A stretch of DNA of 61,127 bases, filler included. It is 7 parts of 7 records of this genome, joined end to end, with 100 filler letters (N's around TTAATTAATTAA, not from the genome) between each part and the next. Parts side by side here need not be neighbours in the genome. Positions count along the whole stretch, not along the records: positions 16,702 to 27,845 come from SRR31156797_46541; 6 more parts are not named here. One strand, written 5' to 3'. The notes under the pieces were generated by a model that made no database searches, was not told where the DNA came from, and saw nothing but the letters and a program-made list of their open reading frames with translations. The position numbers and the translations under genes are program-made. This document shows positions 1 to 61,127 of this stretch, piece by piece (the stretch's first letter is position 1; every line of letters starts with the position of its first letter).

Positions 1-1
1 C

Positions 2-1090
2 ATGTTCACGGCCAACTCCATGAACTGCCTGTCCGAATCTATCGGGCTGGCCCTGCCCGGCAACGGCACCATCCCGGCTGTCATGTCGGCCCGTGTACGG
101 CTGGCCAAACAGGCCGGTATGCAGGTTATGGAGATGCTGGAACGCGACATCAAGCCGCGTGATATCGTCACCGAGAAGTCCGTGCATAACGCCGTGACCA
201 TGGATATGGCACTGGGGTGTTCCACCAACACGACGTTACACTTGCCTGCGCTGTTTGCCGAGGCCGGTCTTGATTTGAATCTTGAGATGTTCAACGAGAT
301 CAGTAAAAAAACACCGAACCTGTGCAAATTGTCTCCGGCTGGTCCGCATTTTATGGAAGACCTGAACGAGTCCGGAGGTATTCCCGGCGTGATGTCCGAA
401 CTGGTCAAACGCGACCTGCTCAACCTTGATGTCATGACTGTTACGGGTAAGACACTGGGTGAGAACCTCAAGAATCTGGACGCCAAGGTGACGAATAATG
501 AAATCGTCCGGCCCATTGATAATCCGTATTCGGAAGAGGGCGGTATCGCCATCCTGTATGGTAATATCGCGCCAGAAGGATGCTGTGTGAAGCAATCTGC
601 CGTGGCTCCTGAGATGATGCAGAATACCGGCACTGCCAAGGTCTATACGACAGAAGAAGATGCAGTCGAAGCCATCCTCGGTGGCAAAATCGTGTCCGGT
701 GACGTGGTGGTCGTACTGTATGAAGGTCCCAAGGGCGGACCGGGAATGCGTGAAATGCTCACTCCCACCTCGGCTATTTCCGGCATGGGGCTTGGTGAGT
801 CGGTGGCCTTGCTAACCGATGGCCGTTTTTCTGGTGGAACACGTGGCGCGGCTATCGGACATATCTCACCCGAAGCAGCAGCTGGCGGTCCTTGCGGTTT
901 GATTCAGAATGGCGACAAAATCGAGATCGACATCCCGGCGCGGAAGATTCATCTGCTGGTGGACGATGCAGAATTGGAAGAGCGACGAAAAACTCATGTG
1001 CCTGTGATCAAGGAAGTGAAGTCCCCATTCCTGCGCCGTTACGCAAAATTGGTCACTTCAGCTTCACGTGGAGCGGTGTACGAAAAGTAA
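2..1090 (+). CDS. ilvD: Dihydroxy-acid dehydratase (5'-truncated by window edge)
   Basis: Motifs [50 protein letters not shown]. Confidence 0.96.
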
Positions 1091-1112
1091 CCGATAATAG
1101 AAAAAACTGTAT

Positions 1113-1146
1113 AGCCGGTCGAAGTGATTTCGACCGGCTTTTTTTT
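1113..1146 (+). terminator. Intrinsic terminator after ilvD
   Basis: AGCCGGTCGAA-gtgat-TTCGACCGGCT followed by a T-run. Confidence 0.85.
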
Positions 1147-1255
1147 GTTCAATTCTTTCTAAGATGTTGCATATTATGAGAGTTTCTGTGTAGGTAATGA
1201 TAGAAGTGGATTCTTGTGGTGGTGTTTCTCAATAGGTGAATGAAAAGGGGAAAAG

Positions 1256-2014
1256 ATGGGCGTTCGGTTTTTTTTGTTCGCTGTTATTCTCGTTTTGCTG
1301 CAGGTGACACCAGCTTTGAGTGAAAGCATAAAGGTTGTGACCGAAGAGTGGCCACCATATAATCAAAAGGTCCGTGGCGAAGTCGGTGGTGTGGTGACAG
1401 AAGTTGTTCGAGCTACGTTGGATCGTGCCGGATTTGAGTACTCTATTGATATTTACCCGTGGGCTCGAGCGTATGAGATGGCCCGAACGCAGAAAAATGT
1501 CCTTGTTTATTCCATTTTCAAATTGCCGAGCAGAGAATCTCATTTCAAATGGATTAAGGTCGAAGGGCTATCCATTGATATGTATTTGTTCAGTCCGAAA
1601 CATCGGACAGATATCACGATTACAACATTGGATGAGGCTCGAAAATATAGGGTCGGAGTAACTCGTGAGACGTCCACGCACCATTTTTTACTTTCTCAGG
1701 GGTTTAAAGATGGAGTTAATCTGTTCCCCGTTAATTGTGAACAGCAGAATGAGTTGAAATCTTCCCAAAATGTCGGGCGCATAGATCTGACAACCGGAGA
1801 TAAACTGTCGCTGGCCCATTGGCTTAACCAATCTGGCCACTCCTCTGATTATTGGGTTCCCCGAGTACCTCTTTTTACAGAGGATTTTTACATGGCATTT
1901 GGCAATGAAACCTCTGACGAAGTCGTGGAAGGTGTGCGAAGGGCGTTTTCAGAAATTCGTGAAGAAGGGCAACTGGACGCTATCGTGGATAAGTACTGGC
2001 GTATGTTTGAATAG
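1256..2014 (+). CDS. Family-3-like periplasmic solute-binding protein (no permease nearby)
   Basis: N-terminal signal peptide; TEEWPPY, YPWARA, FYMAF and IVDKY patterns of SBP_bac_3-like proteins. Confidence 0.8.
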   Translation: MGVRFFLFAVILVLLQVTPALSESIKVVTEEWPPYNQKVRGEVGGVVTEVVRATLDRAGFEYSIDIYPWARAYEMARTQKNVLVYSIFKLPSRESHFKWIKVEGLSIDMYLFSPKHRTDITITTLDEARKYRVGVTRETSTHHFLLSQGFKDGVNLFPVNCEQQNELKSSQNVGRIDLTTGDKLSLAHWLNQSGHSSDYWVPRVPLFTEDFYMAFGNETSDEVVEGVRRAFSEIREEGQLDAIVDKYWRMFE

Positions 2015-2048
2015 CTCCGCTTAATATGGGGTTTCTACCCTTTAGAAA

Positions 2049-2087
2049 TGAGAAAAGCCTCCTTGCGGAGGCTTGTTGTTTTTCTCA
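2049..2087. terminator. Hairpin, likely bidirectional terminator
   Basis: AAGCCTCC-ttgc-GGAGGCTT flanked by TGAGAAAA/TTTTCTCA. Confidence 0.75.
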
Positions 2088-2105
2088 GTGCAAAAAAGGA
2101 AGATG
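2050..2105 (-). ncRNA. Candidate sigma54-dependent small RNA (~55 nt)
   Basis: Lies between the -24/-12 motif at 2116-2132 (minus) and a terminator hairpin; no ORF in between. Confidence 0.4.
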
Positions 2106-2115
2106 CTTTCTTTAT

Positions 2116-2132
2116 AGCACGTGGCGTGCCAA
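2116..2132 (-). promoter_or_regulatory. Sigma54 (-24/-12) promoter
   Basis: Minus strand reads TTGGCACGCCACGTGCT, giving GG-N10-GC with TGGCAC. Confidence 0.7.
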
Positions 2133-2300
2133 ACTTTTTTATATTGAAAATAAATTTTTTAAAATCAATAAAAACGAATGCTTAGATAGATAGGCTTTTT
2201 GTTTGTTGAAAGGTTGTTTTATCCCGTGCGAGTACAAGAATTTTTACTTCTTCAAGAACACCTGTGATACCGACAAAATTTTTAAACCTGTTGAAATAAG

Positions 2301-2329
2301 AAAAGGGCCGCCCGAGAGCAGCCCTTTTT
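2301..2329 (-). terminator. Terminator after aminotransferase
   Basis: AAAAGGGC..GCCCTTTTT imperfect hairpin 20 nt past the stop. Confidence 0.65.
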
Positions 2330-2348
2330 GTTGTGTATGAATGTGGGA

Positions 2349-3539
2349 CTATTTGTATTTTTCCATGGTTCGGGCAAAGCCGTCTTTGGCTCGCAGAATA
2401 ACATCTTCACCCACGCAGAAAGCGAGTCTGATGTAGCCGGGACAACCAAAACCGGTCCCTGGAACGGCCAGAATCTTTTCTTCCTGCAAGGCCGCGCAGA
2501 ATTCGATGTCATCTCCACCCGGTGCTTTGGGGAAAAAGTAGAAGGCGCCTTTGGGCATGGTGTACTCACATCCTGCATTGTCCAGAACTGACGCCATGGC
2601 TTTGCGGCGGTCGTCATAAATTGAGATGTCCACGGAGCTTCCCAACGCTTTGCCGAGAATCTTTTGCGCCAAAGCCGGGGCGTTGACGAAACCGAGGATG
2701 CGGTTCGCGAGAACAATACCGCCGACGAGTGTATCCTTGTCCTCCATAGCCGGATTGACCAGCGCATAGCCGATGCGCTCACCAGCCATGGACAGGTTCT
2801 TGGAAAAGGAGGAGCAGACCACCGAGTACGGATAGACATCCAGCATGCTCGGGACCTCCACGCCGTCAAAGGCGAGAAAGCGGTAAGGCTCGTCAGACAG
2901 GATGAAGATCGGTTTGTCGCGGCCTTCATTGTGCTTGTGAAGAATGGCGGCCAGACCGTCGAGCTCTTCGCGGGAGTAGACCGCACCTGTGGGGTTGTTG
3001 GGTGAGTTGATGAGTACCACGCGGGTTTTGTCCGTAATGGCGGCGTCCATTGCATCAAGGTCCAGTTCAAAGGTCAGAGGCTTGGCCGGGACCGGGACCA
3101 GAGATGCACCGTAATTTTCACAATAGAAACCATATTCGACAAAGAATGGTGCCGGGGACATGACTTCATCGCCCGGTTCCAGCACGGCGCGGAAAAATGA
3201 GTTGAGCGCACCGGCTGCGCCACAGGTGATGATCAAGCTGTCAGCGGGAACGTCCACGCCCTGTTCCTTGCTGACTTCTTCAGCCAGTCTTTGACGAACG
3301 TCAGGATAGCCGAAGTTGGGCATGTAGCCCATGAAGAAGGGCTTGTCTGCCTGTTCTGCCAAATCGTTCAGAGCATTTTTGATCGCGGCAGGCGGTGGCA
3401 GATCGGGGTTGCCCAAACTGAAGTCGCAGACCGCGTCTTCACCGAATTGTTTCTTCAGGGCAATTCCTTCCTCAAACATTTTGCGAATCCATGAGGACCG
3501 CTTCATGTAGCCGGATATTTGGGATGAGATCAGTTGCAT
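2349..3539 (-). CDS. PLP-dependent class I/II (aspartate-type) aminotransferase
   Basis: NSPNNPTG, SDEPY, SFSKNLSMAGERIG; start MQLISS preceded by AAGGAG. Confidence 0.92.
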   Translation of the reverse strand: MQLISSQISGYMKRSSWIRKMFEEGIALKKQFGEDAVCDFSLGNPDLPPPAAIKNALNDLAEQADKPFFMGYMPNFGYPDVRQRLAEEVSKEQGVDVPADSLIITCGAAGALNSFFRAVLEPGDEVMSPAPFFVEYGFYCENYGASLVPVPAKPLTFELDLDAMDAAITDKTRVVLINSPNNPTGAVYSREELDGLAAILHKHNEGRDKPIFILSDEPYRFLAFDGVEVPSMLDVYPYSVVCSSFSKNLSMAGERIGYALVNPAMEDKDTLVGGIVLANRILGFVNAPALAQKILGKALGSSVDISIYDDRRKAMASVLDNAGCEYTMPKGAFYFFPKAPGGDDIEFCAALQEEKILAVPGTGFGCPGYIRLAFCVGEDVILRAKDGFARTMEKYK

Positions 3540-3738
3540 TTGTGTCTCCTTTTTATCGAGTGAAACGCCACTGTAAGGGAAAGAAGTTCCGCTCGCAAGA
3601 CAATGAAAGAACGAATAAAACAAGTTTGTTTTTCCCCGTGATATTTCGATGTGTTGTCTTTTTTCTCGCTGCCTTGCGCCAATTTCGAATCAGGGCTAAG
3701 TGGAAAACAAAGAGTCGAACCCACCTTTGGAGGGGCGC

Positions 3739-5835
3739 ATGGATACGGCAACCAACGCGACGGAGTCGCAGGCAATTATCGAGGCGCAGCAAACACGCAT
3801 CGCAGAGCTTGAGTCGGAACTGGGCAAGTATCAGGGCGTGCTTGATGCCATGTCCGATGGTATTCTCATTCTGCAAGATACCTTTTTTGATTGTAATAAA
3901 AGCGCGTGTCGCATTTGGAAGGCGGACAAAGGGCAGATTCTCGGCCGTTCACCGGCGGAATTCGCCCCGGAAAAACAGCCCAATGGTCGCGATTCTCATC
4001 TCATGGCGCAGGAAAAGATACGGGCTGCAGCCGATGGAACCCCTCAACGTTTTTTTTGGAAGGACAAACAGGGTGACGGCACACTTATTGATACGGAAGT
4101 GTCACTTAAAGCAGTAGATATTAATAATGAGCAATACGTTGTCGCGACCATTCGTGATATTACAGAAGATTTGCGCCGGGAGCGTAAACGCACCATTCTG
4201 TATGATCGTATGGAAGGGATTATTGAAAAACGCACTGAAGAACTGAAGTCTTCGCACGATGCACTCAAGGATGAACGTTTTTATCGGACTCAGGTTGAGG
4301 ATGATCTCGAACGGGCAGACATGGAACTCAACCAAGTGTTTGAAACCTCGGTGGATGGATTGATCGTCACCGACAATAAGAAAAACATTCTTAAGATCAA
4401 CCGCGCCTTTTCCGAATTGTCCGGTCACGGACACGACGATATTGAAAGCAAAAAATGTTTTGAAGTTTTTCCCTGTCAGGGGTGTGACGGTGTTCACTGT
4501 ATGGCCTCGGCACGGCTGATGGGTCGAGATCGGGCCGACTACGAAACGGATTGTCGAGATGCTTCGGGCAAAACCGTTCCTTGTTCGCTCACGGCTACCA
4601 AACTCAAGGATTCGGACGGTGTTCCCATCGGCATGGTGGTGAGTTATCGAAACATTACCGATTATCGCCAATGGGTTGAAGCGTTGCAGCACTCTGAGGC
4701 ATTGCACCGTATCACTTTGGCCAGTATTTCAGATGCCGTATTTATCACCGATGACGACGGGCATTTTATTTATATCAGTCCCAGTGTGAAGACCGTGTTT
4801 GGCTATACCGAGCATGAAGTGCGTTGGTTCGACGAGATTTCTGCGTTACTTGGTGAGAATTTCTATGATCGTGCTCGACTGGCCGCGTTCGGTGAGATTC
4901 GTAATATTGAGTTGTCTGTCTGTGACAAGTTGGGCCGTGAGCATGAGCTGATGGTCAACGTCAAAAAGGTCTCCATTCAGAACGGAACCACGCTTATCAC
5001 TTGCCGTGATATTACGGAAAAGCGTGAGGCCGAGCACGAAGCTAATCTTAAACAGGAGCAATTGGTACAGGCGGGCAAGATGGTCAGTCTTGGTATTCTG
5101 GTGTCGGGTGTGGCGCATGAGGTGAACAATCCGAATAATTATATCATGCTTAATTCCCAGTTGCTTTCTCGCATGTGGGCCGGAGCCATTCCCGCATTAG
5201 ATCGATATTATGACGACAACGGGGATTTCACTCTCGGTGGCCTTAAATACAGTCAGGCTCGTGATCGGGTACCGCGTTTGTTTGACAGTGTCTTGGAAGG
5301 CTCGGAACGAATTAAACGAATCGTCAAGGACCTCAAGGATTATGCACGCCATGATTCCACGGAAATGGATCAGGCCGTTTTTATTAATTCTGTGCTCAAG
5401 CATTCCCTGAATTTGTTGGCGAATCAGATCAAGCAGGCCACCTACAATTTTGAGGTACAGTATGCTCATGGTCGCCCGATGGTGCGGGGTAATTATCAGA
5501 AAATTGAACAGGTAATCATCAATCTCGTGCAAAATTCTTGTGAAGCCCTGCCTGAAAAGAATTGCGCTATCACTGTGATCACCCGGTTGGATGCAGAGAG
5601 TGGTAGCACGGTCGTCGAAGTTGTGGATGAAGGAACCGGTATTTCCAAAACTGATTTGCCCCATGTGACCGATCCGTTTTTCACGACCAAACGGGACATC
5701 GGTGGCACCGGACTGGGATTGTCCGTTTCCCACAAGATCGTGAGCGAGCATAATGGCACTTTGGAATTTCTCCCTCGAACCGGTAAGGGGACACGGGCTG
5801 TTTTGACCCTGCCAGCCGAACCTCATTCTAGTTAG
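3739..5835 (+). CDS. Cytoplasmic multi-PAS sensor histidine kinase (NtrB-like)
   Basis: Three PAS-like repeats, H-box AHEVNNP, DEGTG, FFTTK, GTGLGL; GGAGGGG RBS before ATG 3739; no clear TM helix. Confidence 0.92.
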   Translation: MDTATNATESQAIIEAQQTRIAELESELGKYQGVLDAMSDGILILQDTFFDCNKSACRIWKADKGQILGRSPAEFAPEKQPNGRDSHLMAQEKIRAAADGTPQRFFWKDKQGDGTLIDTEVSLKAVDINNEQYVVATIRDITEDLRRERKRTILYDRMEGIIEKRTEELKSSHDALKDERFYRTQVEDDLERADMELNQVFETSVDGLIVTDNKKNILKINRAFSELSGHGHDDIESKKCFEVFPCQGCDGVHCMASARLMGRDRADYETDCRDASGKTVPCSLTATKLKDSDGVPIGMVVSYRNITDYRQWVEALQHSEALHRITLASISDAVFITDDDGHFIYISPSVKTVFGYTEHEVRWFDEISALLGENFYDRARLAAFGEIRNIELSVCDKLGREHELMVNVKKVSIQNGTTLITCRDITEKREAEHEANLKQEQLVQAGKMVSLGILVSGVAHEVNNPNNYIMLNSQLLSRMWAGAIPALDRYYDDNGDFTLGGLKYSQARDRVPRLFDSVLEGSERIKRIVKDLKDYARHDSTEMDQAVFINSVLKHSLNLLANQIKQATYNFEVQYAHGRPMVRGNYQKIEQVIINLVQNSCEALPEKNCAITVITRLDAESGSTVVEVVDEGTGISKTDLPHVTDPFFTTKRDIGGTGLGLSVSHKIVSEHNGTLEFLPRTGKGTRAVLTLPAEPHSS

Positions 5836-5843
5836 GACGACGT

Positions 5844-7235
5844 ATGTATACACCGCACGTACTTATTGTGGACGATGAACCCGCATCCATTGACAGTTTC
5901 GAGTTGATACTCATGGCCGGAGGCGTGGGTAACATTATGCGTTGCGATGACAGCCGTCGTGTCTTGGATATTTTGGCCGAGCATCCTGTAGACCTTATGC
6001 TGCTTGATTTGGTTATGCCTCATGTAACGGGTGAGGAATTGCTTGAACAGATCAAGGATACACACCCTAACGTCGAGGTGGTTATTATCACCGGTATCGA
6101 CACTGTTGATTCCGCAGTGAATTGCATGCGACTGGGTGCGTTCGACTATCTGGTTAAACCCGTGGACGAAACACGACTTATGTCTACCGTGACCCGCGCG
6201 TTGGAGATGCGTCGACTTAAACGGGAAAACTCCAGTTTGCGCAGTGGTTTTTTGTCCGACGCATTGGATCATCCTGAGGCCTTTGCTCACATGGTCGCTC
6301 GTGATGCACGTATGCTCAGGATGTTTAAATATGTGGAAGCCGTGGCCGGTTCTGGTCAGCCTGTACTCATCACCGGGGAATCCGGCACTGGCAAGGAATT
6401 GTTGGCTCGTGCTCTGCACACTTTGACGGCAAAGGATAAGCCTTTTGTGCCAGTTAATGTAGCCGGGGTCGACGATACCGTGTTCAGCGACACTCTGTTC
6501 GGACATCTTAAAGGCGCGTATACGGGCGCACAAAATGCACGGGCTGGACTGGTGGAACAGGCCTCCGGCGGCTGTTTGTTTCTGGACGAGATCGGTGATT
6601 TGTCAGGTGCTTCACAGGTGAAACTATTGCGACTCATTCAGGAAAGAGAGTACTTTCCTCTTGGTGCAGACCTGCCCAAATCCGCCGAGGCCCGAGTCAT
6701 TGCCGCGACCCATTGCGATCTAGAGAAAACCCGTGACGATGGGCAATTCCGTGCGGATTTATATTACCGATTGTGTATTCACCACGTTCATATCCCGCCT
6801 TTGCGGGAGCGTCCTGATGACATCTCGCTATTGGTTGATCATTTTGTGCATAAGGCTGCAGATTTATTGGATCGTGAGCCTCTCAAAATTCCAGAACGAC
6901 TCATCGCTGGACTGACAACCTATGCGTTTCCCGGCAACGTGCGCGAATTGGAGTCCATGATTTTCGATGCGGTCAGTAATTGCACTAGTGATACTTTGCC
7001 TGTGGCGACCTTCCGGGAACGGTTGGCTCTAGAAAATGGAGTGCAGCGGGGAGAGTCGGAATCTTCTGATACCATGATTTTTTCTGATCCGCTTCCTACC
7101 TTGGCTCAGGCTTCTGATCTTTTGGTGACAGAGGCCATGAAACGATCCGGCGGCAAACAAACGACTGCGGCGCGGATGCTTGGCATTTCCCAGCCAGCTT
7201 TGTCCAAGCGATTGAAGCGGATGGCTGCTGAGTGA
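5844..7235 (+). CDS. Sigma54-dependent response regulator (NtrC family, REC-AAA+-Fis HTH)
   Basis: LIVDD and LLDLVMP receiver, GESGTGKE, GAYTGA, FLDEIG, FPGNVREL, C-terminal HTH. Confidence 0.95.
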   Translation: MYTPHVLIVDDEPASIDSFELILMAGGVGNIMRCDDSRRVLDILAEHPVDLMLLDLVMPHVTGEELLEQIKDTHPNVEVVIITGIDTVDSAVNCMRLGAFDYLVKPVDETRLMSTVTRALEMRRLKRENSSLRSGFLSDALDHPEAFAHMVARDARMLRMFKYVEAVAGSGQPVLITGESGTGKELLARALHTLTAKDKPFVPVNVAGVDDTVFSDTLFGHLKGAYTGAQNARAGLVEQASGGCLFLDEIGDLSGASQVKLLRLIQEREYFPLGADLPKSAEARVIAATHCDLEKTRDDGQFRADLYYRLCIHHVHIPPLRERPDDISLLVDHFVHKAADLLDREPLKIPERLIAGLTTYAFPGNVRELESMIFDAVSNCTSDTLPVATFRERLALENGVQRGESESSDTMIFSDPLPTLAQASDLLVTEAMKRSGGKQTTAARMLGISQPALSKRLKRMAAE

Positions 7236-7340
7236 AAATAATTTGTTTGCAGTAAACTATAACCAAAGGAATATAATGATTTTTATTATATTCTTTATTT
7301 AATCCTGTAATTTCAGATAAATAGTTTGTGAACGCTTCGA

Positions 7341-7362
7341 AATTATTCCTGTCGGAATAATT
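7341..7362. promoter_or_regulatory. Palindromic candidate activator-binding site (UAS)
   Basis: AATTATTCC-tgtc-GGAATAATT perfect 9-bp inverted repeat about 75 nt upstream of the sigma54 motif; weaker similar site TATAACCaaaGGAATA at 7258-7273. Confidence 0.55.
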
Positions 7363-7436
7363 CGGGGCGTTTTTTGTTCGTGTGTTGTTTGATTTTTTAT
7401 GTAGATATTTTAAGTGGTTAAAAAGGTATAAGCCTC

Positions 7437-7452
7437 TGGCACGGTTCTTCCT
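7437..7452 (+). promoter_or_regulatory. Probable sigma54 promoter of the FeS-AOR operon
   Basis: TGGCAC-GGTTC-TTCCT; -24 element perfect, -12 reads CC instead of GC. Confidence 0.55.
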
Positions 7453-7512
7453 ATAGGAGTCGAAAACACAGGACTTACTCCATGTACGACAACACTCCAG
7501 AAGGAGGAACAA

Positions 7513-8169
7513 ATGAGTAAAATCAAGGAAACGGCCACAGGGGAAAGCAAGGGCTTTTCGCGTCGCGGCTTTCTAAAGACTGCAGGTAAGGCTGCCGGTG
7601 GCCTGGCTGCGGGAATTTTCTGTCTCAAGGAATCAGGTACGTTGGCTTTTGCCGCTCGCCCCGAAGGGTGTGATGTCCCTCCAGCTCGATATGAACTGCG
7701 CTTTAATCCCGATATTTGTGCGGGCTGTGCCTATTGCGAAGTCGCCTGTGCCCAGTTCCATGCCGGTCATGCTGATCCTTTGGCAAGCCGCAATACTTTT
7801 ACTCTCAAGCCGGTGCTTGATTTTATCGGTGTGAGTGCATTGTCCGCCAATGCTCCGGGCTGGCCTCAGGATTTGGCTCGTGCCACCTTTGCTGAATTTT
7901 CCGACAATGAACTGTGTCAGCAGTGTGCGTCCCCCGAATGTATGGATGCCTGCCCCGAAAATGCCATTTATGTGGACCCGAAAACCGGGGCTCGTGTGGT
8001 CAAGGAAGAATTGTGTGTCGGTTGTGGTGACTGTGAAGAGGCCTGTCAGTTCGATATGATCAAGGTCAATCCCCATACGGACAAGGCTACCAAATGTGAT
8101 CTGTGTGGCGGCGATCCGCAGTGTGTTGCCTGGTGTCCCACACACGCCATCACTTTCCACAAGATTTAA
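7513..8169 (+). CDS. Four-cluster 4Fe-4S protein (DmsB/YdhX-like) with Tat signal peptide
   Basis: SRRGFLK twin-arginine motif and AFA cleavage site; four Cys clusters (CAGCAYCEVAC, CQQCASPECMDAC, CVGCGDCEEAC, CDLCGGDPQCVAWC). Confidence 0.9.
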   Translation: MSKIKETATGESKGFSRRGFLKTAGKAAGGLAAGIFCLKESGTLAFAARPEGCDVPPARYELRFNPDICAGCAYCEVACAQFHAGHADPLASRNTFTLKPVLDFIGVSALSANAPGWPQDLARATFAEFSDNELCQQCASPECMDACPENAIYVDPKTGARVVKEELCVGCGDCEEACQFDMIKVNPHTDKATKCDLCGGDPQCVAWCPTHAITFHKI

Positions 8170-8190
8170 TGACCCCCAGGAGAAACTGAC

Positions 8191-10161
8191 ATGACAAAAG
8201 AAGTTTACGGAAACATGGGGATAATCCTTCGCGTGGACCTGACAACCGGTTCAATAAAGCGTGAGGATGCCTCCAAATATAATGAAAAGTGGCTGGGTGG
8301 TCGGTGTTTGGCGCATTACCTGTTGTTCAACGAAGTGGACGTAGCCAAGACTGATCCGTTGTCTCCGGACAATAAGGTGTACATCGGTACTGGCGCATTA
8401 GGTGCGACCACCTTCCCCAGTTCTGGGCGTACTCATGCTTGCTATCTCTCTCCCATGAATTATTCCGGTTGGGGAGATTCCAACTGTGGCGGTCATTTTG
8501 GTCCGGCCCTCAAGCGGTGTGGTTATGACATGCTGGTCATCAGCGGCAAGGCCAAGAAGCCCGTGTATCTTTATATTGAAGATGACGAGGTCCGTCTTGA
8601 ATCAGCAGCCGAGACCTGGGGCAAAGGGACTATCGATACGCAGGCCGAGTTGATCGAAAAACATGGCGAACCGACCAAACTGCTTTGCATCGGTCAGGCC
8701 GGTGAAAATCTGGTTCGTTACGCCAATGTGCGTACTGAGACCACCAACTCCATGGGCCGTTGCGGCATGGGCGCAGTTTTTGGTTCCAAGAATCTCAAGG
8801 CCGTGGTTGCCAAGGGGTCCAAGCCCGTCAAATTGTTCAAGCCCAAGGAATTCTACAAGGTCACCAAGCAACTCCGTGATGAATTGATGGATCCGAAATT
8901 CGGTAAAGTCCATAGTGTCACTTACGAACTCATGTCCAAATGGGGAACGCCCGGCATCACCAATCTGATCGGGACCACGGGCATGGTGCCCATTCGTAAC
9001 TGGCAGCGGTGCGGCATTGATCCCAAGTTTGATCGTCTGGTGCGCTCATGGAGCAAAGATCATGGTACTCGTCGTGAAGCCTGTTTTGCCTGTCCTGTGC
9101 ATTGCCATGCGGCCTATGCGGTCAAGGGTGGCAAGTATCCCACACGCGGTGGCGGACCTGAATATGAAACCACGACGGCATTGGGCCACAAGTGCGACAT
9201 CACTGATGAGAAAATTGTCCTCAAGCTGAACACCATGTGTAACGACTATGGTTTGGACACTGTTGAGACCGGCGCCATGTTTTCCACCTTGATGGAATTG
9301 ATGGAACGGAAGCTTATCAACAAATCGTTTTTGGATGATATCGACATGCAGTTCGGCAACGGTGACGCCTGTGTCGCCATGATGCCCAAGATTGTGTTCC
9401 GTAAAGGGTGTGGCGATAATTTGGCTAATGGTCCATATCGCGTCGCCAAGGCGCTGGGTGAGAAGGCCTTGCAGTCTGTCTATCATCAGAAAGGTATGTG
9501 CGCCACGGGCGTTGAAACCCGCTCCACCATCGGTTCCATGCTTCAGTTTGCGGTTTCCCCGCGTGGTTCGCACCATCTGAATGGTTTGCCCACGGCAGAA
9601 TGGGTTAACATTCCGCCCGTGGCTATCAAGGTATCTGGCTTCAAGGAAGGTGGCGACGTTCGTTCTTATCATCCCGAAGCTAAGGCCCGTCTGGTGCAAT
9701 ACTATGAGAACATGTTCTTCCTGTCCGATAGCCTTGGCATCTGCAAGTTCAACTTCGGCCATCTTGGTTACTGGCATGATAAGGTCGAGGACCTTGATCA
9801 CATGTACGACTTGATTTGCCAGTCCATCTATTATGCTTCCGGCATCAAGTACACGACTGAGGAATTGTTCGAGATATTCGAACGTTCAAATCAGATTGAG
9901 CGTGCCACTATCGTCATGCGCGGTATTCGTCGTGAAGATGATCAGCCCAACTGGAAATGTCTGAACAAGGAATGTCCGGGTGAACATCCGGTTGGTCCGA
10001 TTCCGTTGCCCCCTATTGATGGCGTTAAGTACAACAAGATTCTGGATGCCTATTACAAGCAGCGTGGCTGGGATAAGGACGGCATTCCCGAGACAAAACA
10101 TCTTAAGAAACTCGGCCTCGATTTTGTGGCCAAGAAAATGAATAAAGCACTCTCCGCATAA
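8191..10161 (+). CDS. Aldehyde:ferredoxin oxidoreductase (AOR/WOR) family protein
   Basis: ILRVDLT, GRCGMGAVFGSKNLKA, CFACPVHC, GPEYET, YGLDT, DSLGICKF, YYKQRGWD. Confidence 0.92.
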   Translation: MTKEVYGNMGIILRVDLTTGSIKREDASKYNEKWLGGRCLAHYLLFNEVDVAKTDPLSPDNKVYIGTGALGATTFPSSGRTHACYLSPMNYSGWGDSNCGGHFGPALKRCGYDMLVISGKAKKPVYLYIEDDEVRLESAAETWGKGTIDTQAELIEKHGEPTKLLCIGQAGENLVRYANVRTETTNSMGRCGMGAVFGSKNLKAVVAKGSKPVKLFKPKEFYKVTKQLRDELMDPKFGKVHSVTYELMSKWGTPGITNLIGTTGMVPIRNWQRCGIDPKFDRLVRSWSKDHGTRREACFACPVHCHAAYAVKGGKYPTRGGGPEYETTTALGHKCDITDEKIVLKLNTMCNDYGLDTVETGAMFSTLMELMERKLINKSFLDDIDMQFGNGDACVAMMPKIVFRKGCGDNLANGPYRVAKALGEKALQSVYHQKGMCATGVETRSTIGSMLQFAVSPRGSHHLNGLPTAEWVNIPPVAIKVSGFKEGGDVRSYHPEAKARLVQYYENMFFLSDSLGICKFNFGHLGYWHDKVEDLDHMYDLICQSIYYASGIKYTTEELFEIFERSNQIERATIVMRGIRREDDQPNWKCLNKECPGEHPVGPIPLPPIDGVKYNKILDAYYKQRGWDKDGIPETKHLKKLGLDFVAKKMNKALSA

Positions 10162-10176
10162 TTAACCAACCGTACA

Positions 10177-10208
10177 GAAAAGGGCGAACCAGATGGTTCG
10201 CCCTTTTC
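10177..10208. terminator. Bidirectional terminator between AOR and sppA
   Basis: GAAAAGGGCGAACCA-ga-TGGTTCGCCCTTTTC. Confidence 0.85.
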
Positions 10209-10232
10209 CTTTTTAGACTATTGGATGCCTAA

Positions 10233-11210
10233 CTATTGGGCTAATCCTTGAGGCCATACATAATAAAATCCCGCTTTGGGCGGCATGATAAAGCCGGCAT
10301 CCAGACCGAGCAGGTTCATTTTGGTAGGATCAACCGAGTCCAATGTATTATACGGGTTGTCGTTGGGGTAGGTGTCGCGGCGGTAGCTGACGATCTGGCA
10401 GTCTTTCGGCAAGCCGGACAAGCTCCGAGCTTTGGCAAATGCGTCCTGAATATACCCCACTTGATCGATGAGACCGATTGTCTTTGCCTGATTGGCCGTG
10501 AATACACGCGCGGTTTTTACCGTTTCCATATCAGCGTCGGAAAGGTTGCGGTGTTTGGCGACGAGCATGTGAAAGCGCGCTGCGAAATCATCAATGATAG
10601 CCTGGAACAGGGCGTCTTCTTCTTTGGTTGTTGGACGGAAGGGAGACCCCATGTCTTTATCTCTGCCGGATTTGGAGACTTCAACGTCTACGCCGACTTT
10701 GTCCATGAGGCCGACCAATTTGGGTCGCATGAAGACCACGCCGACTGAACCGGTGATCGTGGTAGGATGGGCCATAATCCAGTCAGCCGGGAGGGCCGCG
10801 TAGTAACCTCCTGATGCCGCTACATCAAACATGGCGACAACGACTTTTTTACCGGTGCGTTTTTTGAAGCCGATGATCTCATGATAAAGTACGTCCGAAC
10901 CGGTGGTCGTTCCTCCGGGGGAGTCGATGGCAAGGACTACGCCTTTCACTTCGTCGTCCATTTCAGCGAGTTTTAATGCGCTAACGAGTTCCTGTACTTG
11001 GCTTGGTTTGGCGGCCAGCATTCCCTGTTTTGGTTGGGATGACAGGAATCCGCGTAAGTGGATCAGGGCTATTTTGCCTGTGCCTTCACCTTCCACTACG
11101 AATTCTTTGAGAGGTTCTGTGGCTGGGGATGCGAAGATTTTTATTTTTGGCGCACACGCCGGAAGGGTCATCAGGGTTATTAAGAGTGCAAGGATAATAC
11201 GAGATTTCAT
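10233..11210 (-). CDS. sppA: Signal peptide peptidase SppA (S49), likely lipoprotein
   Basis: DSPGG, AASGGYY, TGSVGV, SGRDKD; lipobox-like LPAC; GGAGG RBS before ATG 11210. Confidence 0.92.
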   Translation of the reverse strand: MKSRIILALLITLMTLPACAPKIKIFASPATEPLKEFVVEGEGTGKIALIHLRGFLSSQPKQGMLAAKPSQVQELVSALKLAEMDDEVKGVVLAIDSPGGTTTGSDVLYHEIIGFKKRTGKKVVVAMFDVAASGGYYAALPADWIMAHPTTITGSVGVVFMRPKLVGLMDKVGVDVEVSKSGRDKDMGSPFRPTTKEEDALFQAIIDDFAARFHMLVAKHRNLSDADMETVKTARVFTANQAKTIGLIDQVGYIQDAFAKARSLSGLPKDCQIVSYRRDTYPNDNPYNTLDSVDPTKMNLLGLDAGFIMPPKAGFYYVWPQGLAQ

Positions 11211-11362
11211 GGGGCCTCCAGAATTACTTTTTGATTTGAATATACTAGCTATTTGAGAGGTTCTTGCCAAGTAGGATTGAAGAGAAAGGAAGGCTGCGTT
11301 TCGCAGCGATGAAGAATGGAGGATGCGCCTCTGGCGAGAGCCATTGTTGGGTGCTGAAGCAC

Positions 11363-11462
11363 NNNNNNNNNNNNNNNNNNNNNNNNNNNNNNNNNNNNNN
11401 NNNNNNTTAATTAATTAANNNNNNNNNNNNNNNNNNNNNNNNNNNNNNNNNNNNNNNNNNNN
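11363..11462. other. Artificial contig spacer (N44-TTAATTAATTAA-N44)
   Basis: N-runs around an all-frame stop linker; composition changes across it. Confidence 0.98.
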
Positions 11463-11464
11463 TG

Positions 11465-11842
11465 TATTACAACAAGTGGACTTCAATGCTTGGAGGTGAA
11501 ATCAAAGAGAATGTCGCTTTTATCAAACCACTTAAAGAAAACTATAAAATATACGGATTAACCAATTGGTCGGCAGAGGCTTTTCCAACTGCACAGGAAA
11601 TATTTCCGTTCTTATACGAATTTGAGGGGATAGTTGTGTCAGGAGAAGAAAAGCTGATAAAACCAGATAAGAGAATATACAACGTGTTACTTTCCCGGTA
11701 TGATTTAAACGCTCCGGAGTGTCTTTTTATCGACGATAGTAAGGCGAATGTAGTAGCTGCTGAGGAGTTGGGTTTTAAGGTAATTCATTATACCAATGAA
11801 ACTGACTTGAAAAACGAATTGAAACAATTTTCTGTAATATAA
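11465..11842 (+). CDS. HAD-family phosphatase (5'-truncated)
   Basis: GLTNW, KPDKRIY, LFIDD motifs II-IV; frame open to the contig edge. Confidence 0.88.
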   Translation, partial: YYNKWTSMLGGEIKENVAFIKPLKENYKIYGLTNWSAEAFPTAQEIFPFLYEFEGIVVSGEEKLIKPDKRIYNVLLSRYDLNAPECLFIDDSKANVVAAEELGFKVIHYTNETDLKNELKQFSVI

Positions 11843-11862
11843 TCTAAGGACCCAATTAATAC

Positions 11863-11899
11863 CAAGTTGACCACAAAATACCGCATATAAATTTATTCT
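11863..11899. repeat. Intergenic repeat, copy 1
   Basis: CAAGTTGACCACAAAATACCGCATATAAATTTATTCT; 31/37 identical to 16202-16238. Confidence 0.75.
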
Positions 11900-11918
11900 T
11901 TTTCATTTCAATTTATTA

Positions 11919-14402
11919 TTAAAATTTTCTTTTTACTCCACGTAATGGTTCAGCATCCAAAGGATTATCCGGCCAATGGTGTTTCGGATATCGTGCTTTT
12001 AGTTCTTTTTTTACCTCAAAGTATGCATTCTGCCAGAAACTGTTTAAATCACTTGTAATTTGTACAGGTTTAAATCCCGGAGAAAGTAAATGCAGTAAAA
12101 CATTTATTTTTTTGTTGCACACCCTGGGAGTTTCCAGCAAACCAAATACTTCCTGCAGACGAACGGCTAATATCGGGGCCTCACCATTTGACTGATAATT
12201 TAATTTAATGTTTGAACCACTTGGTACTTTAATCCGATCAGGAGCAAGCTTTTCGAGCATGTTCTGAAGGTCGAAATCGAGGTGATGTTGCAAAACCTGT
12301 TTCAAGTCAATCTTTTTTAAATCTTCAGGTTTTTTTATGTTGGAAAGATAGGGGGCAAGCCAGGATTTGTTTGTTACGAGTAGATGGTTGGTACTAACAT
12401 CAGGCCATTTGTTGTTTTTATCCCAAATTCGAAGACTGTTTACCCGGTTTTGCCATTGTTTCACTTCATCGTTAAAATTTAAAAGCCAGGCCCCTTCCTT
12501 TTTTATGGCATCCGAAATAGCTTTAATCTTTAAGTCTTCATCGTAATTTCGTAAAGGTGTACTTTGAAGAACGATACTACCGATTCTGATTTCGCTACGG
12601 GCACTAAAACCACCATGTTTGGTATCCCACTTAATGGTTTCAACTGTTTTTACCATTGGCGCCAGGTCTTGTGGATTTAATGGGGAGGCCAGAAAGATTC
12701 TACCTCCACTGTCGCGGGCATTTAAGCTGGCTATAGCTAGCCAGTCTTCATGGGCCAGGTCATCTTCGTGGCCTGCAGCGGCTAAACTTCCGTTGGCCAG
12801 TTTAAATTGTGCGTTGTTACCAGGAGTGGCATGTGCAATCCGTTCGGGGTAGGCAAATGCCAGTAATAAACCAGTTTCAAAAGGATCTGCACTTGAATTT
12901 TCTTCGTCAACATCCAACATTTTTCGATATTGTTCAGCAATTCTGGCAATGTGTACAAGCCGCTTGTTTTTTAAGTTTCCGGAACGGAAACGGCGCAAAG
13001 CCTCTATTCTTAAATTAATGTCGATTCCTGCATCACGGTTAAGCGGATCGCGTTCCTCCAAAACAGCTGCGATATCGCAGGCCAGGGAACTTAGGCCTTC
13101 CTCTTTGGCAAGAATAAGCATATGCGCTAACCGGGGATGGCAAGGAAGTTTATGGATCGCTTTACCATGTTGCGTAATTTGTCCGTCTTCTACAGCTTCC
13201 AATTGGTGCAATAAATCAATTGCCTGTTCAACATGGCCTTTAGGTGGGGGAGTTAACCAGGTTAAACTACTGATATCTTCTACTCCCCACATGGCCATTT
13301 CCAATGCCAGGGAGGCCAGGTCTACTTCTTCAATCTCAGGTGTCCGGTGCTTGTTTAAACGGTTGTGTGTGGCTTTTGTCCACATACGGTAACAAACTCC
13401 GGGGCCTAAACGCCCGGCTCGTCCGGCACGTTGATCAGCCGAATCTATTGTTACATCCATGGTTTCCAGCCTGGACAACCCTGTGTTTGGATTAAATCGT
13501 AATGTTCGGCTAAAACCACTGTCAACAACTACTTTTACTCCTTCGATGGTTAAACTGGTTTCGGCAATTGAAGTGGCCAGAATAATTTTTCTGCGTCCCT
13601 CGCGACTGGGCATTAGAGCTGCAAATTGTTTCTGAGGAGGCAGCTGACCGTATAGCGGGTGAATGGCAATCCCTTTATGTTTAACACGCAATATTGTTTC
13701 ACACTTTTTAATTTCAGCTTCTCCGGGAAGGAAAACCAAAATATCGCCTTCTTGCTCTTTTACAGCTTTGTTAACTACACGGCTGGTAAGTTCAGGAAGC
13801 ATTTGCAGGTCGTTTTCACCTTCGAAAAATACATCTACCCGGTGTTGCCGGCCTTTACTAACCACCGAGGGTGCTTTTAGTAACCCGGTAAGTTGTGGCA
13901 TATCGAGTGTGGCCGACATAATCATAATCCTGAGATCAGATCGTAGAATTTGTTGAGTTTCGCGTGATAGGGCCAATGCCACATCGGCAAATAAACTGCG
14001 TTCATGAAATTCATCGAAAATAACAAGCCCTACACCTTCAAGTGCATTGTCGCTTTGCAGCATGCGGGTTAATATTCCTTCAGTTACTACCTCCAGCTGC
14101 GTATTGTTGCTTATACAATTATCAAAACGAATTCGATAGCCTACACGTTTACCAACTTTTTCTCCAAGTAACTCCGATAACCGTAATGCAATTGTTTTAG
14201 CAGCCAAACGTCGAGGCTCTAACATGATTATTTTTTGCCTTTTTAGCCAGTCTTCTTCAAGCAAAGCCAAAGGCAGAACGGTGCTTTTTCCTGCTCCCGG
14301 AGGGGCACTTACAATGAGTGTATTTGAATGCTGAAGATTGTTTTTTACCTCATTAATAACCTCAGTAATGGGTAAGTCTATATGGTATGGATCGAAACTC
14401 AA
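11919..14402 (-). CDS. hrpB: ATP-dependent DEAH-box RNA helicase HrpB
   Basis: APPGAGKST, DEFHER, SAT, QRAGRAGR, C-terminal YPKHHWP. Confidence 0.95.
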   Translation of the reverse strand: MSFDPYHIDLPITEVINEVKNNLQHSNTLIVSAPPGAGKSTVLPLALLEEDWLKRQKIIMLEPRRLAAKTIALRLSELLGEKVGKRVGYRIRFDNCISNNTQLEVVTEGILTRMLQSDNALEGVGLVIFDEFHERSLFADVALALSRETQQILRSDLRIMIMSATLDMPQLTGLLKAPSVVSKGRQHRVDVFFEGENDLQMLPELTSRVVNKAVKEQEGDILVFLPGEAEIKKCETILRVKHKGIAIHPLYGQLPPQKQFAALMPSREGRRKIILATSIAETSLTIEGVKVVVDSGFSRTLRFNPNTGLSRLETMDVTIDSADQRAGRAGRLGPGVCYRMWTKATHNRLNKHRTPEIEEVDLASLALEMAMWGVEDISSLTWLTPPPKGHVEQAIDLLHQLEAVEDGQITQHGKAIHKLPCHPRLAHMLILAKEEGLSSLACDIAAVLEERDPLNRDAGIDINLRIEALRRFRSGNLKNKRLVHIARIAEQYRKMLDVDEENSSADPFETGLLLAFAYPERIAHATPGNNAQFKLANGSLAAAGHEDDLAHEDWLAIASLNARDSGGRIFLASPLNPQDLAPMVKTVETIKWDTKHGGFSARSEIRIGSIVLQSTPLRNYDEDLKIKAISDAIKKEGAWLLNFNDEVKQWQNRVNSLRIWDKNNKWPDVSTNHLLVTNKSWLAPYLSNIKKPEDLKKIDLKQVLQHHLDFDLQNMLEKLAPDRIKVPSGSNIKLNYQSNGEAPILAVRLQEVFGLLETPRVCNKKINVLLHLLSPGFKPVQITSDLNSFWQNAYFEVKKELKARYPKHHWPDNPLDAEPLRGVKRKF

Positions 14403-14423
14403 GTTGATAATATTTTAGGGCTG

Positions 14424-14431
14424 CAAAATTA
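14424..14431 (-). promoter_or_regulatory. Bacteroidota-type -7 promoter element for hrpB
   Basis: Minus strand TAATTTTG matches TAnnTTTG, about 22 nt before the TTG start. Confidence 0.6.
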
Positions 14432-14710
14432 GTGAAATGTCTTTAGACTTTGATGGTTTAAAAATGAGGATCTCATAATTGTAATAAACAAGTTTTTATT
14501 ATTTTTACGGCGCATGGTTAAAACATCATTACATATTTCTTTGAGGAGACTTTCGGAGCTGGTGTAACCGGCAGGTGTCTTATCATATCTATTATCTTCA
14601 GTAATTTATTTTTATTGAGTGTGCTATGGCACCTGTGCTTCTGGTTAGAACAAACTTTTTGTTTAGCTCTTTTTCACCTATTTACAAAAAAATAATCATT
14701 TAAGAAGATC

Positions 14711-15262
14711 ATGAATATTACAGATATTGAAATAAAAATAGCTACGAAAGCAGATTATAACGAAGTAATGGAAATAGAAAAACTGGCTTTTGGGCAAGAT
14801 AAAGAAGCAAAACTGACTGCGGATTTGTTAGCTGATCCCACTGCAGATCCTTGTATTTCGTTGTTAGCTTTTTATAAAAACGAACCAGTTGGTCATATTC
14901 TTTTTTCAAGAGTAAGGTTAGAAGAGGAATCCAATCCTCTATTTCATATTTTAGCCCCACTGGCCATTAAACCTGATTTTCAGAATAAAGGAATTGGCGG
15001 TAAGTTGATTAATCGAGGGCATGAGATTTTGAAAGAAATGGGATCGGAACTTTCTTTTGTATTAGGACACATTACTTATTATCCCAGGTCAGGATATATC
15101 AATAATGCAGCAAAATTAGGTTTTCAAACACCATATCCTATCCCGGAAGAGGTAGTTGATGCCTGGATGGTTTACGAACTAAAACCAGCGTCAATTGGAA
15201 AATACGATGGCAAATTGATTTTTCCGGATGCCTTGATGAAACCTGAGTACTGGAGAGAATAA
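14711..15262 (+). CDS. GNAT family N-acetyltransferase (YhbS-like)
   Basis: VGHILFS, LAPLAIKPDFQNKGIGGKL, VLGHITYYPRSGY. Confidence 0.9.
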   Translation: MNITDIEIKIATKADYNEVMEIEKLAFGQDKEAKLTADLLADPTADPCISLLAFYKNEPVGHILFSRVRLEEESNPLFHILAPLAIKPDFQNKGIGGKLINRGHEILKEMGSELSFVLGHITYYPRSGYINNAAKLGFQTPYPIPEEVVDAWMVYELKPASIGKYDGKLIFPDALMKPEYWRE

Positions 15263-15349
15263 GGGTACAAAGAATTATTAATCGGTTATGTTTCCGGCAA
15301 TTAGGCAACTAAAGTTTCATTTATAAATGCAAAACAATACATTTGAATT

Positions 15350-16156
15350 ATGTTAGACATTCAACTCATAGTGTTGTTGTTGCTTGCCGGAAGCCTGGCC
15401 GGTTTTATTGCCGGGCTATTTGGGGTAGGGGGTGGAATAATTGTAGTTCCCGTTACGCTTTGGGTTTTAAAGGTACAACAAGTTGAATCAGTTTATATTC
15501 AGCATATGGCAGTGGGTACTTCGCTAACTGTTATGGTTTTTACTACTGCCATGAGTTCGGTTGGTCATTACCGAAAAAAAGCCATTCATTTAGGTGTATT
15601 TAAAAACATGGCACCCGGAATTATCATTGGTTCAACGATTGGTTCATTAATGGCAAGTTCCATTCCCAGTAAAACGCTTCAGGTGGTTTTTATCGTTTTT
15701 GCCTATTTGGTTTCGGTAAAAACCATGGTTGGATTTAATCCAAATTCCTCATGGAACCTTCCTAAACCTGCGGGGGTTTTTGGTATTGGCTCATTATTTG
15801 GCGGAATTTCGGGTTTGCTGGGTATTGGTGGTGGTGTATTTAATGTCCCATTTCTTTTATCGTGTAAGGTGCCGGTAAGAGAGGCTGTTGGAACCTCGGC
15901 TACTTTAAGCTGGAGTGTTGCAATTGCCGGTGCAATTAGTTACATGTGGTCGGGACTACAAGTAGCAGGTTTACCGGAAAAAACATTTGGTTTTTGCTAC
16001 TTACCTGTTGCAATTACCCTTATTATTACAACCAGTATTTTTGCTCCTTTGGGAGTACGTTTGGCGCATAAACTACCAGCTAAGCTTATGCAAATCATTT
16101 TTGGAATTATGTTACTGGCAATGTCAACGCAGATGTTATTTGAGTGGGTATTATAA
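15350..16156 (+). CDS. TauE/SafE (TSUP) family membrane transporter
   Basis: Duplicated GLFGVGGG / GLLGIGGG and AVGTS motifs; hydrophobic throughout. Confidence 0.9.
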   Translation: MLDIQLIVLLLLAGSLAGFIAGLFGVGGGIIVVPVTLWVLKVQQVESVYIQHMAVGTSLTVMVFTTAMSSVGHYRKKAIHLGVFKNMAPGIIIGSTIGSLMASSIPSKTLQVVFIVFAYLVSVKTMVGFNPNSSWNLPKPAGVFGIGSLFGGISGLLGIGGGVFNVPFLLSCKVPVREAVGTSATLSWSVAIAGAISYMWSGLQVAGLPEKTFGFCYLPVAITLIITTSIFAPLGVRLAHKLPAKLMQIIFGIMLLAMSTQMLFEWVL

Positions 16157-16158
16157 GA

Positions 16159-16194
16159 AATTCACCTGATGAACTAAAATCCATCAGGTGAATT
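16159..16194. terminator. Hairpin between convergent tauE and xth
   Basis: AATTCACCTGATG-N10-CATCAGGTGAATT perfect 13-bp stem. Confidence 0.7.
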
Positions 16195-16196
16195 AT

Positions 16197-16250
16197 ATTA
16201 TCAAATTGACCACAAAATGCCGCACATAAGCTTATACTCAAATTGGTATA
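16197..16250. repeat. Intergenic repeat, copy 2, with imperfect terminal inverted repeats (MITE/REP-like)
   Basis: TATATCAAATTGA...TCAAATTGGTATA (11/13 complementary); core shared with 11863-11899. Confidence 0.65.
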
Positions 16251-16255
16251 ACTTT

Positions 16256-16601
16256 TTATTGCAGCTCTATTCCAACCGGACAATGATCGGAACCCATTAC
16301 CTCGTTTAAAATCCAGGCTTTAGTTAATTGTGGCAGGAAACTCTGACTTACCAGAAAATAATCGATTCTCCAGCCAACGTTCTTGGCACGTGCACCTGCC
16401 CGGTAACTCCACCACGAGTATTTATTCGTTTCGCGGGGATAAAAATGTCTGAATGTATCAACAAATCCACCTTGTGAATACCGGTCCATTCCATCAATTT
16501 CTTCCTGCATAAAACCAGCCGACTTGTTGTAATTTGGTTTCGGACGGGCAAGGTCGATCTCCCTGTGGGCCACATTAAAATCGCCACAAACAATTACCGG
16601 T
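16256..16601 (-). CDS. xth: Exodeoxyribonuclease III (5'-truncated)
   Basis: GDFNVAH, YSWWSYR, GWRIDY, GSDHCP. Confidence 0.93.
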
Positions 16602-16701
16602 NNNNNNNNNNNNNNNNNNNNNNNNNNNNNNNNNNNNNNNNNNNNTTAATTAATTAANNNNNNNNNNNNNNNNNNNNNNNNNNNNNNNNNNNNNNNNNNN
16701 N
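16602..16701. other. Artificial contig spacer
   Basis: N-runs around TTAATTAATTAA. Confidence 0.98.
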
Positions 16702-17492
16702 GCACCGACAGACAATCCGCATTTACCTTTTCGTGCTCTGTGGGAATGAAATTCATGCTTATTGCAGGCTGTACATATATCAGCATCAATTATATTTGAT
16801 TCCTTTACGCTGCTTCTTAGCAATTGCAGTTTTACAGCCCTGGGCAGATTTACGTGTGCTTTTTCATAATCAGTGGATACTACTTTATCACTTCTGTCAA
16901 ATACTTTGTCAAATTCCTCCGCAACTTCATCTCCAACCTCGAAGCAGCACTCATGTATACACGGACCTATTGCACATATTAAATCTTTTGGATTTGTGTT
17001 ATAGGCTTTTGTCATTTTATACACAGTTTTTCCTGTAATGTTCATAACTGTTGATTTCCAACCGCTGTGTACCAGACCAATTGCTTCATTTATTGGATCA
17101 TAGAGATATATTATTGTACAATCTGCACTAAATTTGGTTAATGTGACATTTTTTCGATTTGTAATCAGAGCATCAGCTCGCTCCATTGGTTCATCATTCT
17201 GATAGTATTTATAGAAATCTTTATCCTCAACTTCATAAACATTGTCAGTATGAATTTGTCTGCTGAAAATGATATTATCATAGTCTGCATCAATAGCCTT
17301 AGCGAAAAGCTCTACATTCTTTGTCACATTGCTTCTGGTATCGCCTCGTACAACAGAGAAATTCATCTCTCCCAAATCGCCTTTTGTAACTCCACCATAT
17401 CTTGTAGTAAAAAAGGCAGATACTTTTGCATTACACATCTCATCTACCTTGTAGAGGGTAACTCCCTCTGAAACTATTTTCTCAAAACCCAT
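16702..17492 (-). CDS. pgeF: Peptidoglycan editing factor PgeF/YfiH (3'-truncated)
   Basis: FTTRYGG, QIH, ADALIT, SADC, VHSGW, IGPCI, CFEVG. Confidence 0.9.
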
Positions 17493-17516
17493 TTGTTTTG
17501 TCTGTCTCCTTAGCTT

Positions 17517-17969
17517 TTAGGTATTAATCAGCTTATTCAGCTCATCCTTAAATGATTCAATGTCCTTAAACTGCTTATAAACTGACGCAAAGCGAACGTA
17601 AGATACCTGATCAACATCCATTAACATATCCATTACCATTTCGCCGATTTCTTCGCTTGCTATTTCATTGTCCAAAGAATTATACACATATTTCTCTACA
17701 GCCGCAACTATATTATCTATTGCAGTAGCACTGACAGGACGCTTGTAGCATGATTTTATCAAGCCATTCCGTACCTTGTTAGGATCAAAAGGCTCTCTTT
17801 GACCATTATTCTTTACAACCAATGTAGTTGGCTGTTCGATTTTCTCATAGGTGGTAAACCGCCTGCCGCAGTTTATGCACTCTCTGCGCCGTCTGATGGC
17901 AGTACCGTCATCAGTAGGTCTGGAATCTGTAACTTTACTGTCCATACAGGAGCAATATACACATTTCAT
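17517..17969 (-). CDS. nrdR: Transcriptional repressor NrdR
   Basis: MKCxxC, DSR, IRRRRECxxCGRRFTTYE, ATP-cone, YVRFASVY. Confidence 0.97.
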   Translation of the reverse strand: MKCVYCSCMDSKVTDSRPTDDGTAIRRRRECINCGRRFTTYEKIEQPTTLVVKNNGQREPFDPNKVRNGLIKSCYKRPVSATAIDNIVAAVEKYVYNSLDNEIASEEIGEMVMDMLMDVDQVSYVRFASVYKQFKDIESFKDELNKLINT

Positions 17970-18010
17970 ATTATGCCTCCCAATTTAACTTAATCTACCC
18001 AATAAATATA

Positions 18011-18694
18011 TCATATACCAGCTTTATTCTCAATAGGCGTTATATCTTTGTGCTTTAGCAAAGATATAGCCATCACAAAACTTACTATATACATCACACT
18101 AAGAGCAAAATATATAAATCCGTCAAGTGCTATAGGGGTAAACCTATACATAAAATCATCAATTTGATAATTAAATATATTCAGTAATGACGCAATAAGT
18201 ACCAAAATAAATATTGTTCGAACTTTTCCCTTTGACTTTATTATTAGAGCAATGGATAAAATAACCTCTACAGCAACTAAAATATAAAAAATTATACTCT
18301 CTACGCTATTTAATGGTCCTCTGAACCTATCCAGTTCCTCTGCAGGATTATTGTTAATAATAATCATCCATAGGAACATTCCTAAGCAAATTATAACTAT
18401 CCTTAGAATTTTCGTATAGACAAGACCTTTCGTCATTTTACAAATACCTTCGTTTTGTTTATATACAAATATAACGGCAAATAATATGAAAAGTCTTAAA
18501 ATAAAGGCGATAGACTCTGCAATAATACTATTGCTGTAGTTATTGCTAATAATAAAGAAAATTTCATGCGGCATCACAATAGACAAATCCAGTCTGGATA
18601 ATCCTAATATTAATTCATGGATAATTCCCAGTATACACATTAGTCCTATTACCTTATTGCTGTGTTTAAATTTGATTTCCTTGTTTAATATCAT
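18011..18694 (-). CDS. Hypothetical multi-pass membrane protein, paralogue 4 of tandem array
   Basis: About 6 hydrophobic segments; GGGAGG RBS; shares motifs with the three neighbours. Confidence 0.8.
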   Translation of the reverse strand: MILNKEIKFKHSNKVIGLMCILGIIHELILGLSRLDLSIVMPHEIFFIISNNYSNSIIAESIAFILRLFILFAVIFVYKQNEGICKMTKGLVYTKILRIVIICLGMFLWMIIINNNPAEELDRFRGPLNSVESIIFYILVAVEVILSIALIIKSKGKVRTIFILVLIASLLNIFNYQIDDFMYRFTPIALDGFIYFALSVMYIVSFVMAISLLKHKDITPIENKAGI

Positions 18695-18734
18695 TAATCC
18701 TGCCTCCCATTTTTACAATATTAATTCCGTTGAG

Positions 18735-19412
18735 CTAATTTATTTCTTTATCTTTTAACTCATTTTTAGTACGCATCAACCCAAACGCCAGTTGAAAACT
18801 CGCAATATATAAAAGATTTGTAATACTATAAATATATATATACAAATCTATTTGAATAAAAACATTAATAAATTCACTTATTTGATAAACAAAAGTTTCT
18901 ATAAGCATTGCTAACAAACCAAGAATGAAAATAGTTCGTATTTTTTCTTTAGATTTTATTATTAATAATATAGACAAAACTATTTCTTGTAGAATAAATA
19001 TAAATACGACTATATTTTCAAAATCAAAAAGACTACTGAGAAAATTAATATTAAAGCTGTTGGTTCCTTTATTCAGACTTAATATTAATATCATCATAGT
19101 CAGTCCCACAATAAGAATACGTGATAATTTTATATATATTAAACTCTTTGTCATTATCCTTTTGCCTTTGTTACCATTGTATATATGAGCAATTGCGAGT
19201 AATATAAATATCCTGAAAACAACTGAAACAATACTCGAAGCAACAGTATTTTTATAATTATTACCAATTACAGATAGTATTCCTGATGGATTATCTGATG
19301 AAATTTCCAATCTGGAAAATGCTAATATCAGCTCGTGAAAGGTTCCAAGAATACAAAATAATTCAATTATTTTATCGCTGTGTTTTATTTTGATTTCTGT
19401 GTCTAGTTTCAT
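18735..19412 (-). CDS. Hypothetical multi-pass membrane protein, paralogue 3
   Basis: Clearly similar to 18011-18694 (EIKxKHS, CILG, HELIL, NNY, IIKSKxKxRTIFIL); ATGA overlap with upstream gene. Confidence 0.8.
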   Translation of the reverse strand: MKLDTEIKIKHSDKIIELFCILGTFHELILAFSRLEISSDNPSGILSVIGNNYKNTVASSIVSVVFRIFILLAIAHIYNGNKGKRIMTKSLIYIKLSRILIVGLTMMILILSLNKGTNSFNINFLSSLFDFENIVVFIFILQEIVLSILLIIKSKEKIRTIFILGLLAMLIETFVYQISEFINVFIQIDLYIYIYSITNLLYIASFQLAFGLMRTKNELKDKEIN

Positions 19413-20071
19413 TGTCTATCCCTTCTATTATCTGTTATCAATTTCATTGAAATAATATAACCTGCTATATATATAATGCCTGTAAGCGCCATGTACACAA
19501 ACTCTTTATATAAAATTACATGAAAAATATTTATTTCAATCCGTATAAACCCTATAAAGAAAGCAAATATACCAATTGCCAATAATTCGAGTGCAAACAG
19601 CTTCTGTATTTTTGCCTTTGAAATCAATAATAATCTTATTATTATCACTATTTCGCAAACGAAAAACAGCAGATACATTACTGATGAAAAAATATATCCC
19701 AGTCTATCAGGTGAATACATTAAGAGCACAGAGCTAAATGTATTTGTAAGCAGCTCTAAACCGCCCAGATAAATCTCAAGACATAACAAAGCTTTTATTA
19801 TTATCAATATCCATGTGTGGAAATACAGTGCTCCTCTTTTTTGTATCGCATATAACACAGCGAAAAAAATCACCATTCTAAAAATATTTATCAGCAATTG
19901 TATTATAGCGTCATATTTGTATGATAAATTAAACAGCCTACCAAATATCTGCGGATTACTAAATAACCCAGTTAATACATATATAATCTCCAGCATTATG
20001 CCTGCAAGGCATAATAAAATAATAAGTAAATCAAGTAATCGGCTGTGGCTGGCTGAGATTTTCCTAATCAC
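19409..20071 (-). CDS. Hypothetical multi-pass membrane protein, paralogue 2
   Basis: CLAGIMLE, FRMVIFFA, EIVII..SKAK motifs; GTG start overlaps upstream stop. Confidence 0.75.
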   Translation of the reverse strand: MIRKISASHSRLLDLLIILLCLAGIMLEIIYVLTGLFSNPQIFGRLFNLSYKYDAIIQLLINIFRMVIFFAVLYAIQKRGALYFHTWILIIIKALLCLEIYLGGLELLTNTFSSVLLMYSPDRLGYIFSSVMYLLFFVCEIVIIIRLLLISKAKIQKLFALELLAIGIFAFFIGFIRIEINIFHVILYKEFVYMALTGIIYIAGYIISMKLITDNRRDRQ

Positions 20072-20736
20072 TATTTTGCACTTTTATCATTTACGAGTAA
20101 AGACAAAGCAATTAAATAATTGATAATAAACAGTAATCCTACTATACCAAGCTCAAGTGCGCTTCCATAATTATTTGATAGGGTCATATCTTTTAACAAG
20201 CTGAGTTTATTTATTAATGGAAATACAAATAAGAGCACTAGTGCGATCATCTCTATTATGAAAATCTTCCTTTTATTCTTTCTTGATTTAACCAAAAGCA
20301 ATATTAGTAAGTATGCCTCAATACCCATTAACAAATAATAACATGCATTATAAACGTATATCCATCTGGCAGCTTCGATAGAGTGCTCTGCATTATCAAC
20401 CATCGCATTAGCGATTAATGAATATGCAAAAAAGCCTACCCCTATAACTCTTAGCAAACGAACCACCATCAAATCCTGAGTTCTTATATGTACCGGTGTG
20501 TCTAGACTTGTTGATGTAATTACCGCAAACAAAATAGATAGTCTTATCAGGGATACTAGGATAGCAATAATATAATGATTATTATTCATCCAATAAAATA
20601 CGTTAACAACAATATCAATATCTGCAAGCAGCTGAGATAAAAACCACAATATTTCAACTACTATACCTATGAAGCACAGCAGACCAATTATTACTCGGAT
20701 AATCTTTGGATTAATCTCTTGATTTAGTTTTACCAT
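20071..20736 (-). CDS. Hypothetical multi-pass membrane protein, paralogue 1
   Basis: CFIGIVVE, IRLSILFA, EAYLL..KSRK motifs; GAGGTG RBS. Confidence 0.78.
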   Translation of the reverse strand: MVKLNQEINPKIIRVIIGLLCFIGIVVEILWFLSQLLADIDIVVNVFYWMNNNHYIIAILVSLIRLSILFAVITSTSLDTPVHIRTQDLMVVRLLRVIGVGFFAYSLIANAMVDNAEHSIEAARWIYVYNACYYLLMGIEAYLLILLLVKSRKNKRKIFIIEMIALVLLFVFPLINKLSLLKDMTLSNNYGSALELGIVGLLFIINYLIALSLLVNDKSAK

Positions 20737-20750
20737 TTTCCACCTCTTTT

Positions 20751-21296
20751 TTACCTAAAATCACAATTAATTATATGGTCGTTTACTACACCTATAGCTT
20801 GTATATATGAATATATAATGGTTGTCCCAATAAACTTGAATCCTCTCTTTTTCATATCTTTTGAAATTTCATCTGATAATGGAGTGCTTGCCGGCACCAG
20901 AGAGTCATCTTCCCATTTATTATCTATTTGCTTGTAGTCTGTAAAATGCCATATATAATTATAAAATGAACCAAACTCCTTCTGAACTTCTATAAATCTT
21001 TTTGCATTGTTTATAGATGATTCCACCTTTAGTCTGTTTCTTATTATTCTGGTATCGTTTTTTAACTGCCCAATCTTTACAGTATCATAATTTGCTATTT
21101 TTTCATAGTCGAAGTTATCATAAGCTTTGCGGTAGCCCTCACGCCTCTTTAGGATAGTTGACCAGCTAAGACCTGCCTGCGCAGATTCCAATACTAGAAA
21201 CTCATACAGTACTTTCTCATCTTTTGTAACTTTTCCCCATTCGTTATCATGGTACTCCTGCATTGATTCATGCGTTCCCCAGCTGCATCTTTTCAT
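20751..21296 (-). CDS. tag: DNA-3-methyladenine glycosylase I
   Basis: RCSW, YHDNEWG, LESAQAGLSW, IIRNRLK, GFKFIG, VNDH..C. Confidence 0.96.
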   Translation of the reverse strand: MKRCSWGTHESMQEYHDNEWGKVTKDEKVLYEFLVLESAQAGLSWSTILKRREGYRKAYDNFDYEKIANYDTVKIGQLKNDTRIIRNRLKVESSINNAKRFIEVQKEFGSFYNYIWHFTDYKQIDNKWEDDSLVPASTPLSDEISKDMKKRGFKFIGTTIIYSYIQAIGVVNDHIINCDFR

Positions 21297-21330
21297 TACT
21301 TTCTCCCATTATATCTCTTAAATACTAGTT

Positions 21331-21339
21331 ATTATACCA
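21331..21339 (-). promoter_or_regulatory. Extended -10 promoter for tag and downstream genes
   Basis: Minus strand TGgTATAAT about 35 nt upstream of tag. Confidence 0.6.
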
Positions 21340-21424
21340 CAGACTAATACTATTATTAACATTGTTTTCCTAAATTGTTTTTATATTGTGCTTGTAAGTT
21401 CCATTATGTTTATTTTCCTATTTG

Positions 21425-21453
21425 TTGCATTATACTATTATGGACTGTATAAT
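21425..21453 (+). promoter_or_regulatory. SigmaA promoter for rbfA operon
   Basis: TTGCAT-N17-TATAAT. Confidence 0.7.
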
Positions 21454-21480
21454 AAAATAATAGTAAAAGGAGACCAGAAA

Positions 21481-21834
21481 ATGGCAAACTATAGAACACA
21501 AAAAGTGAATCATGACATACAGAGATTGGTTTCACAGATTATAAGAGAAGAAGTAAATGATCCAAGGGTATCAAAGATGTGCTCTGTGCTTCGTGCTGAT
21601 GTTACAAAGGATCTAAAACATGCAAAAATATATATCAGTACAATTTCAGAAGAACACCCATTGAAAGAGACTGTTAATGTCTTGAACAATGCAGCTGGTT
21701 TCATCAAGCACAGACTAAGCGAAACAATGCACACAAGATCTGTTCCCACTCTGAAATTCATCGGCGATGTATCAACACTTCACAGTATAAATATCGCAAA
21801 AGCTCTGGAGGATATCCAGCATGATGAACAATAA
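21481..21834 (+). CDS. rbfA: Ribosome-binding factor A
   Basis: DPRV, VTKDLKHAKIY, AAGFIK, VPTLKF; AAGGAG RBS before ATG 21481. Confidence 0.93.
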   Translation: MANYRTQKVNHDIQRLVSQIIREEVNDPRVSKMCSVLRADVTKDLKHAKIYISTISEEHPLKETVNVLNNAAGFIKHRLSETMHTRSVPTLKFIGDVSTLHSINIAKALEDIQHDEQ

Positions 21835-22777
21835 TACAATTAGTGAAATTCTGGATGTAATTACATCTGCTAAGAAGCCTCTCATTGTATGTCATGAAAA
21901 TCCAGACGGCGATACATACGGTTCTGCCTTTGGACTAAGGGCAGGACTAAATATGGATTGTGCAGATATCGCCTGTGCAAATAATATCGACTGGCCGTTT
22001 ACTGAGCTGAATATAGAAGGCACTATACAGAAGATAGATGATATCTATGATTTGTACATATTCGTAGACTGTGCAGATAATATTAGATGGGGCGAAGCAA
22101 TTAATTCACAGCTGAATCCAAAAGTTAAAAAAGTAAACATTGACCACCATCCCACCAATAACTGCTACGCAGACTACAACTATGTACTGGCTTTGTCTTC
22201 CACCTGCCAGATTATCTTTGATATTTTGATGGAACACACAGACAGTATTTCAAAAGAAACAGCCAACTATCTATACATTGGCGTTATAACCGATTCAGGT
22301 CTGTATGTCCACGGTTATACCACCTGCCATACATTATTTACAGGTGGAAGGCTGATAGATTTTGGTGCTGACTTTGAGCGAATATCTAAACTATTATTCA
22401 GAACTGTTAATAAAAGCACTGCACTATTAACAGGAAAACTATACAATAATTTAGAAATTATAAATGATGAAATAGCAATTTCCCATCTCACATTTGATAA
22501 TTTCAAATCAGCCAATGCCAATTATGAAGATAGTGAAGGTCTTATAACCCATTTAACCAATATTGATGGTATGAAGGTTTGTGTTTTCTTAAAGCAGATT
22601 GAGAAAAATACATATAAGGCAAGTCTACGCAGTATTAACGGTGTAGATATTGTAAATCTTGCTTTGGAATACGGCGGTGGCGGACACAATCAGGCAGCTG
22701 GTTGTAGATTCACCGGCAAAATTGATGATATAAAAAAAGAAATTATAGAAAACATATACAAATTAGAAATTTTATGA
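21821..22777 (+). CDS. nrnA: DHH/DHHA1 phosphoesterase (NrnA-like)
   Basis: HENPDGD, VDC, NIDHH, TDSG, SLRS, GGGGH. Confidence 0.88.
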   Translation: MMNNNTISEILDVITSAKKPLIVCHENPDGDTYGSAFGLRAGLNMDCADIACANNIDWPFTELNIEGTIQKIDDIYDLYIFVDCADNIRWGEAINSQLNPKVKKVNIDHHPTNNCYADYNYVLALSSTCQIIFDILMEHTDSISKETANYLYIGVITDSGLYVHGYTTCHTLFTGGRLIDFGADFERISKLLFRTVNKSTALLTGKLYNNLEIINDEIAISHLTFDNFKSANANYEDSEGLITHLTNIDGMKVCVFLKQIEKNTYKASLRSINGVDIVNLALEYGGGGHNQAAGCRFTGKIDDIKKEIIENIYKLEIL

Positions 22778-23646
22778 ACGGATATTTGAATATATTTAAA
22801 CCCACAGGACTTACATCCAGCAATGTGGTAAGCCGTGTCAGATATAATCTGAAACTAAAGAGAGTAGGACATGCAGGTACTCTTGATCCTGCTGCTGCAG
22901 GGGTGCTTCCTGTTATGATTGGCAGCGCATGCAAAATGTTTGATTATCTTAATCTGGATAGGAAAAAGTATATAAGCGAATTTACATTCGGACACCATAC
23001 CAATACACTTGACCAGCAGGGAGAAATACTGCAAAGCTCAGATACTGTACCCAGCACAGATGATATTAAAAGAATTATTGCAGAAAAGTTTATCGGAGCT
23101 ATAGATCAGATACCGCCTAAAATATCAGCTATCAGCATTGACGGCAAGAGAGCCTATGCTATGGCAAGAGACGGCAAAGAGTTCAGCATTCCCAGCAGAA
23201 AAATTACCATATATAATTATAAGCTTTTACGGCAAACAGGGGAGAAGTCGTTCCTCTTTGAGATTGAGTGCTCCAAAGGTACATATATCAGAAGTCTTTG
23301 CAGGGATTTGGCAAAGCAGTTAAATTCACTTGCTTATGTCAGTTTTCTCTTGCGAAGTGAATCAGGATACTTTAATATGAATAATGCAATAACTTTGGAG
23401 GAATTAGAGCAACATTCCACAAATGGCACAATTGCAGATTATATCATAAATATTGATGCACCATTATCTCATCTAGAAGCATTAAATATGTCAAAGAAAT
23501 ATGAGAAGAAGCTGCTAAACGGCGGAACAGTGGAGCTAAAGGGTACAGAGGATAAGAAGCTGATAAAAGTCTATATAGATAATGGCTTTATCGGCATAGG
23601 AAGAGCACAAAATGAAATCGTTAAAATACAGAAACTTTTTATATAA
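22774..23646 (+). CDS. truB: tRNA pseudouridine(55) synthase
   Basis: KPTGLTS, GHAGTLDP, QIPP, CSKGTYIRSL. Confidence 0.96.
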   Translation: MNGYLNIFKPTGLTSSNVVSRVRYNLKLKRVGHAGTLDPAAAGVLPVMIGSACKMFDYLNLDRKKYISEFTFGHHTNTLDQQGEILQSSDTVPSTDDIKRIIAEKFIGAIDQIPPKISAISIDGKRAYAMARDGKEFSIPSRKITIYNYKLLRQTGEKSFLFEIECSKGTYIRSLCRDLAKQLNSLAYVSFLLRSESGYFNMNNAITLEELEQHSTNGTIADYIINIDAPLSHLEALNMSKKYEKKLLNGGTVELKGTEDKKLIKVYIDNGFIGIGRAQNEIVKIQKLFI

Positions 23647-23653
23647 TACCAGA

Positions 23654-24577
23654 ATGGATAATCCATGTGTAATACTTGGAAATTTTGACGGTGTCCATCT
23701 GGGGCATGGTCTGCTGATTAATACAGCTGTCAATCTATATGGGCAAGAAAATGTAAAGGTCTATTACTTTGACCCTCATCCAAAAAACATCATATCCCCT
23801 GATACGGTTCCTCGTATTCTATCTCCCTACGAAATCAAGAAGCGGATATTTCACAACAAATACAAAGTAGACTTTGACACAATACCTTTTACCAGCGATC
23901 TATCCCATATGTCAGGGTATGAGTTTGTTGATTTTCTGATAAAGCACACAGGAGCTAAGTACATTGTAGTAGGCGGTAATTACTGCTTTGGTCATATGGC
24001 GAAGTACAATGCACATGATTTATACGAAATGGGAAAGACCCTAGGAATAAAGGTACACATAGTAAATGAATTGATTATGAATAATAACGTGGTGTCATCT
24101 ACAGTGATTCGTAAATGCTTAAAAGAAGGAAATATCGAGCTTGCTAATAAGTATTTAGGCAGGGTGTATTCAGTAATAGGTAAATGTATAGTAGGCAAGC
24201 GTATCGGCGATACCATCGGCTATCCTACATGTAATATGGACATAGATAGCAATATTCAGTACCCCGCATCAGGTGTATATGCTACAAAGCTTAGGATACT
24301 ATCCTCCAGTACTCCAGATAAATTGATGCCTGCAATGACTAATATCGGCTACAATCCTACGATTGCGCAAGGAAATCAAAGAGGCATTGAAACTCATATA
24401 TTTGATTTTGATGAGGATATTTACGGCGAAGAAGTAGAAGTGTTTTTCTACAAAAGACTTCGTGAAGAACGGCACTATAAGTCTATTGACCAGCTGGTAT
24501 CCCAGCTTGATGTTGACAAAAACATGAGCCAGAATTATTTTGAGGATTTAAATTATGAAGATTTGTTCATTTTGTAA
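23654..24577 (+). CDS. ribF: Bifunctional riboflavin kinase/FAD synthetase
   Basis: GNFDGVHLGH, VSSTVIR, GYPTCN, GVYA, NIGYNPT, ETHIFD. Confidence 0.95.
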   Translation: MDNPCVILGNFDGVHLGHGLLINTAVNLYGQENVKVYYFDPHPKNIISPDTVPRILSPYEIKKRIFHNKYKVDFDTIPFTSDLSHMSGYEFVDFLIKHTGAKYIVVGGNYCFGHMAKYNAHDLYEMGKTLGIKVHIVNELIMNNNVVSSTVIRKCLKEGNIELANKYLGRVYSVIGKCIVGKRIGDTIGYPTCNMDIDSNIQYPASGVYATKLRILSSSTPDKLMPAMTNIGYNPTIAQGNQRGIETHIFDFDEDIYGEEVEVFFYKRLREERHYKSIDQLVSQLDVDKNMSQNYFEDLNYEDLFIL

Positions 24578-24628
24578 TATTATGTTTAAGGTATGGCTAA
24601 ATTCTAGAAATTATATTATAGTATAGCT

Positions 24629-25069
24629 ATGAATACTCAAATGTACACAATCTTTGCAATGCTTGTTCGCTACGTTCTGCTTGTAATTGTTTTTATAGGT
24701 ATTATTCAGGCAATCAAGGAAAGCCGCAAGGACAATATATACAGAGGCTTTACAGAAATCGCTACACTTTTGATAGTTGACACTAGAGAAAAGTTCGCTT
24801 TGGAACAGGATAATACCATCGGCAAAGCAAAGAGAAATGATATAGTAATTAAGCACAGGAGTGTGGGACAATCCCATGCCAGGCTGTATTTCGAGACTGA
24901 TGAATGGATAATTGAACCCTTCAGACGCAAAAAGGTCTTTGTCAATATGTATCAGGTTACGGATAAATATATTATAAAAAATAATGATGAAATTGTTTTC
25001 GGCGATATGGTATGCGTATTTAATCAGCATGAATTATTGCTAGAGGAGGGTGAAATTGAAGAAGATTGA
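24629..25069 (+). CDS. Membrane-anchored FHA-like domain protein (degenerate pThr site)
   Basis: N-terminal TM, then TIGK..NDIVI..VGQSHARL and VFVN..DEIVFG FHA-like strands. Confidence 0.75.
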   Translation: MNTQMYTIFAMLVRYVLLVIVFIGIIQAIKESRKDNIYRGFTEIATLLIVDTREKFALEQDNTIGKAKRNDIVIKHRSVGQSHARLYFETDEWIIEPFRRKKVFVNMYQVTDKYIIKNNDEIVFGDMVCVFNQHELLLEEGEIEED

Positions 25070-26297
25070 TAAATTTCGCCTCCATCTGGATAAAGCTGCA
25101 TTTTTTGTTATTGCAGGTTATATTCTGCTTTCATTTCGTGGGGAAAAGCTGGATGCCAGAGCATTATTTCTGATGCTCGGAGCACTGCTTTTGCTATTCA
25201 TAGAATTTATTGTGATTAAATCATTCTTTATGGGAATAAGTAAGGCACTATTAATATGTATGAATATGCTCCTTGCCATATCCCTTATAATGCTCTATCG
25301 TCTGGATATAGAGTACGGCACAAGGCAATTAATATGGATTAGCCTTGGCATGATTGCCATGTTTATTACCATGCATTTTCTAATCAAATACAAAAACCTC
25401 CACAAACATCATTACATATATATGGGCATTGGGCTTATCCTGCTGGCAATGAGTCTGGTCTTTGGTTCTCTTATCGGGGGAGCAAAAAACTGGATAAAGT
25501 TTGAGTCTTTGGGGCTTAGTTTTCAGCCGTCGGAATTTGCGAAAATAACCTTAATTGCTGCATTAGCCAGCATATTTTGCCACAGACAGAGGAGACTACT
25601 GCAGTTTCTGGCTATCTGTTACGCTATGGTAAGTATTTTAATGCTTGTAATGAGCAACGATTTGGGAGCTTCCCTGCTATACTTTTTTACATTCATTTGT
25701 ATATTCTATGCTGCAACCAGCTCAGGCATATTGACCATTACCGCTCTTTCCATGTTTGCAGGTGCGGCATATGCCAGCTACTATCTGTTCTCTCATGTAA
25801 AAACCAGAGTAGATGTATGGATTGATCCCTTTACCGATCCAAATGGAAACGGATATCAATTGATACAGGGCTTAATCTCCATGGTTTCCGGCGGTGCTTT
25901 TGGCTCTGGGTTAGGCGTTGGTTCTCCACGTTATGTACCAGCATATGACACAGATTATATATTTACTGCTATCAGTGAAGAAATGGGACTAATCATGTCA
26001 ATATTTATAATATTAATATATGTAATTATCCTCTACGAAGGGGTAAAGGCTGCATATCACGCAACCAACAGATTCTATTCACTGCTTGCCCTTGGTTCTA
26101 CTGTACTTATTACCATTCAGACATTTATCATTATCGGCGGTATTATCAAATTAATCCCCTTAACAGGCATAACATTGCCTTTTGTGTCCTATGGCGGCTC
26201 ATCCGTTGTAGTATCTATGGTATTAATGGGCATAATTCAATCTGTAACATATAAGAACAACAATAACGAAATTTTTGAGGATATTTCTCTTGGATAG
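25050..26297 (+). CDS. SEDS family (FtsW/RodA/SpoVE) peptidoglycan glycosyltransferase
   Basis: GAKNWI, FQPSEFAK, DLG, GYQL, TDYIF, PLTGITLPFVSYGGSS. Confidence 0.94.
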   Translation: MKLKKIDKFRLHLDKAAFFVIAGYILLSFRGEKLDARALFLMLGALLLLFIEFIVIKSFFMGISKALLICMNMLLAISLIMLYRLDIEYGTRQLIWISLGMIAMFITMHFLIKYKNLHKHHYIYMGIGLILLAMSLVFGSLIGGAKNWIKFESLGLSFQPSEFAKITLIAALASIFCHRQRRLLQFLAICYAMVSILMLVMSNDLGASLLYFFTFICIFYAATSSGILTITALSMFAGAAYASYYLFSHVKTRVDVWIDPFTDPNGNGYQLIQGLISMVSGGAFGSGLGVGSPRYVPAYDTDYIFTAISEEMGLIMSIFIILIYVIILYEGVKAAYHATNRFYSLLALGSTVLITIQTFIIIGGIIKLIPLTGITLPFVSYGGSSVVVSMVLMGIIQSVTYKNNNNEIFEDISLG

Positions 26298-27672
26298 ATT
26301 ACGTAAAAATATAAGAAATTTAGCTGTCTTACTGGTTATCATATTTCTGATTATGATTGTATACATGATATATGATGTCATTGTATTGCAGAATTCTCTG
26401 ATAAATTCACCCTATAACGGCAGAATGGATGATGTCCGTGAATCAACTACATCAGGTAGTATCTATGACAGACACGGCATACTATTGATGAGCGGTGATG
26501 ATTCAGATACAATTGATACGGAAACCGCTATAGCAACCTGTCACCTGATAGGCGATGAATATGGTTTCTGCTCAGCAGGGGCGATTACTCAATACGCTTC
26601 CATTCTCCTTGATTACGACAGAAATATTTTCGAGGAGATTTATAATGCTATTTCAAAAGATGAAATAAAAGGTGATGATATAACCCTTACTATTGATGCC
26701 AATTTAAATAAATACGCTGGTAACTTACTTGATAATTATAATGGTGCAGTAGTAGTGCAGAATTACAAAACAGGAGAGATATTAGCCATGGTATCTAAAC
26801 CTGATTTTGACCCAAATGCTATAGACCCTCAATATCCCAACGGCGGTGCGGCAGATGAGTCTCTGGTTAATCGTGTCACCTACGGACAATATTCCCCGGG
26901 AAGTCTTTTCTATCTCTTTACTCTTGGCGCAGCTATAGAATATCTGGATGATTATGATACAAAAAGCTATGTATGCACTGGTACATGCTCCATAGATAGT
27001 AAAATATACCAATGTGATGAACCTCATGGCTCAATAACTATTGAAGAAGCATATCTAAATGACTGCAAGACTGTAATGGCTCGTCTGGGAGTAGAGATTG
27101 GTGCAGCAAAATTAAATAGATATGCAAGTCAATTATTGTTTAATAAAAGATTTAATTACAGCAATATTTATATGACCCAGTCTCATTTCCATCTGAGCTT
27201 CAACGAGGAAGATGATGGCATAGCAAATGCTGCAATCGGTCAGCATGAGGATACTGTGTCCCCTCTTCATATATGTATGCTCTTTGGTGCAATAGCAAAT
27301 GACGGCTACCTGATTGACCCAATGCTGATAAAGAAAATCAGCGAGAGATTCATTGCATCTGACAAGTATGGTATGCGAGTCTTTTCCAAAGATACCATTA
27401 ATGTTTTCAATGAGATTTTAAATCAGTCATCTGATGAAACCCAGACTGATTTAACCGTTAATACCGACGGCATCAATATTCTTGGCAAATCAGCAAAAGC
27501 TATAGTTCACTCGGAGGATTTGGTGCTGCCTAATATCTGGTACGCAGGATTTGTTGACAGCGAGGAGCATCCTCTGTCTATCACTGTAATAGCAGAAAAC
27601 TGCGTAGATGAATCATTCAGCAAAGATATTGCGGAGGATTTGCTTATGTATGCCATCGCTCTAGGCTACTGA
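26275..27672 (+). CDS. Class B penicillin-binding-protein-like protein with degenerate active site
   Basis: GSIYDRHG, LTID, TGEILAMVSKPDFDPN, AIGQ, VSPLH, WYAGF; SxxK, SxN and KTG motifs altered. Confidence 0.85.
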   Translation: MRIFLLDRLRKNIRNLAVLLVIIFLIMIVYMIYDVIVLQNSLINSPYNGRMDDVRESTTSGSIYDRHGILLMSGDDSDTIDTETAIATCHLIGDEYGFCSAGAITQYASILLDYDRNIFEEIYNAISKDEIKGDDITLTIDANLNKYAGNLLDNYNGAVVVQNYKTGEILAMVSKPDFDPNAIDPQYPNGGAADESLVNRVTYGQYSPGSLFYLFTLGAAIEYLDDYDTKSYVCTGTCSIDSKIYQCDEPHGSITIEEAYLNDCKTVMARLGVEIGAAKLNRYASQLLFNKRFNYSNIYMTQSHFHLSFNEEDDGIANAAIGQHEDTVSPLHICMLFGAIANDGYLIDPMLIKKISERFIASDKYGMRVFSKDTINVFNEILNQSSDETQTDLTVNTDGINILGKSAKAIVHSEDLVLPNIWYAGFVDSEEHPLSITVIAENCVDESFSKDIAEDLLMYAIALGY

Positions 27673-27722
27673 TATATTCCTTCATTTACATTATAATGTA
27701 AAAAAATAATAATATTATACCC

Positions 27723-27751
27723 TTGCTCCATTTAGTCATTTCATGTATAAT
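27723..27751 (+). promoter_or_regulatory. SigmaA promoter upstream of SRP RNA
   Basis: TTGCTC-N17-TATAAT. Confidence 0.65.
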
Positions 27752-27794
27752 GACTCTACGTCTAAATCAACGACTTGCGTATATAGCATGTGTC

Positions 27795-27845
27795 GGAAAC
27801 TGTGCAACTTAGGCCTGTGAACCATGTCAGGTCCGGAAGGAAGCA
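27795..27845 (+). ncRNA. ffs: Signal recognition particle RNA (3'-truncated at contig end; 5' end approximate)
   Basis: Conserved helix-8 sequence TGTCAGGTCCGGAAGGAAGCA. Confidence 0.88.
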
Positions 27846-27945
27846 NNNNNNNNNNNNNNNNNNNNNNNNNNNNNNNNNNNNNNNNNNNNTTAATTAATTA
27901 ANNNNNNNNNNNNNNNNNNNNNNNNNNNNNNNNNNNNNNNNNNNN
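27846..27945. other. Artificial contig spacer
   Basis: N-runs around TTAATTAATTAA. Confidence 0.98.
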
Positions 27946-28042
27946 TCTTACCTATAGCCGTTAGGCGAGAGCTTCCTGCTCGAGTCTTACGGATATAGAG
28001 AGCAGCGCTGGTCCCCGAAGGGCCGCCGGAGGCGAAAAATGT

Positions 28043-28924
28043 CTAATTCTTAACAGCCACAAAGCTGCTCAGCATTCCGATCAGGGTGACGGTTCCTGCC
28101 AGTATAAGGCATTGTTCCGGGGGCAGGAAGGTCAGTTTCATGAATAGCGGCGGAAAGTTCAGGATATCTGTGAAAAATTGCTGGGCAGCGTATAGAATAC
28201 CAAGGGCTGTTGAACTTCCGACGAGTCCGAGCAGTGCTCCTCCGGTCAAGAGCGGAAGGCGGATAAACCATTGCTTGGCGCCCACGAGATATAGGATTTC
28301 TATTTCATCTTTGCGGGTCATGAGTGAAAGGCGCATGGTGTTACCTACAACCAGTGCGACTATCAGGCCAAGGAAGCCGATGATGGGCCAGACTATGGAT
28401 TGGGTCAGGCTGATCCAGCCTCGTGCAAGGTCAATCTGCAGGGGATTGTAATGCACCTTGTCCACAAAGGGAAGTGCTTTAAGGTCATGCAGTAAATCTG
28501 CAGCCCAACGCTCGTTTTCAACACCCGGTTCTACGGAAAAAGAGAGCAGGGCAGTGGGCGGTAAGGGGTTTCTTGATTTACCGAGCCATGAAAAATCGTC
28601 AGTATCGCTGAGGACTTCGGAAAGTTGTTTGAGTGCGTTTTCAGGTGTGAAGGTGCGGATGTCTTTGAGTCCTTCGATATTTCGGAGATCTGCCCATTGC
28701 TTTTCATAATCTTCTGCCGGGGTGTTGGCTGCCCAGAAAATCTGGATTTCAACCTGCCCTTTGCTCTTGAGGAGTTCCTGATTGACGTTGTGCAGGGTAA
28801 GCATGAACAATCCGGCCATGATGGAGACCATGGTTACGGCTACTAGGGTGAAAACATTGGCCCACGGGTGCAGTCCCAGATCGCGGATACCCCGGCCGAT
28901 GAGCCTGAAAAATAGTGCTAACAT
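28043..28924 (-). CDS. ftsX: Cell-division permease FtsX
   Basis: NPLP, VGNTMRL..RKDEIEILYLVGA..FIRLP; overlaps ftsE. Confidence 0.92.
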   Translation of the reverse strand: MLALFFRLIGRGIRDLGLHPWANVFTLVAVTMVSIMAGLFMLTLHNVNQELLKSKGQVEIQIFWAANTPAEDYEKQWADLRNIEGLKDIRTFTPENALKQLSEVLSDTDDFSWLGKSRNPLPPTALLSFSVEPGVENERWAADLLHDLKALPFVDKVHYNPLQIDLARGWISLTQSIVWPIIGFLGLIVALVVGNTMRLSLMTRKDEIEILYLVGAKQWFIRLPLLTGGALLGLVGSSTALGILYAAQQFFTDILNFPPLFMKLTFLPPEQCLILAGTVTLIGMLSSFVAVKN

Positions 28925-29607
28925 GGACAGAGCTCCGAGGTCAGGTATTCCGGTGGTTCGCAGAGCTGCCCGTCTTCAAGGTGGATGATTCTGGCGTCTG
29001 GCACACAGCGCAGGATTTCCCGACTGTGGGTTGCCATGACCACTGTGGTGCCGTGGGTATGAAATTGTTTGAAAACATCCATCAGGTGCAGGGAAAGTTC
29101 AAAGTCGAGGTTTCCGGTTGGTTCGTCAGCAATGATGAGTTTAGGATTGACCACCATCGCCCGGGCGATGGCTACGCGCTGCTGTTCTCCGCCGGAAAGG
29201 CTGCTGCATTTGGAATAGCTTTTCTTTTCAAGGCCGAGGGCGCGGATAATGGCCCTGACCCGTTTATCCACAACAGATTTGGGCATGCTGCGTACTGTGA
29301 GGGCTAGAGATACGTTTTCGTAAACCGAACGGTTAAGCAGGATTTTGAAATCCTGAAAGACAACGCCCAGCTCACGACGCAGCATGGGAATCTGACCGCG
29401 TTTGATATTGTGCAGGTCGTACCCGGCAACAGAGGTCTGACCTCGAGTGAGTGGCAGGGCACCGTATAGCAGTCGCATAAGGGTGGTCTTTCCTGCCCCG
29501 GAATGTCCGGTCAGGAAGATGAATTCCCCTTTTTGAATATGCAGCGAGATATCCTTCAAAGCCCAGTTGGAGCCGAAGTTGTATGAAAGCCGGTTAATCC
29601 GGATCAT
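28918..29607 (-). CDS. ftsE: Cell-division ATPase FtsE
   Basis: [38 protein letters not shown]. Confidence 0.94.
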
Positions 29608-29628
29608 TTAATTCACCGTGTAAAAAGG

Positions 29629-29982
29629 CTAGAATTTTACTTTCAGCTTCTGACCATCGGAAGTGGTGCAGGAACCTGTTCCTCCGCCTTCGAATTCCTT
29701 AAGCTGGTCTTCCAATTCAAAGTTGCATTTCATGCTGATCCCGTCATGGCTGTACAGGGTGACAGCTCTTTCATGATATTTGATATCGCCGCTGAAGACG
29801 GTTTCATCGGGCAATTGTGCTTTGATAGTATATGCTTCCAGTTCCGGGCGTTTGGAGGCGGACATTTCCACTGGGCCGAGATTAGTTCCTTTGTCGGAAG
29901 TAACTTCACCTTTCATCATTACGGGCGCGCAGGCAGCAAGGCTCAGCATCAGAATGGTCAAAATAAAAAATCTGTAAATCAT
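29629..29982 (-). CDS. Small hypothetical lipoprotein
   Basis: GAGGAG RBS, MIYRFF start, lipobox LAAC; CxF..GGTGSC. Confidence 0.7.
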   Translation of the reverse strand: MIYRFFILTILMLSLAACAPVMMKGEVTSDKGTNLGPVEMSASKRPELEAYTIKAQLPDETVFSGDIKYHERAVTLYSHDGISMKCNFELEDQLKEFEGGGTGSCTTSDGQKLKVKF

Positions 29983-30316
29983 ATTTGTAAACTCCTCGAT
30001 TGGGTTTGTAGCAGGGGTGGGGTAGTTTTGCAAAAAACATTATATTAAGCGGTTCGTAGACCATCTGTTTCGGTAAACGGTCAAAAAACAGAGTTGTAAA
30101 GTGGGATATGTTCCACAGAGAGATTTACGTTTTTGCTGTTTTCAATTAAGTTCTCGAATAGAGCATGGACCTTAATGACAATCCTGACAATTACGCGCCT
30201 TTTGGGTGCATCTTAGATTTAGTGTTGTAACTGGTTAAATTACTTAGTTACGGTGCATGCTTAAATATCGTCAATGGCCGTGGATAAACATATAACTCAA
30301 GCAGCAGGAAAGAGAT

Positions 30317-31492
30317 ATGAAAATTTCTGAAAGACTTATGAGGGCTAAACCGTCAGCAACTCTGGCTGTAAATGCCAAGGCACAGGAACTGCGTGCACAA
30401 GGCAAGGAAATCGTAAGCCTCGCGGTTGGTGAGCCAGATTCCCCTACTCCGGCGCATGTTTGCGAAGCCATGAAAAAAGCTGTTGATGATGGGTTTCATC
30501 GCTACACCGCTGTTCCCGGACTTCCTGAACTTCGTACGGCTGTTGCCAATTATTACGGCAAATTTTACGGCGCAAAAGCTGAAGCTGAAAATACTATCGT
30601 CAGCAACGGCGGTAAGCACTCTTTGTATAATTTGTTCATGGCCCTGATTGATCCGGGCGATGAAGTGCTTATTCCTGCACCTTACTGGGTTAGCTATCCT
30701 GCAATGGTCGAACTGGCAGAAGGTAAGCCGGTTATCGTGCCCACAACTGCCGAGTCCGGTTTTCTGGCTGAGATCAAGGATCTTGAAGCTGCCTGTACTG
30801 AGAAAACCAGACTTCTCATCCTGAATACCCCTTCCAACCCTACCGGCGGTCATTATCCGCAGGCACAGCTTGATGAAATTGCCAACTGGGCTAAGTCCAA
30901 AGGCATCTTCATTGTTTCCGATGAAGTATATGATCGTCTGGTCTACAAACCGGCTGATTATTCTACTCTCGCCAACTTTTGGGAAAAGAACCCCGAGGAT
31001 GTAGCCATCGTCGGTGCACTCTCCAAGAGTTTCGCCATGACTGGCTGGCGCGTGGGCACTACCCTTGCTCATGCTGATCTGGTCAAAGCTATGGTCAAGA
31101 TTCAGGGACAGTCTACTTCAAACGTAAACACTATGGCTCAGAAAGCCGCTCTGGCTGCTTTTGAAGGACCGTGGGATCTCATTGATGACATGTGCGTTAA
31201 GTTCCAGCGCCGTCGTGACCTTGCTTACGATATCATAACTTCATGGCCCGGCGTGATCTGTCCCAAGCCGGACGGAGCTTTTTACCTCTTCCCGGTTCTG
31301 GATACCTTCTACACTGAAGAAACTCCGGATTCTGCTTCCATGTGCACCAAGATTCTCGAAGAGGCCGGAGTTGCTCTTGTGCCCGGTTCAGCCTTTGGTG
31401 ATGACCGCTGCATCCGCTTCTCCTATGCCGTGGATGATGATGTGCTCAAAAATTCACTGGAAAAAATCGGCAAAGTGTTGATGGGAAAATAA
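30317..31492 (+). CDS. Aspartate aminotransferase (class I PLP enzyme)
   Basis: GEPD, NTPSNPTG, SDEVY, SKSFAMTGWRVG. Confidence 0.92.
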   Translation: MKISERLMRAKPSATLAVNAKAQELRAQGKEIVSLAVGEPDSPTPAHVCEAMKKAVDDGFHRYTAVPGLPELRTAVANYYGKFYGAKAEAENTIVSNGGKHSLYNLFMALIDPGDEVLIPAPYWVSYPAMVELAEGKPVIVPTTAESGFLAEIKDLEAACTEKTRLLILNTPSNPTGGHYPQAQLDEIANWAKSKGIFIVSDEVYDRLVYKPADYSTLANFWEKNPEDVAIVGALSKSFAMTGWRVGTTLAHADLVKAMVKIQGQSTSNVNTMAQKAALAAFEGPWDLIDDMCVKFQRRRDLAYDIITSWPGVICPKPDGAFYLFPVLDTFYTEETPDSASMCTKILEEAGVALVPGSAFGDDRCIRFSYAVDDDVLKNSLEKIGKVLMGK

Positions 31493-31532
31493 AAAGCAAG
31501 TAAAGATAGTCATATTTGATTGATGAAAAAAT

Positions 31533-31568
31533 CAGCCTCTCCCGGTAATTATTAATCGGGAGAGGCTG
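31533..31568. terminator. Intergenic hairpin before pgi
   Basis: CAGCCTCTCCCG...CGGGAGAGGCTG 12-bp stem. Confidence 0.6.
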
Positions 31569-31593
31569 CAACTCATACCAAGGGAGATCGAAT

Positions 31594-32937
31594 ATGGCTG
31601 CTAATATTCTTGATTGGACCGACAGCTGGTACGAAAGGCTTGACTCTGAATCTCACTGCGACTCCGCAGCATCCATTGCCGCAAAATTCAGCGGAGAAGT
31701 GGCCGAAGGCAAATTGCCTTTTTGCTCCATGCCTTTCATGGCTTCCCTGCTCCACGATTTGGACGGTCTTGAAGATTACGTAAAAAGTTTCGACCACATG
31801 CTTCTGCTGGGCATCGGTGGTTCCGCCCTCGGCGCAAGAGCATTGCAGAAAGCTTTCTTCCCGCAGCAGGATCAGCCCGGGCATGAAGGCCCGTGGCTCT
31901 GGATTGGCGACAATGTCTGCGCCAAGACGCTTGACGCTTATCTCCAGAAACTCCCCCTTGAAAAAACATTGGTTGCGGTTGTTTCCAAATCCGGCGGAAC
32001 TATCGAAACTATCAGCCAGTATTTCCTTGTTCGTGACAAACTTAAACAGGATCTCGGTGACAATTGGAACCGCAATCTCCTGTTCGTAACCGATAAGGAG
32101 AAAGGGTTTCTGCGCGAACAGGCGGATGAATTTTCCGTACGTACCCTTGAAGTTCCTGATTTTCTCGGCGGCAGGTATTCCGTACTTTCCGCTGTTGGCC
32201 TGCTTCCGGCCATGTTTATGGGTATTGATTACCGTTCGCTGGTGGAAGGTGCTTCTGCTGTACTTTCACCTTTGGCAGTACCAGATCTCAACGGTGACAT
32301 ATTGAGTAGTCATCCGGCATTTAAAATGGCTTGCTGGGCTTCCGGTTTGATGAGTGAAGGGTACAACGAACTGATTTTCTTTTCCTATATTCCGCAATGG
32401 GCCTGCTTCGGTCAATGGTTTGCCCAGCTTTGGGCCGAAAGTCTCGGCAAAGAAGGTAAGGGCAGTCAGCCGCTTCCGGCGGTCGGGGCAACGGACCAGC
32501 ATTCCGTAAATCAGATGTTTCTGGACGGGCCGCGTAACAAAGGCTGCCTGTTTTTAACCTGTCCTTCTCTACCCGAGGGTGCTCCCTTTCCGGACGATGT
32601 CCCGGACAATTTTGCTTATCTCAAGGGTAAGAGTTTTGGCGAGCTGATTCATGCAGAAGGGCTCGGAACTAAGATGGCCCTTGCCGCCAATAAAGTTCCG
32701 TTGGTGGAAATGCAGATGGAGGCCGATTCCGAGGAAGCCGCAGGGCGTTTAATGGGGTTGCTCATGGCTGCGACGATTTTTACCGGCTGGCTTATTGAGA
32801 TTAACCCCATTGACCAGCCTGCCGTGGAAATGGGTAAGTTACTCGCCAAGGCACGGCTCGGCGCTGATGGATTGCAGAAAGAAAAAGACAGTCTTAATTC
32901 TTTCTTGAATACTAACCGTGAAGAGCAGGAATTTTAG
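31594..32937 (+). CDS. pgi: Glucose-6-phosphate isomerase
   Basis: GIGGSALG, SKSGGTIET, GGRYSVLS, QLWAESLGK, DQHS, DQPAVEMGK. Confidence 0.95.
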   Translation: MAANILDWTDSWYERLDSESHCDSAASIAAKFSGEVAEGKLPFCSMPFMASLLHDLDGLEDYVKSFDHMLLLGIGGSALGARALQKAFFPQQDQPGHEGPWLWIGDNVCAKTLDAYLQKLPLEKTLVAVVSKSGGTIETISQYFLVRDKLKQDLGDNWNRNLLFVTDKEKGFLREQADEFSVRTLEVPDFLGGRYSVLSAVGLLPAMFMGIDYRSLVEGASAVLSPLAVPDLNGDILSSHPAFKMACWASGLMSEGYNELIFFSYIPQWACFGQWFAQLWAESLGKEGKGSQPLPAVGATDQHSVNQMFLDGPRNKGCLFLTCPSLPEGAPFPDDVPDNFAYLKGKSFGELIHAEGLGTKMALAANKVPLVEMQMEADSEEAAGRLMGLLMAATIFTGWLIEINPIDQPAVEMGKLLAKARLGADGLQKEKDSLNSFLNTNREEQEF

Positions 32938-33099
32938 GAAGGGGATAATCTCCTTTGTAATCCCTAGTTGATTTAATTGGGGCAATTTAGGAATAATCCT
33001 AAGCTGCCCCTTTTTCTTTACTACCAGCCATCTTTGAGGCACGAATAGGCAAGCTAATACTAATTATATCTATTAAAAGTTTTTGGGATTCTTAAACCC

Positions 33100-33199
33100 N
33101 NNNNNNNNNNNNNNNNNNNNNNNNNNNNNNNNNNNNNNNNNNNTTAATTAATTAANNNNNNNNNNNNNNNNNNNNNNNNNNNNNNNNNNNNNNNNNNNN
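33100..33199. other. Artificial contig spacer
   Basis: N-runs around TTAATTAATTAA. Confidence 0.98.
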
Positions 33200-33919
33200 G
33201 GCGATCTCGTTTTCGTGGTGCGGGAAGATAAGGTCCTGTCCGCCGCCGTGTATATCGAAGGTTTCACCCAGGTAATGCCCGCTCATCGCCGAACATTCGA
33301 TGTGCCATCCCGGACGGCCGCGCCCCCAGGGCGAATCCCAGCCCGGCTGATCGTCGTCGGACGGTTTCCACAGAACGAAGTCGGCGGCGTCTTTTTTGTA
33401 GCCGGCGACCTCGACCCGCGCCCCCTCGATCACTTCGCGACGATCCAGACGCGACAATTTGCCGTAATCGGCCATCGACGGCACGTGGAAAAGGACATGG
33501 CCTTGCGATTCGTAGGCGTGATCTTTTTCGATCAGGGATTCGATCATCGCCACCATCATTCCGATGTGCCCGGTGGCGCGCGGCTCAACATTCGGGTCCA
33601 GCGCCCCCAACGCCTTCATGTCCATGTGGAACGCATCGGTCGTGCGGGCCGTGATGCTGTCGATGGGCTCGCCCGAGGATTGCGATGCCGCAATGATCTT
33701 GTCATCGACATCGGTAATGTTGCGAACATAGGTGACGTCGGCGTAGAGACGCTTCAGCAGCCGATACAAGACATCGAAAACGACGACCGGGCGGGCGTTG
33801 CCGATGTGGGCGAAATCGTAGACGGTCGGCCCGCAAACATAGAGGCCGACGGTGTTCGGTTTGATCGGGGTGAATTCTTCTTTCGCGCGCGACAGCGTGT
33901 TGTACAAATGAAGTGTCAC
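33200..33919 (-). CDS. cysS: Cysteine--tRNA ligase (3'-truncated)
   Basis: [48 protein letters not shown] start with GAGGA RBS. Confidence 0.96.
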
Positions 33920-33950
33920 GGAAGTTCCTCGTCGTTTTTCGGTTTGTCGT

Positions 33951-35177
33951 TCAGCCGCCCAGGCGTTCCAGGACCCGGTCACGACCGATCATCGGCAACA
34001 GGGCGTCCATGCCCGGTCCTTTTTCGGCACCCGTCACCGCCAGCCGGAGGGCACGGGCGACGCTTCCTGAGCCGACCCCGCATATGGCCGCGGTCGACTT
34101 GACCCAAATCGCCCAGGTTGCGGCGTCAAAGGGTTCGGCCGGCAGTTCATCGCGTGCCGTCAGCACCAGATCCAGATCCTCGATGATGGCGGGGACATCG
34201 GCGAAACAGACCCGGTGCCATTCGATGGCTTGCGAGAACAAACCGAGGTGGCCACGCACCGCCAGCCAGAATTCCTCGTCGGCATTGTCCAACCCGAGAT
34301 CCGACAGCCTCTTCTCGACGGCCTCGAAGGGCATGGCATGCAGGACGTCCAGATTGAAGGCACGCAATGCCGCCGGATCGAACGTCGCCGCATCGCCGTA
34401 GGCGGTAAGATCGAACCCATCGGCCAGATCGGCGAGGCTGTATTTCGGTTCAACCACCGGTCCGCGTCCGAGACTGATCAGCATATTGTTGAGCGCCATG
34501 GCCTCGATGCCGCTATCTCGTACCGCTTCGACCGTCGGCAGTTCACCTGCCGGTGCGGAAGCCGATTCCGCGATCGACATGGGACGAAGATGCCCGAAGG
34601 CCGGTGCCATTGCACCCAATGCCATGAATACCTGCATCTGCACGGAAGTCTCGGCCAGACGTTCCTCGTCACGGATAACATGGGTAACGGCAAAATCGAT
34701 ATCGTCGATGACCGACGTGAACCATCGCATGAAGGTACCGTCGGTGCTGAAGACTTCCGGGTCCTCCAGCCCCTCGGCGACGAAAGTCTGGCGATTACGG
34801 ACCAGTTCGTCCCAGGTTATCTCGCCGCGCTGCAGCCGGAAACGCCATGTCGGCTCGGCGCCCGATGCATCGTCGTTCGATTTTGCATCGGCATAGATTC
34901 GGTCCGCATCCTTCAACGTTTCGAAAGCGGCGCGGTAGCGGTCCTCACGCTCCGATTGCCGGGCGAACAGATCCCATTCAAGACCCAGCCACAGCAGATC
35001 GCGTTCGATGCCGATGGCAAATTCGGCCGCCGAGCGTTCCGGCACGACATCGTACAGCCGCAGCAGGAAGGTTCCTCCCTGGTGTGCTGCATACAACCAA
35101 TTGACCAATGCCATGCGGGCATCGCCGACGGTCAGAAGGCCCGTGGTCGAAGGTGCGAAACGGACAATTGTGTTCAT
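33951..35177 (-). CDS. Glutamate--tRNA ligase-like protein with degenerate catalytic motifs
   Basis: [35 protein letters not shown] anticodon domain; HIGH and KMSKS motifs lost. Confidence 0.85.
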
Positions 35178-36835
35178 ACCAGATCCGTAAACCGGTTGGT
35201 GATCGGATAACGCCGATCGCGCCCGAAGGCCCGATGGGTAATTTTAACCCCAGGAGGGGCCTGCCGTCTTTTGTATTCGGCACGATCCAGCATACGCCAG
35301 ACACGGCGGACGGTCGCCTCGTCAAAGCCGGCGGCGACCAAATCCGCGACCGAGCGCTCCTCTTCGATCAAGCCGCCGAGAATGGCATCGAGTTCGTCAT
35401 AGGGCGGCAGGGTGTCCTGATCGGTCTGGTCCGGCTTCAATTCGGCCGACGGCGGTTTGGTAATGATGCGTTCCGGAATGACGCGCCCGGACGGCCCGAG
35501 GGCGCCTGCCGGCCGCGTAGCATTGCGCCAGCACGAGAGCGCGAAGACAGCCGTCTTGTAAACATCCTTCAAAACCGAATAACCGCCGCACATGTCGCCG
35601 TAGATGGTGGCGTATCCGACCGACATTTCGGATTTATTGCCGGTGGTCAGAAGCATATGGCCGAACTTGTTCGATACCGCCATCAGCACCAGTCCGCGGG
35701 CGCGGGCCTGGATGTTTTCCTCGGTTGCGTCCGGTTCGCGTCCGGCAAAAAGCCCGGCCAGCATCGAATCGAATGCCTGCATGGCCGGTTCGATCGAAAC
35801 CGTTTCCACGCGAATCCCCATCAGCGCGGCAGCTTCCTCGGCATCGACGATGCTTTCTTCGGAGGTATAGGGCGACGGCATGACAACAAGGAGAACGCGT
35901 TCCGGCCCCAACGCATCGACCGCAACCGCCGCCGTCAGTGCGCTGTCGATTCCACCGGACATTCCAATGACAACACCGGGAAAACCGTTCTTGCCGACAT
36001 AGTCACGCAACCCCAGGACCAAGGCCGAATAGACCGCTTCGTCGCCGGACGGTGGCGCGTGCTGTTCGGCGGAATCGCAGGCCCAGCCCGTATCCGATTG
36101 GCGCCAAACCGTCGGCAACACAGATTCGACCCAGGATTCCATCCGGCAGACGATCTCGCCGGAAGCATCGAGGACAAAGGAATCGCCATCGAACACCAAT
36201 TCGTCCTGACCGCCGACCAAGTTCACATAAGCCAACGGGATTCCGGTTTCGGATACACGGGCACGGGCGAGGTCCAGGCGCGCATCGGGTTTGTCGTATT
36301 CGAAAGGGGACCCATTGATGACAAGCAGAACTTCGGCACCCTTGGCCGCCAAATGGGCCGATACACGGGGAAACCACATATCCTCGCAGACCATGACGCC
36401 AAGACGCAGGCCTTTGAAATCGATCGGTTCGGGCAACGGCCCGGCGGAAAACACCCTCTTTTCGTCGAAGACGCCGTAGTTCGGCAATTCATGCTTCGAG
36501 CGCACGACCGAAATCGCACCATCGACGAGCAACAACGCGACGTTATGAAGGGCACCGTCGACCCGCCAGGGAGCACCGAGCAGAACGGCCGGGCCACCGT
36601 CGGCGGTTTCGGCGGCAAAAGCCTCCACCGAACTTTTGACCCGATCCTGAAACGATCCCTTGAGCACAAGGTCCTCGGGCGGATAACCGGCGACCGCGAG
36701 TTCTCCGGCCATGACCAAGTCGACGCCGGCCGCGGCTGCCTCGGCGCGGGCATTCCGGATGCGGCCGATGTTTCCGTCGATATCACCGACGGTCGGGTTT
36801 ACCTGGACCAGCGCAATGGAAAGTGTTTTGTTCAT
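35174..36835 (-). CDS. nadE: Glutamine-dependent NAD+ synthetase
   Basis: Nitrilase-type domain (GYPPED, LPNYGVFDEKR, CEDMW) plus SGGIDS, ENIQAR, TGNKSE, PPSAEL. Confidence 0.96.
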   Translation of the reverse strand: MNKTLSIALVQVNPTVGDIDGNIGRIRNARAEAAAAGVDLVMAGELAVAGYPPEDLVLKGSFQDRVKSSVEAFAAETADGGPAVLLGAPWRVDGALHNVALLLVDGAISVVRSKHELPNYGVFDEKRVFSAGPLPEPIDFKGLRLGVMVCEDMWFPRVSAHLAAKGAEVLLVINGSPFEYDKPDARLDLARARVSETGIPLAYVNLVGGQDELVFDGDSFVLDASGEIVCRMESWVESVLPTVWRQSDTGWACDSAEQHAPPSGDEAVYSALVLGLRDYVGKNGFPGVVIGMSGGIDSALTAAVAVDALGPERVLLVVMPSPYTSEESIVDAEEAAALMGIRVETVSIEPAMQAFDSMLAGLFAGREPDATEENIQARARGLVLMAVSNKFGHMLLTTGNKSEMSVGYATIYGDMCGGYSVLKDVYKTAVFALSCWRNATRPAGALGPSGRVIPERIITKPPSAELKPDQTDQDTLPPYDELDAILGGLIEEERSVADLVAAGFDEATVRRVWRMLDRAEYKRRQAPPGVKITHRAFGRDRRYPITNRFTDLV

Positions 36836-37121
36836 CGAAAGCGCGGAAGATTCCAATGGAAATTCCAAGTCGGCAACCTAGGCAGAGCATTCCAGCCTGT
36901 CAACGCGGCCTTCGCAACTATGGTCGTGATAGCCGGTTCAATTATGGAATTATGCGGTATTTCCATCCATTGCGGATGTTTCTGAATCGCCGGGTGTGAT
37001 CGCCGACACAGAGAAGAAAGCCGTTGTAAGATAGCGTCAGGGTTGGGTGGAAGCTTTTCGAAACCTGCGAAAAACCGCATAATGGATGCCGCAGGGTATG
37101 GTGGGCGAAGCAGGACTGGTC

Positions 37122-38237
37122 ATGGCAGACAAACCGAAGCAGGTCCAGGAGATGGTTTGGACCGGCACGTCGGATCGGCAAATCTCGAACGACGCCGATC
37201 TGTTCGAACCCGGCAAAACTCCCGTGGGAAAACTCCTGAAGACCAACCGCGATCCCGGCAAAACCGCGGGCAATCGCGGCAAGCCATTGTATTCAAAGGA
37301 CGCGGCCCAACCGCCGGCAGAGCCTGCACAAAAAGCGGCGCCGAAACCCGCGGCGGAAAAAGCAAAACCCGCGGCACCGACACCGCAACCGGCACCCGCA
37401 AAAAAACCGGTCGCGTCGGCCGCACCTCCGGCACCGCCAAAACCGGCGGCGCCGATGCCCGGTGCTGGATCAACACCACGCGAAAAGAGCCGCGTCATTG
37501 CCAAGGCGGTGGTCGGTTCCTTTGTCGATCGGTTGAAAACGGAAGCCCAAAGCAAGGGTGGCTCTTTAACGCTGGACGACATCGAATCGCTTGACCAGGA
37601 GTTCGAACAGAAGACGGCAGCGCTTGAAACCCTGTTTGAAAAGACCTTCGAGGAATACGCCCGCACCTACGCCAAGGGCGAAACCGAGGAACGCCGCCAC
37701 CATCCCTTCGATCGGCTGATCGTCGGGCCCATCGAAAGAATACTTGCCGGCGGCAACGGCCCATCAGTCGAAAAGGGCGGCATTCCGCGGCGTATTCTTC
37801 CCGGATTCTTCATGGGCGTGAATATGATGATGGGCCCCGATGTCATGGCCGACTATCGCAACCGCGCGAGCAGCGTATTCAAACGCGTCGGCGGGGCGAA
37901 CGGCGGCGATTGGCAGCATTTCTACGAGGATTCGGAGGCCCAGGACCTGCGTCTCGACGCGTTAATCGCGATGGCCGTCCATTTTTCCAATCCGGACAAA
38001 CGCGCCCAATGGTTTATGGGCATGATCAACGACCATTTGGCGCCGGTCGACGATGATGCCGATGACGAAACCGCCTGGCGATTGGCCCGTCCCGCCTATG
38101 AGCGCCTGATCGATGCCCTGTTCGCCGATCTGATGACGGCGGTTTCCAGCCCGAAGGCCCGGGAATCGATCACCAAACGCTTCGGCCCGGAAACCTGCGC
38201 ATCGGTGGCTGCGATCATGAAGGGGTTGGGTGCCTAG
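37122..38237 (+). CDS. Hypothetical protein with Pro/Ala/Lys-rich linker and helical C-terminal domain
   Basis: Long ORF, AGGA before ATG 37122, low-complexity PA/K stretch; family not recognised. Confidence 0.7.
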   Translation: MADKPKQVQEMVWTGTSDRQISNDADLFEPGKTPVGKLLKTNRDPGKTAGNRGKPLYSKDAAQPPAEPAQKAAPKPAAEKAKPAAPTPQPAPAKKPVASAAPPAPPKPAAPMPGAGSTPREKSRVIAKAVVGSFVDRLKTEAQSKGGSLTLDDIESLDQEFEQKTAALETLFEKTFEEYARTYAKGETEERRHHPFDRLIVGPIERILAGGNGPSVEKGGIPRRILPGFFMGVNMMMGPDVMADYRNRASSVFKRVGGANGGDWQHFYEDSEAQDLRLDALIAMAVHFSNPDKRAQWFMGMINDHLAPVDDDADDETAWRLARPAYERLIDALFADLMTAVSSPKARESITKRFGPETCASVAAIMKGLGA

Positions 38238-38331
38238 GAAATTCACCACCCAGTTGTCGAGGCAAAGTTAAAGGGCCGAAAGGCCCTTTTTCGATTGGGT
38301 GAGACCGCCATGTCCATCCGGGGCTTGGCGG

Positions 38332-39498
38332 TCAGTCGTCGGCTTCACCGTTCATTTTGCGTAGCAGGAACTCGCGTCCGACCTTGACCATGGATTTGCC
38401 GTCGTAGGTTACGATGTCGGCGGTGGCGTAGGTTTCGGACCATTTTTCGGGCAGGTAGGATCCGGTCCCGATGACGTCGATGGGCGCTTCGGCGTAGGCC
38501 ATGACGCGGCACTTTTCGACCCCGAAGCCGGACGAACAGACGATTTGCACCTTTCGGAAGCCGGCTTTGTCGAGTTCGTCGCGCAGGTGATAGACGGCCG
38601 CCGCCGAAACCCCCGTTCCGGTCAGGTAACGAAGTTCGGTTTCGTTGCGGTACAGGCGAAAGGCCATGGGTGCGTGTTCTTCCAGGACCGCGTAGGAACG
38701 CTGCGGGCCCAAACCTTCGACGAAGCGCCCGCCGTGAGTGTCGAGGCGAATGGATATCCGTCCCTCGGCCGCCAATTCCGGGAACCGCCGGCACACTTCC
38801 AACGCGTCGGATATCTCGCGGCCGAAGAAATCGGACAGGACGGTCAGGTTTTCCTCGGGAAACATCTCGACGAACATTTCGGATGCACGGAGCGTCGAAC
38901 CGGCATAGCCGATCAATCCGTGAGGCATGGTGCCAAGGCCCTGATCACGGCCGAAAAATGTGGACGTCGCATCGTTGGCAGTGCCGATGAAGCCGGTCGC
39001 CTCCTTTTCCTTCCTGGCGGCGGCCGATCCGACGGACGCCGCATAGGCCATCAGGGTTTCCATTTCCGTGCCGGCGCAATGCCGGGCATCCATGGCGATG
39101 AATGCGGTCTTCGGCATGTCGCAGCACATGGTGAAGGCATTGTAGGCGGCGACGCAGCAGGCCCCGAGTTTCTGCAGATACAGGGTCTCGAGGTCGACCA
39201 AATGGTAGAACGAGCCGGTGATATAAAGCAGCGGTTCACCGGCACCGACCCAATCGCCTTCGTCGTAGTTCAGTTTGATTTCGAACTCGGTTCCGCGCTT
39301 ACGGGCGATATCTTTCAACCAATCGACCATCAGGCGTGGCGTGAAAATGACCGGACGGCGCATGAACACGGCATAGGTGACCGTTTTGTCGCCGAAATGA
39401 CCGATGGCGGTTTTGGTTTTCAGGAAATAACGGTCCGTCCAACGTTCGACGTCTTCCGCGTCGGGGCCGTTGGCAGCCGGCTTCGGGATGTCCCGCAT
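38332..39498 (-). CDS. pncB: Nicotinate phosphoribosyltransferase
   Basis: TDRYF, MDARH, GTMPH, IRLDTHG, SSGF, IGTGS, ATADIV; near nadE. Confidence 0.8.
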   Translation of the reverse strand: MRDIPKPAANGPDAEDVERWTDRYFLKTKTAIGHFGDKTVTYAVFMRRPVIFTPRLMVDWLKDIARKRGTEFEIKLNYDEGDWVGAGEPLLYITGSFYHLVDLETLYLQKLGACCVAAYNAFTMCCDMPKTAFIAMDARHCAGTEMETLMAYAASVGSAAARKEKEATGFIGTANDATSTFFGRDQGLGTMPHGLIGYAGSTLRASEMFVEMFPEENLTVLSDFFGREISDALEVCRRFPELAAEGRISIRLDTHGGRFVEGLGPQRSYAVLEEHAPMAFRLYRNETELRYLTGTGVSAAAVYHLRDELDKAGFRKVQIVCSSGFGVEKCRVMAYAEAPIDVIGTGSYLPEKWSETYATADIVTYDGKSMVKVGREFLLRKMNGEADD

Positions 39499-39517
39499 TT
39501 CGAACCTCCCAACTACG

Positions 39518-40900
39518 TCACGAACCGGCAACGGCGCGGTTGCGCTTCTGAAGGCGATCGTCCTTGAGCATCTCGGCCAGGAGAAATGCCAGTTCCAACG
39601 CCTGTTTTGCGTTCAGGCGCGGATCACAATGGGTGTGATAGCGGGCCGCGAGATTGGCCTCGGTGATCGCCTGGGCACCGCCGACGCACTCGGTAACATC
39701 CTGACCGGTCAATTCGAAATGAACGCCGCCGGCGTGGGTTCCTTCGGCGTTATGAACGGCAAAGAAACCCTGAACCTCGGCCAGCATGCTATCGACATGC
39801 CGCGTTTTGAAACCGTTCGAGCTTTTCACCGTGTTCCCGTGCATGGGATCGCAGGCCCAAACGACCGACTTGCCTTCGGATTGAACGGCACGAACGAACG
39901 GCGGCAGGCGCCGCTCAACCTCGTCGGCACCGAACCGCGCGATGACGGTCAGACGCCCCGGTTCGTTTTCCGGGTTGAGCACGTCGCAAAGCCTGATCAA
40001 TCCTTCCGGATCGGCGCCGGGGCCGATCTTGGTGCCGACCGGATTGCCGATGCCGCGCAGGAACTCGACATGGGCGCCGTCGATATCGCGGGTGCGATCA
40101 CCGACCCACAGCATATGCGCCGATGTGTCGTACCAGTCGCCGGTCGTCGAATCGACACGGGTCATGGCCTGTTCGTAATTGAGCATCAAGGCTTCGTGCG
40201 ACGTGAAAAAATCGGTCTCGCGGATCTGCGGCGTCGTTTCGCTGGTCAGGCCGCAGGCGGCCATGAAAGCAAGCGTTTCGTCCAGCCGGTCGGCCATGTC
40301 GCGGTAGCGTTCGCCAAGCGGGCTGTCGGCAACGAAGCCCAGGTTCCACTGATGAACCTTGTGAAGATCGGCATAGCCGCCCTGGGCGAAGGCCCGAAGA
40401 AGGTTGAGCGTCGCCGCAGCCTGATTGTGCGCCTGCACCAGGCGCTCGGGATCGGGATTGCGTGCCTCGGGCGTGAACTCCATGGCGTTGATCATGTCGC
40501 CCCGGTAAGCCGGCAGGGTGACGCCATCGATGGTTTCGGTATCGGCCGAGCGCGGTTTGGCGAACTGGCCGGCAAGCCGGCCGACCTTGACCACCGGACA
40601 GGCGGCACCGTAGGTCAGCACCACCGACATCTGAAGCAGCACCCGGAACGTGTCGCGGATGTTGTCGGGATGGAACTCGGCAAAGCTTTCAGCGCAATCG
40701 CCGCCCTGAAGCAGGAACCCGCGTCCCTCGGCAACGCTGGCCAGGTGCGCTTTCAGACGCCGTGCTTCGCCAGCGAAGACCAGCGGCGGAAAGCAGCCAA
40801 GCCGATCCTCGACATCGACCAGCGATTTCGAATCCGGATATGTCGGAACCTGTTTGATCGGCTTTTGACGCCAGCTCGTGGGCGTCCACTTGTCGGCCAT
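39518..40900 (-). CDS. Class II DAHP synthase
   Basis: [36 protein letters not shown]. Confidence 0.95.
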
Positions 40901-41010
40901 TACTGCCCTCTGCGTTCAGATCAATTCGCGGAATCAGAGCCTATACGCTGGAATATGGGAATTTTCCAGCAAAACCGCCGAAAAAAACGTCCCTCGCCGG
41001 TTGTTCGGCG

Positions 41011-42378
41011 TCATGCGTCCGGGTCGGGACGTTTGTCGCGCATGGTGACAAACTCCTCGGCAGCCGTCGGATGAATGCCTATTGTAGCATCGAATTGGGC
41101 CTTGGTGGCACCGCATTGAAGCGCGATTCCCAGGCCCTGAACGATTTCCGGCGCATCGATGCCGACCATGTGACAGCCGAGAACGCGATCGGTGGCGGCA
41201 TCGACGATCAGCTTCATCATGATGCCTTCATCACGACCGGTAAGGGTGTGTTTCATCGGCCGGAAACGCGATATGTAGACGTCGATGTCGCCGCGTTGCC
41301 GGGCTTCTTCCTCGGTCAGGCCGACCGAACCGACCGGCGGCTGGCTGAATACGGCCGACGGAATGTTTTCGTAATTCATGCGAATGGTTCTGCCGTTGAA
41401 CTGGGTCTCGGCGAAAGCCCTTCCTTCGGAAATGGCGACCGGCGTCAGGTTGATCCGATCGGTGCAATCGCCGACGGCGAAGATGCTGTCGACGCTGCTC
41501 CGGTTCCATTCATCGACAATCACCGCGCCTTTATCGTCAACATCAACGCCCGCCTCTTGAAGCCCGATACTTGCCGTGTTCGGGACGCGCCCGGTGGCAT
41601 ACATGACGAGATCGGTTTCAAGGGTCTGATCACCGGAAATCGACAGGCGATATCTGGACGCCGTCTTTTCGATGGCGTTGACGACGGTTTCGCGGCGGAT
41701 GGCTATTCCCTTTTTCTCGAGTTCGATGGCCAGGCAATCGCGCACATCCTCGTCGAAACCGCGCAGGATGTTGGATGCGCGGATAACAATGGTAACGTCG
41801 GCACCGAGGGCATTGAAGATACCGGCGAATTCAACCGCGATATAACCGCCACCGACAATAACGATCCGGCCCGGCAGTTCGGCCAGATCCAGTGCCTCGT
41901 TGGATGTGATGACATGTTCGATGCCCGGGATGTGCGGCATCGACGGCCAGCCGCCGGTGGCGACGAGGATTTTCTCGGCGGTTTTGACGGTGCCGCCGAC
42001 CTCGACCGTATGCGGATCTGTCAACACCGCATGGCCCCGCAATACCTCGACCGAATTGCTTTCGAGAATGGTCTCGTAGATCTTCTCCAGCCGGTCGAGT
42101 TCCTTGTCCTTCGCCGCAATCAGGGTTGGCCAGTCGAAATCCACCGACCCGATCGTCCAGCCGTAAGCGGCGGCGTCTTCGAAGTCGTGAGCAAAATGGG
42201 CGCCATAGACCAGCAGCTTTTTCGGCACGCAGCCGCGCAGCACGCAGGTACCGCCGATGCGGCTTTTTTCGGCGATGGCCGTGCGGGCTCCGAATCCGCC
42301 GGCCAAGCGGGTCGCCCGCACGCCGCCGGATCCGGCCCCGATGGTGATCAGATCGTAATCGAATTTAGCCATTGGCAT
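41011..42378 (-). CDS. gor: Glutathione-disulfide reductase
   Basis: GAGSGG, GGTCVLRGCVPKK, GGGYIAVE, IGIHPTAAEE. Confidence 0.95.
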   Translation of the reverse strand: MPMAKFDYDLITIGAGSGGVRATRLAGGFGARTAIAEKSRIGGTCVLRGCVPKKLLVYGAHFAHDFEDAAAYGWTIGSVDFDWPTLIAAKDKELDRLEKIYETILESNSVEVLRGHAVLTDPHTVEVGGTVKTAEKILVATGGWPSMPHIPGIEHVITSNEALDLAELPGRIVIVGGGYIAVEFAGIFNALGADVTIVIRASNILRGFDEDVRDCLAIELEKKGIAIRRETVVNAIEKTASRYRLSISGDQTLETDLVMYATGRVPNTASIGLQEAGVDVDDKGAVIVDEWNRSSVDSIFAVGDCTDRINLTPVAISEGRAFAETQFNGRTIRMNYENIPSAVFSQPPVGSVGLTEEEARQRGDIDVYISRFRPMKHTLTGRDEGIMMKLIVDAATDRVLGCHMVGIDAPEIVQGLGIALQCGATKAQFDATIGIHPTAAEEFVTMRDKRPDPDA

Positions 42379-42386
42379 AGGCAGTC

Positions 42387-43844
42387 CTAGGTATCGATAC
42401 CGGCCATGCAGAGATACTTGATCTCAAGGTAATCATCGACACCGTATTTCGAGCCTTCGCGTCCCATGCCCGATTCCTTGATGCCGCCGAACGGCACTTC
42501 GGACGTGGACAGGAGACCGGTATTGATGCCGACCAGCCCGAATTCGAGCCCTTCCGACACCCGCCAGATGCGGCCGATGTCGCGGCTGTAGAAATACGAA
42601 GCCAGCCCGAACTCGGTGGCATTGGCAAGCCGGATCGCCTCTTCCTCGGTCTTGAAACGGAACAACGGCGCCAAAGGGCCAAAGGTCTCTTCACGGGCCA
42701 CGGCCATCTCGGCGGTGACGTCGGCAACCACCGTCGGTTCGAAGAAATTGCCGCCAAGCGCGTGACGTGCGCCGCCAACCAGAACGCGGGCACCCTTCGC
42801 GGTGGCGTCGGCAATATGCTCCTCGACCTTCTCGACGGCGGCCATGTCGATCAACGGCCCCTGTTGGCTGCCCTCTTCCATGCCGTCGGCAACCTTGAGC
42901 GCCGCAACCCTGGCAGAAAACTTCTCGGCGAAGGCGTCGTAAACACCGTCCTGCACCAGCACCCGGTTGGCGCATACGCAGGTCTGGCCGGTGTTGCGGT
43001 ACTTGGAAATCATGGCGCCTTCGACGGCGGCATCTAGATCGGCGTCATCGAAGACGATGAACGGCGCGTTGCCGCCCAGTTCCATGGAGACCTTCTTGAC
43101 GGTACCAGCCGATTGTGCCAGCAGCACCTTGCCGATTTCGGTCGAGCCGGTGAAGGTGACCTTGCGCACGATCGGGTTCGAGGTCAGTTCGCCGCCGATG
43201 GCGCCGGCCGATCCGGTGACGATGTTGAACACGCCTTTCGGGATGCCGGCCTCTTCCGCCAGCACGGCAAGTGCCAGGGCCGAATACGGTGTGGCACTGG
43301 CCGGTTTGACAACGACCGGACAGCCGACCGCCAATGCCGGCGCACATTTGCGGGTGATCATGGCGCTCGGGAAATTCCACGGCGTGATCGCGGCGACGAC
43401 GCCGATCGGCTCCTTGATGACCAGAAGCCGCCTGTCGTTCTGGTGCTGCGGAATGGTGTCGCCGTAGATACGGCGGCCTTCCTCGGCAAACCATTCGACA
43501 AAGGAGGCGCCGAACCCGACCTCGCCGCGCGACTCGGCCAGGGGTTTGCCCTGTTCCGCCGTCATCAGTTGCGCCAGATCGTCCTGATTTTCCATGATCA
43601 GTTCGTACCAGCGGCGAAGAATGTTGGCGCGATCCTTGGCTGTGCGGCTGCGCCAATCGGCCCATGATGCGTTCGCCGCCTCGATGGCGCGACGGGTTTC
43701 GGCGGCACCCAGTTTCGGCACCGTACCGATTGCCGAACCGTCGGCTGGATTGGTGACCTCTAGCGTTTCGCCGGAATCGGCATCGATCCAGGCGCCATTC
43801 ACATAGCACTGTTGCCGGAATAAGCCGGAATTACTGATTTGCAT
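42387..43844 (-). CDS. gabD: NAD(P)-dependent succinate-semialdehyde dehydrogenase
   Basis: ITPWNFP, FTGSTEIG, MELGGNAP, GQTCVCANR, EETFGP. Confidence 0.93.
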   Translation of the reverse strand: MQISNSGLFRQQCYVNGAWIDADSGETLEVTNPADGSAIGTVPKLGAAETRRAIEAANASWADWRSRTAKDRANILRRWYELIMENQDDLAQLMTAEQGKPLAESRGEVGFGASFVEWFAEEGRRIYGDTIPQHQNDRRLLVIKEPIGVVAAITPWNFPSAMITRKCAPALAVGCPVVVKPASATPYSALALAVLAEEAGIPKGVFNIVTGSAGAIGGELTSNPIVRKVTFTGSTEIGKVLLAQSAGTVKKVSMELGGNAPFIVFDDADLDAAVEGAMISKYRNTGQTCVCANRVLVQDGVYDAFAEKFSARVAALKVADGMEEGSQQGPLIDMAAVEKVEEHIADATAKGARVLVGGARHALGGNFFEPTVVADVTAEMAVAREETFGPLAPLFRFKTEEEAIRLANATEFGLASYFYSRDIGRIWRVSEGLEFGLVGINTGLLSTSEVPFGGIKESGMGREGSKYGVDDYLEIKYLCMAGIDT

Positions 43845-43894
43845 GATTTTTGCCTCAATGGTTCTAAATAGGATCCAATAGACGTGGGATCCTT

Positions 43895-43928
43895 AGCCGG
43901 CGAGACGCCGCAGCCGGCGAGACGCCGC
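43895..43928. repeat. Perfect 17-bp tandem duplication
   Basis: AGCCGGCGAGACGCCGC x2. Confidence 0.9.
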
Positions 43929-44052
43929 GCCTCCCTTTCTCCCTCGTCCCGATTATTAATTGGATCAGGTACAAGCGCCCGTCAACCCGGGCCGGACTAA
44001 TATTCCGCAAGTTCGGCCATGGAAGTTTCCCCCGTCGCCGGCAAATGGATTT

Positions 44053-44672
44053 TCATGCCTCGTCTCCGTTTTCCGGCAATGACGACCGTTGCCCGGCTTC
44101 AAGTTCCGCGATACGACGCCGCAAAGGCGCAACTATTTCCGCAACCTGTTCTTCCGTGTATTTGGGGGTATATGCTGCGGGCAATTGACGTCCCAGACCG
44201 TGACATCGAAGACGATGGCGCGTTCAACGTTGGCGCCGTAGTCGGAATCGGCGAGCGTTGCCAGAATGTCGGCGTCGTCCTCAACCACCCGGGCACGGCC
44301 CCAGATTTTGATCCGGCGGCGGTTGGCATAATCCATCAGGAAGATATAGGCCTTGTCGTTCTCCGAGAGGTTTCCGACCGAGATATATTGCCGGTTTCCT
44401 GAGAAGTCGGCGAAGGCAAGAGTGTGTTCGTCCACCACCTTGAGAAAACCCGGATTACCGCCCCGGTGTTGGATATAGGGCTGGCCATCGGCATTGGCGG
44501 TGGCGAGATAGAAGGAATCGCGCTCGGCAATGAAGCGCGCGAAATCTTCGGTCACGGTTTCCCGCCAACCGCCCTTTTTTTCCATCCTTTCGTATCCCCG
44601 GCGCAATCCTTTCGATTTCTGGACCTTCTTTACCGCCGAGGTAAAGGCAATATCACTGTTGGCGGCGCTCAT
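44053..44672 (-). CDS. Pyridoxamine 5'-phosphate oxidase-like FMN-binding protein, apparent frameshift near 3' end
   Basis: FYLATA..GQPYIQHRGG, ADFSGNRQYIS, WDVNCPQHI; called frame stops at 44133 while a natural-looking tail continues in another frame to 44053. Confidence 0.8.
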
Positions 44673-44714
44673 CGTTGCCTCCCCATTCCGGTTGCATGTC
44701 TACTGAATTGGATT

Positions 44715-44736
44715 AAATAGACAGATCTGTATATTT
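44715..44736. promoter_or_regulatory. Candidate TetR operator 1
   Basis: AAATAGACAGATCTGTATATTT near-perfect palindrome between divergent genes. Confidence 0.7.
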
Positions 44737-44840
44737 TTGCAAGGTGCAGGAGGAGAAAATTCTTTCAGCCCGTTGTTTTCGAAATATCACATATATTCCA
44801 CCTATAAATGGTTCTTGCGCAACCTATCGAAGAGGATAAT

Positions 44841-44854
44841 ATACAGACTTGTAT
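44841..44854. promoter_or_regulatory. Candidate TetR operator 2
   Basis: ATACAGACTTGTAT, same core as operator 1, 20 nt before tetR ATG. Confidence 0.6.
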
Positions 44855-44873
44855 GTTTTTATGGACACGCGAT

Positions 44874-45437
44874 ATGGCCACAGGAAAACGTGAACATTTG
44901 ATCGACACCGCGCTTGAGCTTTTCCTCGAAAACGGGTTTCACGCGACCGGAATCGATCGCATCCTGGCGGAAGCGGGCGTCGCCAAAATGACCCTGTACA
45001 AGCACTTCAGGTCCAAGGACGATCTGATCCTGGCAACGCTGAAGCGCCGCGATGAACGCTTTCTCGACTGGTTCACAAATGCCGTCGAACGCCGTGGCAA
45101 TACACCGCGCGATCACCTGTTGGGCATCTTCGACGCCCTCGGCGAATGGTTTGGCTCCAAGGATTTCCGGGGATGCATGTTCATCAACGCATCCGCCGAG
45201 TTTGGTCGCCAGGACGACCCGGTCCATAAGGCCGCACGGGAACACAAGCGACTGGTCCACAATTATGTTCGGGGATTGGCCGCCGCCGCCGGCGCCAGTG
45301 ACGCCGAAACCTTGGCAAAGGGTCTGACCCTTCTGATGGAAGGCGCCATTGTCATGGCCCATGTTGCCGACGAGCCGGATTCGGCCATTCAAGCAAAAAA
45401 AGCTGCCGAGACCCTGCTCGCCCGGGCTGGGATCTGA
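44874..45437 (+). CDS. TetR/AcrR family transcriptional regulator
   Basis: GFHATGIDRILAEAGVAKMTLYKHFRSKDDL HTH; FRGCMFIN. Confidence 0.94.
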   Translation: MATGKREHLIDTALELFLENGFHATGIDRILAEAGVAKMTLYKHFRSKDDLILATLKRRDERFLDWFTNAVERRGNTPRDHLLGIFDALGEWFGSKDFRGCMFINASAEFGRQDDPVHKAAREHKRLVHNYVRGLAAAAGASDAETLAKGLTLLMEGAIVMAHVADEPDSAIQAKKAAETLLARAGI

Positions 45438-45519
45438 TCCTTACCGGCTGTCGGAAAACCGGATTTTTTCATCAAATATCAGCCGAATCGACGTCACGGA
45501 TGCTCAAACTCCCGTGAAA

Positions 45520-45535
45520 TGTGATCTGTATCACG
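45520..45535. promoter_or_regulatory. CRP/FNR-family-like binding site
   Basis: TGTGA-tctgta-TCACG versus consensus TGTGA-N6-TCACA. Confidence 0.5.
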
Positions 45536-45649
45536 TAATTTTTTTGAGAATGATAATAAACTACAAAAACGGATGGCCATTCCTCTGATTGGCCGGAGCC
45601 TATCCGGAACCTGGCCCTCCCATAACCCTTTTGGAAAGGAGTGGGACCC

Positions 45650-46006
45650 ATGCGTAAGAAATTTGAGACCCGCGATCCGCCAAGGAAAGGATTCGCCCTG
45701 TTTGCCGGCGCCGCGGCGTTGGCCACGTCCCTCCTCTTTGGCGCATCCGTGCCGGCATCGGCACAGACCGCGTGCGCCCAGCACGCGGACATCGTAAAGC
45801 AGCTTTCGGGCAAACATTCGGAATCTCCCGTCGGCATCGGGCTCGCCAGCAACGGCGGGATCGTCCAGATCTTTTCGTCCAAGGACGGCGCCACCTGGAC
45901 CATCGTCATGACCATGCCCAGCGGCGTTTCCTGCCTGATGGCAGCCGGCGAATCCTGGGAAAACATCCAGCCGGAACTGTTCGGCGTTAAAGGCCCGAAG
46001 GTATAG
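45650..46006 (+). CDS. Small exported hypothetical protein
   Basis: AGGAG RBS, hydrophobic signal with ASA site, two Cys, TWTIV..GVSCLMAAGESW. Confidence 0.72.
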   Translation: MRKKFETRDPPRKGFALFAGAAALATSLLFGASVPASAQTACAQHADIVKQLSGKHSESPVGIGLASNGGIVQIFSSKDGATWTIVMTMPSGVSCLMAAGESWENIQPELFGVKGPKV

Positions 46007-46053
46007 CCCAACCCGTTTATCGCGCCGTTTCGACAGCGGCAATGACGGCGGCG

Positions 46054-46971
46054 CTATTCGGCCGGGAAGTTTTCCCGCCAGTGCCGGGCAATATCGATCC
46101 GCCGCGCCACCCAGACCTTGTCGTGCTTCATGACGTAGTCAAGGAAGCGCTTTAACGCCTGGATACGGGCCGGCCGTCCGACCAACCGGCAATGCAGGCC
46201 GATGGAGAGCATCTTCGGTGCCTCCGCCCCTTCCTCATAGAGCGCGTCGAAGGCGTCCTTGAGATAGGTGAAATACTGTTCGCCTGAGTTGAAGCCCTGC
46301 ATGGCGGCGAAGCGCATGTCGTTGGTGTCCAGCGTGTAGGGCACGACCAGATGCGGCGCATCCACAACCCGGCTCCAGAACGGCAGGTCGTCGGAATAGT
46401 CGTCGGCGTCGTACAGGAAGCCGCCCTCTTCGGCAACCAGGGCGCGGGTGTTTTCGCTGGTCCGCCCGGTATACCAGCCGAGCGGGCGCTCGCCGGTAAC
46501 GCTTTTCTGAATTTCGATGGCGCGCTGCATGTGTTCCCGCTCTTCGGCAATGGGCATGCCGTGGTAGTTGATCCAGCGATATCCGTGCGAACAGATCTCG
46601 TGGCCATCCTTCATGGCGGCCAGGACCGGTTCCGGATTGCGCTCCATCGCCATTCCGACGGCAAAGGCGGTCAGCGGCAACTGGCGTTCCCGGAACACGC
46701 GCAACACCCGCCAGACACCGGCCCGGCTGCCATACTCGTAGAGGGATTCCATACTCATATGCCGGGCGCCCTCGAAGGCAGCGGCGCCGATAATCTCGGA
46801 CAGGAAGGTTTCCGACGCGGCGTCGCCGTGCAATACGCAGTTTTCGCCGCCCTCTTCGATGTTGAGGACGAACTGCAAAGCGACCCGGGCGCCGCCCGGC
46901 CATTTCGGATCCGGCGGGGTAGCGCCGTATCCGATCAAATCGCGAGGGTAGTCCGCCATCGTCTCAGTCAT
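46054..46971 (-). CDS. puuE: Allantoinase PuuE (polysaccharide deacetylase fold)
   Basis: YPRDLIGYG, EEGGE, ESLYEYGSRAG, HGYRW, GWYTGR, GLHCRLVGRP. Confidence 0.95.
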   Translation of the reverse strand: MTETMADYPRDLIGYGATPPDPKWPGGARVALQFVLNIEEGGENCVLHGDAASETFLSEIIGAAAFEGARHMSMESLYEYGSRAGVWRVLRVFRERQLPLTAFAVGMAMERNPEPVLAAMKDGHEICSHGYRWINYHGMPIAEEREHMQRAIEIQKSVTGERPLGWYTGRTSENTRALVAEEGGFLYDADDYSDDLPFWSRVVDAPHLVVPYTLDTNDMRFAAMQGFNSGEQYFTYLKDAFDALYEEGAEAPKMLSIGLHCRLVGRPARIQALKRFLDYVMKHDKVWVARRIDIARHWRENFPAE

Positions 46972-47079
46972 TTCCCATCCCTTTCTTCAATAAGTGTTTT
47001 GGATCGGCAGAAGGGGCCAGCGCACGGATTCTTCCGTGCGCTGGAGTCGTTACTTCTTCGGTCCAAAATCTACTTTTAT

Positions 47080-48149
47080 TTATTCGGCCTCGGCCGGAGC
47101 TTCCGCGCCAGCAGTCTTGGGCATGATCACGTAGTAGAAGAACGCACCCAAAACGGCACCGATAACCCAAGCATAACCCGACAGGAAGGCCAGCGCCTCA
47201 AGCCGGGCCGCGGAGATCGAGAAGATCGCGGCCAGACCGAAGGCAATCAACGCCTTCTTGTTCCAGCCTTTGTCGTAATAGTACTTGCCGCTGGGATCGG
47301 ACGAGAACAGCTGCTGGATGTCCAGTTTCTGCTGCTTCACCAGATAATAGTCGGTGATCATGATGCCGTAGACCGGCGCCAGGATCGCGCCCAAGATGTT
47401 AACGAAGCCGCCGATGCCGATGGAACTGATAACCGAAACCCAAAGGGCGCCGATCGGGAAGGCGACGACGGCGGTGATCAACCCGCCGATTTTGAAGTTG
47501 ATCTTGCTCGGCCACAGGTTGGCAAGGTCGTATGCCGGCGGCACGAAGTTGGCAACCAGGTTGATGCCGACGGTCGCGGCGAAGAAAGTCACAGCGGCAA
47601 TGATCGTCAACGGCAGGGCATCGACCTTCTCGATGATGTCGGCCGGATTGGTCAATTTTTCACCGAACAGCACGACCGTTCCCGCCGTCACGAACAGCGC
47701 GATGAACGAGAAGAAGGCGACGTTCAGCGGCAGACCAAGGAAGTTGCCCAACTTCATGTCCTTCTGCGTCTTCACGAAACGCGAGAAATCGCCGTAGTTG
47801 ATGACGACCGCGGCAAAGTAGGCGATCATCGTGCCGGTAATGGCCAGAAATGCCGCGAAGGAACCGTGCTCGTAAGGTTCGCCGCCACTGAAGATAGCAC
47901 CGACTTCCGACATCAGACCGCCGCCGGCCTTGACCCAGATGATGATCATCAGAGTGATCATGACCACGTAAACGAACGGACCGGCGAAGTTCAGGAAGCC
48001 CTTGATCCAATCGATACCGCGCCAGAACATGTAGATCTGGAACAACCACACGACGACGTAGGAGAACCAGTCGACGCCGGCCATGCCAAGGACGCCCTCT
48101 CCACCTTCGAGGCCGAACAACGCCTTGAGCATCAGAGACAAGGCGGTCG
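47080..48149 (-). CDS. NCS1 family nucleobase:cation symporter (5'-truncated)
   Basis: NYGDFSRF, INLVANF, GAILAPVYGIMITDYY, GWN; upstream of puuE. Confidence 0.92.
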
Positions 48150-48249
48150 NNNNNNNNNNNNNNNNNNNNNNNNNNNNNNNNNNNNNNNNNNNNTTAATTA
48201 ATTAANNNNNNNNNNNNNNNNNNNNNNNNNNNNNNNNNNNNNNNNNNNN
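48150..48249. other. Artificial contig spacer
   Basis: N-runs around TTAATTAATTAA. Confidence 0.98.
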
Positions 48250-48821
48250 AGTGGTACGGGGCCGATGTGTCCAACGAAGAAGAAGTAACCGCTGTGGTGA
48301 ATACAATCATCGAAGAGGCCGGAGCACTGGATATCCTCGTTAACAACGCCGGAATCACCCGGGACGGTCTCTCATTCAGAATGTCCTCGGAGGACTGGGA
48401 AAAGGTTATGAGGGTCAACCTCTTTTCCGCCTTCTACATAACCAAACCCGTATCCCATAAAATGGTTCGAACCAAAAAAGGTTCGATCATCAATATTTCA
48501 TCTGTTGTGGGTGTTACCGGAAATGCCGGTCAGGTCAACTACGCCGCCTCCAAAGCAGGGCTGATCGGATATACGAAATCCCTGGCAAAGGAAACGGGTT
48601 CCAGAGGTATCAGGGTCAACGCCATTGCTCCCGGTTTTATCTCTACAGAGATGACCGATGCCATGAACGACAAGGCCAAAGAGAGCTTGAAGGGAATCAT
48701 TCCCATGGGAAGAGCAGGAGAGGCCGACGAAATCGCCGATGCCTGTGTCTTCCTGGGTTCTGATATGTCCGCCTACATCACAGGTCAGGTCCTGGGTGTC
48801 GACGGCGGAATGGCAATGTAG
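48250..48821 (+). CDS. fabG: 3-oxoacyl-ACP reductase (5'-truncated)
   Basis: LVNNAGITRD, GNAGQVNYAASKAG, APGFIST, VDGG. Confidence 0.93.
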
Positions 48822-48918
48822 AGTTTGCCCCTCCGGGAGCAAAGACCAGGGGAGATTTTTGTACAAAGTGCTGAATCTCCAGGATTTATGTTGATACGAA
48901 AGTAGTTAGGAGAAAGAA

Positions 48919-50160
48919 ATGAGTAAGAGAATTGTCATTACCGGAATGGGAACAGTCAATCCCCTTGGAAATAACGTCAAAGACTTCTGGGCCGGCATCC
49001 GGGCAGGAAAGAACGGAATAGGCCTTATCGATCGCTTCGACACCACCGAATACGCCGCCAAGATCGCGGGTCTTGTGAAAGACTTCAAGGGTTCCGAAAT
49101 CATAGGGAAACGGGAAGCCCGCTCCATGGCCCTTTTCACCCAGTACGCCGTAGCCGCTTCCATGGAAGCCATGGAACAGGCCGGGCTCAAGAAGGGTGAG
49201 TTTGACCCTGACCGAGCGGGTGTTATTCTGGGCAACGGAATCGGCGGTTTCGAGGTTATCGAAGAGGGACTTGAAAAGATTTTCAAGGCAGGCCCCAAGA
49301 GGGTTCACCCGATGACTATCCCCAAGATGATCACAAACGAAGGTCCTGCCAATGTCGCCATCACCCACGGCTGTATGGGTCCCGTCTGTTCCATCGCCAC
49401 CGCCTGTGCCTCAGCGACCGATGCCATCGGTCATGCGGCCACTCTTATCAAGGCAGGGAAATGTGATATGGCTATCACCGGCGGAACAGAATCCGCCATC
49501 ACCAAGCTCGGGATCTCCGGCTTCAATGTTATTCAGGCCCTGTCCACAAGGAATGATGAGCCCGAAAAGGCCTGCAGGCCCTTTGACAAGGACAGAGACG
49601 GCTTTATCCATTCGGAAGGCGCCGGAATCCTCGTCATTGAAAGTGAGGAGCACGCCAAAGCCCGGGGAGCCAGTATTCTTGCCGAACTCGTGGGTTACGG
49701 TTCCACCTGTGACGCCAACCACCTGACGGCCCCCCACCCCGAGGGCATCGGTGCTGCCAAAGCCATGACCATCGCCATGAAGGAAGCGGGGCTTAATCCC
49801 GAAGATATCGACTACATCAACGCCCACGGGACCTCCACTCCGACCAATGATCCTCTGGAAACCAAGTCCATCAAGAAGGCCCTGGGAGATTACGCCTACA
49901 AGGTTAAGATTTCTTCAACAAAGAGCATGCACGGCCACTGTGTCGGCGCCGCCGGAGGAGTCGAAGCCATTGTCTGTACCATGGCCATCCTTGACAGCTA
50001 CGTTCCTCCCACGATCAACCTTGATGAACCGGATCCCGAATGCGATCTTGACTACACCCCCCATACGGGAGTAGAAATGAAGATAGACACCACCATGTCC
50101 AACTCCCTCGGGTTCGGCGGGCATAACGGCGTCATCATCATCAAACGATACGAGGCGTAA
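48919..50160 (+). CDS. fabF: Beta-ketoacyl-ACP synthase II
   Basis: TACAS, PFDKDRDGF, NAHGTST, TKSMHGH, SLGFGGHN. Confidence 0.95.
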   Translation: MSKRIVITGMGTVNPLGNNVKDFWAGIRAGKNGIGLIDRFDTTEYAAKIAGLVKDFKGSEIIGKREARSMALFTQYAVAASMEAMEQAGLKKGEFDPDRAGVILGNGIGGFEVIEEGLEKIFKAGPKRVHPMTIPKMITNEGPANVAITHGCMGPVCSIATACASATDAIGHAATLIKAGKCDMAITGGTESAITKLGISGFNVIQALSTRNDEPEKACRPFDKDRDGFIHSEGAGILVIESEEHAKARGASILAELVGYGSTCDANHLTAPHPEGIGAAKAMTIAMKEAGLNPEDIDYINAHGTSTPTNDPLETKSIKKALGDYAYKVKISSTKSMHGHCVGAAGGVEAIVCTMAILDSYVPPTINLDEPDPECDLDYTPHTGVEMKIDTTMSNSLGFGGHNGVIIIKRYEA

Positions 50161-50586
50161 ATGAATAATATTGAATCCCTGATCCCCCACCGTGATCCCT
50201 TCCTCTTTGTAGACCGGATCGAAAGCGCGGATAAGGAGAAGATTGTCGGTTACCGGAAGTTCCGGGCCGACGACTTTTTCTTTAAAGGACACTTCCCCGA
50301 GTACCCCGTCGTACCAGGAGTCATACTTGTTGAAACCATGGCCCAGTGCGGTGGTGCCGGTGTTCAGAGCATGGGACTCCTCCCCGAAGGGGCTCTTTTC
50401 TTTCTGGCTACCGTCGACAAGACAAAGTTTCGCAGCCAGGTCAGACCTGAGGATGAAGTCAGGATGGAAGTCGAAAACATCCGCATCTCTCCCAATATGC
50501 TGAAGCAGAAGGGCAAGGCTTTTATCGGAGAAACCCTCTGTGCCGAAGCAGAATGGATGTGTATTATAGGAAAAGCGCCCGAGTAG
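50161..50586 (+). CDS. fabZ: 3-hydroxyacyl-ACP dehydratase
   Basis: IPHRDPFLFVDRI, FFKGHFP..PVVPGVILVETMAQ. Confidence 0.93.
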   Translation: MNNIESLIPHRDPFLFVDRIESADKEKIVGYRKFRADDFFFKGHFPEYPVVPGVILVETMAQCGGAGVQSMGLLPEGALFFLATVDKTKFRSQVRPEDEVRMEVENIRISPNMLKQKGKAFIGETLCAEAEWMCIIGKAPE

Positions 50587-50618
50587 TAACAGGGCGCTCC
50601 TTAATACGAAAAACTCTC

Positions 50619-50644
50619 AAAAACTCGCTTTTGCGAGTTTTTTT
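50619..50644 (+). terminator. Terminator after fabZ
   Basis: AAAAACTCGC-tttt-GCGAGTTTTTTT. Confidence 0.75.
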
Positions 50645-50688
50645 TACTATACTCTCCTAGAGGCACCATTTTTTAAGGAGCAATAACA

Positions 50689-51726
50689 ATGGAAAAATCC
50701 AAGAAACTACTGGATAAACTTTTTACAAGAGGCCGGGAATTCCTCGGCGTTGAATACCCCATCCTCGGCGGGGCCATGTCATGGATCTCCGAGTCAAAGC
50801 TGGTCTCCTCCATCTCCAACGAGGGCGGATTCGGCGTATTGGCCGGAGGCAATATGCCGGTTGAACTCTTCAAGGAAGAGATCAAAAAGACAGAGGCCCT
50901 GACCGATAAACCCTTTGGCGTGAATCTTATAAGTATCGCCGAAAACTTCAGAGCCCAGCTCGATCATGTTCTTGAAATTCAGTTTCCCTACATCATTTTC
51001 GCCGGCGGACTCCCCCCCCGGGACGCCATCAACAAGGTACGACAGACCTCAAGCAAGATGATCTGTTTCGCACCCACCGTCGGAATCGCCAAACAGCTAA
51101 TCAAAATGGGTGTTGATGCTCTTATTATTGAAGGTCACGAGGCAGGCGGGCATATCGGCCCCGTATCCACCTCAGTCCTGGCCGAACAGATCCTCCCCCA
51201 CACCACCGAAGTACCGGTCTTTGTTGCTGGTGGTATCGGAAGCGGTCTTTTGATGGTCCACTATATGATGATGGGTGCATCCGGCGTTCAGCTCGGATCA
51301 CGGTTTGCCTGTTCCGAAGAGTCCATTGCCCACGACAACTTCAAACAGGCCTTTATCAAGGCTGCCAGTAAGGACGCCATTCCCACCGCCCAGTTCGATC
51401 CGCGGCTTCCGGTTATTCCGGTCCGCTCTATCGTAAACAAAGGCGTGGAAGATTTCACGACCCTCCAGCTCGGACTTCTTGCCCAGATGGAAAGGGGCAC
51501 CCTGAACAGAAAGGAAGCCAGCGAAAAACTCGAAGGTTTCTGGTTAGGAGGCCTTCGGAAGGCTGTGATCGATGGAGATGTCGAAGGCGGTTCACTTATG
51601 GCCGGACAGTCGGTCGGAATCATCGACAAGGTGCAGAGTGTCAGGGAAATTCTTGACGATATGGTCGACAGAGGCGTTCAGGAAGCCGATAGAATTCTCG
51701 GTCTTGTCGGAGTCTGCGACGAGTAA
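50689..51726 (+). CDS. fabK: Enoyl-ACP reductase II / nitronate monooxygenase family
   Basis: YPILGGAM, KPFGVN, EGHEAGGHIG, AGGI, GSLMAGQ; within fab cluster. Confidence 0.8.
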   Translation: MEKSKKLLDKLFTRGREFLGVEYPILGGAMSWISESKLVSSISNEGGFGVLAGGNMPVELFKEEIKKTEALTDKPFGVNLISIAENFRAQLDHVLEIQFPYIIFAGGLPPRDAINKVRQTSSKMICFAPTVGIAKQLIKMGVDALIIEGHEAGGHIGPVSTSVLAEQILPHTTEVPVFVAGGIGSGLLMVHYMMMGASGVQLGSRFACSEESIAHDNFKQAFIKAASKDAIPTAQFDPRLPVIPVRSIVNKGVEDFTTLQLGLLAQMERGTLNRKEASEKLEGFWLGGLRKAVIDGDVEGGSLMAGQSVGIIDKVQSVREILDDMVDRGVQEADRILGLVGVCDE

Positions 51727-51753
51727 ATTGACATCATGAGGTGAAAATAAACG

Positions 51754-51778
51754 GGGCTGCCTTTCGGGCAGCCCTTTT
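51754..51778. terminator. Bidirectional terminator
   Basis: GGGCTGCC-tttcg-GGCAGCCC-TTTT between convergent genes. Confidence 0.8.
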
Positions 51779-51828
51779 CATATCCGGAAATGTGATATTT
51801 CAGAAATCGTTTATAACGCCTTTCAGGT

Positions 51829-52539
51829 TCAGGCGACCACTCCCCGATCCTTCCAGCCTTTGGCAATATAGAGGAAGGGCGTATCAAGCGCCGCAACGAT
51901 AACCTTGAAAAGATAGGTCGTTATCAGAATCTCAACAAAAATTCCCGCGGGAAAGAGTCCCCAGAAGGCAATAAAGGTAAAAACAATGCTGTCCATCATC
52001 TGGCTGACCATTGTCGAAAGATTGTTTCTAATCCAGAGGAATTTCTTTCCCGGTTTCTTCTCCTTCCAGAAGTTATAAGCCCAGACATCATGAATCTGTG
52101 ACAGTCCATAGGCCGCCAGGCTTCCTATGGTGATCCGCGGCATAATCGAAAAAATTGTAGAAAGACTCTCCTGGGCAAAATCAGATGGATGAGGGACAAA
52201 AAGCAAAGCCAGATTCATCATGACAGTCAGGATAATGAGAGAGAAAAATCCCATATAAACCGCACGACCGGCTTCTTTCTTTCCATAATTCTCATTCAGT
52301 ATATCCGTTGCCAGAAAAGAAGTAGCATAGACAATATTCCCAAGGGTAGCCGTGATGCCGAAGAGCTCCACGGTTTTAACCACCTGAATATTGGCAATAA
52401 TCGAGGCTATGGGAACCCATATAAGAAGACCGGTCTTTCCGAAAAACCGGTAGGCAAAAAGTATGCCGCCAAAATTGGCGGCAAGCATAATAAACCACAG
52501 TATTTCATTCCCTGCGGGAATGGACGCAAAATCAATCAA
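51829..52539 (-). CDS. Queuosine precursor transporter (YhhQ/DUF165)
   Basis: ANIQVVK, LGNIVY, TDILNENYG, SQIHDV, WIRNNLSTMVSQ, DTPF. Confidence 0.88.
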   Translation of the reverse strand: MIDFASIPAGNEILWFIMLAANFGGILFAYRFFGKTGLLIWVPIASIIANIQVVKTVELFGITATLGNIVYATSFLATDILNENYGKKEAGRAVYMGFFSLIILTVMMNLALLFVPHPSDFAQESLSTIFSIMPRITIGSLAAYGLSQIHDVWAYNFWKEKKPGKKFLWIRNNLSTMVSQMMDSIVFTFIAFWGLFPAGIFVEILITTYLFKVIVAALDTPFLYIAKGWKDRGVVA

Positions 52540-53923
52540 GGGCGAAAGCTCCTGTTATACCTTCCTTAAAATCCGTACTCTCTTCGAGAGCCGGGAAGAG
52601 CTTCTCCAGGGCCTTTGTGTTGGCCTGACTCCAGTTCAGACCGCCCCCTTTGAATTCTTCGGTCTCAAAGGTATATAGATTCCTTCCCTCCTTGTCAACC
52701 GCGATATTAGCCTTCACATAGATAATGACCAGTCCATAGTCGTTGGGAGGCGCATTCCTGTACTGGAGGTTGAAGGAGATATCGAAGGAACTCTCTTCCT
52801 CCTCGGCTACCAGCTTCACAGGCAGCTGGCCGGTGAAAAAGGCTTTGGCCGTACCGTTCACCCCTCCCAGGGCGGCCGGATCTTCCACATCACCGCCGAA
52901 GGAGACCCGGAAACCGGCCTTCAGCTGCTGCAGATCAATCAGGATATCTTTCTGGGGCGGTGTAAAACGAAAAGCTGCGGGAAGACCGAAACCTGCGGTA
53001 TCCATCCGGACGGCCACATAGTTCTTACCCACATCGAGTTTTTCAAGGTTAACCGGTTCGTCATAAGTTCCCATAGGAGAGGTGACCAGAGAAAAAGCGG
53101 TCTCCCCTTCTCCGGCCATACCAATTAGATTGAGAGTCATCTGACCGGTGCGCGAACGCAGACTGCTCGAAACATTGATATCGATATCCGCCGGACGACC
53201 AGTTTCAGCTGTAATCTCTCCCGGTTCCACATTTATTGTTACCGATGAAAACTCATACCCCACCCTTTTTTCGATCAGGTCAATAAGCGAACCGCTTTCG
53301 CCGTCCAGTTCCGCAGGAATCATACCTGTATAGGCCGAAGCCGCGACAATCTGCCATCCCGAAGCCAGGGCATTCAGGGTATCTGTCAGGGTGCGGTTTT
53401 TATCCATTACAACCGGTTCCACAAGGTCCATAACCCGGCGCTTGATATCATTCATCTCCCGGTTTTGAATCGCTTCCCATTCAGCCTTGTTCAGACGGAC
53501 GTAATACCAGCCACCGTCTTCTTCAGAATACCAGGAATCCATAGTTTCCACGGCCTGAAGGTTCTGAGCCACTACGGAGTTGATCTCCTCCTCGGCGGAG
53601 TGAGAACTTCCTGTCCCGTCATCAACAACCCTGTAGGAGGTAGAACTTGTGATTTCAACGGATATCTCGGCAGCCAGAGAGTTATAGGCTTTAGCCTTTG
53701 CGGCTTCCATATCATCAGCCTCGACACCGGAGTTCGATCCACCGATCCCGATGTAGTAATCGGCATCTCTGGGATACTGATCCACCCAGGCAGGCCGGGG
53801 ATTTTCTGTTTCGCCTTCGGAGCCGCCGGCAGGAGCCGTTGCACAACCGGTTAAAAACAGAAAAACGGATGCTGTTATTAAAAGGATATTCAATACATGT
53901 GCATTCGCTTTCATCTTTTTCAT
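52532..53923 (-). CDS. LPP20-domain lipoprotein
   Basis: Lipobox LTGC; RPAWV..YYIGIG..AKAKAYNSLAAEI. Confidence 0.75.
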   Translation of the reverse strand: MKKMKANAHVLNILLITASVFLFLTGCATAPAGGSEGETENPRPAWVDQYPRDADYYIGIGGSNSGVEADDMEAAKAKAYNSLAAEISVEITSSTSYRVVDDGTGSSHSAEEEINSVVAQNLQAVETMDSWYSEEDGGWYYVRLNKAEWEAIQNREMNDIKRRVMDLVEPVVMDKNRTLTDTLNALASGWQIVAASAYTGMIPAELDGESGSLIDLIEKRVGYEFSSVTINVEPGEITAETGRPADIDINVSSSLRSRTGQMTLNLIGMAGEGETAFSLVTSPMGTYDEPVNLEKLDVGKNYVAVRMDTAGFGLPAAFRFTPPQKDILIDLQQLKAGFRVSFGGDVEDPAALGGVNGTAKAFFTGQLPVKLVAEEEESSFDISFNLQYRNAPPNDYGLVIIYVKANIAVDKEGRNLYTFETEEFKGGGLNWSQANTKALEKLFPALEESTDFKEGITGAFALD

Positions 53924-53942
53924 ACGGTATATTCCTTATCTC

Positions 53943-54746
53943 TTAATTCAAATTCTCCGGACAAATGCCGAGCGAATAGTACTCTTTACCATCGGGACTG
54001 ACATAGCGGGCAATCACATAAAAACCTTTCACAGTGGCCTCGGCTATTTCAAGGGTAGTTTTCACTTGAGCACTTCCCCCCTGGGTAGAAATAGCGTTTT
54101 GCTGCTGTTTAATCTCCAGAGACATGGATTTGACCATTTCTTCAAGAGCCTGAAGATCCGCATTGGTGATCGAATCTGCTGGATGACTGGACTGACGGAC
54201 GAAACCGACACTGACCCGGTAACCTGAGATCCGGGGAGGATTGTTGATCCATTTGGAGGAGTTCAGATTGAGCGTACCCCGGGGCGGCAGATTCACCGAA
54301 GCACCGTCCTTATACCGGGCAAGAACATAGGTTCCCCGACTGTCCTGCAGTTCCTTGATAACTTCCATATTCTCAAGGGCAGACTGAACCGTTCCCTGAT
54401 TGAAATCAACATCGAAATCTCCCATCCGGCCGCTGCCGCTGGAAGACTGTTCAGTATAGGACTTAGAAAGTCCCCGAACCTGATTATAAATGGATGCCCG
54501 GATTGCCGCCGTAACAAGTGCCGACTGACTCTCCTCTTCCCGATCAGAAAGCCTGCGGGCTGTTCCCAGAAAGACAGGAGTGGACCCCTCGGGCCAGGTG
54601 TTCAGATACTCGGAATACTCCGAATCACCAAAGTTGGCAGGAGAGGTTGTGACCACTTTATCAGGCGTCCCGGCCATGGTGGTGCATCCGGAGAATAGAA
54701 AAACCGACAATAGTAACAAAAGTAATGCTTTAAAGTATATTTTCAT
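53943..54746 (-). CDS. Lipoprotein with LPP20-like domain
   Basis: Lipobox FSGC; KWINNPP..VSVG..ADLQALEEM. Confidence 0.65.
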   Translation of the reverse strand: MKIYFKALLLLLLSVFLFSGCTTMAGTPDKVVTTSPANFGDSEYSEYLNTWPEGSTPVFLGTARRLSDREEESQSALVTAAIRASIYNQVRGLSKSYTEQSSSGSGRMGDFDVDFNQGTVQSALENMEVIKELQDSRGTYVLARYKDGASVNLPPRGTLNLNSSKWINNPPRISGYRVSVGFVRQSSHPADSITNADLQALEEMVKSMSLEIKQQQNAISTQGGSAQVKTTLEIAEATVKGFYVIARYVSPDGKEYYSLGICPENLN

Positions 54747-54802
54747 AAAATTAACCTAGGTAAATTATAACGGAATCAATCATGGATGAAAACGATTAAT
54801 AA

Positions 54803-54841
54803 AAAAAAGATCGTTTCTGTTAACCAGAAACGATCTTTTTT
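54803..54841 (-). terminator. Terminator hairpin
   Basis: AAAAAAGATCGTTTCTG-ttaac-CAGAAACGATCTTTTTT. Confidence 0.85.
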
Positions 54842-54856
54842 CAAGTTCAGAACTCG

Positions 54857-54967
54857 TTATTTAACGGGCTCGGACTGGGGAGGATTGCTCTCCAGCTGAG
54901 CATCGAGCATTTCAAGAGCCTGGGCAGCCTTGAACTCTGCGAATGCTGAGTTTTCATTTCTCTCGAA
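54857..54967 (-). CDS. C-terminal fragment of a protein, possibly a third LPP20-type lipoprotein (not in ORF track)
   Basis: Manual translation FERNENSAFAEFKAAQALEMLDAQLESNPPQSEPVK*, open to contig edge and followed by terminator. Confidence 0.55.
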   Translation of the reverse strand, partial: FERNENSAFAEFKAAQALEMLDAQLESNPPQSEPVK

Positions 54968-54968
54968 A

Positions 54969-55068
54969 NNNNNNNNNNNNNNNNNNNNNNNNNNNNNNNN
55001 NNNNNNNNNNNNTTAATTAATTAANNNNNNNNNNNNNNNNNNNNNNNNNNNNNNNNNNNNNNNNNNNN
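54969..55068. other. Artificial contig spacer
   Basis: N-runs around TTAATTAATTAA. Confidence 0.98.
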
Positions 55069-58000
55069 CCCTTGCAGCCTCAATAGCAGCATTCAATGCA
55101 AGCAGGTTGGTCTGATCAGCAATAGTGGTAATAAGATTGACGATCTCATCGATCCTTCTGGATTTATCTTCAAGGTTATTGATGACATTTGCAGATTGTG
55201 AAACTGCTGTACTTATCCCATTCATTTTGTTCAAAAGGTCGTTTGTGAGACCGCCCAGGTCAGCCATCTTCTTATTAGACTCACCAGAATAGTTTGCAGC
55301 ATTCTGCGAATTCGCTGCTACATCCTGTATGCTCTGTGTCATATGCTGCATGGTACGTGACACTTCTTCAGTCTTCACAGACTGTTCCTGAGACCCTCTT
55401 GAGATCTCGTCCACTGTGCCGGCTACTTCTGCTGCAGAAACTGTCAGTTGCGTAGTGGATAGGGACATATCTTTAGCAGTGCTAACTACCATGTCTGCTA
55501 CAGTCTTCACATGGCACACGATGTCATTCAGTGATAACCTGGTACTTTCAATACCATCAGTGAGTTTTCTGAACTCACCAACACCCTGCACAGATACAGA
55601 GTATGTGAGATTATCATTGCTCATCTCTGCAAGAACTTCACTGCTATCTCTGATAAGGGCCTGCAGATCATCTCCAAAAGAGTTTAAAGTATTTGCAACC
55701 TTATTGAAATCACCATGAACATCTGATGTAATCCTGGTAGCAAGATCCCCTTCGGAATAGGCCTCCAGCACCACACAAGCCTCTTCGAATGGTGTAACAA
55801 TAGCATCCAATGTCCTGTTCACACCATCGACGATCCTGTAGAAATCTCCACCATGCTTCGAAGCATCAGCTCGCACAGACAACTGACCATTTACACCAGC
55901 CTCCACAAGCATCTGTGAATCCTCCACCAGTGCATTGATAGCGTCGATACAGGTGTTGATGTTGTTCTTGATCTCATTGAAATCGCCATAATAAGCATCA
56001 GTGATATGAGCAGGAATATCTCCTTTAGATATCCTGTCGATATATTCGGCAGCCACATTCAATGGAGATATGACTGAATCGAAGGCTGCATTTACATCCA
56101 GAATAGCCTCTTCATACTTGCCTTCAAATCCTGATGGATCGGCCCTCTGATCGAGTTTGCCTTCTTCTACGGCTGTACCAAGTACAACGAACTGATCCAC
56201 AAGGCCCTGTATACTTTCCATCATCTTGATGTATGCAGGCAGGAACTCGTCGTTCTCACTCCTCTTACCTATGCCCCGATAGACATCAAGCATCTGCAGG
56301 TCACCTGCTGCGATCATCTTGGTGGTATTCTGAACAACGACTGTGTGGTCCAGAGCTTCGTTGGTCCATTTTGCAATCTCACCGAATATTCCTTGATACT
56401 CATTCTCTACCTTAACAGTCAGATCATTGACAGCGATGTTCTGAAGCACATCGTTACATTCTGTAAGTGCACCTAAACCATCAATACAATGATTGAGGTT
56501 GTTCTTGATCTCGTTGAACTCACCTCTATACTCATCCGTGATCTTCTCAGGTATCTCACCTTTGGAGATACGGTCGACATACTCCGCTGCAACGTTCAAC
56601 GGACCTATGAAGGCATCAAGAGTAGCATTTACAGCATCAACTATATCCCGTGGGTTTCCTTCGAACTTGCTTATATCTGCACGGGCATCGAGCTTTCCGT
56701 TGACCGCTGCATCTGACAGTTGAAGTACTTCTTTAGTGACGTTCACTTCAGAGGTCATATCCATGACATATTCAAGACCACCAATGATCTCACCCTCACT
56801 GTTTCTCAGCGGAGTTGCAGTATAACGGATCGGTAAGTCTCCTGAAGGAAGATGAGCAATAGTATCTGCTGAAGATACGACACCGTTATTCATAGCTCTG
56901 GCAACCCGGCATTCTTCCGTATTACAATGCGGAGTATTGAACAGCTCATAGCATTTCAGGCCCTGACACTCATTAGTGGACTTACCTACTGCATTTGCAC
57001 CGGCAGGATTAATGAATGACACATTAAACTCTTTGTCCACAGCCATAACAGGAGCCGGGATCCTATTGAGAAGCTCGACCTTTGAACCGGAATCTTCAAG
57101 AGCGTTCTTGATCTCCGTCTGATCCATGAAGATCTCAAGGGAACCGATGATCTTGCCTTCCCTGTCCGTCAGCGGAACACCGCTGCATTTTATAGATACA
57201 TCCTGTCCGAGATCTGCAACTGCTTCCCCGTGTTCAACATTCTGTGTGATCATTGACCTTGTACATACACAACCATCGGTTTTGCAGACATTTGTCTTAT
57301 AATGGTCATAACATTTTGTTCCGACCATACTGGTAGCTGCAAGACTGGCTGCTTCTGCTGCCTTGCTGTTTACATAATTTACATTATACTCTCTGTCAAT
57401 GATCATGAAAGGAACAGGAATACTATCAATGTGCCCTACAAGTGTGGCTACGACATCGTTCATACCCTCCACAAGTTTGGCATATTCCCCACTGAACTTA
57501 GCAGAGTCTGCCCTTGTAGTGAGTTTGCCTTCTATTGCAGCATCAGTAAGGAATTCAGCCTCCTCGAGTAATGAGTTCATGGAGTCGATACAGAGGTTTA
57601 GATTGTTCTTGATCTCGTTGAAGTCACCACTGTACGAGTCTGTGATCTTTTGTGGTATGTCACCTTTGGAGATGCGGTCGATATATTCTGCTGCCACATT
57701 CAGCGGACCTATAAAAGCATCAAGACAACTGTTGACCCCTTCAACAACCTTACAGAAATCACCATTGTGTCTGGCGGAATCTGCACGTGTGTCCAGGCGT
57801 CCCTCAACACCTGCCTGTGCGAGCATCACGGAATCATCGACCAGTGCATTGATGGCATCGATACACATGTTCAAATTGTTCTTGATCTCATTGAAATCAC
57901 CTTTATACTCATCCGTGATCTTCTCAGGAATGTCGCCTTTGGAGATACGGTCGATATATTCAGCAGAAACGTTCAGTGGACCCATTACAGCATCAAGAAG

Positions 58001-58345
58001 TTGATTGATACCTCCTAAAACTCTATTGCAATGACCGGTATATTCCGATACATCACCGCGTGCATCAAGTTTCCCCTCTACAACTGCATCTATAAGTCGT
58101 AACACCTCACTTGCAAGGTTCTGGTTCTGAGCTTCATCAGAAGCTTTTTCTTTAAGGGTTATATCCTTCTGCGCGATTTCATTTTTTAGTGAAAGATATT
58201 CATCTAAGAGCGAATTTAAAGATTCAGCCACTTTTCCATCTAAAGCATTGCCATTTGAAGATATCCTGGCATCCACATTCCCATTATCTACTGCATCGAT
58301 AACACTGATAATTTCAGATTTTAATTTATCATTCATTCCTAGCAT
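55069..58345 (-). CDS. Soluble methyl-accepting chemotaxis protein with poly-HAMP and two PAS domains (3'-truncated)
   Basis: IADQTNLLALNAAIEAAR signalling hairpin; repeated PLNVxAEYxDRISKG..FNEIKNN; no TM helix. Confidence 0.93.
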
Positions 58346-58606
58346 TTTTTACCCACCTTTATCTCATATTGATAGTAATTTTCTGCCACATTTAATCAAA
58401 GAAGTCATTTTCACACAGAAATTAATTATTTGGGTGGCAGCTTTGCATTGCAAACAAATATTATACATTGTAAGTATATAAATATGACTGGTGTCTAATA
58501 AACTTTGAAGATGAAATATAGTTTTGCACAATAAAGTAACTTTTTTGATTGTGATTACAAAAGCAATACTCTAATAGAGAGAAAAAACATTTTTTTGTGC
58601 AACATA

Positions 58607-58613
58607 TTTATAT
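58607..58613 (+). promoter_or_regulatory. Archaeal TATA-box candidate
   Basis: TTTATAT about 28 nt upstream of ATG 58641. Confidence 0.4.
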
Positions 58614-58640
58614 GTATGAGTTAAAAATGCCATTATACAA

Positions 58641-60083
58641 ATGGATACATATAAAGAAGAGACTAAAAAAATAAAAGCGATCCTAAAATCAAATCCCAGA
58701 GGACTTAGTGTAACCGATATTTCTAAAGAGATAGGCATTAACAGAAATACAGTTGCAAAATATCTGGAAATACTAAGGATTAGCGGACATATTGAAATGG
58801 AATCCATTGGAACTGCAAAGATCTACTTCCTTTCACAAAGAATTCCAATTTCTACTTTACTCGATTTTTCTTCAGACTATATTATAGTAATAGACAATAA
58901 TCTTAAAGTTATCCAGGCAAATGACAAATTCTCCGATATCATAGGACTTTCAAAAAAGGAGTTAAGCGGCAGACCAATTGAAGAGATATTGCCCCCAATG
59001 ATCTCAAATGAAACATTAATGGAAAACATTGGTGATGCTCTTGGAGGAAAAGAATCGGTTGAAATGCTGGACCTCATTATAAATAACGAACTCTGGTTCC
59101 TGAAAACAAAGATAATTCCTTCTACATTTGATGACGGCGAACTCGGTGTAACCCTTATAATGGAAAATATAACCAAGGAGATCAAGAGCCAAAATTTATT
59201 AAAAGAACAACAAGAGAAACTTGAAAAAATGGTTTCTGAAAGAACATCTGAACTTGAAAAAACCAATAAAATGCTCAAAAAGGAGATAACTGAAAGAAAA
59301 TGGATAGAGGAGAAACTCCATGAAGAGCATGCAAAGGCACAGAATTACCTTGACATCACAGGTGTCTTAATAGCAGTAACTGATAAAAATTGCAATACAA
59401 ACCTCATTAACAGAAAAGGACTTGAAATCCTTGAATGCAAAGAGGAAGACATCATTGATAAGAATTTGATAGATACTTTTGTTCAGGAATCTGAAAAGGC
59501 AGAAGCTTATGACAGGTACAATCGACTTTTAAGCGAAGAATGTGAAATAAGTTGTGAAAGCTATATTGTCACACCTGGCGGGAATAAGAAACTGATCAAA
59601 TGGACAAATGTGAGTCTTAAAGATAAAAATGGGAACATAGTGGGAATTGTTGCATCCGGACAGGATATTACCGGACAGAAAAGGATTGAAGAAGAATTAA
59701 AAGAAAGCGAGCAAAAATACCGCCTGCTTGCCGATAATACCTTTGACAGTATATGGCAACTGAATAAAGACCTTGTATTCATCTATGCAAACCCTGCCAC
59801 AGTAAATATAACTGACATCGAGGCTGAAGATTTCATAGGAACTAAGCTACAGGACTATTTTCCAGTAAGAGAAATGGAAAAGATAATGGATATCATGAGC
59901 AATTGCCTGAAGAACAGTCCTGAAGACGAATATATTAAAATTGATACAGTGATATATGATAAGAACAAAAAACTTGTTCCTATAGAGATCCATTCTAAAA
60001 TGTTATTTGACGAAGAAGGAAATTATTGCGGGTTCCAGGGAACGACAAAAAAAAGAAAAACTTCTGACGATTCATCTAAATAA
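58641..60083 (+). CDS. HTH plus three-PAS one-component regulator
   Basis: GLSVTDISKEIGINRNTVAKYLEIL HTH; PAS units, two ending ENIT and QDIT; no kinase domain. Confidence 0.85.
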   Translation: MDTYKEETKKIKAILKSNPRGLSVTDISKEIGINRNTVAKYLEILRISGHIEMESIGTAKIYFLSQRIPISTLLDFSSDYIIVIDNNLKVIQANDKFSDIIGLSKKELSGRPIEEILPPMISNETLMENIGDALGGKESVEMLDLIINNELWFLKTKIIPSTFDDGELGVTLIMENITKEIKSQNLLKEQQEKLEKMVSERTSELEKTNKMLKKEITERKWIEEKLHEEHAKAQNYLDITGVLIAVTDKNCNTNLINRKGLEILECKEEDIIDKNLIDTFVQESEKAEAYDRYNRLLSEECEISCESYIVTPGGNKKLIKWTNVSLKDKNGNIVGIVASGQDITGQKRIEEELKESEQKYRLLADNTFDSIWQLNKDLVFIYANPATVNITDIEAEDFIGTKLQDYFPVREMEKIMDIMSNCLKNSPEDEYIKIDTVIYDKNKKLVPIEIHSKMLFDEEGNYCGFQGTTKKRKTSDDSSK

Positions 60084-60322
60084 GTCGTCATTTGAAGGCA
60101 ATACTGTTTTTAAATATAATTATTGAAGTACATGCATATTACTGCTGTCTATTTTACGTACGCCCGGATATGATCAAGGTGTATATAAACGCTCACCAGA
60201 AACTACATAAAAGAACATGATATATATTCTACAATTTCATCTAGCACGAATGCTAGATGCTTCTCTATTATAATAATCAATCATGCTATACCACATTATT
60301 ATGAATTTCCCGGAGGATTCCC

Positions 60323-61127
60323 ATGAAAGTAAAAATAACTGAAACTATTCTTCGAGATGCGCATCAATCCCTCATTGCCACCAGAATGCGCACGCGCAAC
60401 ATGCTACCGATCGTTGATAAGCTTGACGAAGTTGGATACTACTCACTTGAAATGTGGGGAGGAGCAACATTTGACAGCTCAATCAGATACCTCAACGAAG
60501 ACCCCTGGGAGAGGCTTAGAGAACTTAAGAAACACATGAAGGAAACACCTGCCCAGATGCTGCTCAGAGGCCAGAACCTGGTAGGATACAGGCATTATTC
60601 CGATGATGTTGTTGAGAAGTTCGTAAAGAAAGCCCATGAAAACGGAATAGATATCTTCAGGGTCTTTGATGCCGTCAACGATGTACGCAATATGGAAAAA
60701 GCAATTACCGTTGCTAAAAAGGAAGGAGCTCATGTACAGGGTACAATTGCCTATACCATCAGCCCTGTTCATACCATCGAAAAGTATGTCGAGCTTGGAA
60801 ACAGTCTTGCTGAACTTGAATGTGATTCAATCTGTATCAAAGATATGGCAGGTCTTATTTCCCCTCAGCAGGCATATGATCTTGTAAAGGCGCTTAAGGC
60901 AGAGGTAAATCTCCCTGTGGACCTTCACGCACACTGTACATCAGGTATGGCACCAATGAGCTATACTGCAGCATGCAGGGCAGGCGTTGATATACTTGAC
61001 ACAGCACTTTCTCCATTTGCATGGGGAACATCACAACCACCAACAGAATCAATTGTGGCTGCACTTGCAGAGACAAAGCGTGCTACAGGACTTGACCTTG
61101 AACTGATATCTGAAATATCACAGTACT
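60323..61127 (+). CDS. pycB: Pyruvate carboxylase subunit B / oxaloacetate decarboxylase alpha family (runs off window; absent from ORF track)
   Basis: Manual translation MKVKITETILRDAHQSLIATRMR..EMWGGATFD..QMLLRGQN..CIKDMAG..HAHCTSG; GGAGG RBS. Confidence 0.92.
   Translation, partial: MKVKITETILRDAHQSLIATRMRTRNMLPIVDKLDEVGYYSLEMWGGATFDSSIRYLNEDPWERLRELKKHMKETPAQMLLRGQNLVGYRHYSDDVVEKFVKKAHENGIDIFRVFDAVNDVRNMEKAITVAKKEGAHVQGTIAYTISPVHTIEKYVELGNSLAELECDSICIKDMAGLISPQQAYDLVKALKAEVNLPVDLHAHCTSGMAPMSYTAACRAGVDILDTALSPFAWGTSQPPTESIVAALAETKRATGLDLELISEISQY

Follow-up and report, generated by a model that had tools for sequence, protein, structure and literature searches.

Four tandem genes for diverged six-helix membrane paralogues of a narrowly distributed, previously undescribed family between tag and nrdR

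The array and its genomic context

The window, i.e. the whole stretch of 61,127 nucleotides that was analysed, consists of seven pieces that are not contiguous, with GC contents from 0.35 to 0.60, joined by six N44-TTAATTAATTAA-N44 spacers. As the 61-kb window is made of seven joined contigs, the real context of the array is the single 11.1-kb contig in which it sits, the piece covering positions 16702-27845 (11,144 bp). The four co-oriented ORFs reported in the first-pass annotation were recovered with exactly the same coordinates and lengths, all on the minus strand (Table 1), and both genes said to enclose them, tag and nrdR, were identified by Pfam profiles. The contig also carries pgeF, rbfA, nrnA, truB, ribF, ftsW and genes for an FHA protein and a PBP. 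No ATPase, toxin, secretion, bacteriocin, phage or mobile-element genes were found on the 11-kb contig. The earlier statement that no such genes accompany the array thus stands for this contig but not for the whole window, since the spacers split the window and the absence of ATPase and toxin genes is established just for these 11 kb. The Rfam search found neither a riboswitch nor any other RNA near the array.

Table 1. Features of the contig carrying the array, with positions counted along the window
Feature	Positions	Strand	Remarks
Artificial spacer N44-TTAATTAATTAA-N44	16602..16701	.	Left end of the real contig
pgeF/YfiH-type (Cu-oxidase_4) gene	16702..17492	-	PF02578, E 1.2e-69; 3' end lost at the contig end
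nrdR	17517..17969	-	PF22811 and PF03477 (ATP-cone and NrdR zinc ribbon)
Gene A	18011..18694	-	ORF, 227 aa; A/B-type, the subtype with most relatives elsewhere
Gene B	18735..19412	-	ORF, 225 aa; A/B-type
Gene C	19409..20071	-	ORF, 220 aa; GTG start; C-type, most divergent of the four
Gene D	20071..20736	-	ORF, 221 aa; first gene of the array; D-type
tag (DNA-3-methyladenine glycosylase I)	20751..21296	-	PF03352, E 1.2e-74
Promoter-like site TTAATA-17-TATAAT with TG	21331..21359	-	Divergent gap between tag and rbfA; consensus scan, 10/12
Artificial spacer	27846..27945	.	Right end of the real contig

Genes D and C overlap by one nucleotide (TAGTG) and genes C and B by four (ATGA), and a gap of 40 nt lies between B and A; the ORFs thus overlap at two of the three junctions, in line with their description as mostly overlapping. 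The end of tag is 14 nt upstream of gene D, and the start of nrdR 41 nt downstream of gene A. Shine-Dalgarno sites precede genes D (GAGGTG, 5 nt upstream), B and A (GGGAGG), and the site of nrdR is likewise GGGAGG. No terminator-like site was found on the minus strand from tag to nrdR, the array itself included, and tag is probably the first gene of the array's transcript. The promoter-like site upstream of tag is a weak candidate for the operon promoter, as promoter-like sites were about as frequent in the region as in shuffles (34 vs. a mean of 30.6).

The array is AT-rich, as had been noticed from the letters alone: the GC content of its genes is 0.25-0.32 vs. 0.35-0.40 in the other genes of the contig. 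The corresponding GC3 values are 0.20-0.30 and 0.29-0.40, the lowest of the four being that of gene B (0.195), and the gene of FtsW, a membrane protein encoded on the same contig, has a GC3 of 0.39. The contigs of sequencing run X1 included pieces identical to the array contig, with a word depth of approximately 3-5, and run X2, a marine sediment metagenome, contained one 218-bp piece within gene C with two differences. These pieces are too few for a habitat to be named or for copy-number variation to be visible.

Homology, motifs and topology

The blastp comparisons supported the proposal that the four proteins are diverged paralogues, with homology far above chance (E 6e-53 to 4e-7). Proteins A and B share 43% identity (E 6e-53) and A and D 34% (E 2e-16); C matched D with an E-value of 1.8e-11, B with 1e-7 and A with 4e-7. 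The alignments among the four were colinear along most of their length. An internal 3+3 repeat was not detectable when the N-terminal half was aligned with the C-terminal half (hhalign, probability 0.1).

Residues invariant in the four proteins, numbered as in gene A, include C20, G23 and E27 in helix 1 and R67, I70 and A73 in helix 2, and further T88, L91, E143, S154, F162, I203 and L212. All the motifs listed in the first-pass annotation, namely those of helices 1 and 2, the T segment, the helix-4 Glu and the basic loop, are present in each of them. E143 is kept in all nine aligned members of the family; in one relative, P0003, the helix-2 Arg is replaced by His and T88 by Cys. Three ionisable residues lie within the membrane, namely a Glu in the outer portion of helix 1, an Arg in the middle of helix 2 and a Glu in the middle of helix 4.

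Each protein, approximately 220 aa long, has six hydrophobic segments. The topology prediction proposed as a check gave six helices and an N-in/C-in charge bias for all four, and the numbers of K+R inside and outside (A 11/3, B 14/2, C 10/5, D 11/3) show an inside excess in every case, which points to one common orientation. Judged from sequence, each protein is thus predicted to cross the membrane with six helices, its N- and C-terminus both lying on the cytoplasmic side. Helix 4 is followed by a strongly basic loop, S-K/R-x-K-x-R, the basic inner loops being conserved as claimed, and helices 3 and 4 form a long hairpin with a variable tip.

The accompanying claim of variable outer loops was borne out in that these loops differ among the four, but loop 1 is conserved inside each subtype. 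Its identity is 0.44 within subtypes, the level of the helices, and 0.16 between them. Loop 3 is variable throughout (0.16 within, 0.13 between) and loop 5 intermediate (0.28 and 0.12, respectively), and in the first transmembrane helix the identities are 0.57 and 0.35. As loop 1 is kept within the subtypes and not between them, specialisation fits better than an arms race.

Relatives, subtypes and distribution

Five matches were found among 1.84 billion representatives, all of them on short metagenomic contigs, and the family comprises about seven contigs worldwide. In the word-indexed protein search, where hydrophobic words swamped the candidates, P0005 was reached via one alignment and P0007 via protein A, and a second alignment led to no relative. 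The relatives of protein D are P0002 (50-52% identity) and P0003, and those of protein A are P0001 and P0006 (51-52%), P0007 (53%) and, on L001, the third gene (42%). P0007 is encoded on a contig of 9,025 bp and P0006 on one of 3,018 bp. L001, a metagenomic contig of 2,732 bp and too short for flanking genes to be visible, was the sole locus obtained from the scan of metagenome contigs. Identity to relatives was 33-53% overall, with the conservation concentrated in the helices and motifs.

The phylogenetic tree included a C-type clade, formed by gene C and P0005, and an A/B-type clade, both with support 100/99 and both uniting window and foreign sequences. The D-like sequences sit together without a resolved grouping, and one-to-one orthology of the A and B copies was not resolved. 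In L001 the order is D-like, C-like, A-like and B-like, followed by the start of a fifth, D-like gene; the A/B copies thus stand in the opposite order to the array contig, which has D, C, B, A. The C-like copy of L001 is interrupted by one frameshift and the B-like copy by two, none of them at homopolymers of at least 6. As long homopolymers are scarce in L001 as a whole, real decay is not separable from an error of assembly. The C and A/B subtypes and the D-like group are older than the split of the array contig and L001, which favours a set of partners over independent copies.

Other collections gave no relatives. The 41 pattern matches in 185,579 species genomes and the 195 in the IMG/VR viral contigs included no confirmed case, and the four proteins of the window are absent from a collection of 15 billion proteins. 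When 401 genomes of the Clostridia order of the nearest NrdR relative were searched in six frames with the profile, five weak partial matches appeared (E 2.3e-4 to 7.8e-3 per genome, 15.7-19.9 bits), which were read as noise, being weak and partial and lying in three of the five cases inside frames of 786-901 aa; the three nearest genomes had no family matches. Neither a family relative nor a tag gene was present at 80 NrdR loci of other Clostridia, so that no 'empty site' can be defined. In the same 80 loci there were 41 matches to pgeF-like ORFs, and those listed lie just downstream of nrdR.

Taken together, these results show that the four genes are real and belong, as homologues, to a family that had not been described and is very narrowly distributed.

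Searches for known families

That the family had not been recognised from the sequence agrees with the profile searches, in which nothing in Pfam, NCBIfam, PADLOC or PHROGs exceeded the cut-off for any of the four proteins. PADLOC-DB gave no families for any of them and PHROGs a sole match with an E-value of 4.5. The ABC2_membrane families and the CPBP/Abi family (PF02517) of Pfam, either of which would have spoken against the first-pass view, were without a match at E up to 10 in all nine members, and the homology of the four was upheld. The motifs of CPBP proteins are EExxxR, FxxxH and HxxxN/D; the nine-member alignment has no conserved His or Glu-Glu columns. The DUF443 and Bac_rhodopsin profiles matched none of the nine members either.

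The sole Pfam model touched was MauE/DoxX (PF07291), with E 0.0063 for gene A and 0.77 for gene B, over helices 4-5. It was rejected, the best score being 17.3 bits vs. a gathering score of 27 and the matches concerning two of the nine members; MauE is also a smaller domain (profile length 128) than the array proteins. In the ESM Atlas, the nearest clusters (0.92) were unnamed or named 'DUF4386' and had no common Pfam family.

Predicted structures

The AlphaFold2 (AF2) models, which rest on nine sequences only, reached a pLDDT of 77.9 and a pTM of 0.74 for protein A and 79.3 and 0.77, respectively, for protein D. They consist of six long helices and one helix of 8-11 residues. Foldseek, one of the checks that had been proposed for the predicted structures, assigned no known family: the best match in the PDB had an E-value of 0.17 and a TM-score of 0.37, with GPCRs and bacteriorhodopsin in the top rows, and the best match in BFVD an E-value of 0.094.

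In the VIA comparison the microbial rhodopsin 6xl3_A was the best match of both models, with a Z of 10.9 over 177 aligned residues (rmsd 4.9 Å) for model A and of 11.7 over 180 (rmsd 5.0 Å) for model D. The first 19 rows for model D were all microbial rhodopsins or channelrhodopsins and covered nearly the whole model. According to the calibration of VIA, Z-scores of helical bundles below approximately 13 may reflect common arrangement alone, and designed helical barrels and bundles reached similar scores. On the models, the fold matches would thus indicate generic helical-bundle likeness only. Type V exporter chains were not among the 50 best VIA matches of either model, an absence that is itself compatible with the fold. 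The prediction of a four-chain complex (D, C, B, A) gave a score of 0.00; run without controls and without family alignments, it is neutral on binding.

Neither sequence nor fold thus places the proteins in a known family, a conclusion that covers placement and not mechanism.

Interpretation of the array

Our preferred reading, put forward tentatively and as possible rather than probable, is that the four are co-translated, non-redundant partners with a buried Glu-Arg-Glu site at their centre. One transcript would run tag-D-C-B-A-nrdR-pgeF, with translation coupled from D to C and from C to B. The diverged subtypes would be non-redundant and act jointly in the membrane, whether assembled into a hetero-oligomer or present as parallel modules in a fixed set. 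The working site would be the buried Glu-Arg-Glu, providing a proton or cation path or binding a small charged ligand, and through its subtype-specific outer loop 1 each member would contact a partner or substrate of its own. What argues for this are the old subtypes, the order shared by two contigs, the two junctions with predicted coupling and the conservation of loop 1 within subtypes, and the housekeeping neighbours of the array were also counted in its favour.

Against such partners, only two arrays are comparable and the A/B order is swapped between them. If the frameshifts of L001 are real, the C-like and B-like copies are dispensable there. The buried Glu/Arg pair may be a simple structural salt bridge, the variability of loop 3 and the AT-richness also fit a fast-evolving accessory array, and no transporter, channel or enzyme family was matched by sequence or fold. 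It is decidedly unlikely that the proteins form a hetero-oligomeric ion- or proton-conducting complex of six-helix subunits that diverged long ago (D, C and two of A/B-type), in which a buried ladder of Glu (helix 1), Arg (helix 2) and Glu (helix 4) is the conduction or binding site, and that the family is confined to an uncultivated low-GC Clostridia-like lineage represented in metagenomes only.

The main rival to the set of partners, which we consider fairly unlikely, is that the genes encode immunity, receptor or exclusion proteins that work singly, every copy neutralising or recognising its own membrane-targeting toxin, bacteriocin or phage, in an 'orphan immunity' array resembling TsaI without a toxin gene. 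In its favour, the genes are tandem paralogues for polytopic membrane proteins in which the N-terminal helix is conserved and the later outer loops vary more; the extreme rarity and patchiness of the family (5 of 1.84 billion representatives, none in the species genomes, none credible in the 401), the GC and GC3 below those of the flanks, and the presence of at least five copies in L001, two of them interrupted, also count for it. The 11-kb contig is, however, free of toxin, secretion, bacteriocin and phage genes, and there was no PADLOC or PHROGs match, no relative on viral contigs, and neither DUF443 nor CPBP matched any of the nine members. The old subtypes with an order of D, C, A/B, A/B common to two diverged contigs, the conservation of outer loop 1 inside each subtype and the position of the genes, with predicted translational coupling, inside a putative housekeeping operon also speak against independent immunity proteins.

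Tandem paralogues are often found among ABC-2 permeases, and the arrangement of the array would fit highly diverged permease subunits of the ABC-2 type (type V exporter) with an ATPase encoded elsewhere. The best PDB sequence match of the family profile was indeed PmtD, a 6-TM permease of comparable length (E 0.025-0.028); positions 90-193 of the profile align with residues ~100-205 of the chain, colinear over helices 3-5. This match is non-significant and composition-biased (17.5 bits, bias 13.3), and it places the invariant helix-4 Glu opposite a Leu. Together with the lack of ABC2_membrane matches in the nine members, of such permeases among the 50 best VIA matches of either model and of an ATPase gene on the contig, this makes an ABC-2 origin very unlikely.

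That the proteins are lysine-less six-helix derivatives of the microbial-rhodopsin/7TM-receptor fold, sensing ligands or carrying ions with no retinal, is highly improbable. The microbial rhodopsin at the top of the VIA matches of both independent models and the GPCRs and bacteriorhodopsin at the top of the Foldseek rows suggest such a fold, but the Z-scores lie within the chance range for helical bundles, with an rmsd of ~5 Å and equalled by designed helical barrels, and no Foldseek match was better than the values given above. The models have six long helices and one short one, not seven, a conserved (Schiff-base) Lys is absent from the last helix in the nine-member alignment, and Bac_rhodopsin matched no member. 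Chance ORFs or decaying remnants are hardly credible, since the AT-rich DNA, the absence of the proteins from the 15-billion collection, the interrupted copies of L001 and a search for RNA data on the array that found none are set against four long ORFs that form one frame series and have Shine-Dalgarno sites, protein-level conservation (33-53% identity) centred on helices and motifs, and confident AF2 bundles.

As parts of one complex, the four proteins would represent a new type of small membrane machine with a fold not assignable to a solved family and with conserved intramembrane charges that are easily tested. As immunity or receptor proteins acting singly, they would constitute a new family of membrane immunity proteins and would mark an unknown interaction with a toxin or phage in a lineage that has not been cultured. 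In either case the practical value is limited at present, the family being tiny, the host uncultured and no phenotype being pointed to.

Comparison with known systems

The array proteins resemble PmtD of the phenol-soluble-modulin exporter PmtABCD (PDB 9q2r, 6xjh) in having ~220-250 aa and six transmembrane helices. With microbial (type 1) rhodopsins, such as the chloride pump of Mastigocladopsis repens (PDB 6xl3), they would share, on the models, a compact helical bundle with buried ionisable residues; their sequences show no similarity to those of the rhodopsins.

TsaI is described as a 5-TM DUF443 protein occurring in 2-16 tandem copies and conserved only over approximately the first 75 aa, with the tsaI immunity genes of Staphylococcus aureus adjoining the gene of the T7SS toxin TspA (PMC9484751). 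Both systems consist of co-oriented but non-identical genes in a row, each encoding a small multi-pass membrane protein, in a Bacillota-type genome, and in both the N-terminal helices are better conserved than the later parts. The array proteins have six helices vs. the five predicted for TsaI in that account. Unlike at the tsaI locus, the gene upstream of the array is tag, and a toxin domain is absent from the contig. The copy number of tsaI is given there as varying from 2 to 16 between strains, whereas the subtypes of the array are old and their order is shared by two contigs.

The array and its contig

The window strings together separate contigs, whose source is probably a mixed bin or a metagenome. 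Its seven pieces have GC contents of 0.50, 0.40, 0.35, 0.49, 0.60, 0.51 and 0.41, in order, and are linked by six spacers. Because the contigs were joined, gene neighbourhoods are not readable across the spacers, and the genes left of the array (hrpB, GNAT, tauE and an exonuclease fragment) belong to a different contig. The exonuclease fragment, the upstream part of which is not in one frame, is an exonuclease III-type gene of that contig, either truncated or broken. The true contig of the array carries pgeF (cut), nrdR, A, B, C, D and tag on the array strand, and rbfA, nrnA, truB, ribF, an FHA-domain gene, ftsW, a PBP gene and the start of an SRP RNA on the opposite strand.

Features of the window and of L001, an independent 2,732-bp metagenome contig with a related array
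Feature	Sequence	Position	Strand	Remarks
Artificial spacers	window	11363-11462, 16602-16701, 27846-27945, 33100-33199, 48150-48249, 54969-55068		each N44-TTAATTAATTAA-N44
Exonuclease-type ORF	window	16256-16573	-	105 aa, right end of neighbouring piece; matches only the C-terminal part of Exo_endo_phos (profile 158-225 of 225)
Contig of the array	window	16702-27845		11,144 bp
Gene A	window	18011-18694	-	227 aa; Shine-Dalgarno GGGAGG
Gene B	window	18735-19412	-	225 aa; Shine-Dalgarno AAGGGA
Gene C	window	19409-20071	-	220 aa; GTG start
Match to X2 contig	window	19750-19967		inside gene C; 218 bp, 2 differences
Gene D	window	20071-20736	-	221 aa; Shine-Dalgarno GAGGTG
Cell-wall synthesis cluster	window	24629-27672	+	FHA-domain protein, FtsW/RodA-family protein, penicillin-binding transpeptidase in a row
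Small SRP RNA	window	27791-27845	+	first 55 positions of the bacterial RNA (RF00169, 35.6 bits, E 1.3e-4); remainder cut by contig end
Copy 1	L001			D-like, 52% identical to D; cut by contig start
Copy 2	L001	625-1267		C-like; split over two frames
Copy 3	L001			A-like, intact, 230 aa; 42% identical to A, 36% to B
Copy 4	L001	1962-2610		closest to B; split over three frames
Copy 5	L001	2579-2731		start only; long basic N-terminal extension; helix-1 motif best matches the D-like P0003

The first-pass annotation had described four co-oriented, AT-rich reading frames between tag and nrdR; the ORF coordinates and Pfam flanks bear out the arrangement, and the composition agrees. The GTG start of C shares one base with the TAG stop of D, the ATG of B overlaps the TGA of C (ATGA), and a gap of 40 nt separates B from A. 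The tag gene (PF03352, 1.2e-74) lies 14 nt upstream of the array, and nrdR 41 nt downstream, followed by a pgeF/YfiH-type gene. No terminator-like sites were found on the minus strand from tag to nrdR, and the best promoter-like site lies in the divergent tag/rbfA gap, such sites not being enriched over shuffles. A single tag-D-C-B-A-nrdR-pgeF transcript is predicted. In the top-scoring of 80 nrdR loci from other Clostridia, a gene of the pgeF/YfiH type stood directly 3' of nrdR (41 ORF matches among the 80 loci), and tag was within 8 kb of nrdR in none of these best 80.

The GC content of A-D was 0.25-0.32 and GC3 0.20-0.30, against 0.35-0.40 and 0.29-0.40 in the other genes of the contig. 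The AT shift is genuine, though modest, and hydrophobic amino-acid content explains it only in part; FtsW, as hydrophobic as the array proteins, has a GC3 of 0.39.

Homology and anatomy of the proteins

Judged by their alignments, which were colinear in all pairs, A-D are homologous well beyond chance, in agreement with the initial reading of them as paralogues. A was 43% identical to B (E 6e-53) and 34% to D (E 2e-16), and C matched D, B and A with E-values of 1.8e-11, 1e-7 and 4e-7, respectively. Every motif listed in that reading was recovered: the invariant positions include C20, G23 and E27 (helix 1), R67, I70 and A73 (helix 2), T88, L91, E143 (helix 4) and, around the basic loop, S154 and F162.

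Hydropathy gave six hydrophobic segments per protein. Lysines and arginines were concentrated in the cytoplasmic segments (cytoplasmic/outer: A 11/3, B 14/2, C 10/5, D 11/3), so all four are placed N-in/C-in in the same orientation, which excludes an antiparallel-pair design. AlphaFold2, run on A and D with an alignment of nine sequences, produced confident bundles (pLDDT 77.9 and pTM 0.74 for A; 79.3 and 0.77 for D) with six long helices, of which 3 and 4 form an unusually long hairpin (31-36 residues per helix), and a short helix of 8-11 residues in outer loop 1. No internal 3+3 repeat was detectable.

The outer loops had been noted as strongly different, which holds among the four paralogues and fails for loop 1 inside each subtype, where identity was 0.44 within and 0.16 between subtypes. 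The corresponding values were 0.57 and 0.35 for helix 1, 0.28 and 0.12 for outer loop 5, 0.16 and 0.13 for outer loop 3, and 0.12 and 0.09 for the C-terminal tail. On these identities outer loop 1 is a conserved, subtype-specific element, and among the outer loops freedom to vary is confined to loop 3, at the tip of the long hairpin.

Subtypes and distribution

The maximum-likelihood tree of ten sequences included two starred clades (both 100/99): a C-type clade of C and the metagenomic relative P0005, and an A/B-type clade of A, B, the relatives P0001 and P0006 and the third gene of L001. The D-like sequences (D, P0002 and P0003, the last on a long branch) fell together without resolution. 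Since the subtypes are present on both the window contig and L001, their split is older than the divergence of the two organisms. Both arrays have the order D, C, A/B, A/B; B precedes A in the window, and the tree leaves one-to-one A/B orthology unresolved. None of the frameshifts of L001 falls at a long homopolymer, and A/T runs of at least six are unusually few there (one, versus six in the array of the window). The split C-like and B-like copies are either genuine pseudogenes or products of misassembly. The L001 organism has more than four array genes, and the fifth copy may start a second unit.

The family is rare. Among 1.84 billion representative proteins, searching with a profile gave five relatives at E ≤0.001, all unnamed, from contigs of 537-3,018 bp and in 90%-identity clusters of 2, 1, 1, 1 and 1 sequences; a word-indexed search added P0007 (53% identical to A, on a 9,025-bp contig). 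A-D themselves were absent from a collection of 15 billion proteins. Pattern scanning of 185,579 species genomes and of IMG/VR turned up no relative; one locus, L001, came from metagenomes. NrdR of the contig shared no more than 66% identity with any of the best 80 Clostridia loci, none of which contained a family member, and six-frame searching of 401 genomes from the nearest order yielded nothing beyond weak partial matches, read as noise. A near-identical organism may be present at very low depth in the marine sediment metagenome X2, from which the contig matching gene C comes.

Proposed role

We tentatively propose that A-D might be non-redundant partners with a Glu-Arg-Glu working site. 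That the genes would be kept and made together as a set is suggested by the old subtypes, the order shared by two contigs, translational coupling, the housekeeping setting and the subtype-specific conserved loop 1. E27 sits within the outer third of helix 1, R67 halfway along helix 2 and E143 some ten residues in from the cytoplasmic end of helix 4, positions that are consistent with a polar ladder running through the bundle. Such a group could pass ions or protons, or bind a small charged ligand.

The main rival, rather unlikely but to be taken seriously, holds that A-D form a diversified array of stand-alone immunity or receptor proteins working like TsaI of Staphylococcus aureus, a DUF443 protein with five TM segments and a conserved N-terminal part that occurs in 2-16 tandem copies (PMC9484751). 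The rarity of the family, the shift towards AT, the variability of loop 3 and the broken L001 copies all fit such an array, but neither the lack of toxin, secretion and phage genes on the 11,144-bp contig nor the stability of the subtypes agrees with it.

Comparison with known families

The sole Pfam match was MauE (17.3 bits against a threshold of 27, in two of nine members), and NCBIfam, PADLOC and PHROGs gave no family above threshold for the proteins. Diverged ABC-2 permeases are improbable: PmtD, a member of this class, appeared in the PDB profile search (E 0.025), with high composition bias and the invariant Glu aligned to Leu. The best Foldseek E-values were 0.17 on PDB and 0.094 on BFVD.

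Derivation from the rhodopsin fold is more improbable still. Among 48,161 chains searched with VIA-align, microbial rhodopsins came top for both models (6xl3_A, Z 10.9 and 11.7, rmsd about 5 Å, 177-180 residues aligned), in a range where, on the calibration of VIA-align for helical bundles (Z below about 13), a score can mean merely a common arrangement. Designed helical barrels scored alike, and unlike microbial rhodopsins the array proteins have six helices instead of seven, the last of which lacks a lysine in each case. That the four are not genes at all is hardly credible; the remaining probability goes to functions beyond these readings.

The first-pass annotation did not recognise the family, and sequence libraries and fold searches likewise leave it a real orphan, not placeable by sequence or fold. 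Tiny and of an uncultured host, it is a clean, testable family with conserved intramembrane charges, and we assign it neither to MauE nor to the ABC-2 permeases or the microbial rhodopsins.

Follow-up and report, generated by a model that had tools for sequence, protein, structure and literature searches.

A GluRS2 descendant without its catalytic motifs in the nadE–cysS array of an uncultured alphaproteobacterium

The locus and the encoded protein

The window, the whole stretch of DNA that was analysed (61,127 nt), consisted of seven contigs separated by spacers of the form N44-TTAATTAATTAA-N44, and the G+C content of its parts ranged from 0.28 to 0.61. The gene under study was located on the contig at positions 33200 to 48149, which had a G+C content of approximately 0.60; the other parts of the window do not belong with it. 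An open reading frame with an ATG start, a TGA stop codon and no internal stop codons was found between the genes for a glutamine-dependent NAD synthetase (nadE) and a cysteinyl-tRNA synthetase (cysS) (Table 1). The cysS gene, the product of which opens VTLHLYNT..., was truncated by the contig end at position 33200; its GTG codon was situated 32 nt downstream of the TGA, with a Shine-Dalgarno-like GAGGAA sequence spaced before it. A second strain, approximately 99% identical, was recovered from an independent seawater run (X2), in which the gene was covered by four contigs and had no indels. The five runs listed for the sequence included no RNA.

The original prediction, which was made from the DNA alone, described an intact frame of 408 codons that overlapped nadE through an ATGA, was followed by cysS and retained a C-terminal anticodon-binding region. 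All of these features were confirmed, and the four motif strings that it had quoted (16 residues at positions 6-21, LRLYDVV at 39-45, IRDEERL at 168-174 and 12 residues at 202-213) were all present in the translation.

Two Pfam domains were identified in the protein. The tRNA-synt_1c domain (PF00749, 2e-32) matched in two stretches that were split at the insert, and Anticodon_2 (PF19269, 1.7e-9) matched residues 340-406. The AF2 model had a pLDDT of 91.4 and a pTM of 0.88, with dips in confidence at residues 41-50, 101-110 and 201-210, and its best matches in the PDB were all GluRS structures (TM 0.78-0.84). A class I catalytic-domain fold of the E/Q type and a bacterial anticodon-binding domain were therefore both present in the Pfam results and in the model. 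The protein had been predicted to differ from GluQ-RS, and in agreement with this prediction the best GluQRS model gave it a score of 112.6 against a cut-off of 250; the anticodon domain was present and the motifs were lost, which placed it outside the GluQ-RS group.

Table 1. Positions of the genes and protein features at the locus, counted along the whole window
Feature	Position	Strand	Evidence
GluRS2-derived pseudo-synthetase ORF, 408 aa + stop	33951..35177	-	translation, Pfam, alignment, tree, model
nadE, glutamine-dependent NAD synthetase; stop overlaps pseudo-synthetase start (ATGA)	35174..36868	-	
cysS, 5' part; probable GTG start at 33919	33200..33919	-	
Degenerate HIGH region, residues 10-21; TVGD vs HVGN in active GluRS2	35115..35150	-	alignment
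LRLYDVV, residues 39-45, in place of LRLDDTD; T and D lost clade-wide	35043..35063	-	alignment
Junction of the 33-40-residue deletion of the acceptor-binding insert, residues 97-110; pLDDT dip to 67	34848..34889	-	
Arg151, in place of a Tyr invariant in active GluRS2; R in 9 of 10 clade members	34725..34727	-	alignment
IRDEERL, residues 168-174, in place of IRGEDHV; R169 kept, H173 changed to R in 9 of 10	34656..34676	-	
Former KMSKS loop, residues 199-215, now unconserved; pLDDT 64	34533..34583	-	alignment, model
Retained anticodon-binding domain, residues 301-408; dN/dS 0.18-0.43	33954..34277	-	Pfam, dN/dS

Ancestry of the gene and loss of its catalytic elements

When 5.8 billion proteins were searched, 3832 of the 8000 candidates that were scored matched with an E value of at most 0.001. 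Of the 120 matches listed, nine proteins of 402-412 aa (P0001-P0009) were 53-90% identical to the window protein and four proteins of 443 aa (P0010-P0013), referred to here as intermediate, were 47-49% identical. The other 107 were mostly of 438-459 aa, were no more than 45% identical and were called glutamate--tRNA ligase wherever their source named them. The degenerate clade was small and monophyletic and was found in metagenomes only; a pattern scan of the contigs of species genomes gave 80 loci, all of which were canonical with at most 44% identity, and no full-length clade member. Within a library of 1.84 billion representatives at 50% identity, the clade was represented by P0009 (673 bits) and a truncated form, P0124, and the next matches were canonical. 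Three further GluRS2-like proteins (P0164, P0206 and P0241) were also motif-less or truncated; the existence of these few representatives indicates that similar decay has occurred elsewhere.

Synteny was examined in 92 canonical loci drawn from species genomes and metagenomes. The gltX gene was preceded by nadE in the same orientation in 52 of the 75 loci with room for it and followed by cysS in 54 of 78, and both neighbours were present in 36 of 68. The same nadE-gltX-cysS order as in the window was observed in the clade members L081, L082 and L083, and the window nadE gene was 76-79% identical to those of L082 and L083. Among genomes that carry a canonical short copy, the five nearest each had three members of the family: a copy of approximately 470 aa with a HIGH motif of the HIGG or HLGS type, the short copy itself, in which the motif was HVGN, and a gene of the GluQRS-like type. 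The open text of PMC3927822 gives HxGG as the alphaproteobacterial signature of GluRS1 and HxGN as that of GluRS2; since HVGN fits the latter, the short copy was assigned to GluRS2.

A consistent result came from a maximum-likelihood tree with 45 rows, for which the long copies served as the root. The 11 degenerate rows formed one clade (SH-aLRT 97) that was nested within the short GluRS sequences and was sister to the four intermediate proteins (SH-aLRT 100); the long copies, as the outgroup (SH-aLRT 100), were separate from it. The root-to-tip path of the degenerate clade was approximately 2.5 to 3 times that of the nearest canonical relatives, and its terminal branches were short. By its position in the ancestral nadE-gltX-cysS array, the window gene is orthologous to alphaproteobacterial GluRS2 and is not the added paralogue that it was originally taken for, and its host is an uncultured alphaproteobacterium related to the Rhodospirillales. 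A scaffold function for CysRS, which had also been proposed, or for NadE was dropped as a candidate: active GluRS2 genes commonly share this ancestral order, so the adjacency of cysS and nadE provides no evidence for it.

Motifs were compared in an alignment of ten clade members with 54 canonical short GluRS sequences. The HIGH histidine, which was present in 100% of the canonical sequences, was T, S or N in all ten clade members, and the last position of the motif had changed from N to D or E. The HxGN form was absent from the window protein; the sister intermediate group still had H(V/I)GN. The T of DDTD was replaced by V, I or A and the final D by V. The pocket tyrosine, also found in 100% of the canonical sequences, was R in nine of the ten clade members, as was the histidine of RGEDH. 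Both the K and the R of LSKR, the KMSKS-type loop of the short alphaproteobacterial copy, had been lost and the loop was replaced by unconserved sequence, which in the window protein amounted to 12 residues (202-213). In addition, 33-40 alignment columns of the acceptor-binding insert were deleted, as expected from the short insert noted in the original prediction, which had also correctly reported the loss of both class I signatures.

There were 163 columns with at least 90% conservation in the 54 canonical sequences, of which the clade had lost 61 and kept 83; the lost columns were concentrated at HIGH, TD, the insert, Tyr151, RGEDH and the KMSKS loop. In the anticodon domain, positions K369, G370, F374 and P376, which are conserved in active enzymes, were also altered. 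R6, A8 and R169, which we take to be the equivalents of glutamate-binding residues in Thermus GluRS, were invariant and had been retained. D19, R151, R173 and H310 were new residues fixed across the clade, and a single lysine was conserved in the entire clade protein.

The window protein scored 174.2 bits with the NCBIfam equivalog model for bacterial GltX (TIGR00464, gltX_bact), below the cut-off of 289.95. The scores of other proteins were 356.9 for a canonical member (P0021), 247.1 for an intermediate one (P0012) and 167.8 for P0009. The motif losses are not due to chance, since they are common to one monophyletic clade, and these results showed that the losses of the catalytic elements had a single origin.

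Selection on the gene and its fate in related genomes

All dN/dS values were calculated by the NG86 method, and the canonical comparison, made on one multiple alignment, consisted of 40 pairs sampled from 102 with nadE genes that were 72-85% identical. Pairs among the window gene, L082 and L083 had dN/dS values of 0.21-0.28, which are rough because dS (0.8-1.4) was near saturation, compared to a canonical median of 0.18; the values were 0.13-0.18 for nadE and 0.12-0.15 for cysS. The ratio of dN in gltX to dN in nadE was 1.21, 2.01 and 2.16 in the degenerate pairs and had a median of 1.29 (range 0.75-1.57) in the 40 canonical pairs. For the truncated genes of three relatives (G046, G069 and G114, see below) dN/dS was 0.17-0.24 at unsaturated dS values of 0.24-0.58, with nadE at 0.11-0.12. 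When the full-length genes were divided by domain, the values were 0.18-0.31 for the N-terminal domain, 0.24-0.56 for the helical domain and 0.18-0.43 for the anticodon domain, all of which were below 0.6.

Sequence identity was then compared between the clade and active forms at matched overall divergence. Identity was 0.25 in the clade and 0.65 in active forms for the KMSKS loop, and 0.42 and 0.57, respectively, for the insert remnant; for residues 216-300 it was 0.57 and 0.48, and for the anticodon domain 0.60 and 0.57. The KMSKS loop and the insert remnant had lost constraint; residues 216-300 and the anticodon domain had not. These results showed that the remaining fold is under purifying selection, so that the loss of catalytic residues seen in the alignment is combined with selection on the rest of the protein, as in a pseudoenzyme. 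The original prediction had called for orthologues with the same motif loss and for their dN/dS; the values obtained, 0.17-0.28 across the full-length and truncated forms, argue against simple decay.

The intermediate-clade protein was used to search 401 genomes of the order to which the nearest canonical genome belongs. One of them, G125, had a 78% match. Its family comprised seven genomes, in which nadE was 67-75% identical to the window gene, and the truncated relatives were obtained from a search at this family level. GluRS1 and a GluQRS-like gene were present in all seven genomes, and a GlnRS-type match of approximately 565 aa was present in six; the G125 copy was confirmed as glnS (768 bits against a cut-off of 425.8). 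The position that GluRS2 would occupy differed between the genomes. In G125 it held the intermediate, full-length, motif-altered form. In G046, G069 and G114 it held a P0009-like form of 287 aa that ended before the anticodon domain and abutted cysS; at the pocket positions of the window protein, these truncated forms had Q rather than R at 151 and retained H at 173. A pair of PIN-like and antitoxin-like genes lay between nadE and cysS in G101. No GluRS2 was found in G015 or G087, and in G015 a histidine kinase gene followed nadE. At a further locus, L100, there was an independent internal deletion. The empty or replaced slot in G101, G015 and G087 indicates that the gene is dispensable in close relatives, an observation that counts against the reading that we favour below.

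GlnRS had a different distribution in genomes with an active GluRS2, as none of the five nearest such genomes had a GlnRS-type match. When two lists covering the 401 genomes were read against each other, a GluRS2-type match was recorded in 234 genomes, glnS in 145 and both in four. In three of these four (G208, G389 and G404) the GluRS2 match was weak and was a cross-hit to GluRS1, because only GlnRS, GluRS1 and GluQRS-type genes were present. The co-occurrence of GluRS2 and GlnRS is likewise described as rare in the open text of PMC3927822. This near mutual exclusion makes displacement by GlnRS the likely cause of the change. Takeover of tRNAGln charging by GlnRS did not feature in the original prediction. 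From the relatives with nadE genes of 67-75% identity, we infer that the organism of the window also carries GlnRS and GluRS1. Of five genomes of the G125 family that were searched, four had GatB and none had AsnRS above the cut-off; GatCAB has therefore probably been kept in this family for asparagine.

A proposed non-catalytic role and its alternatives

We favour, with a moderate degree of confidence, the interpretation that the window gene encodes a catalytically dead descendant of GluRS2 that was displaced by GlnRS and has been retained for some function other than catalysis, for which tRNA binding is the most plausible candidate. In the window lineage, the charging of tRNAGln was most likely taken over by a GlnRS gained through horizontal transfer. 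In a single ancestral series of steps, GluRS2 would then have lost what is needed for the synthesis and transfer of Glu-AMP, namely the HIGH histidine, the KMSKS loop, the TD of DDTD, the pocket tyrosine and most of the acceptor-binding insert, and purifying selection would since have held the Rossmann core, the helical domain and the anticodon-binding domain. Our preferred guess for the full-length form is that it may bind tRNAGln, tRNAGlu or Glu-tRNAGln without charging.

Given the loss of five catalytic and acceptor elements and a gltX_bact score well short of the cut-off, the window protein is very probably unable to aminoacylate, consistent with the non-catalytic protein originally predicted. 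Since the remaining fold is under purifying selection, it would be a pseudoenzyme with a retained non-catalytic job, and the evenly maintained C-terminal half suggests that this job is related to tRNA in the full-length clade. The proposal of tRNA binding stands only in part: it agrees with the conservation of the C-terminal domains in the full-length clade, but three species have dropped the anticodon domain while their N-terminal domain is still under selection, and anticodon binding can therefore not be the whole story. The deletion of that domain in G046, G069 and G114 also weakens the case for an essential or anticodon-dependent role. Furthermore, the loss of most of the acceptor-binding insert may interfere with the normal docking of tRNA.

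Among known systems, the closest to the window protein is the alphaproteobacterial GluRS2 (approximately 445 aa, HxGN), with which it shares ancestry, position between nadE and cysS, domain order and predicted fold. It differs from the active enzyme in the five lost elements and in falling below the gltX_bact cut-off, and its relatives are found alongside GlnRS, a combination that is hardly ever seen for active GluRS2. The Helicobacter pylori GluRS2 belongs to the same class and provides a precedent for roles beyond charging. As described in the open text of PMC3241645, it is specific for tRNAGln, acts in a dynamic transamidosome, binds tRNAGln together with GatCAB whatever the acylation state of the tRNA, resamples Glu-tRNAGln and accelerates its deacylation; in that of PMC2777447, it is described as reading tRNAGln largely through the acceptor stem. 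Unlike the window protein, however, it is catalytically active with intact motifs, and the epsilon and alpha groups of GluRS2 are phylogenetically distant (PMC3927822, open text). The second copy of Thermotoga maritima, its GluRS2, is reported in the same text to charge neither tRNAGlu nor tRNAGln. This inactivity is disputed, because PDB titles (3afh and 3al0) present the crystallised protein as a non-discriminating GluRS within a transamidosome; in contrast to the window protein, it has kept the class I motifs and arose by duplication of GluRS1. GluQ-RS (YadB) is a relative of the GluRS catalytic domain with a non-canonical role, and the 287-aa forms of G046, G069 and G114 similarly have no anticodon domain. 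However, GluQ-RS has intact catalytic motifs and is able to activate glutamate, whereas the window protein has an anticodon domain and has lost the motifs, and a GluQRS-like gene is present separately in the related genomes. HisZ is a catalytically dead synthetase paralogue that carries out no aminoacylation chemistry and is kept by selection; it differs from the window protein in having a defined partner and function.

The gene could also be a functionless relic that is being lost slowly, still translated in an operon between two needed genes, with selection limited to the avoidance of misfolding or aggregation and to the maintenance of translational coupling to cysS. The slot has decayed in several ways, with a truncated form of 287 aa left in G046, G069 and G114, a replacement in G101 and no GluRS2 in G015 and G087; the internal deletion in L100 and the motif-less or truncated P0164, P0206 and P0241 are further cases, and an overlap with the nadE stop together with a cysS start only 32 nt downstream, with its own GAGGAA, would suit coupling. 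Coupling keeps a frame open, but it would not hold dN/dS at 0.17-0.28. The constraint, seen at saturated dS, predates the diversification of the clade, the C-terminal domains match those of active enzymes in conservation, and D19, R151, R173 and H310 became newly fixed clade-wide, so that we regard a relic as unlikely. That the protein is a working glutamyl-tRNA synthetase with non-canonical signature motifs is the least likely of the alternatives and, in our judgement, highly improbable. Some class I synthetases tolerate odd motifs (TIGN reportedly occurs in a bacterial TrpRS, and forms of ArgRS are said to be without KMSKS), the overall GluRS fold is predicted with confidence, and R6, A8 and R169 have been retained. 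Residual catalysis would nevertheless have to survive the joint loss of five separate elements, including the insert that positions the acceptor end, a former KMSKS loop with an identity of 0.25 compared to 0.65 in active forms, and the presence of one conserved lysine in the whole protein; the score is far under the gltX_bact cut-off, and the genomes of relatives already carry GluRS1 and GlnRS.

A different division of the protein would make the N-terminal Rossmann domain the conserved unit, with a new role independent of ATP, such as the binding of glutamate or another anionic ligand or an action on pre-formed Glu-tRNA, and with the anticodon domain as an accessory. We consider this doubtful. 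The forms that have no anticodon domain are constrained (dN/dS 0.17-0.24 at unsaturated dS), the N-terminal domain is the most constrained part of the full-length forms (0.18-0.31), R6, A8 and R169 are invariant, and two new arginines, R151 and R173, have been fixed at pocket positions; the H. pylori GluRS2, with its deacylation of Glu-tRNAGln and a recognition of tRNAGln that depends mainly on the acceptor stem, is a suggestive parallel (PMC3241645 and PMC2777447, open text). The pocket is not uniformly conserved, however, as the truncated forms have Q at 151 and H at 173, and the acceptor-binding insert has been deleted.

The interpretation that we favour, a dead GluRS2 descendant retained after displacement by GlnRS, can be extended to a new family of pseudo-synthetases derived from GluRS2 that acquired a quality-control job once GlnRS had arrived. 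The protein might bind tRNAGln, or mischarged Glu-tRNAGln made by GluRS1, without charging, and then shield it, hand it to the GatCAB retained in these organisms for Asn-tRNAAsn or promote its deacylation. We put this forward only tentatively and think it rather improbable; if it were true, the protein would act as a guard while the organism changes over from the indirect glutamine pathway to the direct one. The open main texts covered (PMC3927822, PMC5388404, PMC3241645 and PMC2777447, in part) contained no description of a motif-less GluRS2; GluRS2 sequences are also listed in the additional files of PMC3927822, among which such a case could occur.

The transition of bacteria from indirect synthesis of Gln-tRNAGln, through GluRS2 or a non-discriminating GluRS and GatCAB, to the direct route through GlnRS has long been discussed. 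To our knowledge, few intermediates in this switch are known. A graded series is found here within one bacterial family, from an altered full-length GluRS2 beside GlnRS, through a full-length form with no motifs and a form with no anticodon domain, to complete loss. Some source annotations give genes of this kind the name 'glutamate--tRNA ligase' or 'glutamyl-tRNA synthetase', which can mislead the reconstruction of pathways. If the motif-less forms are functionless, they measure how long a redundant synthetase gene persists inside an operon. If they are functional, they would represent a natural bacterial pseudo-GluRS and would make it testable what the scaffold of a synthetase that does not charge tRNA can do.

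Composition of the window

The window (1-61127) is made up of seven contigs joined by N44-TTAATTAATTAA-N44 spacers, and the G+C content across these contigs ranges from 0.28 to 0.61. The contigs are of mixed origin; therefore, those neighbouring the contig that carries the GluRS2 open reading frame (ORF) are uninformative with regard to the organism from which this ORF comes.

Positions of the spacers and of the genes and loci considered
Feature	Position	Strand	Source or remark
Spacers	11363-11462, 16602-16701, 27846-27945, 33100-33199, 48150-48249, 54969-55068		window
383-aa protein	37086-38237	+	window; N-terminal part Pro/Ala/Lys-rich
399-aa ORF	38332-39531	-	window; near nadE
Two ORFs in the GluRS2 slot (nadE-cysS interval)	L150:802-1574		genome G101
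Shortened GluRS2	L100:9701-10543		347-kb metagenome contig

Genes near nadE

A Pfam search with the 383-aa protein gave no match. It is conserved upstream of nadE, in the divergent orientation seen here, at the degenerate clade loci L082 and L083 and in the related genomes G046 and G125, with 46-60% identity. For the 399-aa ORF the sole match was to the N-domain of quinolinate phosphoribosyltransferase and was sub-threshold (24.4 bits vs a cut-off of 27); the ORF, located near nadE, may represent a nicotinate/quinolinate PRTase-like NAD gene.

Altered, shortened and replaced forms of GluRS2

In the 443-aa intermediate GluRS2 forms (P0010-P0013) both HIGH and the insert were retained; the pocket Tyr was changed to D, RGEDH to RGVDH and LSKRxG to xSKExG. 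These forms fell below the cut-off of the bacterial GluRS model gltX_bact (247.1 vs 289.95), and one of them was found alongside GlnRS in genome G125 (L113, L152).

Four other GluRS2-like representatives have separate losses. P0164 (315 aa) has QLDD in place of HIGH and the KMSKS loop is gone, whereas the 370-aa P0206 lacks part of its N-terminus. HIGH is kept and KMSKS lost in P0241 (281 aa), and P0156 (423 aa) has a shortened insert with both HIGH and KMSKS kept.

The GluRS2 slot of genome G101 was occupied by a putative PIN/VapC-like ORF of 124 aa and a small putative antitoxin-like ORF, both named by eye. On the metagenome contig, approximately 183 aa of GluRS2 were left after a large internal deletion, with HIGH intact (LHVGN) and cysS still adjoining the shortened gene. 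This internal deletion is an independent route of decay for GluRS2.
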